Notes under the pieces: model-generated | Database searches by the model: none | What the model saw: the letters and a program-made list of their open reading frames with translations, nothing else | Told to the model about the DNA's origin: nothing | Shown: positions 1 through 64,000 of the stretch, one piece after another | Position numbering within the stretch: the first letter of the stretch is position 1 | Layout: each line of letters starts with the position of its first letter | Assembly (NCBI GenBank): GCA_963711515.1 | Contig: CAVQEL010000006.1 | Span: 14,072 to 78,071, forward strand | DNA length: 64,000 bases | DNA from: an uncultured Planctomycetota bacterium | GTDB taxonomy: Bacteria > Planctomycetota > Planctomycetia > Pirellulales > PALSA-1355 | Direction of reading: 5' to 3' | Program-made: the position numbers and the translations under genes

Positions 1-3000
1 TCTTTCGGTCCCAAATCGATGCCAATGAACTGACGGGCGAGCAAGATCCGAACGTCCAGTTGATCGATTTTGAGCATCCCGAACGGAATCATTTCCTAGC
101 GATCAATCAGTTCCGAATCGACACGCCAGGCTGCGTTAAGAATTGCATCATTCCCGACATCGTGTTGTTCGTGAACGGACTGCCTTTGGTGGTGGTGGAG
201 TGCAAGGATGCCAACCAGTACACGTCAAACCCAATGTACGAGGCGTTTAAGCAGTTGATGCGGTATGGCGATCAACGGGAGGAAACAAGGCTCGCTGGGC
301 TACGGGAGGGCGAACCCAGGTTGTTCTTCACCAACCAGATTCTGATTCGCACCTGCGGCGAGAAAGCCGACTTCGGCACGATCACTTCAACCGACGAGGA
401 GTTCTTTTTCCCTTGGAGGGATATTCATCCTGAAAAGTACCGCAACTACAAGCCGCCATTGGGTAAGGAACGCCAGCAGGAGAAGTTGATCCAAGGGATG
501 CTTCCGAAGGAAACCCTGCTGGATTTGATTCGTACTTGCACGGTCTTCATGGATGTGGGCAAGTCGCGGGCAAAGATCGTCGCTCGGTATCAGCAGTACC
601 GCGCCGTGTCCAAAATCATCGACCGACTGCGAACGGGCGATACCCCCGTCAAACGCTCGGGCGTAGTTTGGCACACACAGGGGTCGGGCAAGTCCCTGAC
701 GATGGTCTTCGTGATCCGCAAGTTGCGGGTGTGCGACGACCTAAAGGACTTGAAGGTCTGCCTCATCAACGACCGCAAGGATTTGGAGAAGCAACTAGGG
801 GAAACCGCCCAACTCGCAGGGGAGCAGGTCTCGTATATCAGTAGCTCGGAAGAGTTGAAAGCAAAACTATCGACCAGCACTTCGAATTTGAACATGGTGA
901 TGGTCCACAAGTTCCAAGAGAACCCAAATCGGGATGTGCCTGAATACCTGGAAGAAGTATTGCAGGTGCCCAAGTTCGAGTCATTTGGCGTCGTGAATGA
1001 GTCCGAACGTATCCTGCTGATGATCGACGAAGCCCATCGCACTCAGTCGGGCGACCTGGGCGACAATCTGTTCGCGGCGTTTCCCAACGCGACGCGGCTG
1101 GCGTTTACTGGCACGCCATTGATCGTGGACAAAACCCACCAACCAACATTAGAGCGGTTTGGCGGCGAGTACATCGACAAATACAAATTGCAGGATGCCG
1201 TGGATGACGGGGTGACGGTACAGATTGTGTACGAGGGGAAGACGGCGGATTCGGCGGTGTCGCACAAAACCGAGTTCGACAGGAAGGTGGATGAACTCGC
1301 CAGCGATCACATCGAATCGCAAATGCGGAAATCAGAGAATCGCGTGGCGTTGTTCAAATACGCCAAGGAACACAACCTCCTGTTCGAAGATTTGGTTCAA
1401 CAGCGAACCGCCGAGGAAATTCTGAAACTCAAAGCCAAATGGGGAACCAGCGACGACTTGTTTGAAGCCGAGCCGCGCATCAAGGAGATTGCCGCCGACT
1501 TGGTGAACCACTACATCGCCCACATCCTGCCGAACGGATTTAAAGCCCAGGTGGTTTGCACCTCGAAAATCGCCGCCGTGCGCTATGGGAAGTTCATCGA
1601 TGAGGCAATTGCCCAGCGGTTGGCACAGGAACAAGCCAAGCCCGACTGGACTGGCGCGCCTGAGGATTTGAGTGATACGGATCGTCCCAAGTATCGAGAC
1701 GACGAACTCTGCAAGCAGATTGCCTTTCTTAAATCGGCAGTCGTGGTTTCGTCCGAGGGAACGAACGAGCGGGCGATCATCACCGAAGCCCGCAAGAAAG
1801 CCCAGCAGATGGATGCCGTCGAGAATTTCAAACGCAAGTTCGACTATGACGATCCGAACAAGGCGGATACGGGCGTCGCCTTTCTGGTGGTTTGCGACAT
1901 GCTGCTCACTGGCTTCGACGCGCCGAATGAGCAGGTAATGTACATCGATAAGAAAGTGAAGGATCACAACTTGCTGCAAACGATTGCACGAGTGAACCGG
2001 ATCGCCCGTGGCAAAACTCGTGGCTACATCGTGGACTACGTTGGCTTAACCAAACACTTGAAGGCGGCTTTGTCCATCTACGGTGCCGACGACCAGAAGG
2101 ATCTTGAAGACGGAATCGTAGATATTTCCAGCGAAGTGCCGCTGCTGGAGACACGATACAACAGACTGCTGCAACTGTTCACCGAGAAGAAAGTCGTTGA
2201 GATCGAGAACTTCGTCCAGCAGAAGATCAAATCGCCAGCCCAGGAACTGGCTGTGTTGGAGCAAGCAGTGGGCATTTTAGAGGACGTGAAGACCCGCACA
2301 AACTTCGAGGTCTTCCTGAAGCAATTCTTGCAGAGTATGGATATCATCCTGCCGAACTCCGAGGCATTTCCCTATCGAAGTTCCCGCGAAGCGGTTTGGC
2401 TACATCATGGCGCACGCCGAAGGAACGTTATAAGGACGATTCGCTCGTTATCACGGGTGCGGGCGAAAAAATCCGCAAGTTGATCGACGAGTACTTAATT
2501 GGTCTCGGTATCAATCCAAAGATCCCGCCAGTCGAGTTGTTTTCACCTGGCTTCATTGCGCAATTGGACAAAAGCCAATCGCCACAAGCCAAAGCAAGCG
2601 AGATGGAACACGCGATCCGCAAACACTGCAAGGTGCATCTGGATGAAGATCCAGTTCTGTATGAGAAAGTGAGCGAGAAACTGGAGGCAGCGATTCTCAG
2701 ATACAAAGAAAACTGGGACGCACTTTGCCAGGAGTTGTTCGTCTTGAGGGAGGAAGCCCTTGCTGGACGCATGGAAGACGACAACGGCGTGAGTAAAAAG
2801 GCTGCGCCCTTCTACGACCTCATCGGGCAGATTGCGTTTGGAAAAGAGGGTGTGCCTTCCGAGCAACGCGAGCAGGTAAAAGTCCTGGTGGACGAGATGT
2901 TGGGCAAAATGAAACACTCGATTGGAATAATCAATTTCTGGGAACGACCGACCGAGGTGAGCAGGTTGAGGGGTGATTTGTCCAACCTGATGGTTGTTTC

Positions 3001-3091
3001 GGGTATCGATGTCATCGCCGACAAGAGCGGAAAGATTGTGGCAGAGATCACCCAATTGGCGAAAGTTCGACAGAAGGACATCCTCGAATGA
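1..3091 (+). CDS. hsdR: Type I restriction enzyme R subunit (HsdR). 5'-partial at window edge. Apparent frameshift(s) near 2390-2430 split it into ORFs 60..2483 and 2396..3091.
   Basis: The reading frame is open from nt 3. The N-terminal PD-(D/E)xK motif 'FVNGLPLVVVECKD' is present, as is the helicase DEAH box 'LMIDEAHRTQSG' and motif VI 'QTIARVNRIARG'. The C-terminal 'ITGAGEKIRKLIDEY' block sits in a second frame. Confidence 0.85.
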
Positions 3092-3782
3092 GGCGGACTT
3101 ACCGCGACATTGAATACACCCTCCAGCGCAGCCGACGCAAGACTGCCAGCATCTATGTCGAGCGCGATGGGCAACTGACCGTGATTGCGCCCAAGGAACT
3201 ATCCGACCAGCAAATTGAAAAAGTACTGGAGGAAAAGCGGCGTTGGATTTACAAGCACCAAGCCGAATGGTTTGACCTCAACGCGGCGCAGGTTCAGCGG
3301 GAGTATGTCAACGGCGAAGGGTTTCTTTATTTGGGACGCTCGTACCGCCTGAAACTGGTGCCAAAGCAAGGGGAAGTTGTTGCTGCTGAAGGACGGGCAT
3401 TTTTGCCTGCGAGCCGACCATAATCCAGTCACCAAAGCCGCTGCGGCATTTCGGGAGTTTTATCGCAGCGAAGGGTCTGAAAAGAATCGGTCAGCGGGTC
3501 GCCTTTTACCAGAATCGCATGGACCTGACGCCAAATGGCATACGTGTCATTGACCTGAAAAATCGCTGGGCGTCTTGCACGCCCGAGGGCAAACTCAACT
3601 TCCACTGGAAGTGCATGATGTCGCCCGCAACGATCCTCGATTACATCGTCGTCCACGAACTCGCCCATTTGATTCACCCCAACCATTCGGCAGCGTTTTG
3701 GAACGAGGTCGATAAAGTGCTGCCAGATTACGGCGAACGAAAAGAGTGGCTACGGGTGCATGGGGCGGGGATGGATTTGTGA
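3088..3782 (+). CDS. YgjP/DUF45-family Zn-dependent metallohydrolase (M48-like), often found next to hsdR. Apparent frameshift near 3390-3420.
   Basis: The N-terminal part 'RRTYRDIEYTLQRSRRKTASIYVER' is in one frame. The C-terminal part 'RWASC...DYIVVHELAHLIHPNHSAAFW' (HExxH) is in another frame. The two halves together give about 230 aa. Confidence 0.7.
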
Positions 3783-3943
3783 TGCCCGAGGGAAAGATAT
3801 TGGTCGATGTGCAGCAGATCATCTCACTCCCTGAAGCGGTGGAGTATCAAATCACGATTCGAGAGAAAAGGCGCAAGGAGGTGCGTGTCGTAACTTACAG
3901 GCAAGACAACGAGCGACAAGTACCAGAATCAATATGGAGTTAA
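3783..3943 (+). CDS. Small hypothetical protein (about 53 aa) between the DUF45 gene and nuclease-fold gene A.
   Basis: ORF only. It is tightly packed in the same orientation. No recognisable motifs. Confidence 0.25.
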
Positions 3944-3950
3944 CCGATCA

Positions 3951-4958
3951 ATGCAGTTTCTCGAAACAATCGATGGAAAAAATGGCGAAGAACTCACTTC
4001 CGCCGTGTTGAAGTTCTTGCTCGTTAACTCAGCCACGATGCGAGACCGGTTTGTCCGTCATCTTCGGCATCAACTCCCCGCTTCCAAAACGCCTACTTTC
4101 CGGGATGGCATCATTTGTCAGTGTGAAGCCGGAACGTCCGACGATGGTGAGGCGGGACGAATCGACTTGCTAATTCGTGAGAACAGAGGCATGGTGCTCG
4201 GACTTGAAAACAAGTTCTGGGCGAATTTCACGGAGAACCAACCTAAGAAGTATTGGGGTGATCTTGTCAGCCTAGCGGAGAATGTTGAGGCGAACTGTCG
4301 CCTCTTGTTGCTGGTCCCACGATTACGGGCAAGTGAAATCGCAGAGCATCTTAGGGAACAGGAAGTGCAAAGCAAATGCGCTATTTTGTATTGGGAGGAC
4401 ATTCAAGAGGATTTGCGCGAGGTTGCTCGGCGAGATCGAACCGAAGTAGCCGCTGCGGCGATTTTCCTTGATGAGTATGTTGGACGCCAAGTGCTTGACA
4501 CGGTGATCGATATACTTCCTCACCAAATTGTTGGTTCGCAAGTCGAGATTCCGAACGACTTTCACTACGACTTCCTGTACAAGTTGAAGACTTGTCTGCC
4601 AAATCCAGAGCGAATTCGTCCAGCGAAATCATGGATTGGTTTCTACTTTAGCGTCGCCCCAAGCGACTCAACCAATCGTCCAAGGCAATGGTTTGGTTTC
4701 TATCGGGACGGATCCACATCGGAAGTTGCCATGGGAATCGATACTGGAATGGCGCATTACACATCGGAGTTGCCTCCCGGAGCACGATTTACAGATGGTT
4801 TTGTCACTTCTGTTTTTGTCGAGATTGCCTATGACGGGACGATTTCGACGACTCAAGATTGGAAGAAGCGGCTGGTGCTGGTAGTCGATCCATTGACGAA
4901 AGCAGTTCAATCCTATTTTGCATCGCCGACAGCGAGTCGAATTCCAACCGACGAGTGA
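3951..4958 (+). CDS. Hypothetical protein A with an N-terminal RecB-like PD-(D/E)xK nuclease fold plus about 200 aa C-terminal domain of unknown function.
   Basis: The motif 'GRIDLLIRENRGMVLGLENKFWANFTENQPKKYW' carries D...ExK...QxxxY. The C-terminus has an internal repeat 'SWIGFYFS...RQWFGFYRDGS'. GC content is lower than in the core genome. Confidence 0.6.
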   Translation: MQFLETIDGKNGEELTSAVLKFLLVNSATMRDRFVRHLRHQLPASKTPTFRDGIICQCEAGTSDDGEAGRIDLLIRENRGMVLGLENKFWANFTENQPKKYWGDLVSLAENVEANCRLLLLVPRLRASEIAEHLREQEVQSKCAILYWEDIQEDLREVARRDRTEVAAAAIFLDEYVGRQVLDTVIDILPHQIVGSQVEIPNDFHYDFLYKLKTCLPNPERIRPAKSWIGFYFSVAPSDSTNRPRQWFGFYRDGSTSEVAMGIDTGMAHYTSELPPGARFTDGFVTSVFVEIAYDGTISTTQDWKKRLVLVVDPLTKAVQSYFASPTASRIPTDE

Positions 4959-5008
4959 TCAAAGGTTGGACGAACGAGAATGCCGTCTGGTGAATTAAGG
5001 CGCCGACA

Positions 5009-5320
5009 ATGATCCACCTCCTCCTCCTCGCCATCACCTGTCTGATCTCCGCCGACACCCTCACTGGCAAAGTCGTAAAGGTAACGGACGGCGACACGAT
5101 CGCCGTTCTTGTGAATAACCGCCAGATCAAAGTTCGCGTGAGCGAAATCGACGCCCCCGAGCACAGACAAGACCTTGGTCAAAAGAGCCAACAAGCCCTA
5201 GCTGATCTGGTTTTTGGCAAAGAAGTGCGGAGCGTGACTCACGAGGAAGACCGTTACGGGCGCACGATTGGCGATTTATTCGTCGGACAGACCGATGTGA
5301 ACGAAAGAACTCTAACCTGA
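5009..5320 (+). pseudogene. SNase-like thermonuclease, copy 1, C-terminally truncated (about 100 aa, lacks last third of the fold).
   Basis: It has an N-terminal signal-like 'MIHLLLLAITCLISA' followed by 'GKVVKVTDGDTI...VRVSEIDAPE...DRYGRTIGDLFVGQTDVNE'. It then diverges directly into a stop, whereas the family normally continues with about 40 aa after 'VNE'. Confidence 0.6.
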
Positions 5321-5335
5321 CGTGATTCCCGTCCC

Positions 5336-5617
5336 ATGAAATTCTTCCGCTACCGCCGTCCGTCGCTAAAAACGCTCCTGGGCATCACCAAGGCCAAGAA
5401 GCGGATCAAGAAGGACCTCGGCATTACGGCCCTGCTCAAGCCGGTTCGATGGTGGCCGAATCAGAAGCGGCGGATCAAAAGGAGGGTCGGCTACTATTCG
5501 AAAACCGGGCGGCTAGTTCGGGATGGATTGCCGAGGCCTAAAGGGTGTTTGGTATTGGTGGTTCTGGCGATCTCTTCGTCGGCAATTCTGAGGTTGGCAT
5601 GGTCAATAAGTCAGTAA
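5336..5617 (+). CDS. Small K/R-rich protein with C-terminal hydrophobic helix (93 aa). It lies within the roughly 360 bp segment that interrupts thermonuclease copy 1.
   Basis: The sequence 'MKFFRYRRPSLKTLLGITKAKKRIKKDLGITALLKP...' is highly basic and is followed by 'CLVLVVLAISSSAIL'. The downstream sequence is AT-rich. Confidence 0.25.
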   Translation: MKFFRYRRPSLKTLLGITKAKKRIKKDLGITALLKPVRWWPNQKRRIKRRVGYYSKTGRLVRDGLPRPKGCLVLVVLAISSSAILRLAWSISQ

Positions 5618-5672
5618 TTAAATTGATGACAGACCAAGAACAAACCCCTTTTGAACACAAGTGTAGACGAGG

Positions 5673-6773
5673 TTGGCGATGACGGGTCGAATCTACCGCC
5701 TGGATGACCATGACTCGAACCTGCTCCCAATGGATGAAGCCCCCTACGATTCCGAGAAGCTCTTGCAGGAACTGCTGGCGGCCTACCCAGACTTGTTAGC
5801 CGGCGAACAGATAAATACTGACGAACCAAGGCGCTGGGTGCTTGTCACCCGTGAGATGTCAGTTCCTGGCGACCAAGAAGGTTCGGGCAAGTGGTCGCTC
5901 GACCACCTATTTCTAGATCAAGATGCGATTCCTACGCTGGTCGAAGTAAAAAAGGGTACCAATAGCGACATCCGAAGGAAGGTGATCGGTCAGATGCTTG
6001 ACTATGCTGCCAATGCGGTTGCTTATTGGCCTGTCGAGGAGATTCAAGCTAGATTTCGATCTCGATGCGATAAAGAGAACATCGATGCAAATGCCGCACT
6101 TGCAGAACTCCTCGGAGAACAGGGCATCGACCCGATTGATTTTTGGCAGCAAGTGAAAATAAACCTTCAAGCTGGCCGCATACGCATGGTGTTTATTGCT
6201 GACAAGATTCCGACCGAACTTCGAAGGATTGTCGAATTCCTCAATGCGCAAATGGACCCAGCAGAAGTTCTCGCCATTGAAATCAAGCAGTTTGTAGGCG
6301 AGGGCGTGAAGACTCTCGTGCCTCGTGTGTTGGGACAAACCGAGTCGGCTCAGGACAAAAAGCATCCAAGTCGTGGAAAACAATGGACGGATTGGGATTC
6401 GGCCCTAGCAGACATTTCGAACCCCGCTGTCATCTCATTCTTTCAACAGGAGCTTAAATCAAACAGGGAATCGAACCTCGGCAAACGCTTTCTTCGCTAC
6501 CGCCTGTCCGACAAGCCAAGATGGTTTGTGACAGCACGTCAGAAGTACGCATATGTATGGCAACGAGGACGATTCGCAGGCGATATCGAATTCTGGCATA
6601 ACGGATTGAGTCAATCTGCTGAAATCAAGCCCGTGGATGACGATTCGTGTCTCCGATTCTCCCTTTACGAGCCTGAAGACTTTGAGTTTTTCTACACGAC
6701 GGCAATGCAATCTCCTAAATCGATTCAGTGGCAGACCAACGCTGCTGATGACGAAATCGAACCGCAGGATTGA
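5673..6773 (+). CDS. Hypothetical protein B with an N-terminal RecB/NucS-like PD-(D/E)xK nuclease fold plus about 240 aa C-terminal domain. It is a paralogous arrangement to protein A, and the start codon is uncertain.
   Basis: The motif 'WSLDHLFLDQDAIPTLVEVKKGTNSDIRRKVIGQMLDYAANAV' carries D...EVK...QxxxY. It is preceded by an AT-rich putative promoter region at 5600-5670. Confidence 0.6.
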   Translation: MAMTGRIYRLDDHDSNLLPMDEAPYDSEKLLQELLAAYPDLLAGEQINTDEPRRWVLVTREMSVPGDQEGSGKWSLDHLFLDQDAIPTLVEVKKGTNSDIRRKVIGQMLDYAANAVAYWPVEEIQARFRSRCDKENIDANAALAELLGEQGIDPIDFWQQVKINLQAGRIRMVFIADKIPTELRRIVEFLNAQMDPAEVLAIEIKQFVGEGVKTLVPRVLGQTESAQDKKHPSRGKQWTDWDSALADISNPAVISFFQQELKSNRESNLGKRFLRYRLSDKPRWFVTARQKYAYVWQRGRFAGDIEFWHNGLSQSAEIKPVDDDSCLRFSLYEPEDFEFFYTTAMQSPKSIQWQTNAADDEIEPQD

Positions 6774-6803
6774 CGAAGGTTGAACAAGAATGCTGGAGAA
6801 GCA

Positions 6804-7040
6804 ATGATCCACCTCCTCCTCGCCCTCACCTGCCTGATCTCCACCGACACGCTCACCGGCAAAGTGGTGAAGGTGACGGCTGGCGACACGATCACCGTTC
6901 TTGTCGATCATCACCAAGTCAAAATCCGATTGAGCGAAATCGACGCCCCCGAGCGCCGACAAGACCTTGGTCAAAAAAGCAAAGCCGCCCTTGCTGAGCT
7001 GGTGTTTGGCAAAAGAGGTATGATTCAAGGGTCGCCATAA
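6804..7040 (+). pseudogene. SNase-like thermonuclease, copy 2, truncated after 'LVFGK' by IS3 insertion.
   Basis: Copy 2 reads 'MIHLLLALTCLISTDTLTGKVVKVTAGDTITVLV...SEIDAPE...LVFGK', which is about 80% similar to copy 1 at DNA level, including the 5' leader. It diverges at about 7011 into the IS3 end. Confidence 0.6.
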
Positions 7041-7570
7041 AGAGGCTCGGTCGAACATTGACCCCCTTCCCGAAACCTGATCCAGGGAATATGAGAGAAT
7101 CCAGCCGGCCGATATGGCCGGAAAAAATTCGCCATGAAGAAGCGACATAGTGCAGAACAGATCGTAGGGCTGTTGCGGCAAGCGGACGTAGCGCTGGGGA
7201 AAGGGGAGAAGGTTGCCGAGGTCTGCAAGCAGCTGGGAATCAGCGAGCAGACGTACTATCGTTGGCGGACGAAGTACGGCGGGATGGACCCACAGATGGC
7301 GCGTCAGCTGCAGGAGTTGCAGAAGGAGAACGCGCGGTTGAAGCGGCTGGTAGCGGACCAGGCGTTGGACAATCAGATTCTGCGGGAGGCCGCCCGCCCA
7401 AACTGGTGAGCCCCGAGCGCCGGCGTCGGACCGTGGCGGCGGTCCGCAGTCGCTTGGGGCCGCAGCATGTTTCAGAACGCCGGCTGTGCCGTGTGCTGGG
7501 CCAGTCGCGCTCGACGCAGCGCTATCGTCGGCGTAAGCCGGACGACGATCGTCGGAAGCGTCCGTCAACA
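7015..7570 (+). mobile_element. IS3-family insertion sequence, 5' fragment. OrfA is intact (7134..7409) and the OrfB start is truncated at about 7565.
   Basis: OrfA reads 'MKKRHSAEQIVGLLRQ...QTYYRWRTKYGGM...LQKENARLKRL' (HTH plus leucine zipper). The +1-frame OrfB N-terminus 'RLCRVLGQSRSTQRYRRRKP' ends abruptly. Confidence 0.7.
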
Positions 7571-7629
7571 TGCGCACATTTGATTTTGGGTTGGTGCCTG
7601 GAGCTGGGTGTTTCCTTGTTGGTTTTCGT

Positions 7630-8990
7630 CTGTCTTTGTTCCCCCTAGGGGGAACAAAATCGCCCAGTTTATGCGACCGTCATTGCGGACTCGATTTGCT
7701 TCTCTTCGCGGAGCCGATCCATGTCGAGGTAGACGCGCTTGCCCCAGCGGGTGCCGGCGATGTGACGTAGTCGGGCGGCCACCAGCATCACGGCACTCTT
7801 GCCGTCGGGGAAGTTGCCGACCACGCGCGTGCGACGGCGTATCTCTCGCATGATCCGCTCCAGCACGTTGTTCGTGCGGATGCGCACCCAATGCTCACGC
7901 GGGAAGGCCATGTAGGACAGCGTCTCGTCCACGCCGTCGCGCACGACCGAGGCCGCCTGGCCCAGCCGCATGCTGGTGAGCTTCTCGGCCACCAGCGCGG
8001 CCTTGTCTCGGGCCGCCTGACGATCTTCCTGGGCGTGAATCGCTTTGAGCATGGCCATCACTTCCTTCACCTTGCCCTTGGGCACCACGCTCATCACGTT
8101 GCGATACCAGTGCACCATGCACCGCTGCCAGGCCGCCTCGGGATAAAACTCGCCCACCGCTTCGAGCAGGCCCAGCGACTTGTCGCTCGTGAACAATTGC
8201 ACGCCCGCCAGGCCGCGCTGTTTGAGATGCCGCAGGAAGTTCCGCCAGCTCTCGGTGTCTTCCTTCGTGCCCTCGACCACGCCCAGAATCTCGCGATAAC
8301 CGTCGCCGCGCACGCCAATCGCCACCAGCACGGCCACGTTCTTCACCTCGCCGCCCCACGATCGCTTCAGCCAGATGCCATCGAGGTACACGTAGGCGTG
8401 CTGGCCCTCGATCGGCTGATTCCGCCAGGCTTCGATCTGCGTGTAAATCTTCTGATTCAACTCGCTGACCGTGCTCGGGCTGACCCGCGTTCCCCAGAGT
8501 GCTTCGGTAATGTCCTCGACGCGCCGCACCGAGACGCCGGCCAGGTACATCTCGACCAATGCCTCCTCCACGCTCGACTCGCGACGCCGGTAACGCTCGA
8601 TGATCTGCGTCTCGAACGGCAGGTTCCGCAGCCGCGGAACCGCCAGCGTCACTTCGCCAGCCTGCGTCTGCAGCTTCCGGTCGTAGTGCCCGGCTCGCGT
8701 ATCCAGCCGCTCCGGCGAACGGGCATAACGCTTGGCACCGCACAACGCGTCGGCCTCCGCCTCCAGCAGACTGTTGAGCGTCTCTTCGACCGTCTGCCGC
8801 ACCACCTCGCCCACGTGCGAGCGAATCTTCTCCTCCTCGATCCGAATCACGCCCTCAAAGTTCCCGCCATTTGCCGATCCTGCTACACTGTCCATCGGGC
8901 AGTCCTTTCGTGCTGATAGAGTTCGTGTGACAACAAACTTCTACCAGCTCCAGGACTGCCCTTTCAATTTGTGCGCACAATTCCAGACGT
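7630..8990 (-). mobile_element. IS256-family insertion sequence with an apparently intact transposase (CDS 7669..8895, 408 aa).
   Basis: The mutator-type transposase contains 'YVYLDGIWLKRSWGGEVKNVAVLVAIGVRGDGYREILG' and 'SDKSLGLLEAVGEFYPEAAWQRCMVHWYRN'. A 10 bp inverted repeat, gggcagtcct/aggactgccc, sits in the 5' leader at 8908-8973. Element ends are approximate. Confidence 0.75.
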
Positions 8991-9640
8991 TATCCCGGTA
9001 ATCTTGGCCACCGCGATCTTGCTGTTGTCGTAACTGATCCGCCGGGGCACGCCCCCGAAGAAGTCGAAGGCCCGCCGGTGCCCCTCCTGGAACGTCTCGG
9101 TGCATTCGTGCGGAAACACCTGGCAGAAGATGGCGTCCGAGTAGGGCAAGGTCATCACGAACATCGCCACCTTGACCGGCTCGCCACCAAGGCTGACTTG
9201 AGCCTCCCCAAAATCGACTTGCGCTTCGCCCGGTCGGTGTGCCAGCGGCACGAAGACCTCGGCCTGGCCTTGCTTCCAGGTCCGCACGGCATCCTTCACG
9301 ATCGTCAGGCCACCGTCGTACTGGTGCTCATCCCGCAGCCGGTCGAAGATCCGCTGCGCCGTATGACGCTGCTTCTTCGGGGCCTGCTGATCCTGTTGCA
9401 GGATCGTGTGGATGATCGGCAGGAACCGCTCCAGCTTCCGCTTCTGTCGAGGCACTTTCAGCTGGTACCCGGCTGGCTCCTCGTGCTTGAGGATCCGCTG
9501 CAGCGTCCGCCACTCGATCTGGTACTCCCTACAAGCCGCCCGCTTGCTCAGCTCCCGCGTCAGCACGCGACGACGAATCTCAACCCATCGATCCATGTCC
9601 TTGAACACCTGTGTTCCTCACCATCAATAACGGTCGTATT
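8964..9640 (-). mobile_element. istA: IS21-family fragment. The IstA N-terminal 214 aa is present, the C-terminus is cut by the IS256 insertion, and istB is absent.
   Basis: The fragment reads 'MFKDMDRWVEIRRRVLTRELSKRAACREYQIEWRTLQRIL...SYDNSKIAVAKI' and then diverges. Confidence 0.65.
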
Positions 9641-10114
9641 GGTTCTTCCGAACCAAATATCCGTTACACATTGGCGAGTTCGGCCAAGGACGCCGCTTCT
9701 CACGATCCTACGCAGATCTTCCCGCACCAAACGCTGGCTTATTCAAGCGCCGTTCACATCCGGCAAGATACGCGGGATAACAAGCTTCGGCATGCGCTGC
9801 GCCTGTTAACTGAAGCGTCAAAAGTTTGGGCGTGCGGAAAAACAGTCGCGCAGTTAACAGCCCAGCTTCACATCGCTGTTAACCCGAGAGCGCCGAGTTC
9901 GAAAGGGTTCCGTCCGGTTCGAGGGGGACCGGAAGAGACTCGAACTCAGCAAGTCCTTGTCAGCCAAGCACTTCTTGAAATCGCTCTCGCGCCTATAGTT
10001 TCGAAGAGGGTTCTTTCCGGGGAGGCAGGTGAGCAAGACGTCGCAGGCCGGTCCGGTCCAAGGCGGTTGCAATCCGCGGCCCGGTGTTTCGTGTTTTCGT
10101 TCGTCCGCGATCCG

Positions 10115-11357
10115 TCAACCGATCTCCTTGGCCACTTTCCGTGCCAGCGCCGCGTCCCGTTCCGCATAGATTTGCGAAACATCCGCGCTCGAGTGCCCCA
10201 GGCACACTTGCGCCGCTTCCAGCCCGAACCGCCGCCGGATTTCCGTGGCGGCCGTGTGTCGCAGCCGGTGGGGCGACCAGCGGGGCACGATGCGCGTCTC
10301 GGCGGGGAGCTGGTCGTCGTCCTGGTGGGCTTTCCGATCGGCGGTGTCGCAAGCCCGGTGGATCGCCCGCCGGTAACTGTCACGCGTGTACCTGGTGCCC
10401 GGCTGCTTCTTGGGTCGCCGCTTTCGTCGGTTGCGTTGCGAGGGCTGGACCGGCGACTTGCGGGCCTCCCGCAGTGCCTCGGCTCGCTTGCGTTCGGCTT
10501 CGGCCGGCGAAAAGCAAAAGTCCTCGGAATCCCGTAGCAAGTAGGGCGGCGAGGACGACTTGGGCTCGCTCACCGATGAAGATCAGCCGCGGCCGGCCGT
10601 GGTGTTCGGTCTTGTGCGACCGTGGCCCGTAGCACCACACGTCCCCCGTGCGGTCGACGTCGGCGGGCCGCAGCTCGCAAATCTCCGAAGGCCTGGCCCC
10701 GGTGAGCCGTTGCAGTCGGACCATGTCGGCCACGATCGGCGGCAGGTATGGCAACGTCCGTTCGACCAGGTCGTCAGAAACCGGGCCGACCGGCGACGTT
10801 TCCCGGGCCTCGGTCCGCCCCCGTTTGAGCGGCTGCACGGCTGCGAGCGCGTGGTACGTCTCCCCGGCGACGAGCTGCTGCTCGACGCCCCAGCGGAAGA
10901 TGTGCTTGAGGCGGCGGACCCTGTGATTGACCACCCCACGTGACGCCGCGGCGATCCGCTTGCCATTCCAATCTGTAAAACCATTCACGAGTAGGGCCCG
11001 GGCCGCGATCAACTTGAGCGGCCCAAACTCTTTGGCCGCCAGCGCGGCATAGAGCGAGAGCACCGGCCGCATGGCGTAAAGAAACTCGCTGACTTCTCCA
11101 GTCGGTCGCGCGTTCTTCCGGTAGTACGCCACGGCGTGTTGTCGGAAGGCCTCGAACAGCTCGGCGATCGTGAGGCCGTCGCTAGCGGGCTGCTGGAAAT
11201 CAGTGGCCGTATACTCCGCGATCTTGGCGGAGTATTTTTGGCGGCTCTCGGTGGTGCCCCACTTTCCCAGGTAGTGGGTCTTGCCGGCGAGCTTGACGAT
11301 GGCCTGGCCGGATGCCTTGTGCAGCCGGTAGGTCGGGACGCGATCACGGTTGGCCAC
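10115..11357 (-). CDS. int: Tyrosine-type site-specific integrase (phage integrase family). Apparent frameshift around 10380-10570 (ORFs 10380..11357 and 10115..10573).
   Basis: The box I arginine is present in 'LTGARPSEICELR'. The C-terminal part in the other frame carries 'HRLRHTAATEIRRRFG...LGHSSADVSQIYAERD' (HxxR...Y). It lies next to the tRNA 3' end. Confidence 0.75.
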
Positions 11358-11480
11358 GGGCGCGATCCTTGCTCGAAGTGCTGGGGTGTAGTACTACACC
11401 CTTGCTCTTCGTCGAACAGGCCGCGCTGCCAACCGCTGGCAGGTAATCCAACGCTAGATTTCGGCGGGGTTTGTGACTAG

Positions 11481-11553
11481 TGCTCCCTGTTGGACTTGAA
11501 CCAACAACCCTCTGATTAAGAGTCAGATGCTCTGCCAATTGAGCTAAGGGAGC
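11481..11553 (-). tRNA. tRNA-Lys (anticodon CTT), 73 nt, CCA not encoded.
   Basis: Minus-strand sequence is GCTCCCTTAGCTCAATTGGCAGAGCATCTGACTCTTAATCAGAGGGTTGTTGGTTCAAGTCCAACAGGGAGCA. Manual folding gives a 7 bp acceptor stem, a D-arm GCTC/GAGC, an anticodon stem TCTGA/TCAGA with loop CTCTTAA, and a T-arm TTGGT/TCAAGTC/CAACA. Confidence 0.85.
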
Positions 11554-11701
11554 TTTGGTTGTTCTGTGGGGCGCGATCCAGGGGTTTATCCTAGCGGACC
11601 ACCGGTGGCGGGCAAGGGGGCGGCGGGGTTTTTGAGACGGCATCTTGGGACAGGGTGCGCATGGCTGTTGAACGCTGACATGGAACGCTGCACCAAATCG
11701 G

Positions 11702-13638
11702 CTACTCGGCACTGGTGGGCATGCCGAGTTGACGCATTTTGCGGTACAGGTTCGAGCGGTGCAGGCCCATCCGCTTGGCCGCTTCGCTCATGTTGCCGCG
11801 GGCGCGTTCGATGTGCTTTTGAATGTATTCTGTCTGGAATTTGTCCGTCGCCTGGGCCAGCGGCAGATCGAGGCCCACCAGGGCCGGCGCGTCGCCGGCG
11901 GGCGAGAGGATGAAGGCCAGGTCTTCGGCTTCGATCCGCTCCGCCGCGTGGAGATAGGCGAGCCGTTCCATCAGATTGCGCAGCTCGCGGACGTTGCCCG
12001 GCCACGGATGCCCCTCGAGGCGCGTGCGGGCGGCGGCCGAAAACTTCAACCGCTTGCGATGGGCCTTGCGGCAGAAATCGTCCAAGAAATACTCGGCCAA
12101 CCGCATCACGTCGTCGCCCCGCTCGCGCAGCGGGGGCAGCGCCAGCGTCACGACGTTGAGCCGAAAATACAGATCCTGGCGAAACCGCTTCTGCCGTACC
12201 ATCTCGGCCAGATTCTGGTTCGTGGCGGCGATCACCCGGGCATCGGTATGAATCGGCCGCGAGCCGCCAACTCGCACCACCACCTTCTCCTCCAGCACGC
12301 GCAACAGCTTGGCCTGGCCCGAGAGGCTCAAGTCGCCGATCTCGTCCAAGAACAGCGTGCCACCGGAGGCCAGCTCGAATTTGCCGGGCCGGCTTTCGTG
12401 GGCATCGGTAAAGGCCCCCTTCTCGTGGCCGAACAGCTCGCTTTCCAACAGGGTCTCGGTGATCGCGGCACAATTGATGGCGATGAACGGCTCGGCCCGG
12501 CGGCGGCTCAAGTAGTGGACGCTTTGGGCCACAACTTCCTTGCCGGTGCCGTTTTCACCCAGGATCAGAATGGCCAGGTCGGTGCCGGCCACGCGGCCGA
12601 TCGTGGATCGCAAAGCTTCGACCGCCGGGCTGCCGCCGACGAGCGTCACGTTTTCGGCGGCCTGGTCGACGACGTGCTGATGACGCGAGAGCAATTGCTC
12701 GAACTGCTGCGTGTTGGCCAGCACGATGGCGGCATGCGCGGCCAGCTCGCTCAAGGCCTGCTCATCGTCGGCCGTGAAGTCGCCCGAAAGTTTGTTGATG
12801 ACCTCGAACGCGCCGAGCGTCTGGCCGTCGCTGTTGCGCAGCGGCACGCACAAGAGGGTGCGGGTGTGATACTTTTCGGCCCGATCGACCTGCCGATCGA
12901 TTTCGCCGGCTTCGGCGGCTGCAATGCGCCGAGGTTGGCCGCTGCGCACGACCTGGCCCACCACGCCCGCTTCTTCAGACACGCGCAGCTCATTGTCCTT
13001 CATGCCCAACGCCGGGCGGCCGACCAGCGAGTGGTTGGGCCGGTCCCACAGAAAGATGCTGGCCCGGTCGGCTCGCAAGAGCCGCGTGGCGGCTTGGGCC
13101 ATTTGCACCAGCAAGGGCTCCATCTCGCCGGTCTCGTTCCAGGCGCTAGCGATTTCGAGAATCGTTTCCAGGCGCTCGATCCGCCGAGCGGCCTGCTGGC
13201 GCGAGCGGACCCCCCGAGCGCGTCGCCCAGCTCGTCGGCCAGCGGCGCCAGCTCCGCCGGCGGGACCGCCGGCACGTTCGTCCGCGAAAAGCATAGCGCC
13301 AACACCTCGCTCGTGGCGGCATGCGGCGTCAGGGGCACGGCGATCCAGGTATCCGACGCGGCCATCTGTTCGCGGTCGAGCGACTCGGCCAACAGTGCCA
13401 GCGGCAGTTTGCGGGGGCGGCCCGATTCGGCCAGCACGGCCCACTGCCCTTCGTCGAGCCAGGCCACGGCCGCAAAATCTGCGACCGTCCGCTGCACGAC
13501 CAGCGGCAGCGCTAGGGTAAGAAAGCCCGCTATCGTCTCCGAAGTCGAAGCCAAACTGAGCAGTTCGGCAGCCCAGCGCCCGTCGTCTGACATCCGCAAT
13601 CCATGGCCGCGTGCAGCCAAATCGTTATCAGGTGCCAT
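11702..13638 (-). CDS. Sigma-54-dependent transcriptional activator (GAF-GAF-AAA+-Fis HTH). Apparent frameshift at a G6 run near 13205-13215.
   Basis: It carries 'GENGTGKEVVAQSVH', the 'GAFTDAHESRPGKFELASGGTLFLDEIGDL' block, and a C-terminal HTH 'AAKRMGLHRSNLYRKMRQLG'. The N-terminal GAF-like ORF is in a different frame. Confidence 0.8.
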
Positions 13639-13906
13639 GGCAAGTGTCCTCGTTTCGTGTTCCAATCCACGTAGAGTGTAATCTATTAAACACAATGCCA
13701 CAAGGAGAGTGTCGCGTTATAACTACGATATGAGCTCAATTCATGCCCGGTTTACCTCTTTGTTGTCATCATGATGATATCAATTAAGGGAGCGGTCCGG
13801 GGTTCGGGCGACGTTGAGCGTTTGGCGGTAAAGCATTATGTTGACGCTTGGCCACGGCTTACTGGACCCGTGGCGACTCGAGACGCGAGACGCAGGAGAC
13901 GCTTTG

Positions 13907-14725
13907 ATGGGGTCCTTTGACGGAAAAAAGGGGCTGATCCTCGGTGTGGCCAACGACCATTCCATCGCCTGGGCCATTGCCAAGCAGATCATGGCCGAAG
14001 GGGGCGAGTGCGGATTCACGCACTTGCCGGACCGCCCGGACGACGAACGCCAGCGGAATCGCCGCCGCGTGGCGATGCTGACCGACGACGCCCCTGGCGC
14101 CAAATTTCTGATCCCGCTGGACGTCAGCAACGACGACCAGATCAAGCAGGTGATGGACCGCACCGCCGAAGCGTTCGGCAAGATCGACTTTCTGCTGCAC
14201 GCCATCGCCTTCGCTTCGATGGAAGACCTGAAGCGCGACACGATCGAAACGAGCCGCAGCGGTTTTCTGATGGCAATGGAGATCAGCGCCTATAGTCTGA
14301 TCGCCGTGGCCAACGCGGCCCGAGGGGTTTTAAACGACGGGGCCGCGATTGCCACGATGACCTATTTCGGCGGCGAAAAGGCGGTGCCCGGCTACAACGT
14401 GATGGGTATCTGCAAGGCGGCGCTCGATTCGGCCGTGAAGTACCTGGCCTTCGACCTGGGACCGCGCGGCATCCGCGTCAACGCGCTGTCGGCCGGCCCG
14501 TTGCGGACACTTGCCGGACGTGGGGCGGGCGTGGAAGACATGCTGCAGTTCTACGAAAAGGTGGCTCCGCTCGGGCGCAACGTCACGCACGAGGAAGTGG
14601 GCAATACCGGAGCGTTTCTGCTGTCGCCGGCCTCGCAAGGCATCACCGGCGAAATCCTGCACGTCGACTGCGGCTACAACATCATGGGCACGCCCGGCCG
14701 GTTGCTCGACGAGTATCGGAAATGA
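13907..14725 (+). CDS. fabI: Enoyl-[acyl-carrier-protein] reductase (NADH).
   Basis: Motifs 'KKGLILGVANDHSIAWAIAK' and 'YNVMGICKAALDSAVKYLAFDLGPRGIRVNALSAGP' are present. Confidence 0.85.
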   Translation: MGSFDGKKGLILGVANDHSIAWAIAKQIMAEGGECGFTHLPDRPDDERQRNRRRVAMLTDDAPGAKFLIPLDVSNDDQIKQVMDRTAEAFGKIDFLLHAIAFASMEDLKRDTIETSRSGFLMAMEISAYSLIAVANAARGVLNDGAAIATMTYFGGEKAVPGYNVMGICKAALDSAVKYLAFDLGPRGIRVNALSAGPLRTLAGRGAGVEDMLQFYEKVAPLGRNVTHEEVGNTGAFLLSPASQGITGEILHVDCGYNIMGTPGRLLDEYRK

Positions 14726-15117
14726 CTCCCCCGCGCGATCGCGCCCAGATCGCCGTCGCCGTCGTCGAGCACCAGCGGCGTTGGTTGATCGGCCGGCGCG
14801 AGGCGCACGGTACGCTAGCCGGCCTGTGGGAATTCCCCGGCGGAAAGATCGAGCCGGGCGAATCACCTCCCTCGGCAGCCGTTCGCGAGTGTCTGGAAGA
14901 GACCGGCGTGGTGGTGCAAGTCATCGGCTCGTATCCGTCGGCCATGTACGACTACGAACACGCTTGGGTGCACTTGCATTTTCTGGCCTGCCGCTTCGTC
15001 GAGCAGCAGCGTCCCCTGCCGGAGCGTTTTCGCTGGGTCACGTCGGCCGAGTTCGCTGGCTACGAGTTTCCTGCTGCGAACGCCGCGCTGCTGGCGCTGC
15101 TGTCAAACGCATCGTGA
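14722..15117 (+). CDS. NUDIX hydrolase (MutT-like).
   Basis: It carries the Nudix box 'GLWEFPGGKIEPGESPPSAAVRECLEETG'. Confidence 0.8.
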   Translation: MTPPRDRAQIAVAVVEHQRRWLIGRREAHGTLAGLWEFPGGKIEPGESPPSAAVRECLEETGVVVQVIGSYPSAMYDYEHAWVHLHFLACRFVEQQRPLPERFRWVTSAEFAGYEFPAANAALLALLSNAS

Positions 15118-15409
15118 CGTGCGACCGGCTCGGCCCGTCTCAGGCAGGCCCAACGAGTGGCCTAGCAGCGATTTCAATAATTGGGGTAAGATTTGCAAAG
15201 TTTGAGGGCCAATCGGCCGAGAGCCCGATCGCCGGTGGAATCCCCTCTTCGCGGTGCACAGCCTTCCAAGCAAAGAACTTAGGAACCATTCCCGCCCCGT
15301 CGAGCCAACAATGGCTCAAGAGTTGCTCCCCCGCGCACACGGTTGCAGGGACGCAGCCCGAGATTTGCCAAGATAGGAGCTAGCCGAGCATGGATGCTCT
15401 TGTGATCCG

Positions 15410-16573
15410 GTGCGCCGTTCTGGCGGTCGCCGTGGCCTCGATGGGGGCCAGCTATCGCACGCCCAACTTCATCGTCCAGGCGCCACCGCGCAAATGGCCG
15501 AACAGATCGGCCGGGCCGCCGAAGACTATCGTCGCGAGTTGGCGACCGAATGGCTGGGCACCGAGATGCGCAACTGGTCTCAACCTTGCCCGATCACCGC
15601 CAGCGTCGGCGACCACCTGGGGGCCGGCGGGGCGACGAGCTTTGTGTTCGAGCACGGCGAGGTGTTCGGCTGGCGGATGACGATTCAAGGCTCGCTGGAG
15701 CGGATCCTCGACTCCGTCTTGCCGCACGAAGTGACGCACACGGTGTTTGCCACGCACTTTCGCCAGCCCCTGCCCCGCTGGGCCGATGAAGGGGCTTGCA
15801 CCACGGTGGAGCACGACAGCGAAAAGGCCAAGCAGCAGCGCATGCTGATCGACTTTCTGCACACCAATCGGGGCATCGCCTTCAGCCGCATGTTTGCCAT
15901 GCGCGAATATCCGTCCGACGTGATGCCCCTCTATTCGCAGGGCTTTTCGCTGGCGCGGTACTTGATTTCGCAAGGCGGCAAGAAGAAGTTTCTCAACTAC
16001 ATCGGCGACGGCCTGCGCGACGACAACTGGACCCGGGCCACGAAACAGCACTACGGCTACGACAACCTGTTGGCGCTGCAGAATAGCTGGCTGGGCTGGG
16101 TCCGCCAGGGAAGCCCGGCCATCACGGCGCCGGAAGAAACGCTGCCACTGGTGGCGGTCAATGCGCCAGGCCCCCGCACGCGTGAGCGGCCTGAGCCGAA
16201 CGTCTTGCGTAGCGACGCGATGCCGATTGCCGCCAATGAGCCCAATGACGGACCATCAGGTGCAGCGGGAGCAAGCGTCTACGACATCGCGTCGGCACGC
16301 GCCGAATCCACGCAAATGCCGGCCAACGCGGTTGACGACGACGCCTGGCGTCCGCGTCGCGTTCCGGCCGGTCAGCTTGCTGCCACGCGCGACCACTCGC
16401 AGGACGACAAATCCCCCCGCGCAACCCTCGATCACTTGCCTGGCCCGGCCTACCAGGTCACCCGGCCGCAGGAGATCCAGCGCCCACGGCAAGTGATCCT
16501 GGAATGGAACCGCCCGTCCGACAGCGGCGGCGCAGCGGCCACCGCTCGCCGGCCGATGCCCGGGCCGCTGTGA
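15410..16573 (+). CDS. Hypothetical HExxH-containing protein (putative Zn-metallopeptidase-like). It may really start at ATG 15390 with a signal peptide, with a frameshift near 15480.
   Basis: It carries 'LPHEVTHTVFATHF'. The upstream frame encodes 'MDALVIRCAVLAVAVASMGASYRTPNFIVQAP'. Confidence 0.5.
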   Translation: MRRSGGRRGLDGGQLSHAQLHRPGATAQMAEQIGRAAEDYRRELATEWLGTEMRNWSQPCPITASVGDHLGAGGATSFVFEHGEVFGWRMTIQGSLERILDSVLPHEVTHTVFATHFRQPLPRWADEGACTTVEHDSEKAKQQRMLIDFLHTNRGIAFSRMFAMREYPSDVMPLYSQGFSLARYLISQGGKKKFLNYIGDGLRDDNWTRATKQHYGYDNLLALQNSWLGWVRQGSPAITAPEETLPLVAVNAPGPRTRERPEPNVLRSDAMPIAANEPNDGPSGAAGASVYDIASARAESTQMPANAVDDDAWRPRRVPAGQLAATRDHSQDDKSPRATLDHLPGPAYQVTRPQEIQRPRQVILEWNRPSDSGGAAATARRPMPGPL

Positions 16574-16743
16574 GGCAGCTGCCACGTCTCGAGCGGCGTT
16601 TGTTAGCGCATCGATTGCCGCGCGTTGGCACCGCGCGTTTCCGTCGCGGATTCGCAGCGACACCGCGGGCCGTGGTAGAATAATGCCACAGGCTACGGTC
16701 ACGAGCATTCCGCTCGTCCTGCACTGCGAGGCCTTCGGAGCGC

Positions 16744-17664
16744 ATGGCGCAACACGACCATTCAACCGGGCTGCCGCCGGTGCCGACCTGGCCGGAAGTG
16801 GAGTCGCAGGTCTACTATCCGCGATGGTTCGCCCTTTCGATAGGTCTGTTTTTCCTGGTCACTGGCGTCATTGGGTTCTTCACGATTGAACCTATCATTC
16901 CGCCCAATTTCCCACTTTGGATTGCGAGGCTGGCGACTGCGATTTATGCATTTCTCGGAGCGGTCGCGGTCGAGTGGGCCATCCGCGATATGCTTTTCCC
17001 TACCCGCATACGGCACGCCGCCCCTGGCGTCTTGCCAGAGGTTCCGCAGGAGCCCGTGCTCTATGAGGGCTCGACGGTCCACGGCCGGCTGACGCACGAG
17101 TTGGTCGACCGCGCCGAAGGCTGGGAGCTGCGACCGTCGCCACGTTTGCTTCGCAACGACCGACGGTTCTTCCTCGGTTTTGGGATCCCGTTCACGCTGG
17201 TGTTTATTGGCTTACTCACCTGGGGCCTGCACGACCACATCAAGCGTGGCGGCTGGGTCGGCGCGGCAATGGCCGCGACCCTGCTGGCGCTCATGTCCGG
17301 CGGTACCGCCATTGGGTTGATGTGGATGCTGGTCAAGGCGAGCTACCGCCGCCTCGGGCGGCTGACGATTCCGCGAGACGGTGGCGAACTCCAGCTCAAT
17401 ATCTCGGAAGCCATCTGCAGCCAGGACCTTGCCGAGGGGATCAAGTGGGCCTTCCAGGGCGAAACCAAGCGGCAACAGTTGTCGATTCCGCGTGAAATGG
17501 TCGCGGCCGTGCAGCTCTGTCCCTGGAAATATGCCAGCGGAATCAACGATCCGACAGCGACCTGGGCCGTCCAGGGATTGCTGGTGCTCACCTCGCCGGA
17601 GGAGAGCATTTACCAGCGGCTGCCCCTGATGCTGACGGGCGATTTCGTAGCGCCGCGCGACTGA
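16744..17664 (+). CDS. Hypothetical integral membrane protein. Its C-terminal about 60 aa module is repeated downstream, and the copy here is disrupted by an indel/stop.
   Basis: Several TM helices are present ('FALSIGLFFLVTGVIGFF', 'FTLVFIGLLTWGL', 'AAMAATLLALMSGGTAIGLMWMLV'). It ends with 'ATWAVQGLLVLTSPEESIYQRLPLMLTGDF'. Confidence 0.55.
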   Translation: MAQHDHSTGLPPVPTWPEVESQVYYPRWFALSIGLFFLVTGVIGFFTIEPIIPPNFPLWIARLATAIYAFLGAVAVEWAIRDMLFPTRIRHAAPGVLPEVPQEPVLYEGSTVHGRLTHELVDRAEGWELRPSPRLLRNDRRFFLGFGIPFTLVFIGLLTWGLHDHIKRGGWVGAAMAATLLALMSGGTAIGLMWMLVKASYRRLGRLTIPRDGGELQLNISEAICSQDLAEGIKWAFQGETKRQQLSIPREMVAAVQLCPWKYASGINDPTATWAVQGLLVLTSPEESIYQRLPLMLTGDFVAPRD

Positions 17665-17821
17665 CGCAGTGCTTGGCGGCCACGCTCGGCGTTCCCTACC
17701 TGTTCTGTGCTGACGCCGCCGGTTGCCAGGCCGAAGACATCCGGGCGAAAGATCGCCCACCCCTGAAGGTCGGCGGGGTGCAATCCTGAACCAGCGCGCG
17801 TAAGAACTCGGGCGCCGTACG

Positions 17822-18322
17822 ATGCGGTCTCTCGAACCACTCGATCAACTCAGAAGTTTCGGTTACGTCCTGTTACGGGGTGTGTTTGACCGCGCGACGA
17901 CCGATGCGCTGGCCGAGCGGCTGGCGTTGGCGTTGCAATCCGAGGAGCCTGCCGTGCTCCGCAGCCGCGGCCGGACGTACGAATCGCGCGACCTGGTGGC
18001 GCTCGTTCCCGAAATCCGCGACGTCGCCCGGCACCCGGCACTGCAGGAATTCCTCTCCGCGGCCGTGGGACCTGACAACGACCAAGAAGCGACCTGGGCC
18101 GTCCAGGGGTTGCTAGTGCTGGCCTCGCCGGCTGAAACCGTCTACCACCGGCTGCCGCTCATGTTGACCGCCAATTTCGCGGGTGCCGCGCGGCTCATGG
18201 AGCGGCTGGCCGCGACGCTCGGCGTCCCCTACCTGTACGACGCTGATGCCGCAGGCTGGCAAGCTGAAGCACGTCGCGCGAAGGACCGCCCGCCGCTCAA
18301 GGTCGGCGGATCGCAAAGCTGA
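17822..18322 (+). CDS. Chimeric ORF: PhyH-family dioxygenase N-terminal about 85 aa fused to a second copy of the upstream gene's C-terminal repeat module. It is the product of a tandem segmental duplication.
   Basis: The sequence 'MRSLEPLDQLRSFGYVLLRGVFD...' runs into 'ATWAVQGLLVLASPAETVYHRLPLMLTANF...LAATLGVPYLYDADAAGWQAE..RAKDRPPLKVGGSQS'. Confidence 0.5.
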   Translation: MRSLEPLDQLRSFGYVLLRGVFDRATTDALAERLALALQSEEPAVLRSRGRTYESRDLVALVPEIRDVARHPALQEFLSAAVGPDNDQEATWAVQGLLVLASPAETVYHRLPLMLTANFAGAARLMERLAATLGVPYLYDADAAGWQAEARRAKDRPPLKVGGSQS

Positions 18323-18355
18323 GCCAGGCAATGAGCCAATCAGACATCGGCCGAG

Positions 18356-18740
18356 ATGACTTCCATCGAACCGCTCGATCACCTGCAACGGTTTGGTTAC
18401 GCCCTGCTGCGAGCCATATTCGACGGGCAGGACGCGGATGCTCTTGGCCCAGATGCTCACGCTACGACTGCACCTCGACCCAATGAGGGCCGAAAACGGT
18501 CCGCTGTCGGTCATCCCCGGATCGCACCTCGTGGATCATGAAACCGAGTCGCTTCCCATCGAGCTGCACGCCGCAGCCGGAGACGTACTGGCCATGCGTC
18601 CGCTGTTCCCACACTCCAGCAGCCTGTCGCGCGACGGAACGACCTTGCATCGGCGCGTCATCCATCTGGAGTTTGCTCCAAGCGCGGAACTGCCGGATGG
18701 CTACCAGTGGCATTCGTTTCATCCGGTTGCGACGCGTTGA
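18356..18740 (+). pseudogene. Phytanoyl-CoA dioxygenase (PhyH) family protein, second copy. It is internally deleted/frameshifted, with the N-terminal 30 aa joined to the C-terminal Fe/2OG region.
   Basis: It starts 'MTSIEPLDHLQRFGYALLRAIFDG'. It then shifts into 'NGPLSVIPGSHL...GDVLAMRPLFPHSSSLSRDGTTLHRRVIHLEFAP'. Confidence 0.55.
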
Positions 18741-18760
18741 TTCGCGCATGTCGCCGTTGA

Positions 18761-20443
18761 TCATCGCGACACGGCCCGCTGGCCGGGCGCGGATAGCCCA
18801 TAGCGGTAGCGGACGTAGTCCACGAGAAACTTCTGGTACATGGGGCCGCCCGGGGGAGCGCCGTACATTTTCCCGGTGGTGGTGCTCCAGCAATGCATGC
18901 CGAAGGCGCCGATCTCGGACCCCAGGGCGGCTTTCGCGTCGCAGATGTCGGAAAGAAACCAAGGGTCGTCCGCCTGGGCTCGAAAGCCGAGCCGCACGTG
19001 CGAACGTTGTCGAGGCACTGGATGAGCATGCCCAGCGGCTTGGCCGCCAGGATCGACTCGGGGATCTCTTCGGCAAAGTGGACGTGCAGCGTCCCGGCGC
19101 CGAAGGGACGGTGCCGCCCGCTTTTGGGGTCGTTCTCGACGCCGGGCGTCCACATGCCGATGTTCTTGCCCTGGGCATCCTGCAGCACGAAGTTCATCCA
19201 GTAGTTCCAGGGAATCGTGTCATCGGGGGCCGTGAAGCTGGTTTCGATTTCCCACGGCGGCGGATAATCAGACAACTTCAAGCTCGACCCGCCGGCCGGC
19301 CCGAACCCCGTGCCCAAGCCCGGCCCCAGCAAGCTTGAGCATCAGGTTGCCCGAGTACGAATGCGTGTCCATCAGCGTGCATTGCTCCTGAACCTGCCAG
19401 CGTCCCAGGTAGCCGGGGATGTTGAACTCGTCGGAGTAGGCCGCAAACGGGCGGGGCTCGGCGCCGAAGAAAACGCAGTAGTCGACGTAGTATTCGTATT
19501 TCGGATTCGGCGGCTCGGGCCGGGGAGCGACCACCGGGGTCATCGTCTGCTGGTAGTGTTCCGGATCGCCGGCGCCGAGCATCAGCGGATGCGGCCCCTT
19601 GACCTGCGGGAGATTTCGACACAGCACGTCGGGAATCCAGCGGTCGGCCGAGATGATCGGCCCGATCTCCCAGATGCCCGTGATGGGGCCGTACTCCGAG
19701 CAGTCGATTTGCCGCATGTTCCAACCGTGCGAAGCGTCGAACTTGATGCCCACGGTTAGCCGCGTCGGGCTCAGCAGTACGCAGCGGAAGAACAACTGCC
19801 CGCTGGCGGGTCCGGCGTACTTCGCGCCGTCGCCGATCCAGACGTAGGGAATGCCCCAGTTGCCCATCACCGTGCGTCCCAAGTCGCCGCGCCCCCAGAC
19901 CAGGTAAGTCTCGGGATGGGGCTCGCTGGAGAATTGCGGCAGGCCCACGCCCGCCTCGCCCGTGCAGCCGAGATGCACCACGAGCAGTTGGAACTCGTGC
20001 GACTGCGGCGGCCGCCGTGTCCGATCGGCCGGCCACTGGGCCGGGTCGGACGTGGTGACGACGACGTTCAAGCCGATCGCGGAGTTGACTTGCGTCTTGG
20101 CCCCGACGCCGGCCAGCAGGTTGAAGCTTTGCACGAGCGACGTCTGAAACTCCCAGGGGAGGCGGAAGTCGCCGATGCGGATCGGGTCTTTCAAAATGCC
20201 TTTGACGTCCTGACCCCGGCCCGCCTCGTAGATGGTGGCCAGCCCGGGATGCTCCTCGGTGGAAAACGACTTGATGTTGTCTTGCGGAACAAACATCCAA
20301 GGGTCGACATCGGCGCCCGGGCGGTTGAAGTGCTGGTCGAACGCCGAGATGTCCGACTCGGCGGCCGCGCCCTTGTGCACCAAGACAAGGAACGCGAGAA
20401 CGATGGAGAACAAAATAACTCGTGGATAGACCTGGCAGTTTTT
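18761..20443 (-). CDS. Large secreted hypothetical protein (about 560 aa) with at least 2 apparent frameshifts (about 19300 and about 18960).
   Basis: It has a signal peptide 'MKNCQVYPRVILFSIVLAFLVLVHKGAAAE'. Coding-looking segments continue across three ORFs (19268..20650, 18658..19332, 18761..19153). Confidence 0.5.
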
Positions 20444-20603
20444 CATCGTGCTGACCTTGGGCTTGTCTCGGCAGAGAATCGCGCATCCCCGGCCAGTGTA
20501 TTCCGCCGGGGGCGCCATTTGAATCAATGCTTGACATACATGGCCTGACAAGGTATCGTGACGCCTAGCTACGCAAGGTATACGTTCGCGAGGGACAAGT
20601 GCC

Positions 20604-20954
20604 GTGACACAGAACCCTGACCTGGTGCGCGGAGCGCTGGAACCGGTCATTCTCGAATTGATCGCCGGCGGAGCCAGCTACGGCTACGAAATCGCCCGGG
20701 CCGTCCAGCAAGCGAGCAATGGTGAGTTGCTGGCGCAGGAGGGGACGCTTTATCCGGCCCTGCATCGCCTGGAAAAACGGGGCTACCTGCGGGCCGTGTG
20801 GAAGACTTCGCCCGAGGGACGCAAACGGAAACACTATCAGCTCACCGGCGAGGGGCGCCGCTATCTCGAAGCGCTGCGGGCCGAGTGGGAATCGTTCAGC
20901 AAAACGGTGAACCGCATTCTGGGGATTGCCCATGTCGCCGTCGTTTGCCCATGA
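20604..20954 (+). CDS. PadR-family transcriptional regulator.
   Basis: It carries 'LELIAGGASYGYEIARAV...GTLYPALHRLEKRGYL'. Confidence 0.8.
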   Translation: MTQNPDLVRGALEPVILELIAGGASYGYEIARAVQQASNGELLAQEGTLYPALHRLEKRGYLRAVWKTSPEGRKRKHYQLTGEGRRYLEALRAEWESFSKTVNRILGIAHVAVVCP

Positions 20955-22223
20955 GGGGAACATCGATCCGCGCGGCGACGCCCCGGGCGGATCACTGGAC
21001 GACGAGCTGTCGGCCGAAATCGCCGATCACCTGGCGGCGGCGGCCGGCGAGCTGGAGCGCCGCGGCGCACCGGAAGACGAAGCGGCGACGGGGGCGCTGG
21101 CTCGCTTCGGCGACGTACGGCAAATCAAGCGGCAATGCTGGTGGATCCACAAGGGGGACGAAGTCATGTATCGCGCGGCAGGAATCACCCTGTTGAGTCT
21201 GTTGACCGTAGGCGTCGTGGCTCTGGCGCTGGGGGGCTGGCAATTGCAGCACAGCGTCAGCGAACAACTGGAGACCCTCTCGGCCACGCAGCAGGCACTG
21301 TTGGCGCAGCAGCGTCCGCCGCAGGTGGCCGGGGCGCTGCTACCTGGGCGACAAATCAAAGCCAGCGCGCGACGTGGAGGTGCAGGTCTACCGGTTTTCG
21401 GACGTGCCGATAGGGAGTTCGGGATTCGGCTCCATGCGACCCGCCACGGGGTCGTCACGCGGCGGCTGCACACCAACGCGCGAGGGCGTTTCGACAGTGG
21501 CATCTTGCAGTCGGGTGAGTATTGCCTGCTCGCGCCCGTCTTCATGCCTGACGGCACGGCCGACTCCGAAGAGTTTCCGTTTCCCGTTTGCAAAGCCGGC
21601 CGTTGAGCCTTGTCGCCGGCGTCGGAGAACCCACGGTCGACCTGGACCTGGCCGCCACGGGGCGCGTTCGACTGGCCACGGCGGACATTCCCAACAGCGT
21701 GCGCGTCGGCGACGAGGAGCGGCGGCGTGTCGGTCGCTACTCTACGCGCATGCGGAACGGACGGCGAGCCGCTGGGATTACCGTGCGATTGCCGCTGCCC
21801 CCAGCGACACTCCACCGACGGGCGGCTGGCCGCTGCCGCTGCCCCCCGAGGGGCCGGCGCGATCGCGTTCACGGCTCGGCCAACCCAAAGACCTACCGCG
21901 CGACTGTGGCTGCCGCCGCAAGAGTATCATTTCGACCTCAACCTGATGCTCTCGTTCCGGGGCAGCACGGCCGGAAGTCCCTGGAGCGGCCTCTCGCCCT
22001 GGACCTTCGGCTACTCGCCGCGCGCCGCATTTCACGGACCATCACGGCCGACCAGGCCACGATGCTCACGGTGAGCATCGTCGGCGAGCCGCTGCAAGCG
22101 CGGTTTGACCGCGTGGCCAGCGAACTGACAGGAGCCAAAAAACCTCCGACGGCCATGGAAATTGCCACCGCCGCCATCAAGGACGTCAAAATCGACGTCC
22201 AGGTGACGCCGCTGACGGAGTGA
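20926..22223 (+). CDS. Hypothetical membrane-associated protein downstream of PadR, probably frameshifted between 21588 and 21606.
   Basis: It has a TM segment 'AAGITLLSLLTVGVVALALGGW'. The second ORF ends in a coding-like block 'TMLTVSIVGEPLQARFDRVASELTG'. Confidence 0.35.
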
Positions 22224-22295
22224 AGAGCCGGCGTGTCGTGGTCGGTCGTCGAGGTGAACGCCTACTGCACCGGCGGCAGCGAGGCCAGCGTCGCG

Positions 22296-23596
22296 CTAAG
22301 CTGCGCTTTCTCTTTGTGCGCAGACTCGGTCAGCTTTTCGTCGAGCCAGCGGATGCTGTTCGTCCGGGTCGGCTTGCATGTCAAAAAACTCGCCGGACGC
22401 GTAGAGCTTGTAGCGCGGGCCGCGGACAAAGCGGCGGCCGGATTTCAGCTCCGCGTAGGCCCAGGTGCGGGAAGTGTGTCCCTCGCCCGTGAGCACCCCG
22501 GCAAAGCTGTGACCGTTGAGGACGGGGCTCTCGGGCAAGCTGCGCCGGCCAGTTCGGCCAGCGTCGGCAGAAAGTCGCTAAAATCGACCAGGTCGTTGCG
22601 GACCGTGCCGGCCGGGACGTGCCCCGGCCAGTTGGCGATCAAGGGGACGCCGGTTCCCCATTCGGTGAGCTGGCCTTTGCCCCCCTGCACCGACCGGCCG
22701 CCGATTTTGGAAAACACTTTGCGGCGGACGTACTCACCGTTCTCGTAGCGTTCGATCGACGCGGCCGCCGTGCCGTTGTCGCCCGTGAATAGGATCAGCG
22801 TGCTCGCGCGCAGCTGCATCTCGTCGAGCGCGGCCACCAGCCGGCCGACCGAGCGGTCCATTTCGCCAGCCATCTCGGCGTACGTCATCCAGCGATCTTT
22901 GCCCGGGACGTACGGGACCGGCTGGCCGATGTCGTTGGTGACGTCGTGGCACAGGGCCATCGAGTAGTAAGCAAAGAACGGCCCTGCGCGGTGGCGGCGG
23001 ATGAAGTCGACCAGAAAATCGACGTACAAGTCGGGCCCGTACTTGCCGGCCGTGTCAGTCCGCGGCGAGCCGTTTTCGTAAATGAGCGGGTCGTGATAGC
23101 GAGGTCCTTCGTGCCAGCCGAACAGGGACCACTCGTCAAAACCCATGCGACGAGGCTGCTGCGGATCGTCCTTCAGGATCGACAACTGCCACTTGCCGGC
23201 GATCGCCGTGGCGTAGCCGGCCCGCCGGAGGACGGCGGCAAAGGTGCGCTCCTCTTCGGCGCGCGGAAAGGATCCCCACTTGGGATTGCCCAGCACGGCC
23301 GGATACGCGCCCGAGAGCAAACAGGTGCGCGAGGGATGACAAACCGGCATGCTGTAGCAATGCGTGAACCGCATGCCGCCGGCGGCCAGGGCGTCAATAT
23401 GGGGCGTCGAGTACGACTCGCCGCCGTAGCAGCCCAGCACTTCGCGCCCTACGTCATCGGCCAGGATGAGCACGATATTCGGGGGCTCGGCTCGCGCGGT
23501 CGCGGCCGACGACGAAATCAACAGTCCCATCAACACGCAAAGTCGAAACAACATGACCATCGATCGCAGGAGAACGTTGCGGAGCAAAGGTACCAA
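22296..23596 (-). CDS. Sulfatase (formylglycine-dependent). Apparent frameshift near 22520.
   Basis: It carries 'PNIVLILADDVGREVLGCYGG' and 'CYSMPVCHPSRTCLLSG' (CxPxR). The C-terminal part 'LNGHSFAGVL...YKLYASGEFFDMQADPDE' is in another frame. Confidence 0.8.
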
Positions 23597-23688
23597 CCGT
23601 TGCTATCTTTCGCCGATACACTGCCAACAAGCTCACCAGTCACCGGCCGGCTTCCTTCGTCCGACAGCTTAACAAGCAAACGCAACAA

Positions 23689-25173
23689 CTACGAGTCCGA
23701 GCCATCCTGTCCCATGACCAGCGGCTGCGGATCGCCTGGGATCTTGCCCGCGGGCCGTTGACCGCTGCCCTGCTGCCCACGGTCTCCCAAGTCGGCGCGG
23801 GCCGCTGCCGCCAGGAGGGTCAGGCGCCGCACGACGTCCGGATGATCCTTGGCCACGTTGGTCGTGCAGCCCACGTCGTCGAGCAGGTGAAACAACAGCG
23901 GCGTGGCCTTTTCGCCGGGCTTGAAATGCGGGTGTTGGCGGAACGTATCGAGCGGCAGAAACAACTTCCAGGGACCGCTGCGCACGGCCTGCAGTTGATC
24001 CTCGGCGTAGTAGTACAACGCCTCGTGCGGAGACGTGGCGCCCGGCTGCCCGAAGATGAGCGGACGGATATCGTAGCCGTCGACGTCGTGCTCGACGCGC
24101 TCGATTCCGGCCAGGTGCGCGAACGTGGGCAACAGATCTAGTGTGCTGGCCACTTCCGTGCACGTCGTTCCCGGCTGGACGCGGCCGGGCCAGCGCATGA
24201 TCGTGGGCGTACGAAACGCGCCCTCAGACGTGGTGTATCCGCGACCGAAGAGCGGCCGGTTCGTGCCGCGCGACACGTCGTTCACGTCGGGCTTCATCGG
24301 GGCACCGTTGTCCGACAGCCAGACGACCAGCGTGCACTCATCAATTCCCAGCTCCGCCAGCGTGTCGAGAATCTGGCCGGTCGACCAATCGATTTCTTCG
24401 ATCGCGTCGCCCCAGGGACCGTTCTTGCTCTGGCCCTTGAACGCCGGACTGGCAAACGGCGCCGGCGTGCTGCCCGGCATCGGCTGCGCAAAGTACACGA
24501 AGAACGGCTGATCCCGATGGGCGCGCATGAATTTGATGACCTCCTCCGTGCACCGCCTGGTGAGCAGATCGCGGTTCACGGGCGCTTCAATCACCGATTC
24601 GTTTTCCATCAGCGGCAGCGGCGGCCAGGCGTCGCCCTGCAGCCGCCGACCGATCCGCCGGCCCGCGTCGCGGGTCATATCGTCGCTGTAGGGAATTCCG
24701 AAGAACCGATCGAAGCCCTGCCGCGTGGGAAGAAACGGGGGCTGGTCGCCCAGGTGCCATTTGCCGAAGATCGCCGTCTGGTAACCGCGCGACTTGAGCA
24801 CCTCGGCGATCGTGATTTCATCCGGATGCAGTCCGTACGGCGAAACCGGCCGCAGCACCTGGCCGTCGCGAGGGTTCGTGTGCATGCCGATCCGCTGCGC
24901 GTAACAACCCGTCAGCAGCGACGCGCGCGACGGAGTGCAGACGCCGGCCGTCACGTAGCAATGCGTGAACCGGCATCCCTGGCGAGCCATCCGGTTCAAC
25001 TGCGGCGTGCGATGCACGGTCGAGCCGAACGGCTCAATGTCGCCGTAGCCCAGGTTATCGCAGAAGACGACTACTACATTCGGCGGCCGGCCGTCCTCGG
25101 CGGCGACGCCGACCGGCATCGTGCCGACGGCCAACAGCACCGCCGTGCATCCGGTGAGGAGCAGTTTCGTCAT
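23689..25173 (-). CDS. Sulfatase (arylsulfatase family), apparently intact.
   Basis: It has a signal peptide. Motifs 'PNVVVVFCDNLGYGD' and 'CYVTAGVCTPSRASLLTG' are present. Confidence 0.85.
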   Translation of the reverse strand: MTKLLLTGCTAVLLAVGTMPVGVAAEDGRPPNVVVVFCDNLGYGDIEPFGSTVHRTPQLNRMARQGCRFTHCYVTAGVCTPSRASLLTGCYAQRIGMHTNPRDGQVLRPVSPYGLHPDEITIAEVLKSRGYQTAIFGKWHLGDQPPFLPTRQGFDRFFGIPYSDDMTRDAGRRIGRRLQGDAWPPLPLMENESVIEAPVNRDLLTRRCTEEVIKFMRAHRDQPFFVYFAQPMPGSTPAPFASPAFKGQSKNGPWGDAIEEIDWSTGQILDTLAELGIDECTLVVWLSDNGAPMKPDVNDVSRGTNRPLFGRGYTTSEGAFRTPTIMRWPGRVQPGTTCTEVASTLDLLPTFAHLAGIERVEHDVDGYDIRPLIFGQPGATSPHEALYYYAEDQLQAVRSGPWKLFLPLDTFRQHPHFKPGEKATPLLFHLLDDVGCTTNVAKDHPDVVRRLTLLAAAARADLGDRGQQGSGQRPAGKIPGDPQPLVMGQDGSDS

Positions 25174-25453
25174 GGTTTTCCAGCCCTCGCGGTCGCGGCC
25201 GATGACGCGACAAGGATGAGGAACACCAGGGACCGAAACTCCATCACGTTTGCCTCACCGGCAGAATGCGTACCCGAGAAACCCGCCAACCAACGGCACG
25301 CGGTCGCAAGGCTTCCCTGCGACTTCCACGCGTGAAAGTCGTTGCACAGCTTAACAGCCCCACCCGCCCGAAGCGAATTTGCAGGCGGCGGTTAATCTGG
25401 CGATGACTTCGCGGTTGACCCCTCTGGTGGCAACTTCCGACGGAGATCATTCC

Positions 25454-26455
25454 ATGTCCGAATCCATGGCAGGCACGTCGATCGTCATCGCCGGCGGCAG
25501 CGGCTTTCTGGGGGTCGCGTTGGCGAATTATCTCGCCGTGCGCGGCGCTTCGGTCGTGATCTTGTCGCGCCATGCGCCCCGCGTGGAGGGACCCTGGCGG
25601 CACGTGCTGTGGGACGCTCGGACGGTGGGCACGTGGCGCGAGGCGCTCAATGGCTCCGCGGGCCTGGTCAACCTGGCCGGCCGAAACGTTAATTGCGTCA
25701 AGACTCCCGACCACCGGGACGAAATCCTACGATCGCGCATCGAGTCGACGCGCGTCTTGGGCGAAGCCCTGCGAACCGTCGAACGGCCGCCGCGGGTGTG
25801 GGTGCAGATGAGCACCGCGCACATCTACGGAGACCCGCCTCGCGCCGTCTGCACCGAATCGTCCCCGTTCGGCTACGGACTGGCGCCCACGGTGGGCAAA
25901 GCTTGGGAAGAGGCCTTTCACGCCAGCCTGCTGCCGGTGCAGCGCGGCGTCGTGCTGCGCACCGGCTTTGTCCTGGGGCGCAATCGAGGCGCAGGAGGCG
26001 GCGCGCTCGACATCCTGGCGCGGCTGGCCCGAGTTGGCCTGGGGGGCCGCGTCGGCTCCGGCTCGCAGGGGATGAGCTGGATTCACGAAACGGACTTGAA
26101 TCGCCTTTTCGAACGCGGGCTGACAAACTCCGCCATGCAAGGCGCCTACATCGCGTCAGCGCCGCATCCGGTTTCGCAGGTCACGTTCATGCGTGCGCTG
26201 CGGCGAGCCGTGGGCATGCCAGTGGGTTTGCCCGCTTTCTCGTGGATGGTACGCATCGCCGCGCCGCTCTTGTTGCGCAGCGATCCGGAGCTGGCCCTGT
26301 ACGGGCGCTACGTCGTCTCAGAGCGGTTGGCCGCCGAAGGATTCGAGTTTCGTTTTCCGCGGCTGCGAGGGGCGCTCGACAACCTGTTCGATCGCCGCCG
26401 CAATGGACAAGCGTGCCAACAAGGCCGGGTTCGCGAGCTGGCACCCGCCGGATGA
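25454..26455 (+). CDS. TIGR01777/YfcH-like NAD-dependent epimerase/dehydratase family protein (DUF1731).
   Basis: It carries the Rossmann motif '[18 protein letters not shown]' and '[13 protein letters not shown]'. Confidence 0.7.
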
Positions 26456-26622
26456 GGCCCGCCCGCTACGGCCCGTCAACGCTGCTGGCAGAGATGATCG
26501 TCCTGCCGCGAACGGGCCAACTATTTCGTTGGCGGCTGCGGACCTCCGGCGGTAAAACTAGGGTGTGGTCAAAGGCCCAGGAGAATTGCCATGTTTACTC
26601 GCGGAAAACCTCTCGCCCAGGC

Positions 26623-28389
26623 TTACCGCCCGCCGATCGCCAGCGGAGACTTGGTCGGGCGCACGCTGGGGGGCAGGAAGCCGCCGTCGTTCACGCCGAC
26701 TTCGGCGGCTATCAGTTCGTTGAGCAGGGCGTTCATCCGCAGGATCGGCTGCCGGTACTGCCGGGGCTCAAGCGCCAGGTTGTGGATTTCATCGGGATCG
26801 ACTTCCAGATCGAACAACTGCACGTCGTTGTCTCGGAAGATCTCTTCGATCGTGTGCGGCATGTTGAACGCATCGGGCGCGTAGTAGCGGGCAAACTTCA
26901 ACCGGCCGTCGAAGGCAAAGGCTAGGAATCCGCGCTTGTCCAGCTTGACCTCTGAGAGAGGCGGCACGGGCCGCTTCTGGAGCGAATTGGAAAGGGTCTT
27001 GAGCAGGTAGTCTCCGTCGATCGTGGAAATGCCGACGTAGTTGAACAGCACCGCGGGCCGCACGGCGTGCAAGCCGGCTGCCTCGGGCTCGGCCAGCAGC
27101 GGCGAAAAATCGCGCCCGGGAAGTGCCGCCACCGCGGCCGGACGGCGGCTGGCCGGAAGCCCGGTGAGGCCCACGAACGTGGGGAGCAGATCGAGATGGC
27201 TGGTGAGCGCCGAGCAGGTCGTGCCGGGCTGGCCGTCGGGATGAACGACGACCAAGGGAACGTGGGCGTTGGCTTCGTAACAAAACGGGCCTTTGCCTTT
27301 CAGCCCGCCGTGAGCGCCGGCCATTTCCCCGTGATCGGCGCTGAACACCACGACGGTATCCTGCCACAGGTTCATCTGGTCCAGGGCGTCGATGACGAGT
27401 TGTAGGGCGCGGTCGTTGTCGCGCATGCAGTTGAGGTAATAGTCGTAGAAGGCGGTCCACATGTCGCGGCGATCGGCCGGAATAACGCCCAGCGTGCCCG
27501 ACCAGCCGCGATGATATTCCAGGAGCGCCGGCGGCATGCCCGGCGCCGTGAGCGATTGCTCGAGGCTGGCGGGTAGCGCGAAATTCCAGCGGGCCCGGTA
27601 CAGCGTGTCGGCCGGCGGCGGCGTGAGGATGTGCGGCGCCGCGGCCTTTTGCACGGGGGGCTGGCCCGGCAGGTTGGCGTCGGCGTACATGATGTCGTGC
27701 GGATTGAGAAAGCTCAGCACGAGGCAGAACGGCTGATCCTGGCCGTCACGTCGGGCCGCCTCGTGCGTGCGCAGCCAGCGGACGCCCTCGCCGGCGGTAT
27801 AAAAGTCGCGCATGAAACCATCGTAGGGCCCACTGGGCACGTCGCCGTCGGGACTGAACAGGTCAAACCCGTACGGTTGCAGGGCGGCCTCGTAATTCGT
27901 CGTGTCGCTGCCGGCCAGGATCTGGGCATTCAATTCGAACTTGCCGAAGTAGGCCGTCTTGTATCCCATGCCCTTGAGCACCGAGCCGATGTTGGGAAGC
28001 TCCGGGCTCAAGTTGGGGACGTAACCGTACTCCATCTGATCGAACACGCCGGTGACCTGCGGCGGACGGCCGGTAAAGAACGCGGCCCGCGAGGGAGTGC
28101 ACATGGCGGCCGCGATGTAGTGATTCGCAAAGGTCGTACCGCGACGCGCGAGCGTGCGGCGTGCCGGTAAGGCGTAGTCCCCCTCGGCCGTGAGATGATG
28201 CGCCTCCTGGTCGCAAATGATGAAGATGATATTGTTCGCTCGCCGGCCGGCCGCACGCCCGACGGCGCTCTCCACATCCGCCGCCCGGGCCAAACACGAA
28301 ACGCCAACCAGCACGATCACCGCGCAGACGAATCGCGTGAAATACGCAGCCCATGCCGTATGTGGCACTCTCAGCACAGCAAGCTTCAT
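26623..28389 (-). CDS. Sulfatase (588 aa).
   Basis: Motifs 'NIIFIICDQEAHH' and 'YIAAAMCTPSRAAFFTG' are present. Confidence 0.8.
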   Translation of the reverse strand: MKLAVLRVPHTAWAAYFTRFVCAVIVLVGVSCLARAADVESAVGRAAGRRANNIIFIICDQEAHHLTAEGDYALPARRTLARRGTTFANHYIAAAMCTPSRAAFFTGRPPQVTGVFDQMEYGYVPNLSPELPNIGSVLKGMGYKTAYFGKFELNAQILAGSDTTNYEAALQPYGFDLFSPDGDVPSGPYDGFMRDFYTAGEGVRWLRTHEAARRDGQDQPFCLVLSFLNPHDIMYADANLPGQPPVQKAAAPHILTPPPADTLYRARWNFALPASLEQSLTAPGMPPALLEYHRGWSGTLGVIPADRRDMWTAFYDYYLNCMRDNDRALQLVIDALDQMNLWQDTVVVFSADHGEMAGAHGGLKGKGPFCYEANAHVPLVVVHPDGQPGTTCSALTSHLDLLPTFVGLTGLPASRRPAAVAALPGRDFSPLLAEPEAAGLHAVRPAVLFNYVGISTIDGDYLLKTLSNSLQKRPVPPLSEVKLDKRGFLAFAFDGRLKFARYYAPDAFNMPHTIEEIFRDNDVQLFDLEVDPDEIHNLALEPRQYRQPILRMNALLNELIAAEVGVNDGGFLPPSVRPTKSPLAIGGR

Positions 28390-28543
28390 GACCGGACGCC
28401 TCTCTTTTCAACAGCGCTGACGCAGCCTTTGAAAAGTCTAGCTTGCGATGCGGAAGACGGCGCGGCAGCCTGAATGAGCATCGCCGAGGGCGGTCAATGG
28501 TCGCGACTCGTTTGGCAATTCATGTCGAATCTGAGCGGCGTCG

Positions 28544-29395
28544 TCATTTCTTCTTGACGACGTCAAACTGCACCGTCAGGCTCACGGCGACCGGAATGTT
28601 CTTGAGCTCCGTCGAAGTGTATTCGGGGTGACTACTCGACATCCCGCTGAACATGGCGATGTAGGCGGCGAATCCACCGCCGTTGTCGTCCTTGGCGGAG
28701 GGCACGGTCTCTCGAATGGAGACGATGTCACCCAACTCCAGGCCCGCCAGTTCGGCCAGGCGTTCGGCTTTGGCCCGGGCCTGCTTCAGGGCAGCCTCGT
28801 AGGCCTGCTGCCGGAGCGTGTCGGTCTGGCTGAGTTTGAACGTGGCTAGCGAACCCGGCTTTCCGCCGCTGAACTGCACTTCGATCATGCTCTTTGGGCC
28901 CGGGCCGATGGTCACTCCGGCGTCCTTGGCCACGTCGACGACGCGCGTCACGGCTTGCAACAGATTGTCGGCGCTCATCGTGTCGACACCCGAGAGGGTG
29001 ATGGTCAGTTGCTCCTGGACGCCCACCTTCGCGCCGACTTGCGGCTGGTTGGCCTGAGCGGCCTGAACGACCGGCATGGCGTTGCCCTGGGCGCCGGAAT
29101 TGACCGACAGGCCGGAGCCGACGATGGTCACTCCCTCGAGGTTCAACGCGCCCAGCGCTTCGACGATCCGCCGCTTGTTGCCGCGATACTTCTCCACGGC
29201 GTCGCCTGCCAGCTCCGCGGTGCCCGCGACCGTGGCCGTCAACTCAACGGTGTCGGGCATCGCCTCGACGACGCCCGTACCTGAGACGGTGATGCCGCGG
29301 CTCTCGTCCGCTGCGGCCGTCACGCCCGCCGTTCCCACCAGCGACATCCAGAGCAACACAAACAGTCGGCGTCTCACGATCGCGTTACGTTTCAT
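28544..29395 (-). CDS. SIMPL/DUF541 domain periplasmic protein.
   Basis: It has a signal peptide 'MKRNAIVRRRLFVLLWMSLVGTAGVTAA'. The architecture is SIMPL-like ('ITVSGTGVVEAMPDTVELTATV...'). Confidence 0.65.
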   Translation of the reverse strand: MKRNAIVRRRLFVLLWMSLVGTAGVTAAADESRGITVSGTGVVEAMPDTVELTATVAGTAELAGDAVEKYRGNKRRIVEALGALNLEGVTIVGSGLSVNSGAQGNAMPVVQAAQANQPQVGAKVGVQEQLTITLSGVDTMSADNLLQAVTRVVDVAKDAGVTIGPGPKSMIEVQFSGGKPGSLATFKLSQTDTLRQQAYEAALKQARAKAERLAELAGLELGDIVSIRETVPSAKDDNGGGFAAYIAMFSGMSSSHPEYTSTELKNIPVAVSLTVQFDVVKKK

Positions 29396-29523
29396 AGCGG
29401 TGACCCTCGGTTCATGGAACATGGCTGGTGGTGGACCCAATAGAAAGTCTACCGGGAACGTACAGGGGTTCCCAGCGTCGCGGACGGACGAGAACCAAAG
29501 CCTAATCAATGGACACGCCGCGG

Positions 29524-30904
29524 TCACTTCGGCACGGCGTATTTCCGCAGGTAATGGCGGAATTGGTGATACGTCAGCCCCAGCAGCCGGGCAGCCTGAG
29601 CCTGATTGCCGTCGGATTGCTTCATCGCGTCGCGGATGAGTTGGCTGCAATACGCGCCGACGCGCTGTTGAAAATCGCCCTTCTGACCAGGTTGCCGCTG
29701 GTTGGGCAGCATGCCGATGTCCTCGGGCGTGATTTCGTTGGTCGTATCGCGGTAGGCGGCCCGTTCAATGATGTTCTTCAGCTCGCGCACGTTGCCGGGA
29801 AAGTCGTAATTGCGCAACAGCCGCAGTGCCGATGCCGACAGCGACTTCCCCTTGAACGCCGGAATCTCGAGCGAGAATTGATCCAAGAAGTGCCGGGCCA
29901 GGACGTCCACGTCGCCCGAGCGGCTGCGCAGCGGCGGAACCTGAATCACTTCGAACGCCAGACGATCGTACAGGTCGCCCAGAAAGCCTCCCTCGCGGAT
30001 CCGCTCCTTGAGATCGACGTTCGTCGCCGAGATGATCCGGACCGAGGTCTTCTGCTCGCGCTGCCCACCGACGCGCATAAACGTGCCGTATTCCACCACG
30101 CGCAAGATCTTCTGTTGAAATGGCGCCGACATGTGGGCGATTTCATCCAGAAACAGCGTGCCGCCGCTGGCCAGCTCGAACTTGCCTTGCCGCGTTTCGT
30201 CGGCGCCGGTGAAGGCCCCCTTCTCGTGGCCGAACAATTCGCTTTCCAACAACGCGTCGGAAAACGCCGCGCAATTCACCGTCACGATCGGACGCGCGGC
30301 TCCGAACGCCGCAAAATGGAGCGCTCGCGCCACGAGCTCTTTGCCCGTGCCGCGCTCCCCCGTGATCAACACCGGCCGCGGCACTTGGGCAATCCGCTTG
30401 ACGCGGGCAATCAGTTCTTGAATCTCGGGCGACTCGCCGATGATGCGAAAGCGGGCCTGAATTGCGCGCTCCAGTTCCGTGTTGCGCTGGTCCAACGCCC
30501 GGGCACGCTCGATCGCCCGAAACAGGCCGCGCATTTTGCCTAGCAGCGTGGCTGCGCGAGCATGCAGGTCGCTGCCACGAACCAAAAAGTCGTTGGCGCC
30601 GGCCTCGATGGCCGCGGCGGCCGAGGCGCACGTCGCCATGATCGGCAAAGGCCACGATCGGCAGCTCCGCGGCCTGTTTCCGCGCGGCCGCGATCAATTC
30701 GCGCCCGCTCCGCCGGCCGTCGCCGCGCTCGCCGTGCACCAACACGAGCGAGCGGCCGTCGTTGCGCTCGAGCCGCGCGAGCAAATCGTCGCCGTTGTGG
30801 ACAAGCTCCACATGGCAGTCCGCCGGCAACAGCGATGCGAATTCCCGCTGCAGGTCGTCAACCGCGTGGTCCGGCGGGCTGGCAATGAGAATTCGGTGAA
30901 GCAT
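29524..30904 (-). CDS. Sigma-54-dependent NtrC-family regulator (receiver-like domain plus AAA+ plus HTH). Apparent frameshift near 30640.
   Basis: It carries 'GERGTGKELVARALH', the 'GAFTGADETRQGKFELASGGTLFLDEI' block, and a C-terminal HTH 'AARLLGLTYHQFRHYLRKY'. The N-terminal receiver-like ORF is in another frame. Confidence 0.8.
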
Positions 30905-31037
30905 GCCACCATCGTACCCTGGCATGTAGTGAAATTCACCATATGTAGTGCATTTCACTAGATCCGCCCGTTAGGCGGATTTCAACAACTCATTTGTATT
31001 AAATGCCTTACTGCAATCCTTCAGTGCGGCATGTCGC

Positions 31038-31424
31038 TTGCGAAATAGGGATAGCCAGAGGTCGTTCGGTTCGACCGTTGGACTTTTTGGCGACTGGAGG
31101 GCTGCCGTGTTTCGCTCGTGCGAGGACCGCTGGCGGGTGTGGGGTCATGGGTCGTGGCGCTTGGTGCTGTTTGTGGCCGTGGCGGCTTTGATCCTGGGGC
31201 TGGAGCAATGGCTCGAGACCCAGTGGCTGCCGAGCGCCGCGGCGGCACTAGGCACCGGGCAGTTGCAGGCCAACGACGCGGTGGCCGAGTCGCTACGGAC
31301 GTTCGAGTGGGCGCGACAGGCGCTGCCGATCGTCGCCTGGGCACTGGTTGCTCTGGCCGGTTGTGTCGTGTTCGTGCCGCTGCCGCGGCGTTGGCTGCGG
31401 TGGCTGCGCCGCGCGTTGGCATGA
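31038..31424 (+). CDS. Small hypothetical membrane protein (2 TM).
   Basis: ORF with hydrophobic segments 'WRLVLFVAVAALILGL' and 'IVAWALVALAGCVVFV'. Confidence 0.3.
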   Translation: MRNRDSQRSFGSTVGLFGDWRAAVFRSCEDRWRVWGHGSWRLVLFVAVAALILGLEQWLETQWLPSAAAALGTGQLQANDAVAESLRTFEWARQALPIVAWALVALAGCVVFVPLPRRWLRWLRRALA

Positions 31425-31484
31425 ATGGGCGCCGCGCCGCGTGTCGCTTCGAATCATGTTCAAACAGATGAAAGGAAATGTACG

Positions 31485-32516
31485 GTGAATACCACACGAG
31501 CTACGGCTCTGCTGTTGGCTTTGCTTCCCTTGACCATGCTGGGGTGTCGGCCCTACGACGTTCCGGCGTTTGTCGAGATTGACACGTCCGAGACCGGATT
31601 TCTGATCCCGCTGGAAGGCGATACGGACAACCAGATGGCTTTTGAATCCGAACGTTACCTGCAAGACCGCAAGGTGGCGACCAAGCGCGTGCAGATCCCT
31701 CACCGTTGGGTGCAGACGGGCCGCATGTATTGGTCGGGCCAGTGGATGGACATGGTGCGGCTGGTGAAAGTCGACCGCTCGCCGGTCACGCGGCAGTGGA
31801 CGGCCGACACGGCCAGCGGCACGTCGTCGAACAACGAAGCCATCTGGATCGAAAGCAACGACTCGGTCGGCTTTTCGGTCGGCTTCGATTGCACGGCCCA
31901 CATCGCGGAAGAGGATACGGCCCGCTTTCTGTACATGTATCGCAGCAAGTCGCTGGCCGAGATGATGGACACCGAAGCCCGGGCCCGGGTCCAATCCGTC
32001 GCGGCGGAAGTCGCGGCGCGATACGATCTGGACGAGCTGCGGTCGCGCAAGCAGGAGATCATCGACGCGGTGCGGCAGGACGTGATCCCGTTTTTCGCGG
32101 ACCGGGGGATTACGATCACCACGATGGGCATGTTTGGCGGCTTCACGTACCAGAATCCCAAGATTCAGGAAGCCATCGACGAAACGTTCGTCGCCCAGCA
32201 GTTGAAGGTCATCAGCAACGCCAAGTTCCAGGCGCAGGAGAAGGAAAACGAACGCGTCGAGCTCGAAGCGCAAGCCACGGCCAACAAGGCCCGGACGATC
32301 GCCGAGGGGGAAGCCGACGCGCTCCGCGAGATGGCCGCAGCCACCCGTGAGGTGCAATCCGACCCGCTGTTTCTGCAGCTCAAGATGCTGGAGGTCCAGC
32401 AGGACCGGATCGAAAAGTGGGACGGCAAGTATCCTACGTACCTGATGCAGTTGGGCGGAGCGGATGAGGGTCCGCAGATGATGGTGCAACTACCGGAAGT
32501 TGCGCCGCAGAAGTAA
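31485..32516 (+). CDS. SPFH/band-7 (prohibitin/flotillin-like) domain lipoprotein. Start codon is GTG.
   Basis: It has a lipoprotein signal 'VNTTRATALLLALLPLTMLGC', an RBS 'aagga' upstream, and a C-terminal coiled-coil 'QAQEKENERVELEAQATANKARTIAEGEADAL'. Confidence 0.65.
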   Translation: MNTTRATALLLALLPLTMLGCRPYDVPAFVEIDTSETGFLIPLEGDTDNQMAFESERYLQDRKVATKRVQIPHRWVQTGRMYWSGQWMDMVRLVKVDRSPVTRQWTADTASGTSSNNEAIWIESNDSVGFSVGFDCTAHIAEEDTARFLYMYRSKSLAEMMDTEARARVQSVAAEVAARYDLDELRSRKQEIIDAVRQDVIPFFADRGITITTMGMFGGFTYQNPKIQEAIDETFVAQQLKVISNAKFQAQEKENERVELEAQATANKARTIAEGEADALREMAAATREVQSDPLFLQLKMLEVQQDRIEKWDGKYPTYLMQLGGADEGPQMMVQLPEVAPQK

Positions 32517-32547
32517 CCAGGCTGTACGCACCAGGAGTTCTCAATCG

Positions 32548-33267
32548 ATGACCGCAGAGACCTACATGACATTGACTTGGGTTTTGGGAATCGGCATGTG
32601 CGTCGCGCTAGTGATGGCTGCCTTTTCATTCGGTGCGATGCTGGTGCGATGGAAAACGCTCAGGCGCCGCCGTCACGCGATTGGCCTGTTGGTCTCGCTG
32701 GCGGCGGTGCCTCTTCTCGTAGGGCTGCAGCAACTGCTGCTGTGGCAAATCTATCTGCCGGCTTGGGGGCGTCAGCAGATGGCCGAGATCAAAAAGTTGG
32801 CGCGGAGCAACTGGCCGAGTCGTCGCTGGTCCACGTCGGCGATGCGTGTCCCCAATTCACGGTGACCGACGCCGACGGCAACGAGTTTTCCACGGCGCAG
32901 GCCAACGGCAAAGTCGTGCTGATTAATTTCTTCGCCACCTGGTGCGGCCCCTGCCAGATGGAGCTTCCCCACGTCGAAGCGGTCTGGAAGGAGCACCGCG
33001 ATAACGACCGCTTCGCGCTGTTGGTCATCGGACGCGAAGAAACGACGGACTCGGTGCGTACCTTTCGCGAAGAACAGGGGTTCTCATTTCCCATCGCCCC
33101 CGATCCCCGAGCGCGAGATTTACTCGTTATTCGCGAGTGACTACATCCCCCGTACCCTCATCGTGTCCCCGGACGGCACGATCATCTATTCCCAAATGGG
33201 CTTTCAAGAGTCGGACTTGGAAGACGTGGAGAAAGTGATTTCCGAAGCAATACGGCAACTGCATTGA
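32548..33267 (+). CDS. TlpA-like thiol-disulfide oxidoreductase (thioredoxin fold) with N-terminal TM anchor. Two apparent frameshifts (about 32830 and about 33130).
   Basis: It carries 'VVLINFFATWCGPCQMELPHVE' (CxxC). A C-terminal 'LIVSPDGTIIYSQMGFQESDLEDV' segment is in a third frame. Confidence 0.7.
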
Positions 33268-33310
33268 TCGCCGGACGTCCCCAATTAGCTTGCGGGTATC
33301 AGTGGGCGAG

Positions 33311-34684
33311 TTACTCGTCGCTGATATTTGACGGTTCGCCTTCGGCTACCAACCGTGACCACTGGGCTTCGGAGACGACTTCGGATTGCAGGTCGCCGTA
33401 GAACACCCGGTAGCGGTTATCGGAGGCCATCCACCACAACAATACCCGCTCTCGTCGGCGGGGCTGACTTGCCGGCCACGATAGCCAGAGAGGAATCGGA
33501 TTCGCAGGATGCGCTCGATCCATTGCAATCCGGGCATGGCTTGCTCGATTTGCTGGTAGGTCTTGTCGTCGCGCCAAGCGGGCTTCGGCGGGCCCTCGAA
33601 ACCGGCCAGCTTTTTCATTTCGTCGAGCACTTGTTGGGCTTGGAAGTTGTCCGTCGGGGGATAGTGCCCGCCGCTGAGCCGGGCGTACAGCCGTAGCGCC
33701 GCGGCGATTTGGGCCAGGTCGCGCTCGTCAGTGGGGGGCGTGATGTCGGCAAAACCCTCCGGCGGAATCGCGTTGAACAGGCCGGGGGCCAGTTTAATGT
33801 TCCAGCGGAAGTCGGTCGCCCGATCGGCATACTTTTCCCCGGGGCCGTCGCCCTGGTAGCTGAACTCGATCGGCAGATCGGTGCGGGCATCGACCCAGAG
33901 CTCCACCGGATCGCGGCACGCTGTTCTTGACGCGCGAGTTCTTCAGCATCAAGACATAGCCGTGCGCGGTCACGTCACCGATTCGTTTGGTCCCCAGGTC
34001 GCGCTGCACGTCGTACGAACCGTCGCGGATCAGGCGGAGCACGTCCCAGGGATAGATTTTCGAGCCGGTCGGTTCGAAGGCGATTCGCTGATAGGTCATG
34101 CGGACGTAATCGATTAACAGGCCCCGTTTGCCAGCCGGCAGGATCTCGGCGAAGTGCTCGATCTTCTCTTCCGTCCGGCGGCCCGTGCCCACGTCTTCGT
34201 CCGTTTTCATGATCGTCATTTCGTTGCGAAACGCGTCGGGAGCGTGCCAATACGTCTCGCTGTCGCCGCGCGTCGTCAACTTGCGTTTTCCGTCGTCTTC
34301 CAGCCAGGTACTCTGCCAATGCAATCGATAGCTGTACGAAGTAACCGCATGCAGCTCTCGGGCAGTCCGTTCCATGGCCGAAAGCTGCCGGGGCGAATTG
34401 AAGGCGATCAACGCCGCCACGATCATCAACAGTGCCGCGGTGGCCAGGCCACCCGTCGCCAGGCGATGCCTCGCGACAAATTGCGATACTCCGTGCCGCA
34501 GCGAACCGGTCGCGTCAGCAGAGCTCGCTGGACACGCGGCATCCGCATCGAAACCAGCGACGCGTTCCAATAGAACACGCCGGGTGCTGGCCACGGGCGT
34601 TTCGATATCGACCAGTTCGCCTCCGGCCGCCTCGCACAGCCAGGCCTCGAGTCGCGGATCATCGGCTTGATCATATCGAGTCAT
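33311..34684 (-). CDS. Hypothetical membrane protein, candidate anti-sigma factor for the adjacent ECF sigma. Multiple apparent frameshifts.
   Basis: It overlaps the 3' end of the ECF sigma gene. It has a TM segment 'LATAALLMIVAALIAF'. Coding segments are spread over three ORFs. Confidence 0.4.
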
Positions 34685-35294
34685 GGCTGGACGTCCTTTC
34701 GGTTGGATTCGCTCTTCGGCTTGGGCTCATTGTCAAAGTACCAGCGCAGCAATGAGCGCAATCGCTCCCGGCGCGCGACAACAGCGATTCGACGGCCTTC
34801 GGCGACCGCCCAAGCTGGCGCGCCAGCTCGTTGACGCTTTGGCCACCGACGTATTTCCCCAACAAGACACCGCGGGCGTCGGATCCCAGCTCGGCCAAGG
34901 CGGCGCGGACCGCATCGCCCCGTTCGATCGAGCTAAGGACATCGATGGGAAGGAGGGGGCCGTCGCCGGCCGTAATCGCCTCGAGCAGTTCGCCGCCGGT
35001 GGCCTCCAGCCGGGTTTGACCACGTCGCCGGAAATGCAAGGCGACGTGCCGGCGCGCGATGCCGAAAATCCAGCCGCGGAGCTCTCCGCGCGTTGCGTCG
35101 AAAGTATCAATGCCGGCCAGCAGCGCCAGCCAGGTTTCCTGGTGAAGCTCCTCGGCGGTCGTTTTGTCGCCGTGCAACAAATGAGCGACAAACGCGAAAA
35201 CGTCGTTCGCATGCTGATCGTACACGCGGGACCAGGCCGCCGGATCGCGGTTTTGCAGCGCCTCCAGCAAGCATCGGTCGGTGTCGAGAGCCAT
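34671..35294 (-). CDS. ECF-subfamily RNA polymerase sigma-70 factor.
   Basis: Region 2 is 'HQETWLALLAGIDTFDATRGELRGWIFGIARRHV' and region 4 is 'LLGKYVGGQSVNELARQLGRSPKAVESLLSRA'. Confidence 0.8.
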   Translation of the reverse strand: MALDTDRCLLEALQNRDPAAWSRVYDQHANDVFAFVAHLLHGDKTTAEELHQETWLALLAGIDTFDATRGELRGWIFGIARRHVALHFRRRGQTRLEATGGELLEAITAGDGPLLPIDVLSSIERGDAVRAALAELGSDARGVLLGKYVGGQSVNELARQLGRSPKAVESLLSRAGSDCAHCCAGTLTMSPSRRANPTERTSSHDSI

Positions 35295-35475
35295 CGCGTG
35301 ATCGCGTAGGAGGAATCGTTTGCCCGTTATCTACTTTGCGCACGAGGGTCAAATCCTTCGCCCTGCGGCGCTGGATTTTCCTCCGCCGGAGGCACTTGCC
35401 GGCACGGTGGAACGCCGTCGCGAATGTAAGATACCGGATACGCGTGTGTATAAAGAGCAGGGAGAGGGCAGGCTT

Positions 35476-36072
35476 ATGAACTCGATTCCAGACACACCCG
35501 TCAGCCTGCTCCTCCGCGTGCGCGATCCGGGTGATCGGGAGGCGTGGCACGAATTCGTCGAGATTTATCGCCCGGTCATCCTGCGGTTGGCCCGGCTAAA
35601 AGGCATGCAAGAGGCGGACGCGGAGGACGTCACCCAACGGGTGCTGACGTCGGTCGCGGGGGCAGTCGAAAAACGCCAGCACGATCCTCGCCGGGCCAGG
35701 TTCCGCACGTGGCTCGATCGCGTGGCGCACAACGCGATTCTCAACGCACTGGCCCGGTCCCGGCCGGACCGTGGCTCGGGCGATTCGGCCACGCTCGAGG
35801 CGCTTCAGCAGCAGGCGTCGCAGGCCGGACCCGATTCGGATCTGTTGCGATTGGAATATCGCCGCGAAGTATTTCGCTGGGCCGCGCGACAGGTTCGCAA
35901 GGAGTTTCATCCCGCGACGTGGGACGCCTTCTGGCGGACGGCCATCGAGGGTCGCCCGGTCGAGGTGGTCGCCAAAGAGCTCTCGAAAAACCGCGGCGCG
36001 ATTTACGCCGCCCGCAGCCGCGTGATGCGGCGCATCCAGGACAAGGTGGCCGAGTACGAGCAAGAAGCGTAG
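35476..36072 (+). CDS. ECF-subfamily RNA polymerase sigma factor (cognate of the downstream kinase).
   Basis: It carries 'DREAWHEFVEIYRPVILRLARLKGMQEADAEDVTQRVL' and 'ELSKNRGAIYAARSRVMRRIQ'. Confidence 0.8.
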   Translation: MNSIPDTPVSLLLRVRDPGDREAWHEFVEIYRPVILRLARLKGMQEADAEDVTQRVLTSVAGAVEKRQHDPRRARFRTWLDRVAHNAILNALARSRPDRGSGDSATLEALQQQASQAGPDSDLLRLEYRREVFRWAARQVRKEFHPATWDAFWRTAIEGRPVEVVAKELSKNRGAIYAARSRVMRRIQDKVAEYEQEA

Positions 36073-36128
36073 TCCGCCAGTTTCAGTATTCATGATCCGC
36101 CGTCCATAGGTTCTCAGGAGATGCGACC

Positions 36129-38479
36129 ATGAAAAGCAACCAGATGACGTGCGATCCCCAGTGGATCGAGCTGTTCCTGCGGCAGCAATTGAGCGAGGGG
36201 GAGCAGGCGGCCTTCGAGCTGCACTTGGACGATTGCCCCGATTGCCTCCGCCGATTGGAGGTGGCCGCCGCGGGTGATGACGCCTGGTCGGTGGTGCGGG
36301 AGTCGTTGCGCCGCGAGCCGCTCGACGCGGACTCCGCTCGCCAAGCACGTGAGGGGACGTCCGACGCGGCGGCCGGCGACGACGCGGCGTTCGACGACTG
36401 CGCGGTGTTGAAGCTCCTTTCGCCAACTGACGACGAACGGATGATCGGCCGTCTGGGGGCATATCAGGTCGTGGGGGTGATCGGAGCGGGGGGCATGGGC
36501 GTCGTGCTGAAAGGGTTCGACGCGGCGCTGAATCGCTACGTGGCGATCAAGGTTCTCGCGCCACATCTGGGCGGAAGCGGCGCGGCGCGGAAGCGCTTTG
36601 CGCGTGAAGCCCAAGCGGCGGCCGCGGTGGTGCACGACAACGTAATCGAAATCCACGGCGTGGCCGATGCCGACGGGGTCCCCTACCTGGTGATGCCCTA
36701 TGTGCGCGGACCGTCGTTGCAGCGGCGGCTCGACGACCAGGGGCCGCTCGGCCTCGTCGAGATTCTACGGATTGGCATGCAGGCCGCCGCCGGCCTCGCC
36801 GCCGCCCATGCCCAGGGTCTGGTGCACCGCGACGTGAAGCCCGCCAACATCCTGCTGGCCGACGGAGTGGAACGGGTGAAGTTGACCGACTTCGGCCTGG
36901 CCCGGGCCGCGGACGATGCCAGTTTGACGAAGACCGGCATCCTGGCCGGTACGCCACAATACATGTCGCCGGAGCAAGCCCGCGGCGAGTCGGTCGACCA
37001 GCGGAGCGATTTGTTCAGCCTGGGGAGCGTGCTGTACGCCATGTGCACGGCTCGCGTGCCGTTTCGGGCGGAGACCAGCTACGGCATCCTGTGGCGGATC
37101 ACCGACGAAGAGCCCCGGCCCGTGCGCGAGATCAATCCGGACATTCCCGCTTGGCTGTGCCAGATCGTCGCCCGGTTGATGGCGAAGGAGCCCGATGAGC
37201 GTTTCGAGTCCGCCCGCGAGGTCGCCGATTTGTTGGGCGAATGCCTGGCGCACGTTCAGCAGCCGACGGTCGTGCCGCTGCCGAAGGATCGGATTGCGCG
37301 CACCACCGGCGAGCACATGGCGCAGGGCATTCGCGGCTGGCTGACACTGCCGCGTCTTGCCGGCGCCCTGGTGGTGGCGATCGTCGTCGCCCCGCTCGTC
37401 GTGGCCTGGCTCGACCACGGAAACCGCTCCGGCAAAGTCAACGGTGCCAGCAAGCCGCCGGCAACGATCGACCCGGCGCTCGCGGCGACACTCACTGGCG
37501 ACGTCGACTCCGGCTATCGCAACTTTCTCTGGGAGACGCTGCGGACGCTGCAAAACCAGAAGAGCCGCGCTCTGACCCTCATTGCCGGAACGGACCAACA
37601 GATCATCGCGCTGAAACAAGCCCCGGACTCTCCTACCGCCGGCGACGCCGAGTCGCAAGCACGGAGCGAGCGCGAACATCAGCGCGCGAGCACAAGGTGG
37701 CGCAACTCACCGAGCGGCTCGGATCGTTTCGCGAGGAGCTCGCGCGCGTTGAGCCACAGATCGCGTTTGTGAAAACCAAACTGGCGGAGTTGCCCCCGGT
37801 CGCCGCAACCGAACCACCGCTCAGCGACGACCAGGCAGATCGGCCACCCGCCGACCGCGCGGTGCTGCAGATGGTGACGTCCGGATCGGGGCCCATCGGA
37901 AGCGATCCGGGGGAGTCGATCTACAACGACCGCTTGAAGCGTTTCAAGTTTCGATTGGAGAAGCTCGCCGTCACGAGCGCGGCGGAGATGGCCGAGACGT
38001 TCTGGATCTACTATCGTCACCGTGGTTACCCGCCGCTGGCGGGCGTCTGGGGCGATCCGCGCACCAACTCGCTGGTGATCGTCGGTCCGCCCCAAGCCGA
38101 CCAGCCGATCCGCGACACAATCGCCGAGATGGAAGGAGCGACGATCGGCATCGACTTGCCGGGCAGGGACTTGCTCACGGCCCAGTATTACGAGTATCAG
38201 GAGTGGCGGGCCGAGGGGCTGGAGAAGGTCGCCCGCGGCAAATTAGATCTGATCGACGCGGAGGCACGCGAGAAACCCGATCCGGACAACATCGCGAAGC
38301 TCAGTCGCAAGTTGGAGGCCCAAACCGCGGAACTGGCGACCATCGAGCGCAAACTGAAAGTCATTCGCGAAAGCATGGACCGCCTGCAAGGCGACGAGAG
38401 CGAAAAACTCGACGCTTCGAACGAACACTCCGAGGCGCCTGCTTCGCCGACGCGCTACGCACCCGGCACGAACAGGTAG
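36129..38479 (+). CDS. Ser/Thr protein kinase with N-terminal zinc-finger anti-sigma-like domain and long C-terminal coiled-coil region. Apparent frameshift near 37680.
   Basis: It has a zinc finger 'HLDDCPDCLRRLE' and a kinase core 'IGAGGMGVVLKG...VAIKVL...HRDVKPANILL...DFGLAR...GTPQYMSPE'. The second ORF 37241..38479 continues the coding sequence. Confidence 0.8.
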
Positions 38480-39420
38480 CGCGTCAGGTGGTAGAACACC
38501 GGGGCGGCGAAGCAGATCGAATCGATCCGGTCGAGCACGCCGCCGTGGCCCACCACCAGCGTGCCGTAGTCCTTGACGCCGCGGTCGCGCTTGATGGCCG
38601 ACATGGTCATGCCGCCGGCAAAACCCATCACGGCGATCACGGCCGACATGCCGGCCGCCTGCCAGGGCTCGAAGGGCGTGGCCCACCACAGGGCGGCCCC
38701 GATCAGCGAGGTGCTGGCTACACCTCCCAAAAAACCTTCCCAGGTACGGCTGGGGCTGATGGCCGGGGCGATCACGTTGCGGCCCAGCAGCTTGCCCCAG
38801 GCGAATTGCAACACGTCGTTCAACTGCACCACCAGCACGAAGAAGAACAACAGCCGCGCATCTTGCCCCTCGAATCCGGGAATGCGCAGGCTGAGGATCG
38901 CCGGCGCGTAGCTCAGGCAATAGACGCAAATCATCAGCCCGGCCTGGATCTTGGCCACGCGCTCGAGAAACCGCTTGTAGTCGCCGGCCATCGCCACCCG
39001 GGCAGGAATAAACAAAAACGCGTACACCGGAATCAGCACGCTGAACAGCAGCCCGTAGCGCTCGACGCCCAGGGCCACGATCAGGTATTGAAGCGGCGTG
39101 AAGAAGATGAACACCCAGAACAGAGCGCGGTGATCGCCCAGCCGGGTGGGCGTGAGCGTAATGAACTCGCGCAGCGCCCAGAACGATATCAAAAAGAACA
39201 CCACCACCGTGGCCACGCGCGAAACCGGCCCCAGCAGAAACGCGGCCGCCAGCACCGTGCACATCAACCACCAGGCGCGAATCCGCAGATTGAACGCGTC
39301 GACCAGCGCCGGATTGATACCGATATCGGGCGAGTACTTCAGCCGCTGCCCGATGTTCGTGGCGATAAACAGGATCGCCAACACGCCGCCAACCAGGCTG
39401 AGGGTTCTCACGTCGAACAT
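38455..39420 (-). CDS. cdsA: Phosphatidate cytidylyltransferase.
   Basis: Multi-TM protein with the C-terminal CTP-transferase signature 'GHGGVLDRIDSICFAAPVFY'. Confidence 0.85.
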   Translation of the reverse strand: MFDVRTLSLVGGVLAILFIATNIGQRLKYSPDIGINPALVDAFNLRIRAWWLMCTVLAAAFLLGPVSRVATVVVFFLISFWALREFITLTPTRLGDHRALFWVFIFFTPLQYLIVALGVERYGLLFSVLIPVYAFLFIPARVAMAGDYKRFLERVAKIQAGLMICVYCLSYAPAILSLRIPGFEGQDARLLFFFVLVVQLNDVLQFAWGKLLGRNVIAPAISPSRTWEGFLGGVASTSLIGAALWWATPFEPWQAAGMSAVIAVMGFAGGMTMSAIKRDRGVKDYGTLVVGHGGVLDRIDSICFAAPVFYHLTRYLFVPGA

Positions 39421-39498
39421 GGAAGCAGGGTCTTCTTACTGGCTAGTTTGTCGAGCGACGAACGGCCGGCGACAAGCGCCGCCCGCGGTCTCGCGGGT

Positions 39499-40098
39499 TC
39501 AAAGGTCCTTCAATCGGAGCACGGACTCGCGTGCCCGGCCCAGAAACTCGGTTTTGGCCTCGCCGTTTTCCAGCCACATCGGCGGGCCGAACGTTACCAG
39601 GCTCAACAGCGGCACCGGCAGAAACTCGCCGCGTGGCAGCACGCGGTTCAGATTATCGATGTGAACCGGAATCAATTCCAGGTCAGGCCGCTTTTTTGCC
39701 AGGTAGTACAACCCGCTCTTGAACTCCTGGATGCGCGATTCGGTATTGCGGCGACCCTCGGGAAAGACAATCAGCGACTGCTCTTGGCCGATCTCGCGGA
39801 GCATCAAATCGACCGGGCTCTGGTGCACTTTGATGTCGGTGCGATCGATCAGCAAGGCATTGAACGTGCGGGCCATGTACCGCCGCACGGCCCCTTTTTC
39901 CCAGTAATCCTTGGCCGCCACCGGCCGCGTCACGGCGCGCACGGCCTGCGGCAGCGACGCCCACAGCACGATCGCGTCGAGATGGCTCGTATGGTTGGCG
40001 AAATAGACCCGCTGGCAGGTGTCGGGCTGAGAGTCGATCCAGCGCACGCTGGCACCGCTGAGAATGCGGGCAATCACGGCCAACAGCGTGGAAGTCAT
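39499..40098 (-). CDS. plsC: 1-acyl-sn-glycerol-3-phosphate acyltransferase.
   Basis: It carries 'ANHTSHLDAIVL' (HxxxxD) and 'IVFPEGRR'. Confidence 0.8.
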   Translation of the reverse strand: MTSTLLAVIARILSGASVRWIDSQPDTCQRVYFANHTSHLDAIVLWASLPQAVRAVTRPVAAKDYWEKGAVRRYMARTFNALLIDRTDIKVHQSPVDLMLREIGQEQSLIVFPEGRRNTESRIQEFKSGLYYLAKKRPDLELIPVHIDNLNRVLPRGEFLPVPLLSLVTFGPPMWLENGEAKTEFLGRARESVLRLKDL

Positions 40099-40348
40099 CG
40101 GTGTTAGGACTCTCGGGAATCTCTGGGGGACCGGGCCAGCGAGTGACGGTTGTTCGAGCCGGTCGCCGATGCGAGAGGCGCGTCCCGGTCGCTCTTGCGC
40201 GGCGCACGCCTGCCAGTCGCATAATATCGTGCCGCGCTAGGAACGGGAATGTCCCGTCCCGGTCGCCTCCCGGGCGTTAGTAACCTGTAACGGACTTTGA
40301 GACACATCTGGTCGAGAAAAGAACCGCGAATCTTCGTTTGGGACCCTG

Positions 40349-41574
40349 TCAAGCCGGCAATCGCGAGCCCGGCCGTGGTGAAACGTCGGGGGCCGCGTGC
40401 GGCGCCGCGCCGCGGGGGCTCGCTTTGGATTCGTAGAGCTCGCTGAGCAGTCGCTCGTAGCCGCCGACCATGGCCTCCAGCGAGCCGCGCGCCGCAACGG
40501 CAGCGCGTCCCCCCTGCCCCATTCGCTCCGCCAGCGCGCGATCGGAAAGCAACTCGGCAACCCGGGCCACGACCTGGTCGACGCTTCCCGGATCGGTCAC
40601 AAAGCCGGTCACGCCGTCGGCGACGGTTTCGGAAATCGAGCCGACGCGCGGCGCCACGACCGGCTTGCCGCTGGCCATGGCTTCAAGAATCGACACGGGG
40701 TTGGCCTCCATCCGCGACGTCAGCACGAACGCGTCCAGGGCGGCCAGCAACTCCGGCACGTCGGCGCGATTGCCCAGGAAATGGACCGCGGCGGATAGCT
40801 GCAACTCACCAGCCAGCTTCTCCAGGCGATCGCGCTGGGGACCATCGCCAACAATGAGAAATTCGGCCGCGGGAATCTGCCGCCGAATGCCCGCCGCGGC
40901 GCGGAGGAACAACTCGTGATTTTTTTCGGGCGCAGCGCCGCGACGATGCCCACCAACGGTGCCCGCGCATCGATGCCCAGGTTACGTCGCGCGGCTTCGC
41001 CGTGGCCGTCACACTGGAAAGCGCCGACGTCGATGCCGTTGGGGATGACGCGCACTTTATTCGCCGGAAAACCCTCGACCTCGACCAGGTGGCGGCCGTG
41101 CGCGGCGGCCACGGCAATGAAGGCATCGGTCCAGCGCGTCAGTAACCGCAGTCGATTGGCGCGGGTCACCGCGTCGGGCCAGCCGGTGGAATGCAACGCG
41201 CAGCACACGACCGGCACGCCGGCCAGCCGGGCCGCGATCCGTCCCCAAAACATCTTGTCGCCGGCCCCGACCGTCACCACCGCGTCGCAGCGCTGACGGC
41301 GCAAGAAGTGCGCCAGGCGAAAGGCTACGCCAAGATCGTACTTGCCGTGGATCAGGCCGTGAAACGTGGGAATCTCGTCGGCCAGCGTCTCGCCCAGCGG
41401 ACCCGGCGCTTTCAAGCAGCACAGCGACGGCGCAAAGCGGTCTCGATCCAAGCGGCGAACCAGATTGACCAGCAACGTTTCGGCGCCACCGACGGGCATT
41501 GAAGTGGTGATGAACATCACGCGCAAGGGGCCCCGGTCGGCCAGCGGCATCAACGTTCGGCGACGACACAGCAT
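40349..41574 (-). CDS. Glycosyltransferase family 1 (GT4-type). Apparent frameshift near 40910.
   Basis: The N-terminal Rossmann domain carries 'RVMFITTSMPVGGAETLLVNL'. The C-terminal part 'EANPVSILEAMASGKPVVAPRVGSISETV' is in another frame. Confidence 0.75.
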
Positions 41575-41597
41575 GACACTTCTCGCACAAAGTCGGG

Positions 41598-43154
41598 TCA
41601 TTTCGAGGTAGTTACTGACGCAGCGGGCCGCCCTCCGACGGCACCCATGCGTCCTAGGGCTTTCCGCAGATGGTCGTAAAGCTCGTGTTTCTCGTCGCTT
41701 GACAGCAACCGCTGGCCCGCCAGCGTGGCCACGACAACGACGACCAGCGTGGCCAGGGCCAATCCACGGCCCCAAGCACAAACCGGCCACGGCCAGATCA
41801 ACAGCCACGTGCCCGGGTCGACGCGCATGCCGCACCAGCGGCTGAATTCGAGGGTTAGCACCAGCGCCGCCAGGTTGGCCACGGTCGTGGCCCACACCGC
41901 CCCGGGCAGCCCGTAGCTTGGCAGCCAGAGCAAATTCAAGCCGATGTTGAGCACAAAGCCCACGGCCAAGGGGACGGTGGCCAACGCCGCGCGTTCGGCG
42001 CACCACAGGTAGTTCTGCGCCACGGCAAACATGCCGAACCAGGCACAATATGCCAGCGTGCAAGGCAGCACGACCAGCCCGCCTTGAAACTTGTTTTCAA
42101 AGCCCACCACGAAGAGCACCGGTGCCGCGAACAACACCACGACCGAACCGGCGAGCGTCGCCAGGGCCAACAGCTTGAGCGTCGTGTTCAAGCGGCGCAC
42201 GACGACGTCGCGGCGGCCCACCTCCCAGTCGGTCGTCAGGTGCGGCGTGATCATCGACGCCAGCAGTCCGGCCACGCCGACGAACAACAGCGGCACGATT
42301 CGCGAGCTGTGATAGAAGCCCACCTGCCGCAACGCCTCGTCCGACGACATCCCGCCGTGATGCACGATCATGTAACGGTCGATCAGGTCGAACAGGTTGG
42401 CGATCAGATTGGTAACCCACATCCATACCGCGAAGGGCACCAGTCGGGCCCAAAACGGACCGTGCGGCGCCGGCGTCTCAGTGTACGCTTCGGCCCGCGT
42501 CACGCGCGCGAGCCAGCCGATCGAAGCACAAGCCGCCACGAGCGTTGCGATCGCATAGCCGACGATGATGCTCGTCGCGCCTCGCGGCCACACGGCCAGC
42601 AGCACCAGGCTGACGACGGCGAAGCCCAGACTTTGCAGAAACTGCAGCGCCGTCACGATCCGATACATTCGCACCGCGATGAACAAGGCCGTAAGAAAGT
42701 TGTGCGCGATGACCACGGCCAGGCACAGCGCGAGCCAGATGACCGTGTTCGATTCAACGTCCGAGCCGAAGATCAACCGCGAGAACCAGTCGCGGTACCA
42801 GATGATGCCTGCCGTGGCCGCGGCCGACGCCACGGCCGTCACCAGCGCGGTCCGCCAGAGAAACGTGCGAAACTGGCCCCGGTGCCGAAAATACTCGACG
42901 TAACGCCCAAACGAGCCGGGCAGCCCCAGCACGACCAGCGGCCCGGCCAGGTTCAAAAAGCCAAACGCAACGTCCCATTGACCCAACTGCTCCGGCGGCA
43001 GCCAGCGGCAAAACAACACTCCGCGGCCGAAGCCGACAAGCCGCTGCGCCACGGTCATCACCAGCAAGATCACCACGCTGGCGGCCAGCGTTTCAGCATG
43101 CGGGGCCAGCCCGTTCGTGTCGGCCCGCGGCGGTTCCTCGATGATGGCACTCAC
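41598..43154 (-). CDS. Polysaccharide biosynthesis/flippase protein (Wzx/MOP-like), about 12-14 TM.
   Basis: It is a 518 aa highly hydrophobic multi-TM protein inside the EPS locus. Confidence 0.7.
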   Translation of the reverse strand: MSAIIEEPPRADTNGLAPHAETLAASVVILLVMTVAQRLVGFGRGVLFCRWLPPEQLGQWDVAFGFLNLAGPLVVLGLPGSFGRYVEYFRHRGQFRTFLWRTALVTAVASAAATAGIIWYRDWFSRLIFGSDVESNTVIWLALCLAVVIAHNFLTALFIAVRMYRIVTALQFLQSLGFAVVSLVLLAVWPRGATSIIVGYAIATLVAACASIGWLARVTRAEAYTETPAPHGPFWARLVPFAVWMWVTNLIANLFDLIDRYMIVHHGGMSSDEALRQVGFYHSSRIVPLLFVGVAGLLASMITPHLTTDWEVGRRDVVVRRLNTTLKLLALATLAGSVVVLFAAPVLFVVGFENKFQGGLVVLPCTLAYCAWFGMFAVAQNYLWCAERAALATVPLAVGFVLNIGLNLLWLPSYGLPGAVWATTVANLAALVLTLEFSRWCGMRVDPGTWLLIWPWPVCAWGRGLALATLVVVVVATLAGQRLLSSDEKHELYDHLRKALGRMGAVGGRPAASVTTSK

Positions 43155-44016
43155 CGGGCGGCCTCCTGGGGCACCGGCGGCGGTTCCTCCCGCGGTTGGT
43201 AACAGTTGCGCTCGGCCGCGCGAAGCTTCCGCGGGTCGAGCGTGACCCAGTTCTTGAGGCGCAGCAACTCGTCGTCGACCGCGATGCGTTCGATATGGAA
43301 CGCGTCGCCGCCGGGAAAGTTGTATCCGCCGTAGGCCGAGCAGACGCCGTCATAGGCCTCGCGCCATGCGAAAGGCCGCCGGACCGAGATTCGCATGCTG
43401 GCCGTACGGAAACGCGAAATACCGCACGGGACGGCCGGTGATCGCTTCCAGTTCCCGCTGCGGCAGGATCAGCTCCTCGTACAACTGAGCTTCGTCCGAA
43501 ATGCCGCCCAGGTCGGCATGCCAGCGCGTATGCGCGCCGATATCGATGCCCGCGTCCGCCAGTCGGCGGATCTCTTCGGGCGTGTTCGGAAACAGGGGAT
43601 GCCCGCGCCGCACGTCGTGTGGAAACGGCTTGCCGCACAGGACGTTCCCGCTGCACACGAAGTAGGTGCACGGCACGCCCAACTCCACCAGCAGCGGCAG
43701 CGCGTAGCGGCAATTGTCGGCATAGCCGTCGTCGAAGGTGATTGTTACCGTCGGTCGAATGGTGCGCCCGACCGCAAGCGCCGTTGCGCTTCGGACAGGG
43801 AGACCATCTCGAACCGGCGCTGCAGCCAGTGGATCTGCCGCTCGAAGGCCGCCTGCGAGATCGTCCACGGGTTGAGTCGGTCGTCTGCCACGCGATGGTA
43901 GAACAGGCACACGGCCGGCGCCCGGCCCGCGGCGTGCAGCCGCGCCGCTCGGCGTGGCGCAGGGGGAGCGAGCCATGGTAATAGAGACCCAATAGCAACC
44001 GCTTCCAGAATGGCAT
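43151..44016 (-). CDS. Polysaccharide deacetylase family protein. About 3 apparent frameshifts.
   Basis: It carries 'TVTITFDDGYADNCRYALPLLVELGVPCTYFV' and 'GAHTRWHADLG', spread over ORFs in three frames. Confidence 0.65.
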
Positions 44017-44383
44017 GACGTACGATGTTCGCCCTGAAGATGCGGCCTGGGCGCGCGGTGATCGGGCGCGGCCGCAATCGGTGTAACATGCAACTCTTCG
44101 TTACGCCGTCCGAGATGCAAACTTCCGCCGGCATGTCGATTTTGCTTTGAATTGGCACGACCATGTTGCCGCCAAAACGCCACGCGACGTTTCGAAGAAT
44201 CAACATCCAGCCCGCCCGATTCTGACGATTGCGCGGCTCGCGCGCCGGAATCGAACTCGGCCCGCGGCATAGCCGTAGCAAGCTCAACCCACGTTCGCCG
44301 CGGCGCAATTTGGGCACTGCGTTTGCAAACCTTCTCGCAGAGCGAAATTCACGACCCATACTTCAAACAAGTAAACGGCACCT

Positions 44384-45892
44384 ATGTCACACACCACGAT
44401 CCATCCCAGCGACCTGTTGAACACCATCCGCAAGCATCCGCGGCTGGTGATCGCCCCGGTTGTTCTCTTGACGGCGGTGGCCCTGGGTTACGCACTGTTG
44501 CGGCCCGCTACGTGGGAAGCCTCGCAGGCGCTGGTCGTGCGCGACGAAACCGGCGATAGCCTAACGCGTCCCGGGAAGTTCGCGCACCTCGAGGACATGA
44601 AGACGACCCAAGAGACGATCCTCGAACTGGCCAAGAGCCGCGGTGTGCTCAACAGCGCGTTGCGGGAGGTCGGACCGGGAGATCAAGATGAGGTGACGGA
44701 CAACTGGCCCACGGGCAACGCCTTGGAGGCTTTGCAGGGCAGTGTCGAGGTGTCTCCGCCCAAGGGCGCTGAATTTGGCAAAACCGAGATGTTCTATCTG
44801 AAGGTGCGCGACCGCAGCCGCTCGCGCACGGTCGCCCTGGCCGCGGCGATTTGCTCGCAGCTGCAAGAACGCCTGGCTGCCCTCCGCGAAGCCACCGCCA
44901 AAAGCACAACTGAAGAGCTCACCCGATCGGCAGGCCTGGCGAAGCAGGACCTCGACAAGGCCACGGGGGCCTTGGCCCAGATGGAGCAACGCGTGGGCAA
45001 CGATCTGGCGGAGCTGCGCATCCTCAGCGATTCTCCGTCCGGCGACAGCGACCTGCGCCGCAACCTGGTCGAGCTGGAAAAAGAACAGCGCACCTATCGT
45101 GCCGCCCAGGTCGAGAACGAAGAACTACTCAAGCTGCTCAAGGCGGCCCAGGTCAATCCGGACCGCCTGTTGGCCAGTCCCGGCTCGTTGCTCAACTCGC
45201 AGCCGGCGCTGCGGCGGCTCAAGGAAGGACTGGTCGACGCGCAGCTTCGCAGCGGCCAGGCCCTGGGGACGATGTCGGAAGATCATCCGCAAGTCATGGG
45301 GGCCCGCGAAGCCGAGCGCGTGATCCGCGATCAGCTGCACGACGAAATCTCCTTGGCCATTCGGGGGGCCGAGTCCGATCTGCACATCGGCGCCGATCGG
45401 ATCCGCTCGGTCGAGGACGAGATCGCCGACATCCAAGCGCGGCTGTCGCGACTGGTCGCGCTGCGTGCCGAGTACGCCAATCTGTCGACAGCCGTGCAGC
45501 ATCGCAGCGAAACGCTCAAGAACGTCGATCGCGAACTGGCCGAAGCCCGCGCCAGCGAGGCGGCGGCCCGGGCCTCCAGCCGCATCAGCCCGATCGACAA
45601 GCCCGACGCCGGCACGCGGCCGGTGGGGCCCGGTCGCACGACGATCGTGGCGGCCGGGTTCGGCAGCGGGCTTTTGGTTTCGGCGGCGCTGGTGTTCCTG
45701 TTGACCCATCCGGCGCCCGTGCCTCGGCCGGCGGTCGCCGAGCAACGGCCCGAGCCGCAAACCGTTCCTGCGCCGTTGGCTGAGGAAGAAACCGCGACAA
45801 AGACGCAAACGATTCCCCTGCCCCGGCGCGGCCAGCAGGGTCCCAAGACACCGCTTACGTTGACCAAGGCCTTGCAACGCCTGGCCGGCTAG
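44384..45892 (+). CDS. Polysaccharide chain-length determinant (Wzz/GumC-like) protein without kinase domain.
   Basis: It has an N-terminal TM 'LVIAPVVLLTAVALGYALL', a long coiled coil, and a C-terminal TM 'TIVAAGFGSGLLVSAALVFLL'. Confidence 0.7.
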   Translation: MSHTTIHPSDLLNTIRKHPRLVIAPVVLLTAVALGYALLRPATWEASQALVVRDETGDSLTRPGKFAHLEDMKTTQETILELAKSRGVLNSALREVGPGDQDEVTDNWPTGNALEALQGSVEVSPPKGAEFGKTEMFYLKVRDRSRSRTVALAAAICSQLQERLAALREATAKSTTEELTRSAGLAKQDLDKATGALAQMEQRVGNDLAELRILSDSPSGDSDLRRNLVELEKEQRTYRAAQVENEELLKLLKAAQVNPDRLLASPGSLLNSQPALRRLKEGLVDAQLRSGQALGTMSEDHPQVMGAREAERVIRDQLHDEISLAIRGAESDLHIGADRIRSVEDEIADIQARLSRLVALRAEYANLSTAVQHRSETLKNVDRELAEARASEAAARASSRISPIDKPDAGTRPVGPGRTTIVAAGFGSGLLVSAALVFLLTHPAPVPRPAVAEQRPEPQTVPAPLAEEETATKTQTIPLPRRGQQGPKTPLTLTKALQRLAG

Positions 45893-45924
45893 TCGATGTC
45901 TTCGAGAGACGGAGAAAGGTCGTC

Positions 45925-46770
45925 ATGGATTCCGCTGTCATCGTCGCCCCGCCGGAATTGACCGGCTACGTTCTACCGCAGTCGCCCCAGTACGCCGGCC
46001 ACGAAGTCGTGTCCGCGCCGCCGGCAGTCTCGGCTCCGCCGGCCCCATCCCAACAGCGGGCTGACGAAGCGACGCGTCTGATCGTTCGCCCGGTCGAGGA
46101 TCCGCCGATCTCGCTGGCCCTGGAGCGCTTTCGCCGGGGAGAACCGCTCATCGAGCCCTTGGGCAATCAGTGCCGGCTGTACATGGCGGCCAAGCGTGCG
46201 TTGGATTTCTTCGGCGCTGCGTTGTTGGTCGTGTTGCTGTCGCCCGTGTTGCTGACGGCCACCGCCGTGCTGGCGATCACGACCGGGGGCCGGCCCTTCT
46301 TCGTGCAGGAGCGCATCGGTTATTGCGGGCGACGATTTCGCATGTTTAAGTTTCGCACGATGCGGCTCGACGCGGACAAAGTGCAGCACATGGTCGCCAA
46401 CGAAAAGGACGGGCCGATCTTCAAGAACCGCCGCGATCCGCGCGTCACGCGCATCGGACGCTGGCTGCGAATGACCAGCATCGACGAGCTGCCACAACTG
46501 TTCAACGTGTTGGGCGGCAGCATGTCGCTCGTCGGACCGCGGCCGCCGGTGGCCCGGGAAGTCGAACAATACGAGCCGTGGCAAAGGCGTCGACTGGCTG
46601 TCAAGCCGGGGCTGACTTGCCTGTGGCAGGTCAGCGGCCGCAGCGAAGTGGCCTTCGAGGAATGGGTGCGCATGGACCTCTGGTATCTCAAGAATCAAAA
46701 TCTCGCCACCGACGCCAAGCTGCTGGCGAAAACGCCGGCCAGCGTCGTCAGCGGTCGCGGCGCCTACTGA
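45925..46770 (+). CDS. Polyprenyl-phosphate sugar phosphotransferase (bacterial sugar transferase, WbaP/ExoY-type), the initiating enzyme.
   Basis: It carries 'GRRFRMFKFRTMRLDAD...DGPIFKNRRDPRVTRIGRWLRMTSIDELPQLFNVLGGSMSLVGPRP'. Confidence 0.85.
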   Translation: MDSAVIVAPPELTGYVLPQSPQYAGHEVVSAPPAVSAPPAPSQQRADEATRLIVRPVEDPPISLALERFRRGEPLIEPLGNQCRLYMAAKRALDFFGAALLVVLLSPVLLTATAVLAITTGGRPFFVQERIGYCGRRFRMFKFRTMRLDADKVQHMVANEKDGPIFKNRRDPRVTRIGRWLRMTSIDELPQLFNVLGGSMSLVGPRPPVAREVEQYEPWQRRRLAVKPGLTCLWQVSGRSEVAFEEWVRMDLWYLKNQNLATDAKLLAKTPASVVSGRGAY

Positions 46771-46794
46771 GGAAATCTTCGTTCGGGAGAGGCC

Positions 46795-47966
46795 ATGTCC
46801 ACCGCGGCTTGGGAGTTGACGAACGCGGGCGTGCTCGATGCGCCGACCTTGGTGGCCGCGACCGCACCGGTTCGCGTGCTGCACCTGATCAACGGCGAGC
46901 ACTACTCCGGGGCCGAGCGCGTGCAGGACCAGTTGGCGTTGAATCTCGGCCGCTACGGCTACGCCGTCGGGTTTGGCTGTTTGAAGCCGGGACGCTTCGA
47001 CCAGGCGCGGCAAGCCCGCGAGGCGCCCTGGTCGGGTTGCCGATGCGCAGCCGTTTCGACCTGCGACCGGCGTGGCAATTGGCGAATCTGGTGCGCGAGC
47101 AGTCCTACGCGTTGATCCATACGCACGCGCCGCGGGCCGCGCTCGTGGGGCGCGTGGCGGCGGCGCTTTGCGGAGTGCCGCTGGTGCATCACCTGCACAG
47201 CCCGACGGGAAGGGACTCGACGCGCCGCTGGCAAAATCGCGTGAACGCGGTGATGGAACGAACGAGTTTGTCGCGCGCGGCGGCCGTCGTGTGCGTGTCG
47301 CACAGCCTGGCCGACTATGCCGCGGCGCAGGGCATTGCCCGAGAAAAGATTCACGTCGTCCCCAACGGCGTACCGGTGCTCGGCCCGCTGGCCGAACGCA
47401 CTCCGCCGACAGGCACCTGGACGACTGGGCACCGTGGCGCTGTTTCGACCCCGCAAGGGTCTGGAAGTGCTGCTGGATGCCATGGCCAGGCTCGCCGCGA
47501 TGGTTCGGATGTCCGCTTGAAAGCCGTCGGCGAGTTTGAAACGCCCGAGTACCGATGCCAAATCGAACGGCGCGTCGCCGACTTGGGCCTCGGCGAGTTT
47601 GTCGAGTGGACCGGGTTTACACAGGAAGTCACGAGTGAATTGCGGCGCATGGATCTGTTCGTGTTGCCGAGCTTGTTCGGCGAAGGGTTGCCGATGGTCG
47701 TGCTCGAAGCGATGGCCGCCGGCGTGCCGGTCGTGGCCACGCGCGTCGAGGGGGTGCCGGAGGTGATTCGCGACTCGCTGGACGGCCGCCTGGCCGTGCC
47801 CGGCGATGCGACCGACCTGGCGCGCGTGATTCAAGAGTTCATCGCCGGCAAAGCGAACTGGTCGTGGTTGCGGCGCAACGCCCATCGCCGCCAGGCCGAG
47901 CGGTTTTCGGCCCGCAGCATGGCGCGAGGTGTGGCGGAAATCTACCAACAGGTGCTGGATCGATGA
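46795..47966 (+). CDS. Glycosyltransferase family 1. About 3 apparent frameshifts (about 47030, about 47400, about 47520).
   Basis: It carries 'VLHLINGEHYSGAERVQDQL' and 'FVLPSLFGEGLPMVVLEAMAAGVPVVATRVEGVPEVI'. Confidence 0.75.
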
Positions 47967-48796
47967 CGATGCCAACTGGTTCGCAGACCAAGACGTGGAA
48001 ACTCAGGCCATTGCGTGTGCCGCTGTTTGGCTTCGAACTGGACGCCATCACGATGCGCGAGGCGGTCGAGCGGGTTTACGGCTGGGTCCGCACGCCGCGG
48101 CAGGGCCGCTTCGTCGTGACGCCCAACGTCGACCATGCCGTCTTGTTTCAACGCGACGCCGAATTGCGGGAGTCGTACGCCAATGCGTCGCTGGTGCTGG
48201 CCGATGGCATGCCGGTGGTGCTGGCCGCACGCCTGCTCGGACGCCCGCTGCCGGGACGCGTGCCGGGGAGCGATCTGGTTCCCGCCCTGTTCGAAGCGGC
48301 GGCGGCACGCGCCGGCCTGCGCGTGTACCTGCTGGGAGCCGCGCCGGGCGTGGCCCAGCGGGCGGCGGAAAACATTCGCGCACGCTGGCCCGGGGTCGAG
48401 ATCGTCGGCACCTACAGCCCACCGGTGGGATTCGAGAATGACGAGCAGGAGAACCAGGCGATTCTGGACAAAATCGCCGCGGTGCGGCCTGACCTGCTGA
48501 TTGTCGGCTTGGGCGCGCCAAAGCAAGAGCGTTGGGTCAACGCCCACCGCCAACGGATCGACGCGGCCGTGACGCTGTGCGTCGGCGCGACGATCGATTT
48601 TCTGGCCGGCGAACGCCGGCGGGCGCCGCGCTGGATGCGGCGGGGCGGGCTCGAGTGGCTGCACCGCGTGGCCAGCGAACCCAAGCGACTACTCAAGCGA
48701 TACGTTCGCGACGCCTGGATCTTTCCGCAGTTGGTGTGCAGCGAATGGTTCGCTGCGCGGCGACGACGAACCGGCGAAGCGGCCCACCAAGGCTGA
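47964..48796 (+). CDS. WecB/TagA/CpsF-family glycosyltransferase (GT26).
   Basis: It carries 'VVTPNVDHAVL...ANASLVLADGMPVV...LLIVGLGAPKQERW'. Its start overlaps the upstream stop (ATGA). Confidence 0.8.
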
Positions 48797-48866
48797 CGAG
48801 CCACGCCGGCAACCGCTACAATCTGGCAAGCGTCTCCCGCACGTTCGCCTTGCCAGAGCTTTTGCC

Positions 48867-50113
48867 GTGCCCACGCAGAACGTGATCTGTATCGTCGTCG
48901 ACCGTCTGCACGCGGGCATGATCGGCGCATACGGCAATAGCTGGCTGCGCACCGCGGCGCTCGACGAACTAAGCTATCGATCGTTTGTTTTCGACCAGGC
49001 GCTCGTGGATTGTCCGCGGCTTGAGTCGTTGTACCGATCGTATTGGTGGGGCCAGCACGCCGAGGACCGCCGGCAGCCCGCCGACGGAAGGGGGAATCTT
49101 CCGCAGTTGCTCAACGCCGCCGCGATGCACACGACACTGTTGACCGACGCGCCGGAGGTGTCCCGGTTGCCGGAGGCCGCGGACTTCCGCGAGCGCCTGT
49201 TCATCGAGCCGCCGGCAAGAGAACAGACGGCCGCCGACGTTGCCGACACGTGCCTGGGCCGGTTGTTCGGTGCGGCCAGCCGGTGGCTGCGGTGCCCCCC
49301 CGAGCCGTTTTGCTTGTGGATTCACTCCCGCGGCATGGGCGCTGCTTGGGACGCGCCGCTGGCGATGCGAAACCGGTTTGCCGAAGCGGACGATCCGCAA
49401 CCGCCGGCCCTGGTGGCCGTGCCGGACTACTGGCTTCCCCGGGATGCGGACCCCGACGAAGCGCTGGGCATTCGGCACGCGTATGCGGGTCAGGTTTCGC
49501 TGTTGGACACGTGCCTGGGCGCGTTCTGCGATCAGCTCGACGAAAGCCCGTTGGCGGCGAACACGCAATTGACGCTCGTCTCGGCCCGGGGCTTTTCGCT
49601 GGGATTGCACCAGCGGATCGGCACGTGCGACGAGGCATCTACAACGAGACGGTGCAGTTGGCGTGGATGATGCGCTTTCCGGACGGGCTGGGCCGCGCCG
49701 CCCGCAGCCAGGCGCTGGTGCAGCCGCACCAGCTACCCGGCACGCTGGTCGACTGGTTGCAGCTCGACCGCGGCTCGCTCGGCGCCGGCGACACCGACAG
49801 CTTGTTGGCCGTATTGCGCGGCGAAGTCGACGTGCTGGCGGATCGGGTGTTGATGGTTTCCAGCCACGATCGGGCGATTCGCACACCGGCCTGGCATCTG
49901 CGCCAGCCGCTCGCCGGCGCGGCCGAGTTGTATGCCAAACCAAGCGACCGCTGGGAAGTGAACGAGGTGTCGAAAATTCTGCCCGACGTCGTCACCGCGC
50001 TTCGGCAAGCGCTGGACGAAATGGAGGTCGCCGGCCCCATGGCGGCCGCTGGCTCCCCTCCCCGAACTGTTGACGAGCGAAGTCGATTGACCGAGCGGGG
50101 GACGACGTGCTAG
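48867..50113 (+). CDS. Sulfatase-like hydrolase/transferase family protein (no CxPxR seen). Apparent frameshift near 49630.
   Basis: The N-terminus 'VICIVVDRLHAGMIGAYGNSWLRT' resembles the sulfatase/phosphoglycerol-transferase fold. The coding sequence continues in ORF 49043..50113. Confidence 0.45.
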
Positions 50114-50419
50114 CTAAAACTCGCGGGGCTGGGTGAGCTGCGCGATTCTTGGGCCACTGGCGGCGTCCTCGCCTGGCTTGCCGTTTTGTGCCAGGATGCC
50201 CAGCTTCGGCAGCGCGCGAGCAGCGCGGCGGATCTTCCCGGCCGACCGGCGTAGAGCCCCGCAGACGCGGTCGATATAATCCCGCTCCCTTCGTAGGGAA
50301 TCTCTGTAGCGACAACGACTTAACACGCCAGGCACCGATGTTCGGACAAGGACGTCCGGCAACATCTGCGCGCGCGCCGGTCGCGCGTTTGTTTCGCGCC
50401 ATGTATTGGCTGCGTCGCG

Positions 50420-53400
50420 GTGCGGTTGCGCTGTGCGGTCCTGGTGGCGATGGCAAGGTGCACGCTGGCCGACGACGTCACCTTGCGGCTGCGAATCGCT
50501 TGGGGCGGGGGCGCCGAACGCGTTTGGCGGGGCACGATCGCGCTGGCCGGCGGCACGCTCTCGGACCTGCAGGCGCTAGGGATCGAGGCCGACGAACCAG
50601 GCTCCATCTGGATTGCCGGCGCCGATCGCGTCGAAATTCGCCAGGCCAGCCCGCGGGCCTACGACGGCCTGGACGTGACGATCAGCGGCGATCGCGCCGC
50701 GCGCCTGTCGATTCGCCTTTCGCACGACCAGGCGGCCGAACCGCCCAGCGTCGACGTCTCGCTCGGCGAGCTGGTTGATCAACCGTACGATACCGACCTG
50801 GACGACGCCGGCAATCGGCTGAGCGTGTCGCGCACCAGGGCGATCGCCTGCGGGTCGAAATCGATCGCGATCATCTCGTATTCGCGCCCGGCGAGCCGGT
50901 TACGTTGCAGGTGCAGCCGCACCTGATCGGAGCCAGCACGGCCGGCCTGCGGCTGCACGCGCAGATCGCGCGGAGCCCCGGCGGACAGCGGGTCTGGACG
51001 AAAGAATACACCACCGGCGACGATGGCACGGCCACGACCATCACGCTGCCGGTTCCGGAAGGCGAAGGCGTCTACGACTTGACGCTGGCCGTGGCTGCCT
51101 CGTCGCGCATCAGGCAGCGGTTCGGGCTGCAACGGCCGGTCGTCGAGCGGAAAGTGCAGTTCGTCGTGCTTGCGCCGAAGCGGTCGCGCAGACCGGCGAA
51201 GCCCCTACGGCGCGGGTCGTCGAGATCAATCCGGTCAACTCGCGATGGTGGGAGCGGTTTGCCAACCTGCCGCTCATTCCGGGCTTTCGCAAGGGCCCGT
51301 TGGGCAACGGCGACTCGGACACCTGGAACCACCCGGTGCTCGGCCCGATGGTCCAGCTTGGCCCACACGGGACGGCGCCTGATATCAGTTGGGAAGCCTA
51401 TCCGCTGCCGATCAACCATCCCGGGCAGGTCCACGTGCTCGAAGTCGAATATCCCAGCGACGTGCCGCAGGCGATGGGCATTAGCCTGCTCGAGCCGAAC
51501 GCGGCGGGCGCCGTGATGCCGATCGGCCTGGATTCGGGCGTCTACGTCACCGACGAAGAGGCCGAAAGCCCGCCCCGGCTGTCCAAACACCGGATCGTCT
51601 TTTGGCCGAAGACCAAAACCCCCTTGGTGTTGATCACGAATCGCCGCGAGGGATCGCGGGCCGTGTACGGCAAGATCACCGTGTACAGCGCTCCTGGTGT
51701 CGCAACTATCGGCGCTGACGTTCGGCCGTTTCGACAGCGGCAGCACGCTGCCGCCGGCATTCGACGACCAGCGGCGGCCCGAGCGGCTGTGGGCCGGTTA
51801 CATGGATCGTCCGCTGGTGCCCGAAAACCTCGGGCGCCCCGGAGGCACTCGACCCGCAGAGCAACCGCAGCCTCGACGATTGGAACACCTTTCACGAGTC
51901 CGGCACCCGGTTGGTGAAGTACCTCAAGCACGTGGGTTACAACGGCCTGATGCTCTCGGTGTTGGCCGACGGCAGCTCGCTCTTTCCCAGCCAGTTGCTG
52001 GAACCGACGCCGCGCTACGACACGGGGGTCTTCTTTGCCAGCGGGCAGGATCCGCTGCGCAAGGACGCGCTGGAGATGTACTTCCGGCTGTTCGATCGCG
52101 AGCAGCTCGTATTGATTCCGGCTTTGCAATTTGCCTCACCCTTGCCGGAAATCGAAGCGCTCAAGCGCAGCGGCGGGGCGGCGGCCGTGGGACTGGAGTG
52201 GATCGACGCCAACGGCCGGCCGCGGCGGGCGGCGGACGCCTCCGCGGGCGCGGCCTATAACTTGCTCAATCCGCACGTGCAGCAGGCCATGCTGAGCGTG
52301 GTGCGCGAGGTTGTCAGCCGATACGCGGCGCACCCGTCGTTCGGCGGCGTGGCGCTGCAACTTTCGCCAGAAACCTACGCTCAATTGCCGGCCGGACCCG
52401 GCGGTTTCGACGACGAGACCATCGCCCGCTTCGAGCAAGCCACCGGCCGGCAAGTTCCCGGCGAAGGCGCCGAACGGTTTGCCGCCCGAGCCCGCTATTT
52501 CGACGGACCGGGGCGCCAGGCGTGGCTCGACTGGCGGTCGCGATTGGTGGCCGACTTTCATCGCCGGCTCGAGCGTGAGATCGTCGCCAGGCATCCCGAG
52601 GCGAAGCTCTACCTGGCCGGCGGCACGATGTTGGAAGACGATCGCTTGCGACTGGGCCCGGCGCTACCGCGGCGCACGAAGCTCGACGAAGTGTTCGAGG
52701 AAATCGGTCTGTCGATGCCAGCGTACGCGCGGACACCGGGCATCGTGCTGCTCAGGCCGCAACTGATGCGGCCCGCTACGGCCGCCCCGCCGGCCGGCGC
52801 CGCCGAAGCCGAGATCTATCTCTCTCCGGAAATGGACCGGCTCTTCGCCGCGCAGCCGCACCGCGCGAGCCTGTTCTACGACGAGCCTCAGAAGGCCCGA
52901 CTGCCGGGCTTTGACGTCGAAAGCCCGTTTGGCGCGGCCAACACCTACACTTGGCTCGTGGCCGAAATGTCGCCGTCGGGAGATCGCAACCGGCGGCGCT
53001 TCGTCCACAGCCTGGCCGTGGGCGACACAGAGCAAATGTTCGACGGCGGCTGGCTCTTGCCGTTGGGTCAGGAGGAGCAGCTCCATCACGTTTTGAGCGT
53101 ATACCGGCAGTTGCCCGGCGAGCCCTTCCAGACGGTCGCCGGCGACTTCCAGCCGGTCACGATCCGCACGTTGTCGCGAGCCGGCGAGTCCTACGTCTAC
53201 CTCGTGAACGACTCTCCCTGGAGCGTCGACGTGGCCGTGCAGCTCGACGTTCCGCAAAACGGCGAATTCGAGCCACTGGGCGAAGGCGGCAGCTCGACTC
53301 CGCCGGCGCGTAGCGGAAGCCGAACCGCCTGGCCCGTCAAGCTCAAGCCGTATGACGTCGCCGCCGGGCGGTTCACCGTCTCCAACGTCCGCGTGCTTTC

Positions 53401-54220
53401 GGCCGCGGTCACCCTGCCGGGAGAGGTTCACGATTCGCTCCAGCAGCGCATCGAGGACCTGGTATCCCGCGTGCGGGCATTGGGACAATCGGTGGTGGAA
53501 AACGGAGGATTCGAGGCTCCGCTGGCGGAGCGCCAATTGACCGGCTGGGTCGCCCACATTCCGGCCGGCGGCCGCGTCGCGCTCGACACGCGTCAATTTC
53601 GCAGTGGCAAGCAATCGCTGATGTTGACCACCGGCACGCAAAGCGTGAGCGTTGCCAGCGCGCCGTTCGATCCGCCCAGCGTGGGACGGATCGTCGTCGA
53701 AGCCTGGCTGCGGACCGCGGGCGGAGAGCCGCCGCCGGCCGTGCGCATCGCGATCGAGGGCCAGTGGAACGGTTCGCCGTTTCGGCCGCACGGCATGATC
53801 GAACACGTCGGCGCCACGGCCCGAGCGCCCGGCGATTGGGTGCTGTACAGTTTCCCCATCGAAAACCTGCCGACCGAGGGGCTCTCGCCGCTACGGGTCC
53901 GTTTCGAGTTGGTCGGGCCGGGAGAAGTCTGGATCGACGACGTGCAGGTGCGACCCTTCAGCGAGCCGCAGTTTATCGAGCTGTCGACCATCAACAGCCT
54001 GGCCAGCTTGCACCTGGAAAAACGACAATACTCCGATTGCGCACGGCTGTTGGAAGGCTACTGGCCGCAATTCCTGGTTGCCCACGTGGCGCTGACAACC
54101 GCTACGGCCGGCAACACGCCGCTGGCCAAGCGACCCAAACCGCCGGCCCCGGCGCCGGCCGAGCCCAAGAAACCGTCGCTGTTCGAGAGCATGCGCGGAC
54201 TGATCCCGCAGTTCCATTAG
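50420..54220 (+). CDS. Very large secreted hypothetical protein (about 1260 aa) at the end of the EPS locus. About 5 apparent frameshifts.
   Basis: A GTG start is followed by the signal-like 'MRLRCAVLVAMARCTLA'. Coding-looking segments span four frames (50420.., 50779.., 51180.., 51697.., 51911..54220). Confidence 0.45.
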
Positions 54221-54242
54221 CGCGGGTGACACCCCGGCGGAT

Positions 54243-54587
54243 CTAGCCCGGCGGCCAGCTCATCGGCCGGCCACCGAGCAGGTGGAAGTGCAAGTGATCG
54301 ACGGATTGACCCGCGTGGGCTCCGCAATTGACGACCACGCGATACCCGTCGTCGAGATTGAGTTGCTCGGCCAGCTTGCGGATCGTGAGGACCAGATGTC
54401 CCAGGATCTGGGCGTCCTCATCGGTCGCGTCCGCCAGCGAGGAAATTTCCTTTTTGGGAATCACGATCACATGCGTGGGCGACTGCGGATTGATGTCGTG
54501 AAATGCCAGGCACAAGTCATCGTCGTACACGATCCGGGCCGGAATCTCGCCGTCGATGATACGCTTGAAGATCGTCTTTTCGGCCAT
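54243..54587 (-). CDS. HIT-family (Hint-like) histidine triad protein.
   Basis: It carries '[14 protein letters not shown]'. Confidence 0.85.
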
Positions 54588-54613
54588 GGTTGCGCCTTCG
54601 CAAAAAAACCAAC

Positions 54614-54883
54614 TTACGAGCGGATCGCCGGCTGATCCAGCGGGATGGCTTCGTCCACCAGCAGCATGGGAATCTCTTCGACGATCGGGTAGAGCACGGC
54701 CTGATCGGCCCGCACCAGCCCCCCGTCCAAGTGGCGTTCCACCTTGCGGCCGGCCTTGTTGACGAGCGTGCCGGAGGCAGCCGCCGCGTTGATCCTGGCC
54801 ACCAGCTCGTTGCTAGCAACCGATAGCTCGCTGTGGTTTTCCGGGCAAACCAGCATCTTTAAGAGCTCGCTGTGAATCATCAT
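54614..54883 (-). CDS. Trm112-like small protein (DUF343).
   Basis: It reads '[20 protein letters not shown]...[19 protein letters not shown]'. Confidence 0.6.
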
Positions 54884-55172
54884 CAACTCACGCCCGGGGG
54901 CGATCACCTGGCCGAATACGTAGTCAAACGGTTGGACAACGGGGCGCCGGCGGCGGTCGGCCCATGCCCCCAGAGTGCCGCATCGGGAGCACCTTGGCAA
55001 GGGCCCCCGGTCGGGCTTTTCCAGCGCGAATTGCTTGGTCACCTCAAGCGCTTGCATGGATGGCTCCGATAAAGAGGATGAGGTGCCCCTGCGGCAACGG
55101 AATCCCCCAGGGCGGCCGGCCGGCCCGGCTCGATTCGCCGGCTGCCACGGAACACTGACGAGGGAACGACCC

Positions 55173-55754
55173 ATGATCCGTGCAAAATCGACGGTCCTTA
55201 TTTGGACCCTGACGGCGCTCGCGGCGCCGCTCACGCTGGCCGACGACGTTCGCTATTACGTCGACAACGGCATTCAGTACCGCGAGACGACCCAGGTCAC
55301 GCAACGCCCGGTTACCGAAACCCGTTGGGAGCCACACCAGACGACGGTGGTCCAGGAGCGTTACACGACCAACATGCAAGATTCGGTCCGCACCTATCAG
55401 GTGCCAGTCACGGAGCACCAATGGGTGCTGGGAACGCAACGAAGCTGGAACATTTTCGCTCCGCCCACGCTCTCCTATCGGCTGATGCCGGTGACGCGCT
55501 GGGAAACGCGGACCGAGACGGTGCGCATTCCGGTCACGAAGCGCGAGCTTGTTCCCACGCAACAAGTGCAGCACGTTCCGGTGACGAACACGAAGATCGG
55601 CGAGGAGCGGGTCGTGCGCCACGAGATCGTCGGTCCGGTGACCAGCGGTTCGACGTCCGCGGTGGCACAAGGCAGCTCGTTTGGCGGCTCGAGTCTGGAT
55701 GGCGATCCGCCGGCCACCAGCTCGCTCCCGCAACAGGTTGACCGCCGGCGTTAA
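55173..55754 (+). CDS. Secreted hypothetical protein, T/V/Q-rich.
   Basis: It has a signal peptide 'MIRAKSTVLIWTLTALAAPLTLA' with an RBS 'gaggga' upstream. It is followed by a strong terminator. Confidence 0.55.
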   Translation: MIRAKSTVLIWTLTALAAPLTLADDVRYYVDNGIQYRETTQVTQRPVTETRWEPHQTTVVQERYTTNMQDSVRTYQVPVTEHQWVLGTQRSWNIFAPPTLSYRLMPVTRWETRTETVRIPVTKRELVPTQQVQHVPVTNTKIGEERVVRHEIVGPVTSGSTSAVAQGSSFGGSSLDGDPPATSSLPQQVDRRR

Positions 55755-55825
55755 GTCGCCAACGGCCTGGCCTCGTTCGCGTTGAAAAATAACCGCCCGC
55801 CGGGGCGTTTACTCAATAAAAATAC

Positions 55826-55866
55826 GCGGAGCAATCGACCCGTTGCTCCGCGTATTATTTTTTCCG
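55826..55866. terminator. Bidirectional rho-independent terminator.
   Basis: A perfect 14 bp stem, aatacgcggagcaa/ttgctccgcgtatt, has an 8 nt loop. It is flanked by an A-run on the left and a T-run 'attttttcc' on the right. It lies between convergent genes ending at 55754 (+) and 55904 (-). Confidence 0.7.
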
Positions 55867-55903
55867 CCTCGAGTGCCGGCCGCGTCCTCCGCCGGTCACC
55901 GCT

Positions 55904-56216
55904 TTAGTTTGAACCGAACTCCGTGATCTCTTCGGGCGGACGCGTCTTGGCCCGCCGCGGCGCCTTCGATGCGCCCCATTCCTTGGTCAACGTCTCGAAC
56001 ACCTCGGGCGACTCATAACGAATCACGTTCTTGCCCTCGGGCATGGGACCGATCAGGCCGCGCAACACCGGCAGCCCACGTAGTCCCAGGTCGGTGCTGC
56101 AGTCGTCCACGCCGATTTGGGTGTGCGACCGCAACAGACTTTCTCGTTTGCTATAGTCTCGAACATGTAGTTTGCCATCCGTGCCACGTGTCACAATCCT
56201 GAACGTGTCTTTGGCC
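55904..56216 (-). CDS. Hypothetical protein (about 104 aa).
   Basis: ORF 'MAKDTFRIVTRGTDGKLHVRDYSKRESLL...'. The upstream part of the longer ORF looks non-coding. Confidence 0.4.
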
Positions 56217-56504
56217 ATATGAACAGCGGTTCCTCCGGGGTGGACGGTAGCGGGGGGCAGACGATTCCGCCAGCAGGTATCGGCGGCGCGGGCTGAGCGC
56301 CGCAAAGCAATCTCTCCGCCACGACACAGCACTTGAGACCGCAAGAACCGGCAAATACAAGATTTGCGCCAAGCCCGCACACCCGGCGCACACATCGGAC
56401 CGGTGGCAGCGAATAGAACGCCTGGAGCGTGCCACGAGCCATAGCCAGGGGCCGCCTGGACCGCCGGCGTCGAGGGTGGCAAATGTACGGCTCGCAGCAC
56501 GGGC

Positions 56505-57249
56505 TTATCGGCCGCCGGTCAGGTCGACGATGGCTCCGGCCGCGTAGGAGGCTTCGTCCGACAGGAGCCAGAGGATGGCGTAGGCGATTTCCTCCGGCTG
56601 GCCGGCGCGTTTCATGGGCAGCGACTGTTTCAAGCGCTCGACCCGATCGGGGTCGCCGCTGGAGGCGTGAATCTCGGTATCGATGATACCCGGTCGCACA
56701 CAGTTGACCCGGATGCCCTCGGCCGCGACTTCCCGGGCCAGGCCCGTGGTAAACGATTCAATCGCCCCCTTCGACGCCGCGTAATCGACGTGCTCGTGCG
56801 GCGCGCCGAAGTGCGCGGCGGTCGACGACAGATTGACGATCGCTCCCCCCTCGCCTCCGTGCCGCGTGGACATGCGGCGCACGGCCTCGCGGGCACACAG
56901 AAGCGACCCGATGACGTTCGTGTCCATGATTTCTTCGAGGGCTTCGAGCGTCAGCTCGTCGACTCGCTTGGGAATGCCCAGAATCGCCGCATTGTTGACC
57001 AGCGCCGTGAGCGCGCCGAGCTGGCGGTCGACGGTCTCGAACAGCCGCATGACGTCGGCCTCGCGGGCGACGTTGCCGACGACGGCGATGGCCCGACCTC
57101 CGGCTTGTTCGATGTCGCGTACGACCGCGTCCGCGGCCGCGCGATTCTCGCGATAGTTGACGCACACGGCATAGCCGCGCGCCGGCCAGCCGCGACGTGG
57201 CGGCGCCGATGCCGCGGCTGCCGCCGGTAACGATCAAAACCTGCTGCAT
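56505..57249 (-). CDS. SDR-family oxidoreductase (FabG-like). Apparent frameshift near 57170.
   Basis: The N-terminal 'MQQVLIVTGGSRGIGAA' is in one frame. The catalytic part 'NLSSTAAHFGAPHEHVDYAASKGAIESFT...RVNCVRPGIIDTE' is in another frame. Confidence 0.75.
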
Positions 57250-57304
57250 GGTGGAACCTGCAAGGAAGCGTGGGCCAGCGTCTTTGGCAAGCTAATAGGT
57301 TGGC

Positions 57305-58390
57305 CTACGACGCCAATTGCTGCAAGCGGGCGGCTTCGTCCCGCAACAGCGTGGGGCCGCCCAGGAGCTGGCGGTTGGCCCCGATCCGCTTGAAGAACAG
57401 GTGCAGGCCGAGTTCTTCGGTGAAACCGATCCCGCCGTGGACTTCGGTGGCCGTTTTGGCAACGAACGTGCCGACCTCGGCCAGGTGCGCCTTGGTGTGG
57501 CAGGCCGTGAGCCGCGATTCCTCGCCAATGGCGTCGAAGGCGTGGGCCGCGTACCAGAGCATCGCCCGGCAGGGCTCCAGCTCGGCCGCCATCTCCGCAC
57601 ACATGTGCTTCACCGCCTGGAACGATCCGATCAGACGGCCGAACTGCACGCGCTGCTTCGCATAGGCCACGGCCTGCGTGAGCATCGTCTGGGCCGCTCC
57701 CAGAATGTCGGCAGCCAGCAGAATTCGCCCGGCGTCGATCGCCCGGGCGCATACTTCCGGGTCGGACGAACCGGGAAGCGGGTCGGCCGCGACGTTTTCA
57801 AACGTCAATTCGCCCGTGGGGCGCGTTTTGTCGATCGTGATCAGACTTTGCCGCACCAGTCCCGGCGCGTTGGCTTCCACGAGATACAACGCGCGACGAT
57901 CGTCCGCGACGAGGAACACATCGGCCGCGAAATCGAGCAGAAACGACGCCCGGCCGGTGAGTTTGTTACCGCTCGATCGCACTCCGGCGCCATCGCGCGC
58001 GCTCACCGCCTCGGTCAGCGCGGCGCCGGCGATCACGCGCCCCTCGGCTAGCGCCGGCAGCCAACGGGCTTGCTGTTCGGCCGATCCGGACGCGGCAATT
58101 GCCAGGGGCACGATGGCCGCGGTGGCGGCAAACGGCACCGGAGCCGCGCGCGAGCCCAGCGTCTCGGCCACCAGCGCCGCGTCGAGCAACCCCAGGCCGA
58201 TGCCGCCGTGCTCTTCGCCGATCAAGAGCCCTGGCAGACCCAGCTCGCAGAGGCCATCCCAGACGTCGGCAGCCCTGGTTTCGTCGTTGCGGACGAAGTT
58301 CTGGACGCGTTCCAAGGGCGCACTGCGGTCGAGAAACTTGCCGACGCTTTCTTGCAACAGTTCTTGTTCTTTGGAGAGTCCGAATTCCAT
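57305..58390 (-). CDS. Acyl-CoA dehydrogenase family protein.
   Basis: The ACAD fold is present ('MEFGLSKEQELLQESVGKFL...', 'GSFQAVKHMCAEMA'). Confidence 0.8.
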   Translation of the reverse strand: MEFGLSKEQELLQESVGKFLDRSAPLERVQNFVRNDETRAADVWDGLCELGLPGLLIGEEHGGIGLGLLDAALVAETLGSRAAPVPFAATAAIVPLAIAASGSAEQQARWLPALAEGRVIAGAALTEAVSARDGAGVRSSGNKLTGRASFLLDFAADVFLVADDRRALYLVEANAPGLVRQSLITIDKTRPTGELTFENVAADPLPGSSDPEVCARAIDAGRILLAADILGAAQTMLTQAVAYAKQRVQFGRLIGSFQAVKHMCAEMAAELEPCRAMLWYAAHAFDAIGEESRLTACHTKAHLAEVGTFVAKTATEVHGGIGFTEELGLHLFFKRIGANRQLLGGPTLLRDEAARLQQLAS

Positions 58391-58405
58391 GCGAAGAGTT
58401 CCGTT

Positions 58406-59590
58406 TCAGGCCTTGGGCTTCGGCTCGCGCGGCAGGCCCAGCCCGCGCTCGCTGATGATGTTCTTTTGAATCTGCGACGTGCCGCCGCCGATGATCAGGC
58501 CGAGATAGAGCATGTACATGAACTGCCAGCGGCCTTCGTCGCGGACGTGTGGACTGTCTCGAAAAAGAATGCCCAACTCGCCCAAGGCGTCAATGGCCAG
58601 GCCTTCCAGCTCGTGACGCAATTCGGTTCCTTGCAGCTTGACGATCATGGCTGCCAGCGAGGCGTTCTTGTGGTTGAGCCGGGCGCTGAGCAGCCGCAGG
58701 TCGTTGAAGCGCATGGCCATCACGCGACCTTGCAGTTTCATGAGCCGGTCGCGGTAAACGGCGTTGTCGATCACGCGCCGGCCGTCGACGGTTTCTTGCT
58801 TCATCAGATCGATCAAGGCATGCAGCCGGGTGAGCGTGGCGTTGGGATCGCCCAGGTCGTCGCGCTCGTGCAAGAGCACCAGGTTGGCCACCTGCCAGCC
58901 TTGGCCCCGCTGGCCAACGATCTGATCGCGCGGCACGCAGACGTCGGTGAAAAACACCTCGTTGAAATGCGAGTCGCCGGTCATCGTGCCCAACGGGCGG
59001 ACGCGAATCCCGGGGGTCTTCATCGAAAACAACAGAAAACTCAGCCCCTGGTGCTTGGGCGCATCCGGCTCGGTGCGCACGAGGCAAAACATCCAGTCGG
59101 CGACGTCGGCCGTGCTGGTCCAGATTTTCTGGCCGTTGACGATCCACTGGTCGCCGTCCAGCCGGGCGCTGGTGGTGAGACTGGCCAGGTCGCTGCCGGC
59201 GTTCGGCTCGGAGTAGCCCTCGCACCAGATAATGTCGCCGCGGAGCGTGGGGGGAATGAATTGCTGTTTCTGCGCTTCGGTGCCCATCTCGAGCAGGGCC
59301 GGCAACAGGAAAGCAATCCCCTGCCCTCCCATGCCCGGCGAGACTTGCGCCCTGGCAAACTCCTCGGCGATGATCCGCGACTTGAGAATGTCCGGCTCGG
59401 CGCCGTAGCCGCCGTACGCTTTGGGAATCGCCCGGGCCACGTAGCCGTGCTCGATCAAGAGCTGTTGCCAGGCGCGGATTTTTTCGCGGTCGAACTCCAG
59501 CGGCTTGGGGGCCAGGTGCGCATGCGCCTCGATGAATCCGCGCAGCTCGTGGCGAAAGGCCTTGTAATCGTCGCCGTAGGACAGGTCCAT
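58406..59590 (-). CDS. Acyl-CoA dehydrogenase family protein.
   Basis: It carries 'WCEGYSEPNAGSDLASL...QKIWTSTADVADW'. Confidence 0.8.
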   Translation of the reverse strand: MDLSYGDDYKAFRHELRGFIEAHAHLAPKPLEFDREKIRAWQQLLIEHGYVARAIPKAYGGYGAEPDILKSRIIAEEFARAQVSPGMGGQGIAFLLPALLEMGTEAQKQQFIPPTLRGDIIWCEGYSEPNAGSDLASLTTSARLDGDQWIVNGQKIWTSTADVADWMFCLVRTEPDAPKHQGLSFLLFSMKTPGIRVRPLGTMTGDSHFNEVFFTDVCVPRDQIVGQRGQGWQVANLVLLHERDDLGDPNATLTRLHALIDLMKQETVDGRRVIDNAVYRDRLMKLQGRVMAMRFNDLRLLSARLNHKNASLAAMIVKLQGTELRHELEGLAIDALGELGILFRDSPHVRDEGRWQFMYMLYLGLIIGGGTSQIQKNIISERGLGLPREPKPKA

Positions 59591-59635
59591 CGAGAAGTCT
59601 CCGGTTGTGGATGCGCCCGTCGCGGCGCACCGGCG

Positions 59636-60544
59636 TCAGCCTTTAAACGTCGAGGGGCCAAAATCACCGTACGGTTCGTCCCGCTCGCGCACCGCCTGCT
59701 TGAAGCCGGCTTCGGCGGCCCGGCGCTGAAAGGCGTAGCCTTCGGCCGTGTGCCGGGCGATGCCGTCGAACACCGTGCCCAGGATTTGTGTGGGAAGCAG
59801 GCCTTGCAGCGACTGGTTTACCAGCAGCTTCATCATGATGAGCTGATTGATCGGCATTCCCGCGATGCGCCCCAGCAGGACTTCAAAACGTTCGTCGAGC
59901 TTCTCCAAGGGCGCCGCTTCGATGGCCAACCCCCACTCGACCGCCTCGCTGCCCGACAGGCAATCGCCGGTAAACAACAGCCGCTTGGCCCGCTGGGCGC
60001 CGACGCGATGGGCCCATAACGCCGTCGTGGGCGCGCCCCACACCCGGGCGGGCGGATAGCCGATTTTGGCCCGATCTTCCACGACCAGCAAGTCGCTGCA
60101 CAGGGCCATGTCGGTGCCGCCGGCCACGCAGAAGCCCTGCACTTTGCACACGACCGGCTTGTGGCAATGAAACAGGCTCATGAAGCCGCGCACGTTGCGG
60201 CTCATCATGGCGTAGTCGACCATCGGGTCCCAAGTGCCCTCGGGGTCGTGATTCGCCGCCTGCACGCCCCCGTCCAACGGCGAACCGGCCGGAACGTCGC
60301 CGGCCGAGACCTCCTGCATTCCTCGTTCGGCCGACGCCACCAGGTCGTACCCGCCGCAAAAACCCTTGCCGCGGCCCGACAGGGCAATCACGTGTACGAC
60401 CGGATCGAGATCGGCCCGCTCCACGGCCAGCGCCAGCTCGCGCGGCATGGCCAACGTGATGCCATTGCCGCGCTCGGGGCGATTGAGCGTAATCCGGGCG
60501 ACGCGGCCGGTCGTTTCGTAGAGCAACGTCGTGAAATCGTCCAT
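59636..60544 (-). CDS. Enoyl-CoA hydratase/isomerase (crotonase) family protein.
   Basis: It carries 'RITLNRPERGNGITLAM...VQGFCVAGGTDMALCSDL'. Confidence 0.8.
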   Translation of the reverse strand: MDDFTTLLYETTGRVARITLNRPERGNGITLAMPRELALAVERADLDPVVHVIALSGRGKGFCGGYDLVASAERGMQEVSAGDVPAGSPLDGGVQAANHDPEGTWDPMVDYAMMSRNVRGFMSLFHCHKPVVCKVQGFCVAGGTDMALCSDLLVVEDRAKIGYPPARVWGAPTTALWAHRVGAQRAKRLLFTGDCLSGSEAVEWGLAIEAAPLEKLDERFEVLLGRIAGMPINQLIMMKLLVNQSLQGLLPTQILGTVFDGIARHTAEGYAFQRRAAEAGFKQAVRERDEPYGDFGPSTFKG

Positions 60545-60708
60545 CGTACACGTTCCGCCAGGTTCGTCGGGCCGCGCAGCCGCCCTGATTGTCGGCTAAC
60601 GGCGTCCGGCTTGCAAACCGTTGAGATGGCGCTGCGGGCGGTGCTACGCTGACTCGTGCGGTGGCGTCGGCGGTTTCGAGGGCGATCCGACAGCGTGCGA
60701 GGCGGGCA

Positions 60709-61971
60709 ATGGGCGATCCGGGAAGTCATCACGGTCCGGGCAGTAGCGACCACTTCTTTCGCGAGGCGCGCCGCGACCTGGCCGGTCCGCTCGAAGGCTT
60801 GCTCGTGTTGGAAGTAACGTCCACCTGGGCGGGTCCGCGTTGCGGGGCGATGCTGGCCGATTACGGGGCGGACGTCGTCAAGATCGAATCGCCCACCTCG
60901 CCCGACGTGGCCCATCGGCTGCCGCCGTTTCTGGACGAAGCCGATCCGCCGCTGTCGTTTGTCGACGCGGCCGTCAATCGCAACAAACGCAACGTCACCC
61001 TCGACCTGACGCGCCCGGCCGGGCGCGAGGTGTTTTTGCACCTCGCTGGCGGCGCGGACGTGATCATCGAGAACTTTCGACCAGGACGCATGGCCAGCTT
61101 GGGTTGCGGCTACGAACACGTGCGGGCCGTGAAGCCAGACATCGTCTACGTGTCGATCAGCGGCTACGGACAATACGGGCCGTATCGCGACCGGGGCGGC
61201 TACGATCCGCAAGGACAAGCCATGTCGGGCTTGATGTGGCTGAACACGGTCGACGGGATCGTGCCCACCAAGGTACCGATCTACCTGGCCGATGAAATGG
61301 CCGGCTTGCACGCGGCGTTCGCGGCACTGGCGGCCTTGCGACATCGCGACGCGCACGGCGAGGGGCAGCACGTCGACGTATCGCTGCTCGATGCCATGGT
61401 GGCCTCCTCGACCGGCCAGCCTACGCTGGCGGCACAGGGCCTGCCGACGCCGCGCCTGGGCAACGTCTATCCGTTCGGCGCGCCGGCTAACGTCTACCAG
61501 TGCCGCGACGGCTGGCTGTACGCCGGCGTATTGCTCGACACGCATTGGGTAAAGCTGTGCGAACTGTTGGGCTGTGCCGAGTTGGGCCGGCATCCCGAGT
61601 ATGCCACGATCCCCGCCCGGGTGGCGCGCCGCGAAGAGCTGGACCAGTTGCTGGGCGAATACTGCGCGGCCCGCACGCGCGACGAAGTGGTCGAGGCGAT
61701 CGCCGGCTTGGGCCTGTGCGTGGAGAAGATCTTCACGCCGGCCGAGATGGTGGCCGACCCGCACGTGCAGCACCGCGGCACGATCCAAAGCGTCCGGCAA
61801 CTGTCGGGAGCCGAAGTGCGGGTCGAAGGCCCGGCCGCCAAGATGTCGCGCACGCCAGTGGGAGTCCGCAGCGCCGCGCCGGCCCATGGTGCCGACACCG
61901 ACGAAGTGCTCGAAGCCGCCGGCATCGACGCCCAGCGCCGCGCCGACTTGCGTGAGCAAGGCGTTATCTAG
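60709..61971 (+). CDS. CoA-transferase family III (CaiB/BaiF) protein. Start is uncertain.
   Basis: It carries 'LEGLLVLEVTSTWAGPRCGAMLADYGADVVKIE' and 'IENFRPGRMASLG'. Confidence 0.75.
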   Translation: MGDPGSHHGPGSSDHFFREARRDLAGPLEGLLVLEVTSTWAGPRCGAMLADYGADVVKIESPTSPDVAHRLPPFLDEADPPLSFVDAAVNRNKRNVTLDLTRPAGREVFLHLAGGADVIIENFRPGRMASLGCGYEHVRAVKPDIVYVSISGYGQYGPYRDRGGYDPQGQAMSGLMWLNTVDGIVPTKVPIYLADEMAGLHAAFAALAALRHRDAHGEGQHVDVSLLDAMVASSTGQPTLAAQGLPTPRLGNVYPFGAPANVYQCRDGWLYAGVLLDTHWVKLCELLGCAELGRHPEYATIPARVARREELDQLLGEYCAARTRDEVVEAIAGLGLCVEKIFTPAEMVADPHVQHRGTIQSVRQLSGAEVRVEGPAAKMSRTPVGVRSAAPAHGADTDEVLEAAGIDAQRRADLREQGVI

Positions 61972-62005
61972 AGCGCCGCAAACAGCGCGGCGAAGAGAAA
62001 AAGCG

Positions 62006-62052
62006 AGGGTGAAGGGACTCGAACCCTCGGCCTCTAGCGTGACAGGCAACCT
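62006..62052 (-). other. tRNA 3'-half-like fragment (T-arm plus acceptor 3' strand) without a matching 5' half.
   Basis: Minus-strand sequence is ...GGCCGAGGGTTCGAGTCCCTTCACCCTCGC. A T-loop 'TTCGAGT' sits in the stem GAGGG/CCCTT. No complementary 5' acceptor strand (GAGGGTG) was found within 500 bp. Confidence 0.35.
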
Positions 62053-62227
62053 GGAGCCCCACGCAAAACCGCAAGAAATCACCTGTATCTCACGAGTTTC
62101 AGAGTATACCGCGCGACTCAAGTATTGCAAATGTTTGCACGCCGTTTTGCGGCGAATGTGTAGCGCACACAAGCCGGCGGGTGTACGCTACACACTTTCG
62201 ATCGCCGATCCGCAGACGCGGCAGGGG

Positions 62228-62521
62228 CTAATGATGATGTTGACCCGACAAACGCGGACAACGTGCCGGCTCAGCCAGGCGGCGCTCGCCGGCGTTCAGG
62301 AGATTCATCGAGCCGTCGCGCTTTTCGTCCGTTCGCTTCTCGCCGTGGCGGATGCGGCGTACGGTCCGCTCGCTGATTGCCAGGCCCAGCATCCGCACGC
62401 TGGCGACGATCGTCGCATCATCGATGCCTTGCTCGATCAGCAGCAGCACGAACGGCCGGGCTGGGTGTGGCGGGGTCATGCATAGATTTTGGTCGACGGG
62501 CCGTACATTCCGCTCCCCCAA
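62228..62521 (-). CDS. Small hypothetical HTH-like protein.
   Basis: It carries 'DATIVASVRMLGLAISERTVRRIRHG', a helix-turn-helix-like segment. Confidence 0.25.
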   Translation of the reverse strand: MGERNVRPVDQNLCMTPPHPARPFVLLLIEQGIDDATIVASVRMLGLAISERTVRRIRHGEKRTDEKRDGSMNLLNAGERRLAEPARCPRLSGQHHH

Positions 62522-62978
62522 GCGGCCGGCAGGAAAATCGAGCCCCCAGATTCGCTCCTAACGAGCGCCGGCCAACCTCGGCGACCCAGATCACCCCGGC
62601 GCGGACGGACTATATGCCGACAAAAAAGCCCGCCCGTAGGGCACCGTGTGCGGGGGCGGCCGGCAGGAAGGACCCGCGACCCGCTGGCTACGTCCAGCGA
62701 GACGGCCAGGCCTGGGCGTTGGGGTGCTCGGGGTCTACGGAGGGATCGCCGTCGTCGATGCCTAACCTGAACAGGATTCGGCAGTTATGGCATTCCGCGA
62801 AACCGTGCTTCGCGCCCCACGAGCCGGCCCAGCGGGCCGGGTTGCCGCCGACGGCGCAGGCCTCATCCAGCAGCGCGTTTCCATCTCCCGCGTCGGGCAA
62901 CTGCAGCACGGTAAGCCCAAGACCGCATGCCAGCAATCAGCTCGTCGCAGTCGAAATCGTCGAGGTTATCGGCCACGA

Positions 62979-63900
62979 CTAGATCAGCCCAAGCAGGCCA
63001 AAGGGGCGCGAAAACTTGGTCTCGAATTCGTAGAACTGGGCGGCCGCCGGGTCTTGCTGGCCAGTGTCTGGATTGAAGGGAATGAGTTGGCCGGCCAGGT
63101 TTTCTTGGCCCTGTACCAGACCCGTGTAATGCAACACGGGGTCGCCGAACGGCTCGCTGGTGTTTGGGTCGATCGCCGGCCGAGGGACTTTTTTGCCGCC
63201 GACCGTTGTAATGACCTTGTATCCCCGGGCGAGCACGCGCTGCCACCAGGCGTGCGCGTCGGTCGTGTGATACTCGGCGCCGTCGCGCATCAGGATCGTC
63301 GCCCGCACCGACCAATAAAACCAGCCCTCGGTGCTCACGCTGGTCGCCGTCAGCTTGGCGCATGAGCAGCGTGCCAGGCGGGTTGTCGTAAAAGGAATCG
63401 CTGTTCACTTTCATCCGATAGTCTTTGATGATCGCAGGATTGACCCACGCGACGTTTCGCTGAATTGAAATCGCCGGCGTCGATTGCACTTCGCGCAGGT
63501 GCGGGCTGCTCGCCGGTCGCGAACATGATGGCCTTGCCGTTGACGTCCTGGTCGATGTCGACCTCTTCCTCGAAGTCGATGAAATCGATCTGCGGCGGCA
63601 CGTCCAAGGGTCCGCTGCCGGGCATCGTGGGGAATTCCAGCGGGGGCGATTCATACTGCACGCTCAGCACGCGCAGCACGGTCGAAACACGCTCCAGCGA
63701 GCGGCGTGTCGCGACCAGATACAATTTTCGGGGTGCTGGCTTTTGGGCTGCGGCACCAGCGGGCTGTAGAGAATTTCATTGTCGGCCGGTGCCGGGCGTG
63801 ACCTGCACGTGATAGTACTCGGTGCCGATCCGGCTCGACGCCCATCTGGTTCAGAGGGGAACTATCGCCCGCCTCGTGGCGGATCATTGGGGTGATAGAA
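62979..63900 (-). CDS. Hypothetical protein with multiple apparent frameshifts.
   Basis: Coding-looking blocks lie in three frames: 'WFYWSVRATILMRDGAEYHTTDAHAWWQRVLARGYKVITTVGG', 'ISIQRNVAWVNPAIIKDYRMKVNSDSFYDNPPG' and 'IDFIDFEEEVDIDQDVNGKAIMFATGEQ'. Confidence 0.3.
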
Positions 63901-64000
63901 ATAATGCCCATTCTATGGCTCCCGACTAAAAAACGAGAAGCCGCCGTCTGCGGCCGGCGGCTCCCGCAACCTGGGAGCGCCAACGAGGCTTCGGCGCTCC

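What the first reader, a model, noticed from the sequence alone, without database searches (positions are those of the whole stretch)
3783..7040. Tandem pair of [RecB-like PD-(D/E)xK protein + SNase thermonuclease] cassettes next to type I R-M: candidate uncharacterised nuclease/defence module
Two adjacent, same-strand cassettes have the same architecture: a 335-366 aa protein whose N-terminus carries a complete RecB/Cas4/NucS-type motif set, followed by an SNase-like secreted thermonuclease gene. In A the motif set is D..ENK..QPKKY and in B it is D..EVK..QMLDY. Each nuclease domain is followed by a C-terminal domain of about 200 aa that I cannot place. The two thermonuclease copies and their 5' leaders are about 80% identical at DNA level, so the cassette was duplicated and has since diverged. 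The pair sits directly downstream of hsdR and its DUF45 partner, inside a lower-GC tRNA-linked island. Nuclease plus accessory-domain proteins adjacent to R-M genes in islands is the typical context of anti-phage systems, and I do not recognise this domain combination as a named system.
Basis: partly seen in the sequence, partly recalled or inferred. Interest (0 to 1): 0.75.

Follow-up and report, generated by a model that had tools for sequence, protein, structure and literature searches.

The report
Two solo nucleases between thermonuclease remnants
The "duplicated two-gene cassette" is really two unrelated stand-alone nuclease genes, likely anti-phage candidates, stacked in a decaying genomic island and separated by broken thermonuclease gene copies, so it is not a new two-gene defence system.

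Summary
The genes exist as described, and both large proteins carry conserved PD-(D/E)xK motifs. The "duplicated cassette" reading fails.

- **A and B are unrelated.** A (3951-4958) is a PF14281 nuclease. B (5679-6773) is a distant, NucS-like relative of the untested PADLOC candidate PDC-S11. BLASTP gives E 0.93 and hhalign 0.1%.
- **Only the SNase start is repeated.** The repeat covers the 5' part of the thermonuclease (SNase) gene plus its leader (84% over 205 nt).
- **Both SNase copies are pseudogenes.** They stop at about codons 99 and 70 of about 160.
- **No SNase link elsewhere.** None of 89 loci around A or B homologues holds an SNase gene. B-type genes are solo genes with no conserved partner, sometimes beside BREX, Mrr or type I R-M genes.
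- **This SNase clade is an island gene.** It recurs in planctomycete defence islands between variable cargo. Partial 5' copies flank cargo in three other loci.

Best reading: the decayed end of a tRNA-Lys island that stacks independent single-gene nuclease candidates. Modest interest.

The parts
60..3091 (+). hsdR (type I restriction subunit). It begins upstream of the window and is apparently frameshifted near 2396-2483.
   Evidence: HSDR_N, SWI2_SNF2, T1R_D3-like. T1RH-like_C lies in the second ORF, 2396-3091. The two ORFs overlap.
3088..3782 (+). YgjP/DUF45 metallopeptidase-like partner of hsdR, split into two ORFs (3088-3423 and 3519-3782).
   Evidence: PF01863 profile positions 1-80 and 127-206 fall in separate ORFs.
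3794..3913 (+). Remnant of about 40 codons of a classical PDC-S11-type (NucS_C + DUF4268) nuclease gene.
   Evidence: PADLOC PDLC04909, E 4.3e-10, profile positions 184-225 of 347. It is 67.5% identical to the PDC-S11-like gene of L091 and 80% at DNA level.
3951..4958 (+). Protein A: PD-(D/E)xK nuclease (PDDEXK_4, residues ~1-180) plus a conserved C-terminal alpha/beta domain (~185-330). Intact.
4938..5008 (+). Repeat copy 1, leader part: the last ~20 nt of A plus the intergenic leader.
   Evidence: Alignment with 6750-6803. The stop codons of A and B fall in different registers of the shared DNA.
5009..5320 (+). SNase-A': 5' two-thirds of a thermonuclease gene. Similarity ends near 5305 (codon ~99 of ~160). 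Pseudogene.
   Evidence: PF00565 profile positions 1-67 of 107. Alignment with full-length relatives. tblastn.
5336..5617 (+). 93-aa very basic ORF with a hydrophobic C-terminus. Function unknown.
   Evidence: No hit in four profile libraries or in about 170 fetched loci. Internal repeat.
5679..6773 (+). Protein B: NucS-like PD-(D/E)xK nuclease domain (residues ~1-230, very conserved) plus a rare-type C-terminal domain (~240-350). Intact.
6804..7013 (+). SNase-B': first 70 codons of a thermonuclease gene, cut by an IS. The ORF runs on to 7040.
   Evidence: 77% identical to P0280 residues 2-71. Repeat D1. Alignment.
7014..9608 (.). Nest of IS fragments: IS3-like orfA 7134-7409, Mutator/IS256-type transposase 7669-8895 (-), and an IS21-like rve fragment 8964-9608 (-).
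   Evidence: Pfam.
10115..11357 (-). Tyrosine integrase, split into two ORFs.
   Evidence: Phage_integrase E 3.2e-8 in ORF 10115-10573. ORFs.
11480..11553 (-). tRNA-Lys (CTT), the likely integration site of the island.
   Evidence: ARAGORN. The GC step lies at about 7000-11000.

Best explanation
Window 1-11553 is the decayed, tRNA-Lys-proximal end of a lower-GC integrated genomic island that carries defence cargo. Downstream of a type I R-M remnant (hsdR and YgjP) lies a stack of independent, single-gene nucleases: a dead classical PDC-S11 gene (3794-3913), A, and B. A and B are unrelated in sequence but share an architecture: an N-terminal PD-(D/E)xK catalytic domain joined to a C-terminal domain that resembles the MotA-CTD "double wing".

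Inferred mechanism: the C-terminal domain binds a DNA feature and positions the nuclease domain to cut. No methyltransferase or other partner is needed, as in type IV restriction enzymes or Shedu-like solo nucleases.

The thermonuclease pieces are not partners of A or B. They are broken copies of a gene that recurs in planctomycete defence islands as a conserved landmark between variable cargo slots. The tandem look arose from recombination at that gene, which duplicated only its 5' part.

What is shown and what is inferred:
- Shown: family assignments, motifs, the fold of A, truncation of both SNase copies, and the lack of A/B-SNase linkage elsewhere.
- Inferred: DNA binding by the C-domains, the anti-phage role, and the recombination history.
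For: **A and B are different families**
- BLASTP E 0.93; hhalign probability 0.1%.
- A: PF14281; 428 representatives keep both domains; model pLDDT 93 with a restriction-endonuclease-like N-domain.
- B: partial PDC-S11 match. Motifs align in register with a NucS_C+DUF4268 protein.
- The N-domain is 47-71% identical across bacterial and archaeal phyla, while the C-domain varies.

**A and B homologues are solo genes**
- No SNase within 945 kb around 89 homologue loci.
- The 136 nearest neighbours of B homologues hit 130 Pfam families, none more than 3 times.
- Neighbour sizes and orientations vary.

**Defence context**
- (AIPR/KAP/LmuB_C, Eco57I, BREX twice, Mrr, PDC-S02, DrmC, AbiEii).

**SNase**
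- Truncated copies.
- Island landmark: L090 and L175 are collinear through McrBC and a 128-aa gene. They then carry different cargo, then a conserved SNase, then different genes again.
- Partial 5' copies flank cargo in L091, L179/L180 and L097.
- The two window copies are each other's nearest relatives: 84% against 70-80% to others.
Against: - From the SNase side, the gene directly upstream is a nuclease in 5 of 10 copies examined: A, B, the PDC-S11-like gene of L091, the 337-aa D..EAK..QxxxY protein of L179, and the HNH_2 protein of L090. Two of them overlap the SNase start by 4 nt. Some functional coupling is therefore not excluded.
- B's nuclease fold is not confirmed structurally. The model has pLDDT below 50 over residues 37-117, and there is no Pfam hit.
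- One A-family locus has no defence genes nearby.
- The very high conservation of B's N-domain is unusual for a defence gene.
- No experiment supports nuclease activity or phage defence for either family. PDC-S11 itself is untested.
Confidence: 0.65

Rival explanations
1. One reading: [PD-(D/E)xK protein + SNase thermonuclease] is a two-gene defence module that was duplicated in tandem. The two nucleases work together.
For: - The adjacency occurs twice in the window with short gaps of 30-50 nt.
- A PDC-S11-like gene sits 31 nt upstream of an SNase in L091.
- A 337-aa protein with a D..EAK..QxxxY motif overlaps the SNase start by 4 nt beside hsdM and hsdS in L179.
Against: - 0 of 89 A or B homologue loci contain an SNase.
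- 0 of 80 further SNase loci contain an A- or B-like gene.
- B homologues have no conserved neighbour.
- SNase upstream neighbours also include an HNH protein, membrane proteins, a 128-aa unknown and opposite-strand genes.
- Both SNase copies here are truncated while A and B are intact.
- The SNase has a hydrophobic, signal-like N-terminus, which suggests a different compartment. This is read from the sequence and is an inference.
- A and B are not homologous.
Confidence: 0.07
2. The SNase gene is a docking or recombination site for exchanging defence cargo. Cassettes that carry a cargo gene plus an SNase 5' segment recombine into a resident SNase gene. This leaves an orphan 5' fragment upstream and regenerates the gene downstream. 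The window shows two successive events.
For: - An orphan 5' SNase fragment followed by cargo and then another SNase copy occurs in the window, L179/L180 and L097. L091 has two SNase copies around cargo, but there the upstream copy is full-length and the truncated copy lies downstream.
- Three independent breakpoints fall at codons ~87, ~94 and ~99.
- The repeat begins inside the 3' ends of A and B in different reading frames.
- The SNase is conserved between variable slots in L090 and L175.
Against: - The breakpoints are close but not identical, so there is no precise att site.
- No recombinase lies inside the putative cassettes.
- Only 5 of 87 SNase loci show more than one SNase place: L179 and L180 are the same locus in two samples, and L125 is only a frameshift, leaving three independent loci.
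- The sample is small and biased towards detectable fragments.
- Ordinary homologous or illegitimate recombination between related islands explains the same pattern.
Confidence: 0.2
3. A and/or B are not defence genes. They are accessory DNA-repair or mobile-element maintenance nucleases (NucS/EndoMS-like mismatch or branched-DNA processing) that merely travel on islands.
For: - B's catalytic half resembles NucS-type nucleases. It is unusually conserved across phyla, as expected for a constrained enzymatic role.
- Some homologues sit beside housekeeping genes.
- The A homologue P0124 has no defence neighbours.
Against: - The distribution is patchy and cross-domain, and the immediate contexts vary.
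- Homologues recur next to BREX, Mrr, R-M and other defence genes.
- The C-terminal domain is variable, as in specificity modules.
- PDC-S11 was derived from genes embedded in defence systems.
Confidence: 0.2
4. The whole segment is non-functional wreckage. A and B are on their way to becoming pseudogenes and nothing here works.
For: hsdR, YgjP and the integrase are split. A PDC-S11 gene is reduced to 40 codons. Both SNases are truncated. Three IS fragments are nested.
Against: - A and B are full-length relative to their homologues and keep every invariant residue.
- The frameshifts could be assembly errors in a metagenome-assembled contig. This could not be tested here.
Confidence: 0.1

Closest known systems
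PADLOC PDC-S11 (untested single-gene phage defence candidate; NucS_C-like nuclease + DUF4268), from Payne et al., bioRxiv 10.1101/2024.01.29.577857
   Same: B's residues 1-242 match a PDC-S11 profile (E 1.5e-10). The D..E.K..Q..Y motifs and the following beta-alpha unit align with a typical member (26% identity over 147 aa). Both are solo genes found beside R-M or BREX. A dead typical member lies at 3794-3913.
   Different: B lacks DUF4268 and carries a different C-terminal domain. B's own subfamily is much more conserved, has no Pfam model, and can sit in tandem with a typical PDC-S11 gene (L035).
Pfam PF14281 PDDEXK_4, and structural relatives AF1548 (1y88) and NucS (2vld)
   Different: A carries a conserved extra domain of about 150 aa that the Pfam model does not cover. 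No member of this subfamily has been studied. The match to PADLOC PDC-S26 is only partial (88 residues, E 7.7e-6).
Solo restriction-like defence nucleases (type IV enzymes such as Mrr or MspJI; Shedu SduA)
   Same: One polypeptide combines a PD-(D/E)xK cutter with a separate DNA-reading domain. There is no cognate methyltransferase, and the genes lie in defence islands.
   Different: Domain order and the reading domain differ. No sequence membership was found: SduA_C appears only at E 0.086 in 2 of 53 B-family members. Target and trigger are unknown.
T4 MotA C-terminal "double-wing" DNA-binding domain (5jlt), and YjbR/YdhG-like domains
   Different: This is fold-level resemblance only, at about 10% identity. 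DNA binding was not tested.
Staphylococcal nuclease / YncB-type thermonuclease (PF00565)
   Same: Both small ORFs are clearly derived from this family, 77-80% identical to 160-aa relatives.
   Different: Both are truncated at codons ~99 and 70, so they lack the C-terminal third of the fold. They are remnants, not working genes.

Membership tests
PD-(D/E)xK nuclease superfamily, Pfam PDDEXK_4 (protein A) | Profile match above Pfam's gathering score | tested here: met
   PF14281: 45.9 bits against a cutoff of 22.3, residues 12-177.
PD-(D/E)xK nuclease superfamily, Pfam PDDEXK_4 (protein A) | Conserved catalytic D ... (D/E)-x-K residues | tested here: met
   D72, E86 and K88 are invariant in 92 sequences. 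Q97, P98, K100 and Y101 are at least 90% conserved.
PD-(D/E)xK nuclease superfamily, Pfam PDDEXK_4 (protein A) | Restriction-endonuclease-like alpha-beta-beta-beta-alpha-beta core fold | tested here: met
PD-(D/E)xK nuclease superfamily, Pfam PDDEXK_4 (protein A) | Metal-dependent nuclease activity | not testable with these tools
   Needs biochemistry.
PADLOC PDC-S11 (protein B) | Match to the family's nuclease-half profile, with NucS-type D..E.K..Q..Y motifs | tested here: met
   PDLC04916 E 1.5e-10, residues 1-242 against profile positions 1-206 of 358. Motifs are in register with L035:7249-8346 and invariant in 53 homologues.
PADLOC PDC-S11 (protein B) | C-terminal DUF4268 domain, as in the one typical member scanned (L035:7249-8346) | tested here: not met
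   The typical member L035:7249-8346 has DUF4268 at E 6.6e-31. B and 52 relatives have no DUF4268 hit even at E up to 5.
PADLOC PDC-S11 (protein B) | PD-(D/E)xK fold of the N-terminal domain | tested here: inconclusive
   The AF2 model is unreliable over residues 37-117 (pLDDT below 50). There is no PDB or Pfam sequence hit.
PADLOC PDC-S26 (protein A) | Full-length profile match | tested here: not met
   Only residues 14-101 match, against profile positions 49-133 of 413, E 7.7e-6.
SNase thermonuclease PF00565 (ORFs 5009-5320 and 6804-7040) | Sequence homology to the family | tested here: met
   Copy A: 41.3 bits against a cutoff of 21. Copy B: 17 bits, below cutoff, but 77% identical to P0280 over 70 aa.
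SNase thermonuclease PF00565 (ORFs 5009-5320 and 6804-7040) | Complete domain (about 160-aa protein in this clade) | tested here: not met
   The profile is covered only over positions 1-67 and 1-38 of 107. Alignment with 33 full-length relatives. No 3' fragment exists elsewhere in the window.
Multi-gene defence system [PD-(D/E)xK + SNase] | Conserved co-occurrence of the two genes across genomes | tested here: not met
   0 of 89 loci from the A/B side. 0 of 80 additional loci from the SNase side. No shared neighbour family.
Defence-island or R-M-embedded candidate (guilt by association) | Homologues recurrently adjacent to known defence genes | tested here: met
   A homologue among AIPR/KAP/LmuB_C/MZB genes. 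B homologues beside BREX twice, Eco57I, Mrr plus PDC-S11, and McrBC, NERD, DrmC and AbiEii. Other loci are not defence-related.
tRNA-integrated genomic island | Integrase next to a tRNA gene, with a compositional shift | tested here: met
   tRNA-Lys 11480-11553. Integrase fragments 10115-11357. GC 0.50-0.54 against 0.60-0.68. The far end of the island lies outside the window, so att repeats were not tested.

The most novel reading that the evidence does not exclude
In a clade of planctomycete (and some other) defence islands, the thermonuclease gene acts as a docking point for swapping defence cargo. Incoming segments carry cargo plus an SNase 5' end and recombine into the resident gene. This leaves orphan 5' fragments that break within a stretch of about 12 codons. 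The window records two such events. A weaker version holds that the SNase is co-transcribed with, and assists, whichever nuclease sits upstream.
Probability: 0.15. Interest if true: 0.55.

Novelty: new member of a known kind. Interest (0 to 1): 0.33.

Why it matters
The result removes a false lead: there is no new two-gene nuclease system here. It also sharpens two real ones.

- **B's family.** It is very large (more than 6,896 database hits), spans bacteria and archaea, has a strikingly conserved solo nuclease domain, and has no Pfam model. It is only loosely tied to the untested candidate PDC-S11.
- **A's family.** About 430 representatives keep a second, uncharacterised domain.

Both would be cheap to test as single genes. 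The C-terminal domains that resemble the MotA double wing suggest how these proteins might read DNA.

The recurrent orphan SNase fragments that flank cargo hint at how defence islands in Planctomycetota reshuffle. That would be of moderate interest if a proper census confirms it.

Tried and rejected
- **A and B as diverged paralogues.** Rejected by BLASTP and profile-profile comparison.
- **Solved-structure relatives by sequence.** None for A, B or the B profile.
- **PHROGs and NCBIfam.** Nothing for A or B.
- **B structure.** AF2 with 53 close homologues gave a poor N-domain. The afdb50 library was unavailable.
- **Pfam scan of 53 B-family members at E up to 5.** Only noise, including SduA_C at E 0.086.
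- **Extension of SNase-A into the 93-aa ORF.** tblastn stretched the alignment across the stop codon in the same frame, but identity after codon 99 is at chance level. I treat it as unrelated.
- **A precise att site inside SNase.** The breakpoints differ (codons 87, 94, 99), so it is not supported.
- **Viral carriage.** B relatives occur in only 3 IMG/VR contigs. The A alignment was too diverse to scan.
- **Plasmids.** No A relatives. 26 records hold B relatives, all annotated as hypothetical.
- **Supplements of the PDC paper.** No description of PDC-S11, PDC-S26 or PDC-S02.
- **Promoter and terminator scan.** Uninformative: 0 promoter-like sites, and all terminator-like sites lie inside ORFs.

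Full report
**1. What is in the sequence**

On the + strand the window begins inside hsdR. ORF 60-2483 carries HSDR_N, SWI2_SNF2 and T1R_D3-like. ORF 2396-3091, in another frame, carries T1RH-like_C.

A YgjP/DUF45 gene follows, split into 3088-3423 and 3519-3782 (Pfam profile positions 1-80 and 127-206). The remaining features are:

| Coordinates | Feature |
|---|---|
| 3951-4958 | Protein A, 335 aa |
| 5009-5320 | SNase-like ORF, 103 aa |
| 5336-5617 | Very basic ORF, 93 aa |
| 5679-6773 | Protein B, 364 aa from the ATG that matches homologues |
| 6804-7040 | SNase-like ORF, 78 aa |
| 7134-7409 | IS3-like orfA |
| 7669-8895 (-) | Mutator/IS256-type transposase |
| 8964-9608 (-) | IS21-like rve fragment |
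| 10115-11357 (-) | Tyrosine integrase split into two ORFs (Phage_integrase E 3.2e-8) |
| 11480-11553 (-) | tRNA-Lys |

These rest. GC is 0.50-0.54 over 1-7000 and 0.60-0.68 elsewhere. The placement in a low-GC, tRNA-linked island next to type I R-M genes is therefore correct. The island is visibly decayed.

**2. The repeat**

The only repeated DNA is 5017-5221 / 6809-7013, at 84% identity. Weaker similarity runs about 60 nt further upstream, through the leaders and into the last ~20 nt of both A and B. There the two stop codons sit in different registers of the shared sequence.

A and B themselves show no similarity (BLASTP E 0.93; hhalign probability 0.1%). So a thermonuclease 5' segment was duplicated, not a two-gene cassette.

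Among nine copies of this SNase clade, the two window copies are each other's closest relatives. They are 84% identical at nucleotide level, against 70-80% to the others, and share MIHLLL and RQDLGQKS. The duplication is therefore old and lineage-internal.

**3. Both thermonucleases are remnants**

The closest relatives are about 160 aa. In a 36-sequence alignment, copy A follows the family to ...FVGQTDVNE (codon ~99), then diverges and stops. Copy B follows it to ...LVFGK (codon 70), where the IS junction lies.

tblastn with a full-length relative finds no other SNase piece in the 64-kb window. The missing third includes the C-terminal helices of the SNase fold. From established work on staphylococcal nuclease fragments I infer that neither product can fold into an active enzyme.

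The family starts with a short hydrophobic segment (MTTLLLALTCLISAD...) directly before the first beta-strand. This looks like an export signal or membrane anchor. That reading comes from the sequence and was not tested.

**4. Protein A**

- Pfam PDDEXK_4 passes its threshold.
- The close family is small, 12 hits. A profile search finds 428 representatives at 50% clustering, most about 320-360 aa and matching over both halves.
- In 92 of them D72, E86 and K88 are invariant. Q97, P98, K100 and Y101 are nearly so, as are W247, G249, F250 and W304 in the C-terminal half.
- The AlphaFold model is confident (pLDDT 93, pTM 0.85).
- Foldseek against PDB gives nothing significant, so no close solved relative exists.
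- The PADLOC PDC-S26 match is partial and weak.

**5. Protein B**

- There is no Pfam, NCBIfam or PDB sequence match.
- PADLOC PDC-S11 matches residues 1-242 (E 1.5e-10).
- The family is very large: more than 6,896 hits among the 8,000 candidates scored.
- It occurs in Planctomycetota, Acidobacteriota, Chloroflexota, Actinomycetota, Deinococcus, cyanobacteria and methanogenic archaea. The N-terminal ~230 residues are 47-71% identical across them.
- In 53 aligned members, D77, D82, E91, K93, Q107 and Y111 are invariant. The C-terminal ~130 residues fall into at least three types, and B's type is rare.
- A typical PDC-S11 protein (L035:7249-8346) is NucS_C-like plus DUF4268. It aligns with B so that RIDLL...VVVELKR...QAIRYA matches SLDHL...TLVEVKK...QMLDYA (26% over 147 aa).
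- B is therefore a divergent, DUF4268-less relative of that family.

PDC systems are 145 untested candidates derived from genes embedded in BREX, DISARM and type I R-M loci.

**6. A third, dead nuclease gene**

The short ORF 3746-3943 hits PDC-S11 profiles at positions 184-225 (E 4.3e-10). It is 67.5% identical to part of a PDC-S11-like gene in locus L091 and 80% identical at DNA level. The slot after YgjP once held a classical PDC-S11 gene. This is direct evidence of gene turnover at this spot.

**7. Is either nuclease linked to SNase elsewhere?**

From the A/B side:
- I fetched 9 loci by exact-protein look-up and 80 loci for B relatives from one genome per species, 945 kb in all.
- tblastn with both window SNase fragments and S. 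aureus nuclease found nothing.
- The nearest ORFs of at least 120 aa on each side of the 80 B loci hit 130 Pfam families, none in more than three loci. Their sizes and orientations vary freely.
- PADLOC hits among them include PDC-S02 (3), PDC-S11 (2), mad2 (2), type I R-M parts, DrmC, AbiEii and PD-T4-6.

Individual contexts:

| Gene | Context |
|---|---|
| A-like P0122 | between AIPR and KAP NTPase, with LmuB_C and a DEAD/MZB helicase nearby |
| A-like P0124 | among ordinary genes |
| B-like | after PglZ-BrxL |
| B-like | convergent with brxL on a Sinorhizobium plasmid |
| B-like | near an Eco57I-type gene |
| B-like | between Mrr and a typical PDC-S11 gene |
| B-like | at the edge of housekeeping genes |

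From the SNase side, 80 additional metagenomic SNase loci contain no A- or B-like gene. The two-gene hypothesis fails the co-occurrence test in both directions.

**8. What the SNase is doing there**

The closest full-length relatives lie in defence islands or mobile elements on the same strand as their neighbours:

| Locus | Gene order |
|---|---|
| L090 | McrBC - 128 aa - HNH-HIT - DUF8426-HNH_2 - SNase - DUF6508 |
| L175 | PvuRts1I-like - McrB - McrC - 128 aa - 128 aa - SNase - ScoMcrA_N - NOV_C |
| L174 | next to an integrase and an rve fragment |
| L179/L180 | hsdM - hsdS - 337 aa - SNase, the last two overlapping by 4 nt |

L090 and L175 are collinear through McrBC and the first 128-aa gene. 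They then carry different cargo, then the conserved SNase, then different genes again. So this SNase is a conserved landmark between variable slots.

Partial 5' copies recur:
- **L091:** SNase (full) - 5'-truncated PDC-S11-like gene - SNase cut at codon ~94 and fused to a YgjP fragment.
- **L179/L180:** an SNase fragment ending at codon 87 lies directly before hsdM.
- **L097, a distant lineage:** a partial copy, a membrane protein, a full SNase, then hsdM.

Type I R-M genes lie within the flanks of 4 of 45 SNase loci of at least 5 kb.

Half of the ten upstream neighbours examined are nucleases: A, B, the PDC-S11-like gene, the L179 337-aa protein with D..EAK..QxxxY read by eye, and HNH_2. The others are unrelated. 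I read this as the nuclease-rich composition of defence islands, not a partnership. I keep the docking-site idea as the most novel reading not excluded.

**9. Mechanism proposed, and its status**

Shown:
- A and B are intact and keep every family-invariant residue.
- A has a restriction-endonuclease-like fold.
- Both have a C-terminal domain with moderate structural similarity to a known DNA-binding fold.
- Neither family has a conserved partner or methyltransferase.

Inferred:
- Each acts alone. The C-domain reads a DNA feature and the N-domain cuts.
- Self-DNA is spared because the target is a modification, structure or DNA end typical of invaders, as in type IV enzymes or Shedu.
- The variable C-domain of the B family would set specificity.

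The main doubts are the unusually high conservation of B's catalytic half and some non-defence contexts. I give 0.65 to the overall explanation and about 0.5 to the specific claim that A and B are anti-phage.

**10. Verdict**

The interpretation as a duplicated two-gene module is not supported. The components belong to known or catalogued, though uncharacterised, families. Interest is modest. The value lies in two cheaply testable solo-nuclease families and a small, unproven pattern of SNase-bounded cargo in planctomycete islands.

Noticed in passing
window 5336-5617: A 93-aa, extremely basic ORF with an internal repeat (KKRIKKDLG / KRRIKRRVG) and a hydrophobic C-terminus. GC3 is 0.70, and it lies in the same frame as the truncated SNase-A. 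It has no match in Pfam, NCBIfam, PADLOC or PHROGs, or in about 170 fetched loci.
   Followed up: partly
window 60-3091, 3088-3782, 10115-11357: hsdR, YgjP/DUF45 and the tyrosine integrase are each split into two ORFs. These are either real frameshifts (island decay) or assembly errors in a metagenome-derived contig.
   Followed up: partly
window 7014-9608: Nested insertion sequences. An IS3-like element cuts SNase-B and is itself cut by a Mutator/IS256-type element. An IS21-like integrase-core fragment follows.
   Followed up: partly
window 3794-3913: A 40-codon remnant of a classical PDC-S11 (NucS_C + DUF4268 type) gene sits between YgjP and A. It is 80% identical at DNA level to a gene in L091.
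   Followed up: yes
L035 5060-8349: Mrr-type restriction gene, then a B-family gene, then a typical PDC-S11 gene (NucS_C + DUF4268), in tandem on one strand. The two nuclease subfamilies coexist and are not redundant copies.
   Followed up: partly
L179 3257-3520 and 8001-8483 (same in L180); L097 425-730 and 1653-2135: A partial 5' SNase copy lies upstream of cargo (hsdM-hsdS-337 aa, or a membrane protein), which is followed by a full SNase. This is the same layout as in the window, seen in unrelated samples.
   Followed up: partly
L091 8001-8420: An SNase truncated at codon ~94 is fused in frame to a fragment of a YgjP/DUF45 gene (IVVYDLAHLHRPNYSPA). This locus therefore reshuffles the same three building blocks as the window: SNase, a PDC-S11-like gene and YgjP.
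   Followed up: partly
L009 1555-9158; L181 5971-12657: B-family genes sit just beyond the brxL end of BREX systems in two unrelated replicons, a planctomycete chromosome and a Sinorhizobium plasmid.
   Followed up: no
proteins P0016, P0062: Two 320-aa B-family hits carry precomputed DDE transposase Pfam domains (PF01609, PF13586). They are probably chimeric gene calls at IS insertions.
   Followed up: no
L179 6991-8004: A 337-aa protein with no profile hit but a C-terminal D..EAK..QxxxY motif (read by eye). It overlaps the SNase start by 4 nt, downstream of hsdM and hsdS. It may be another uncatalogued solo nuclease.
   Followed up: no
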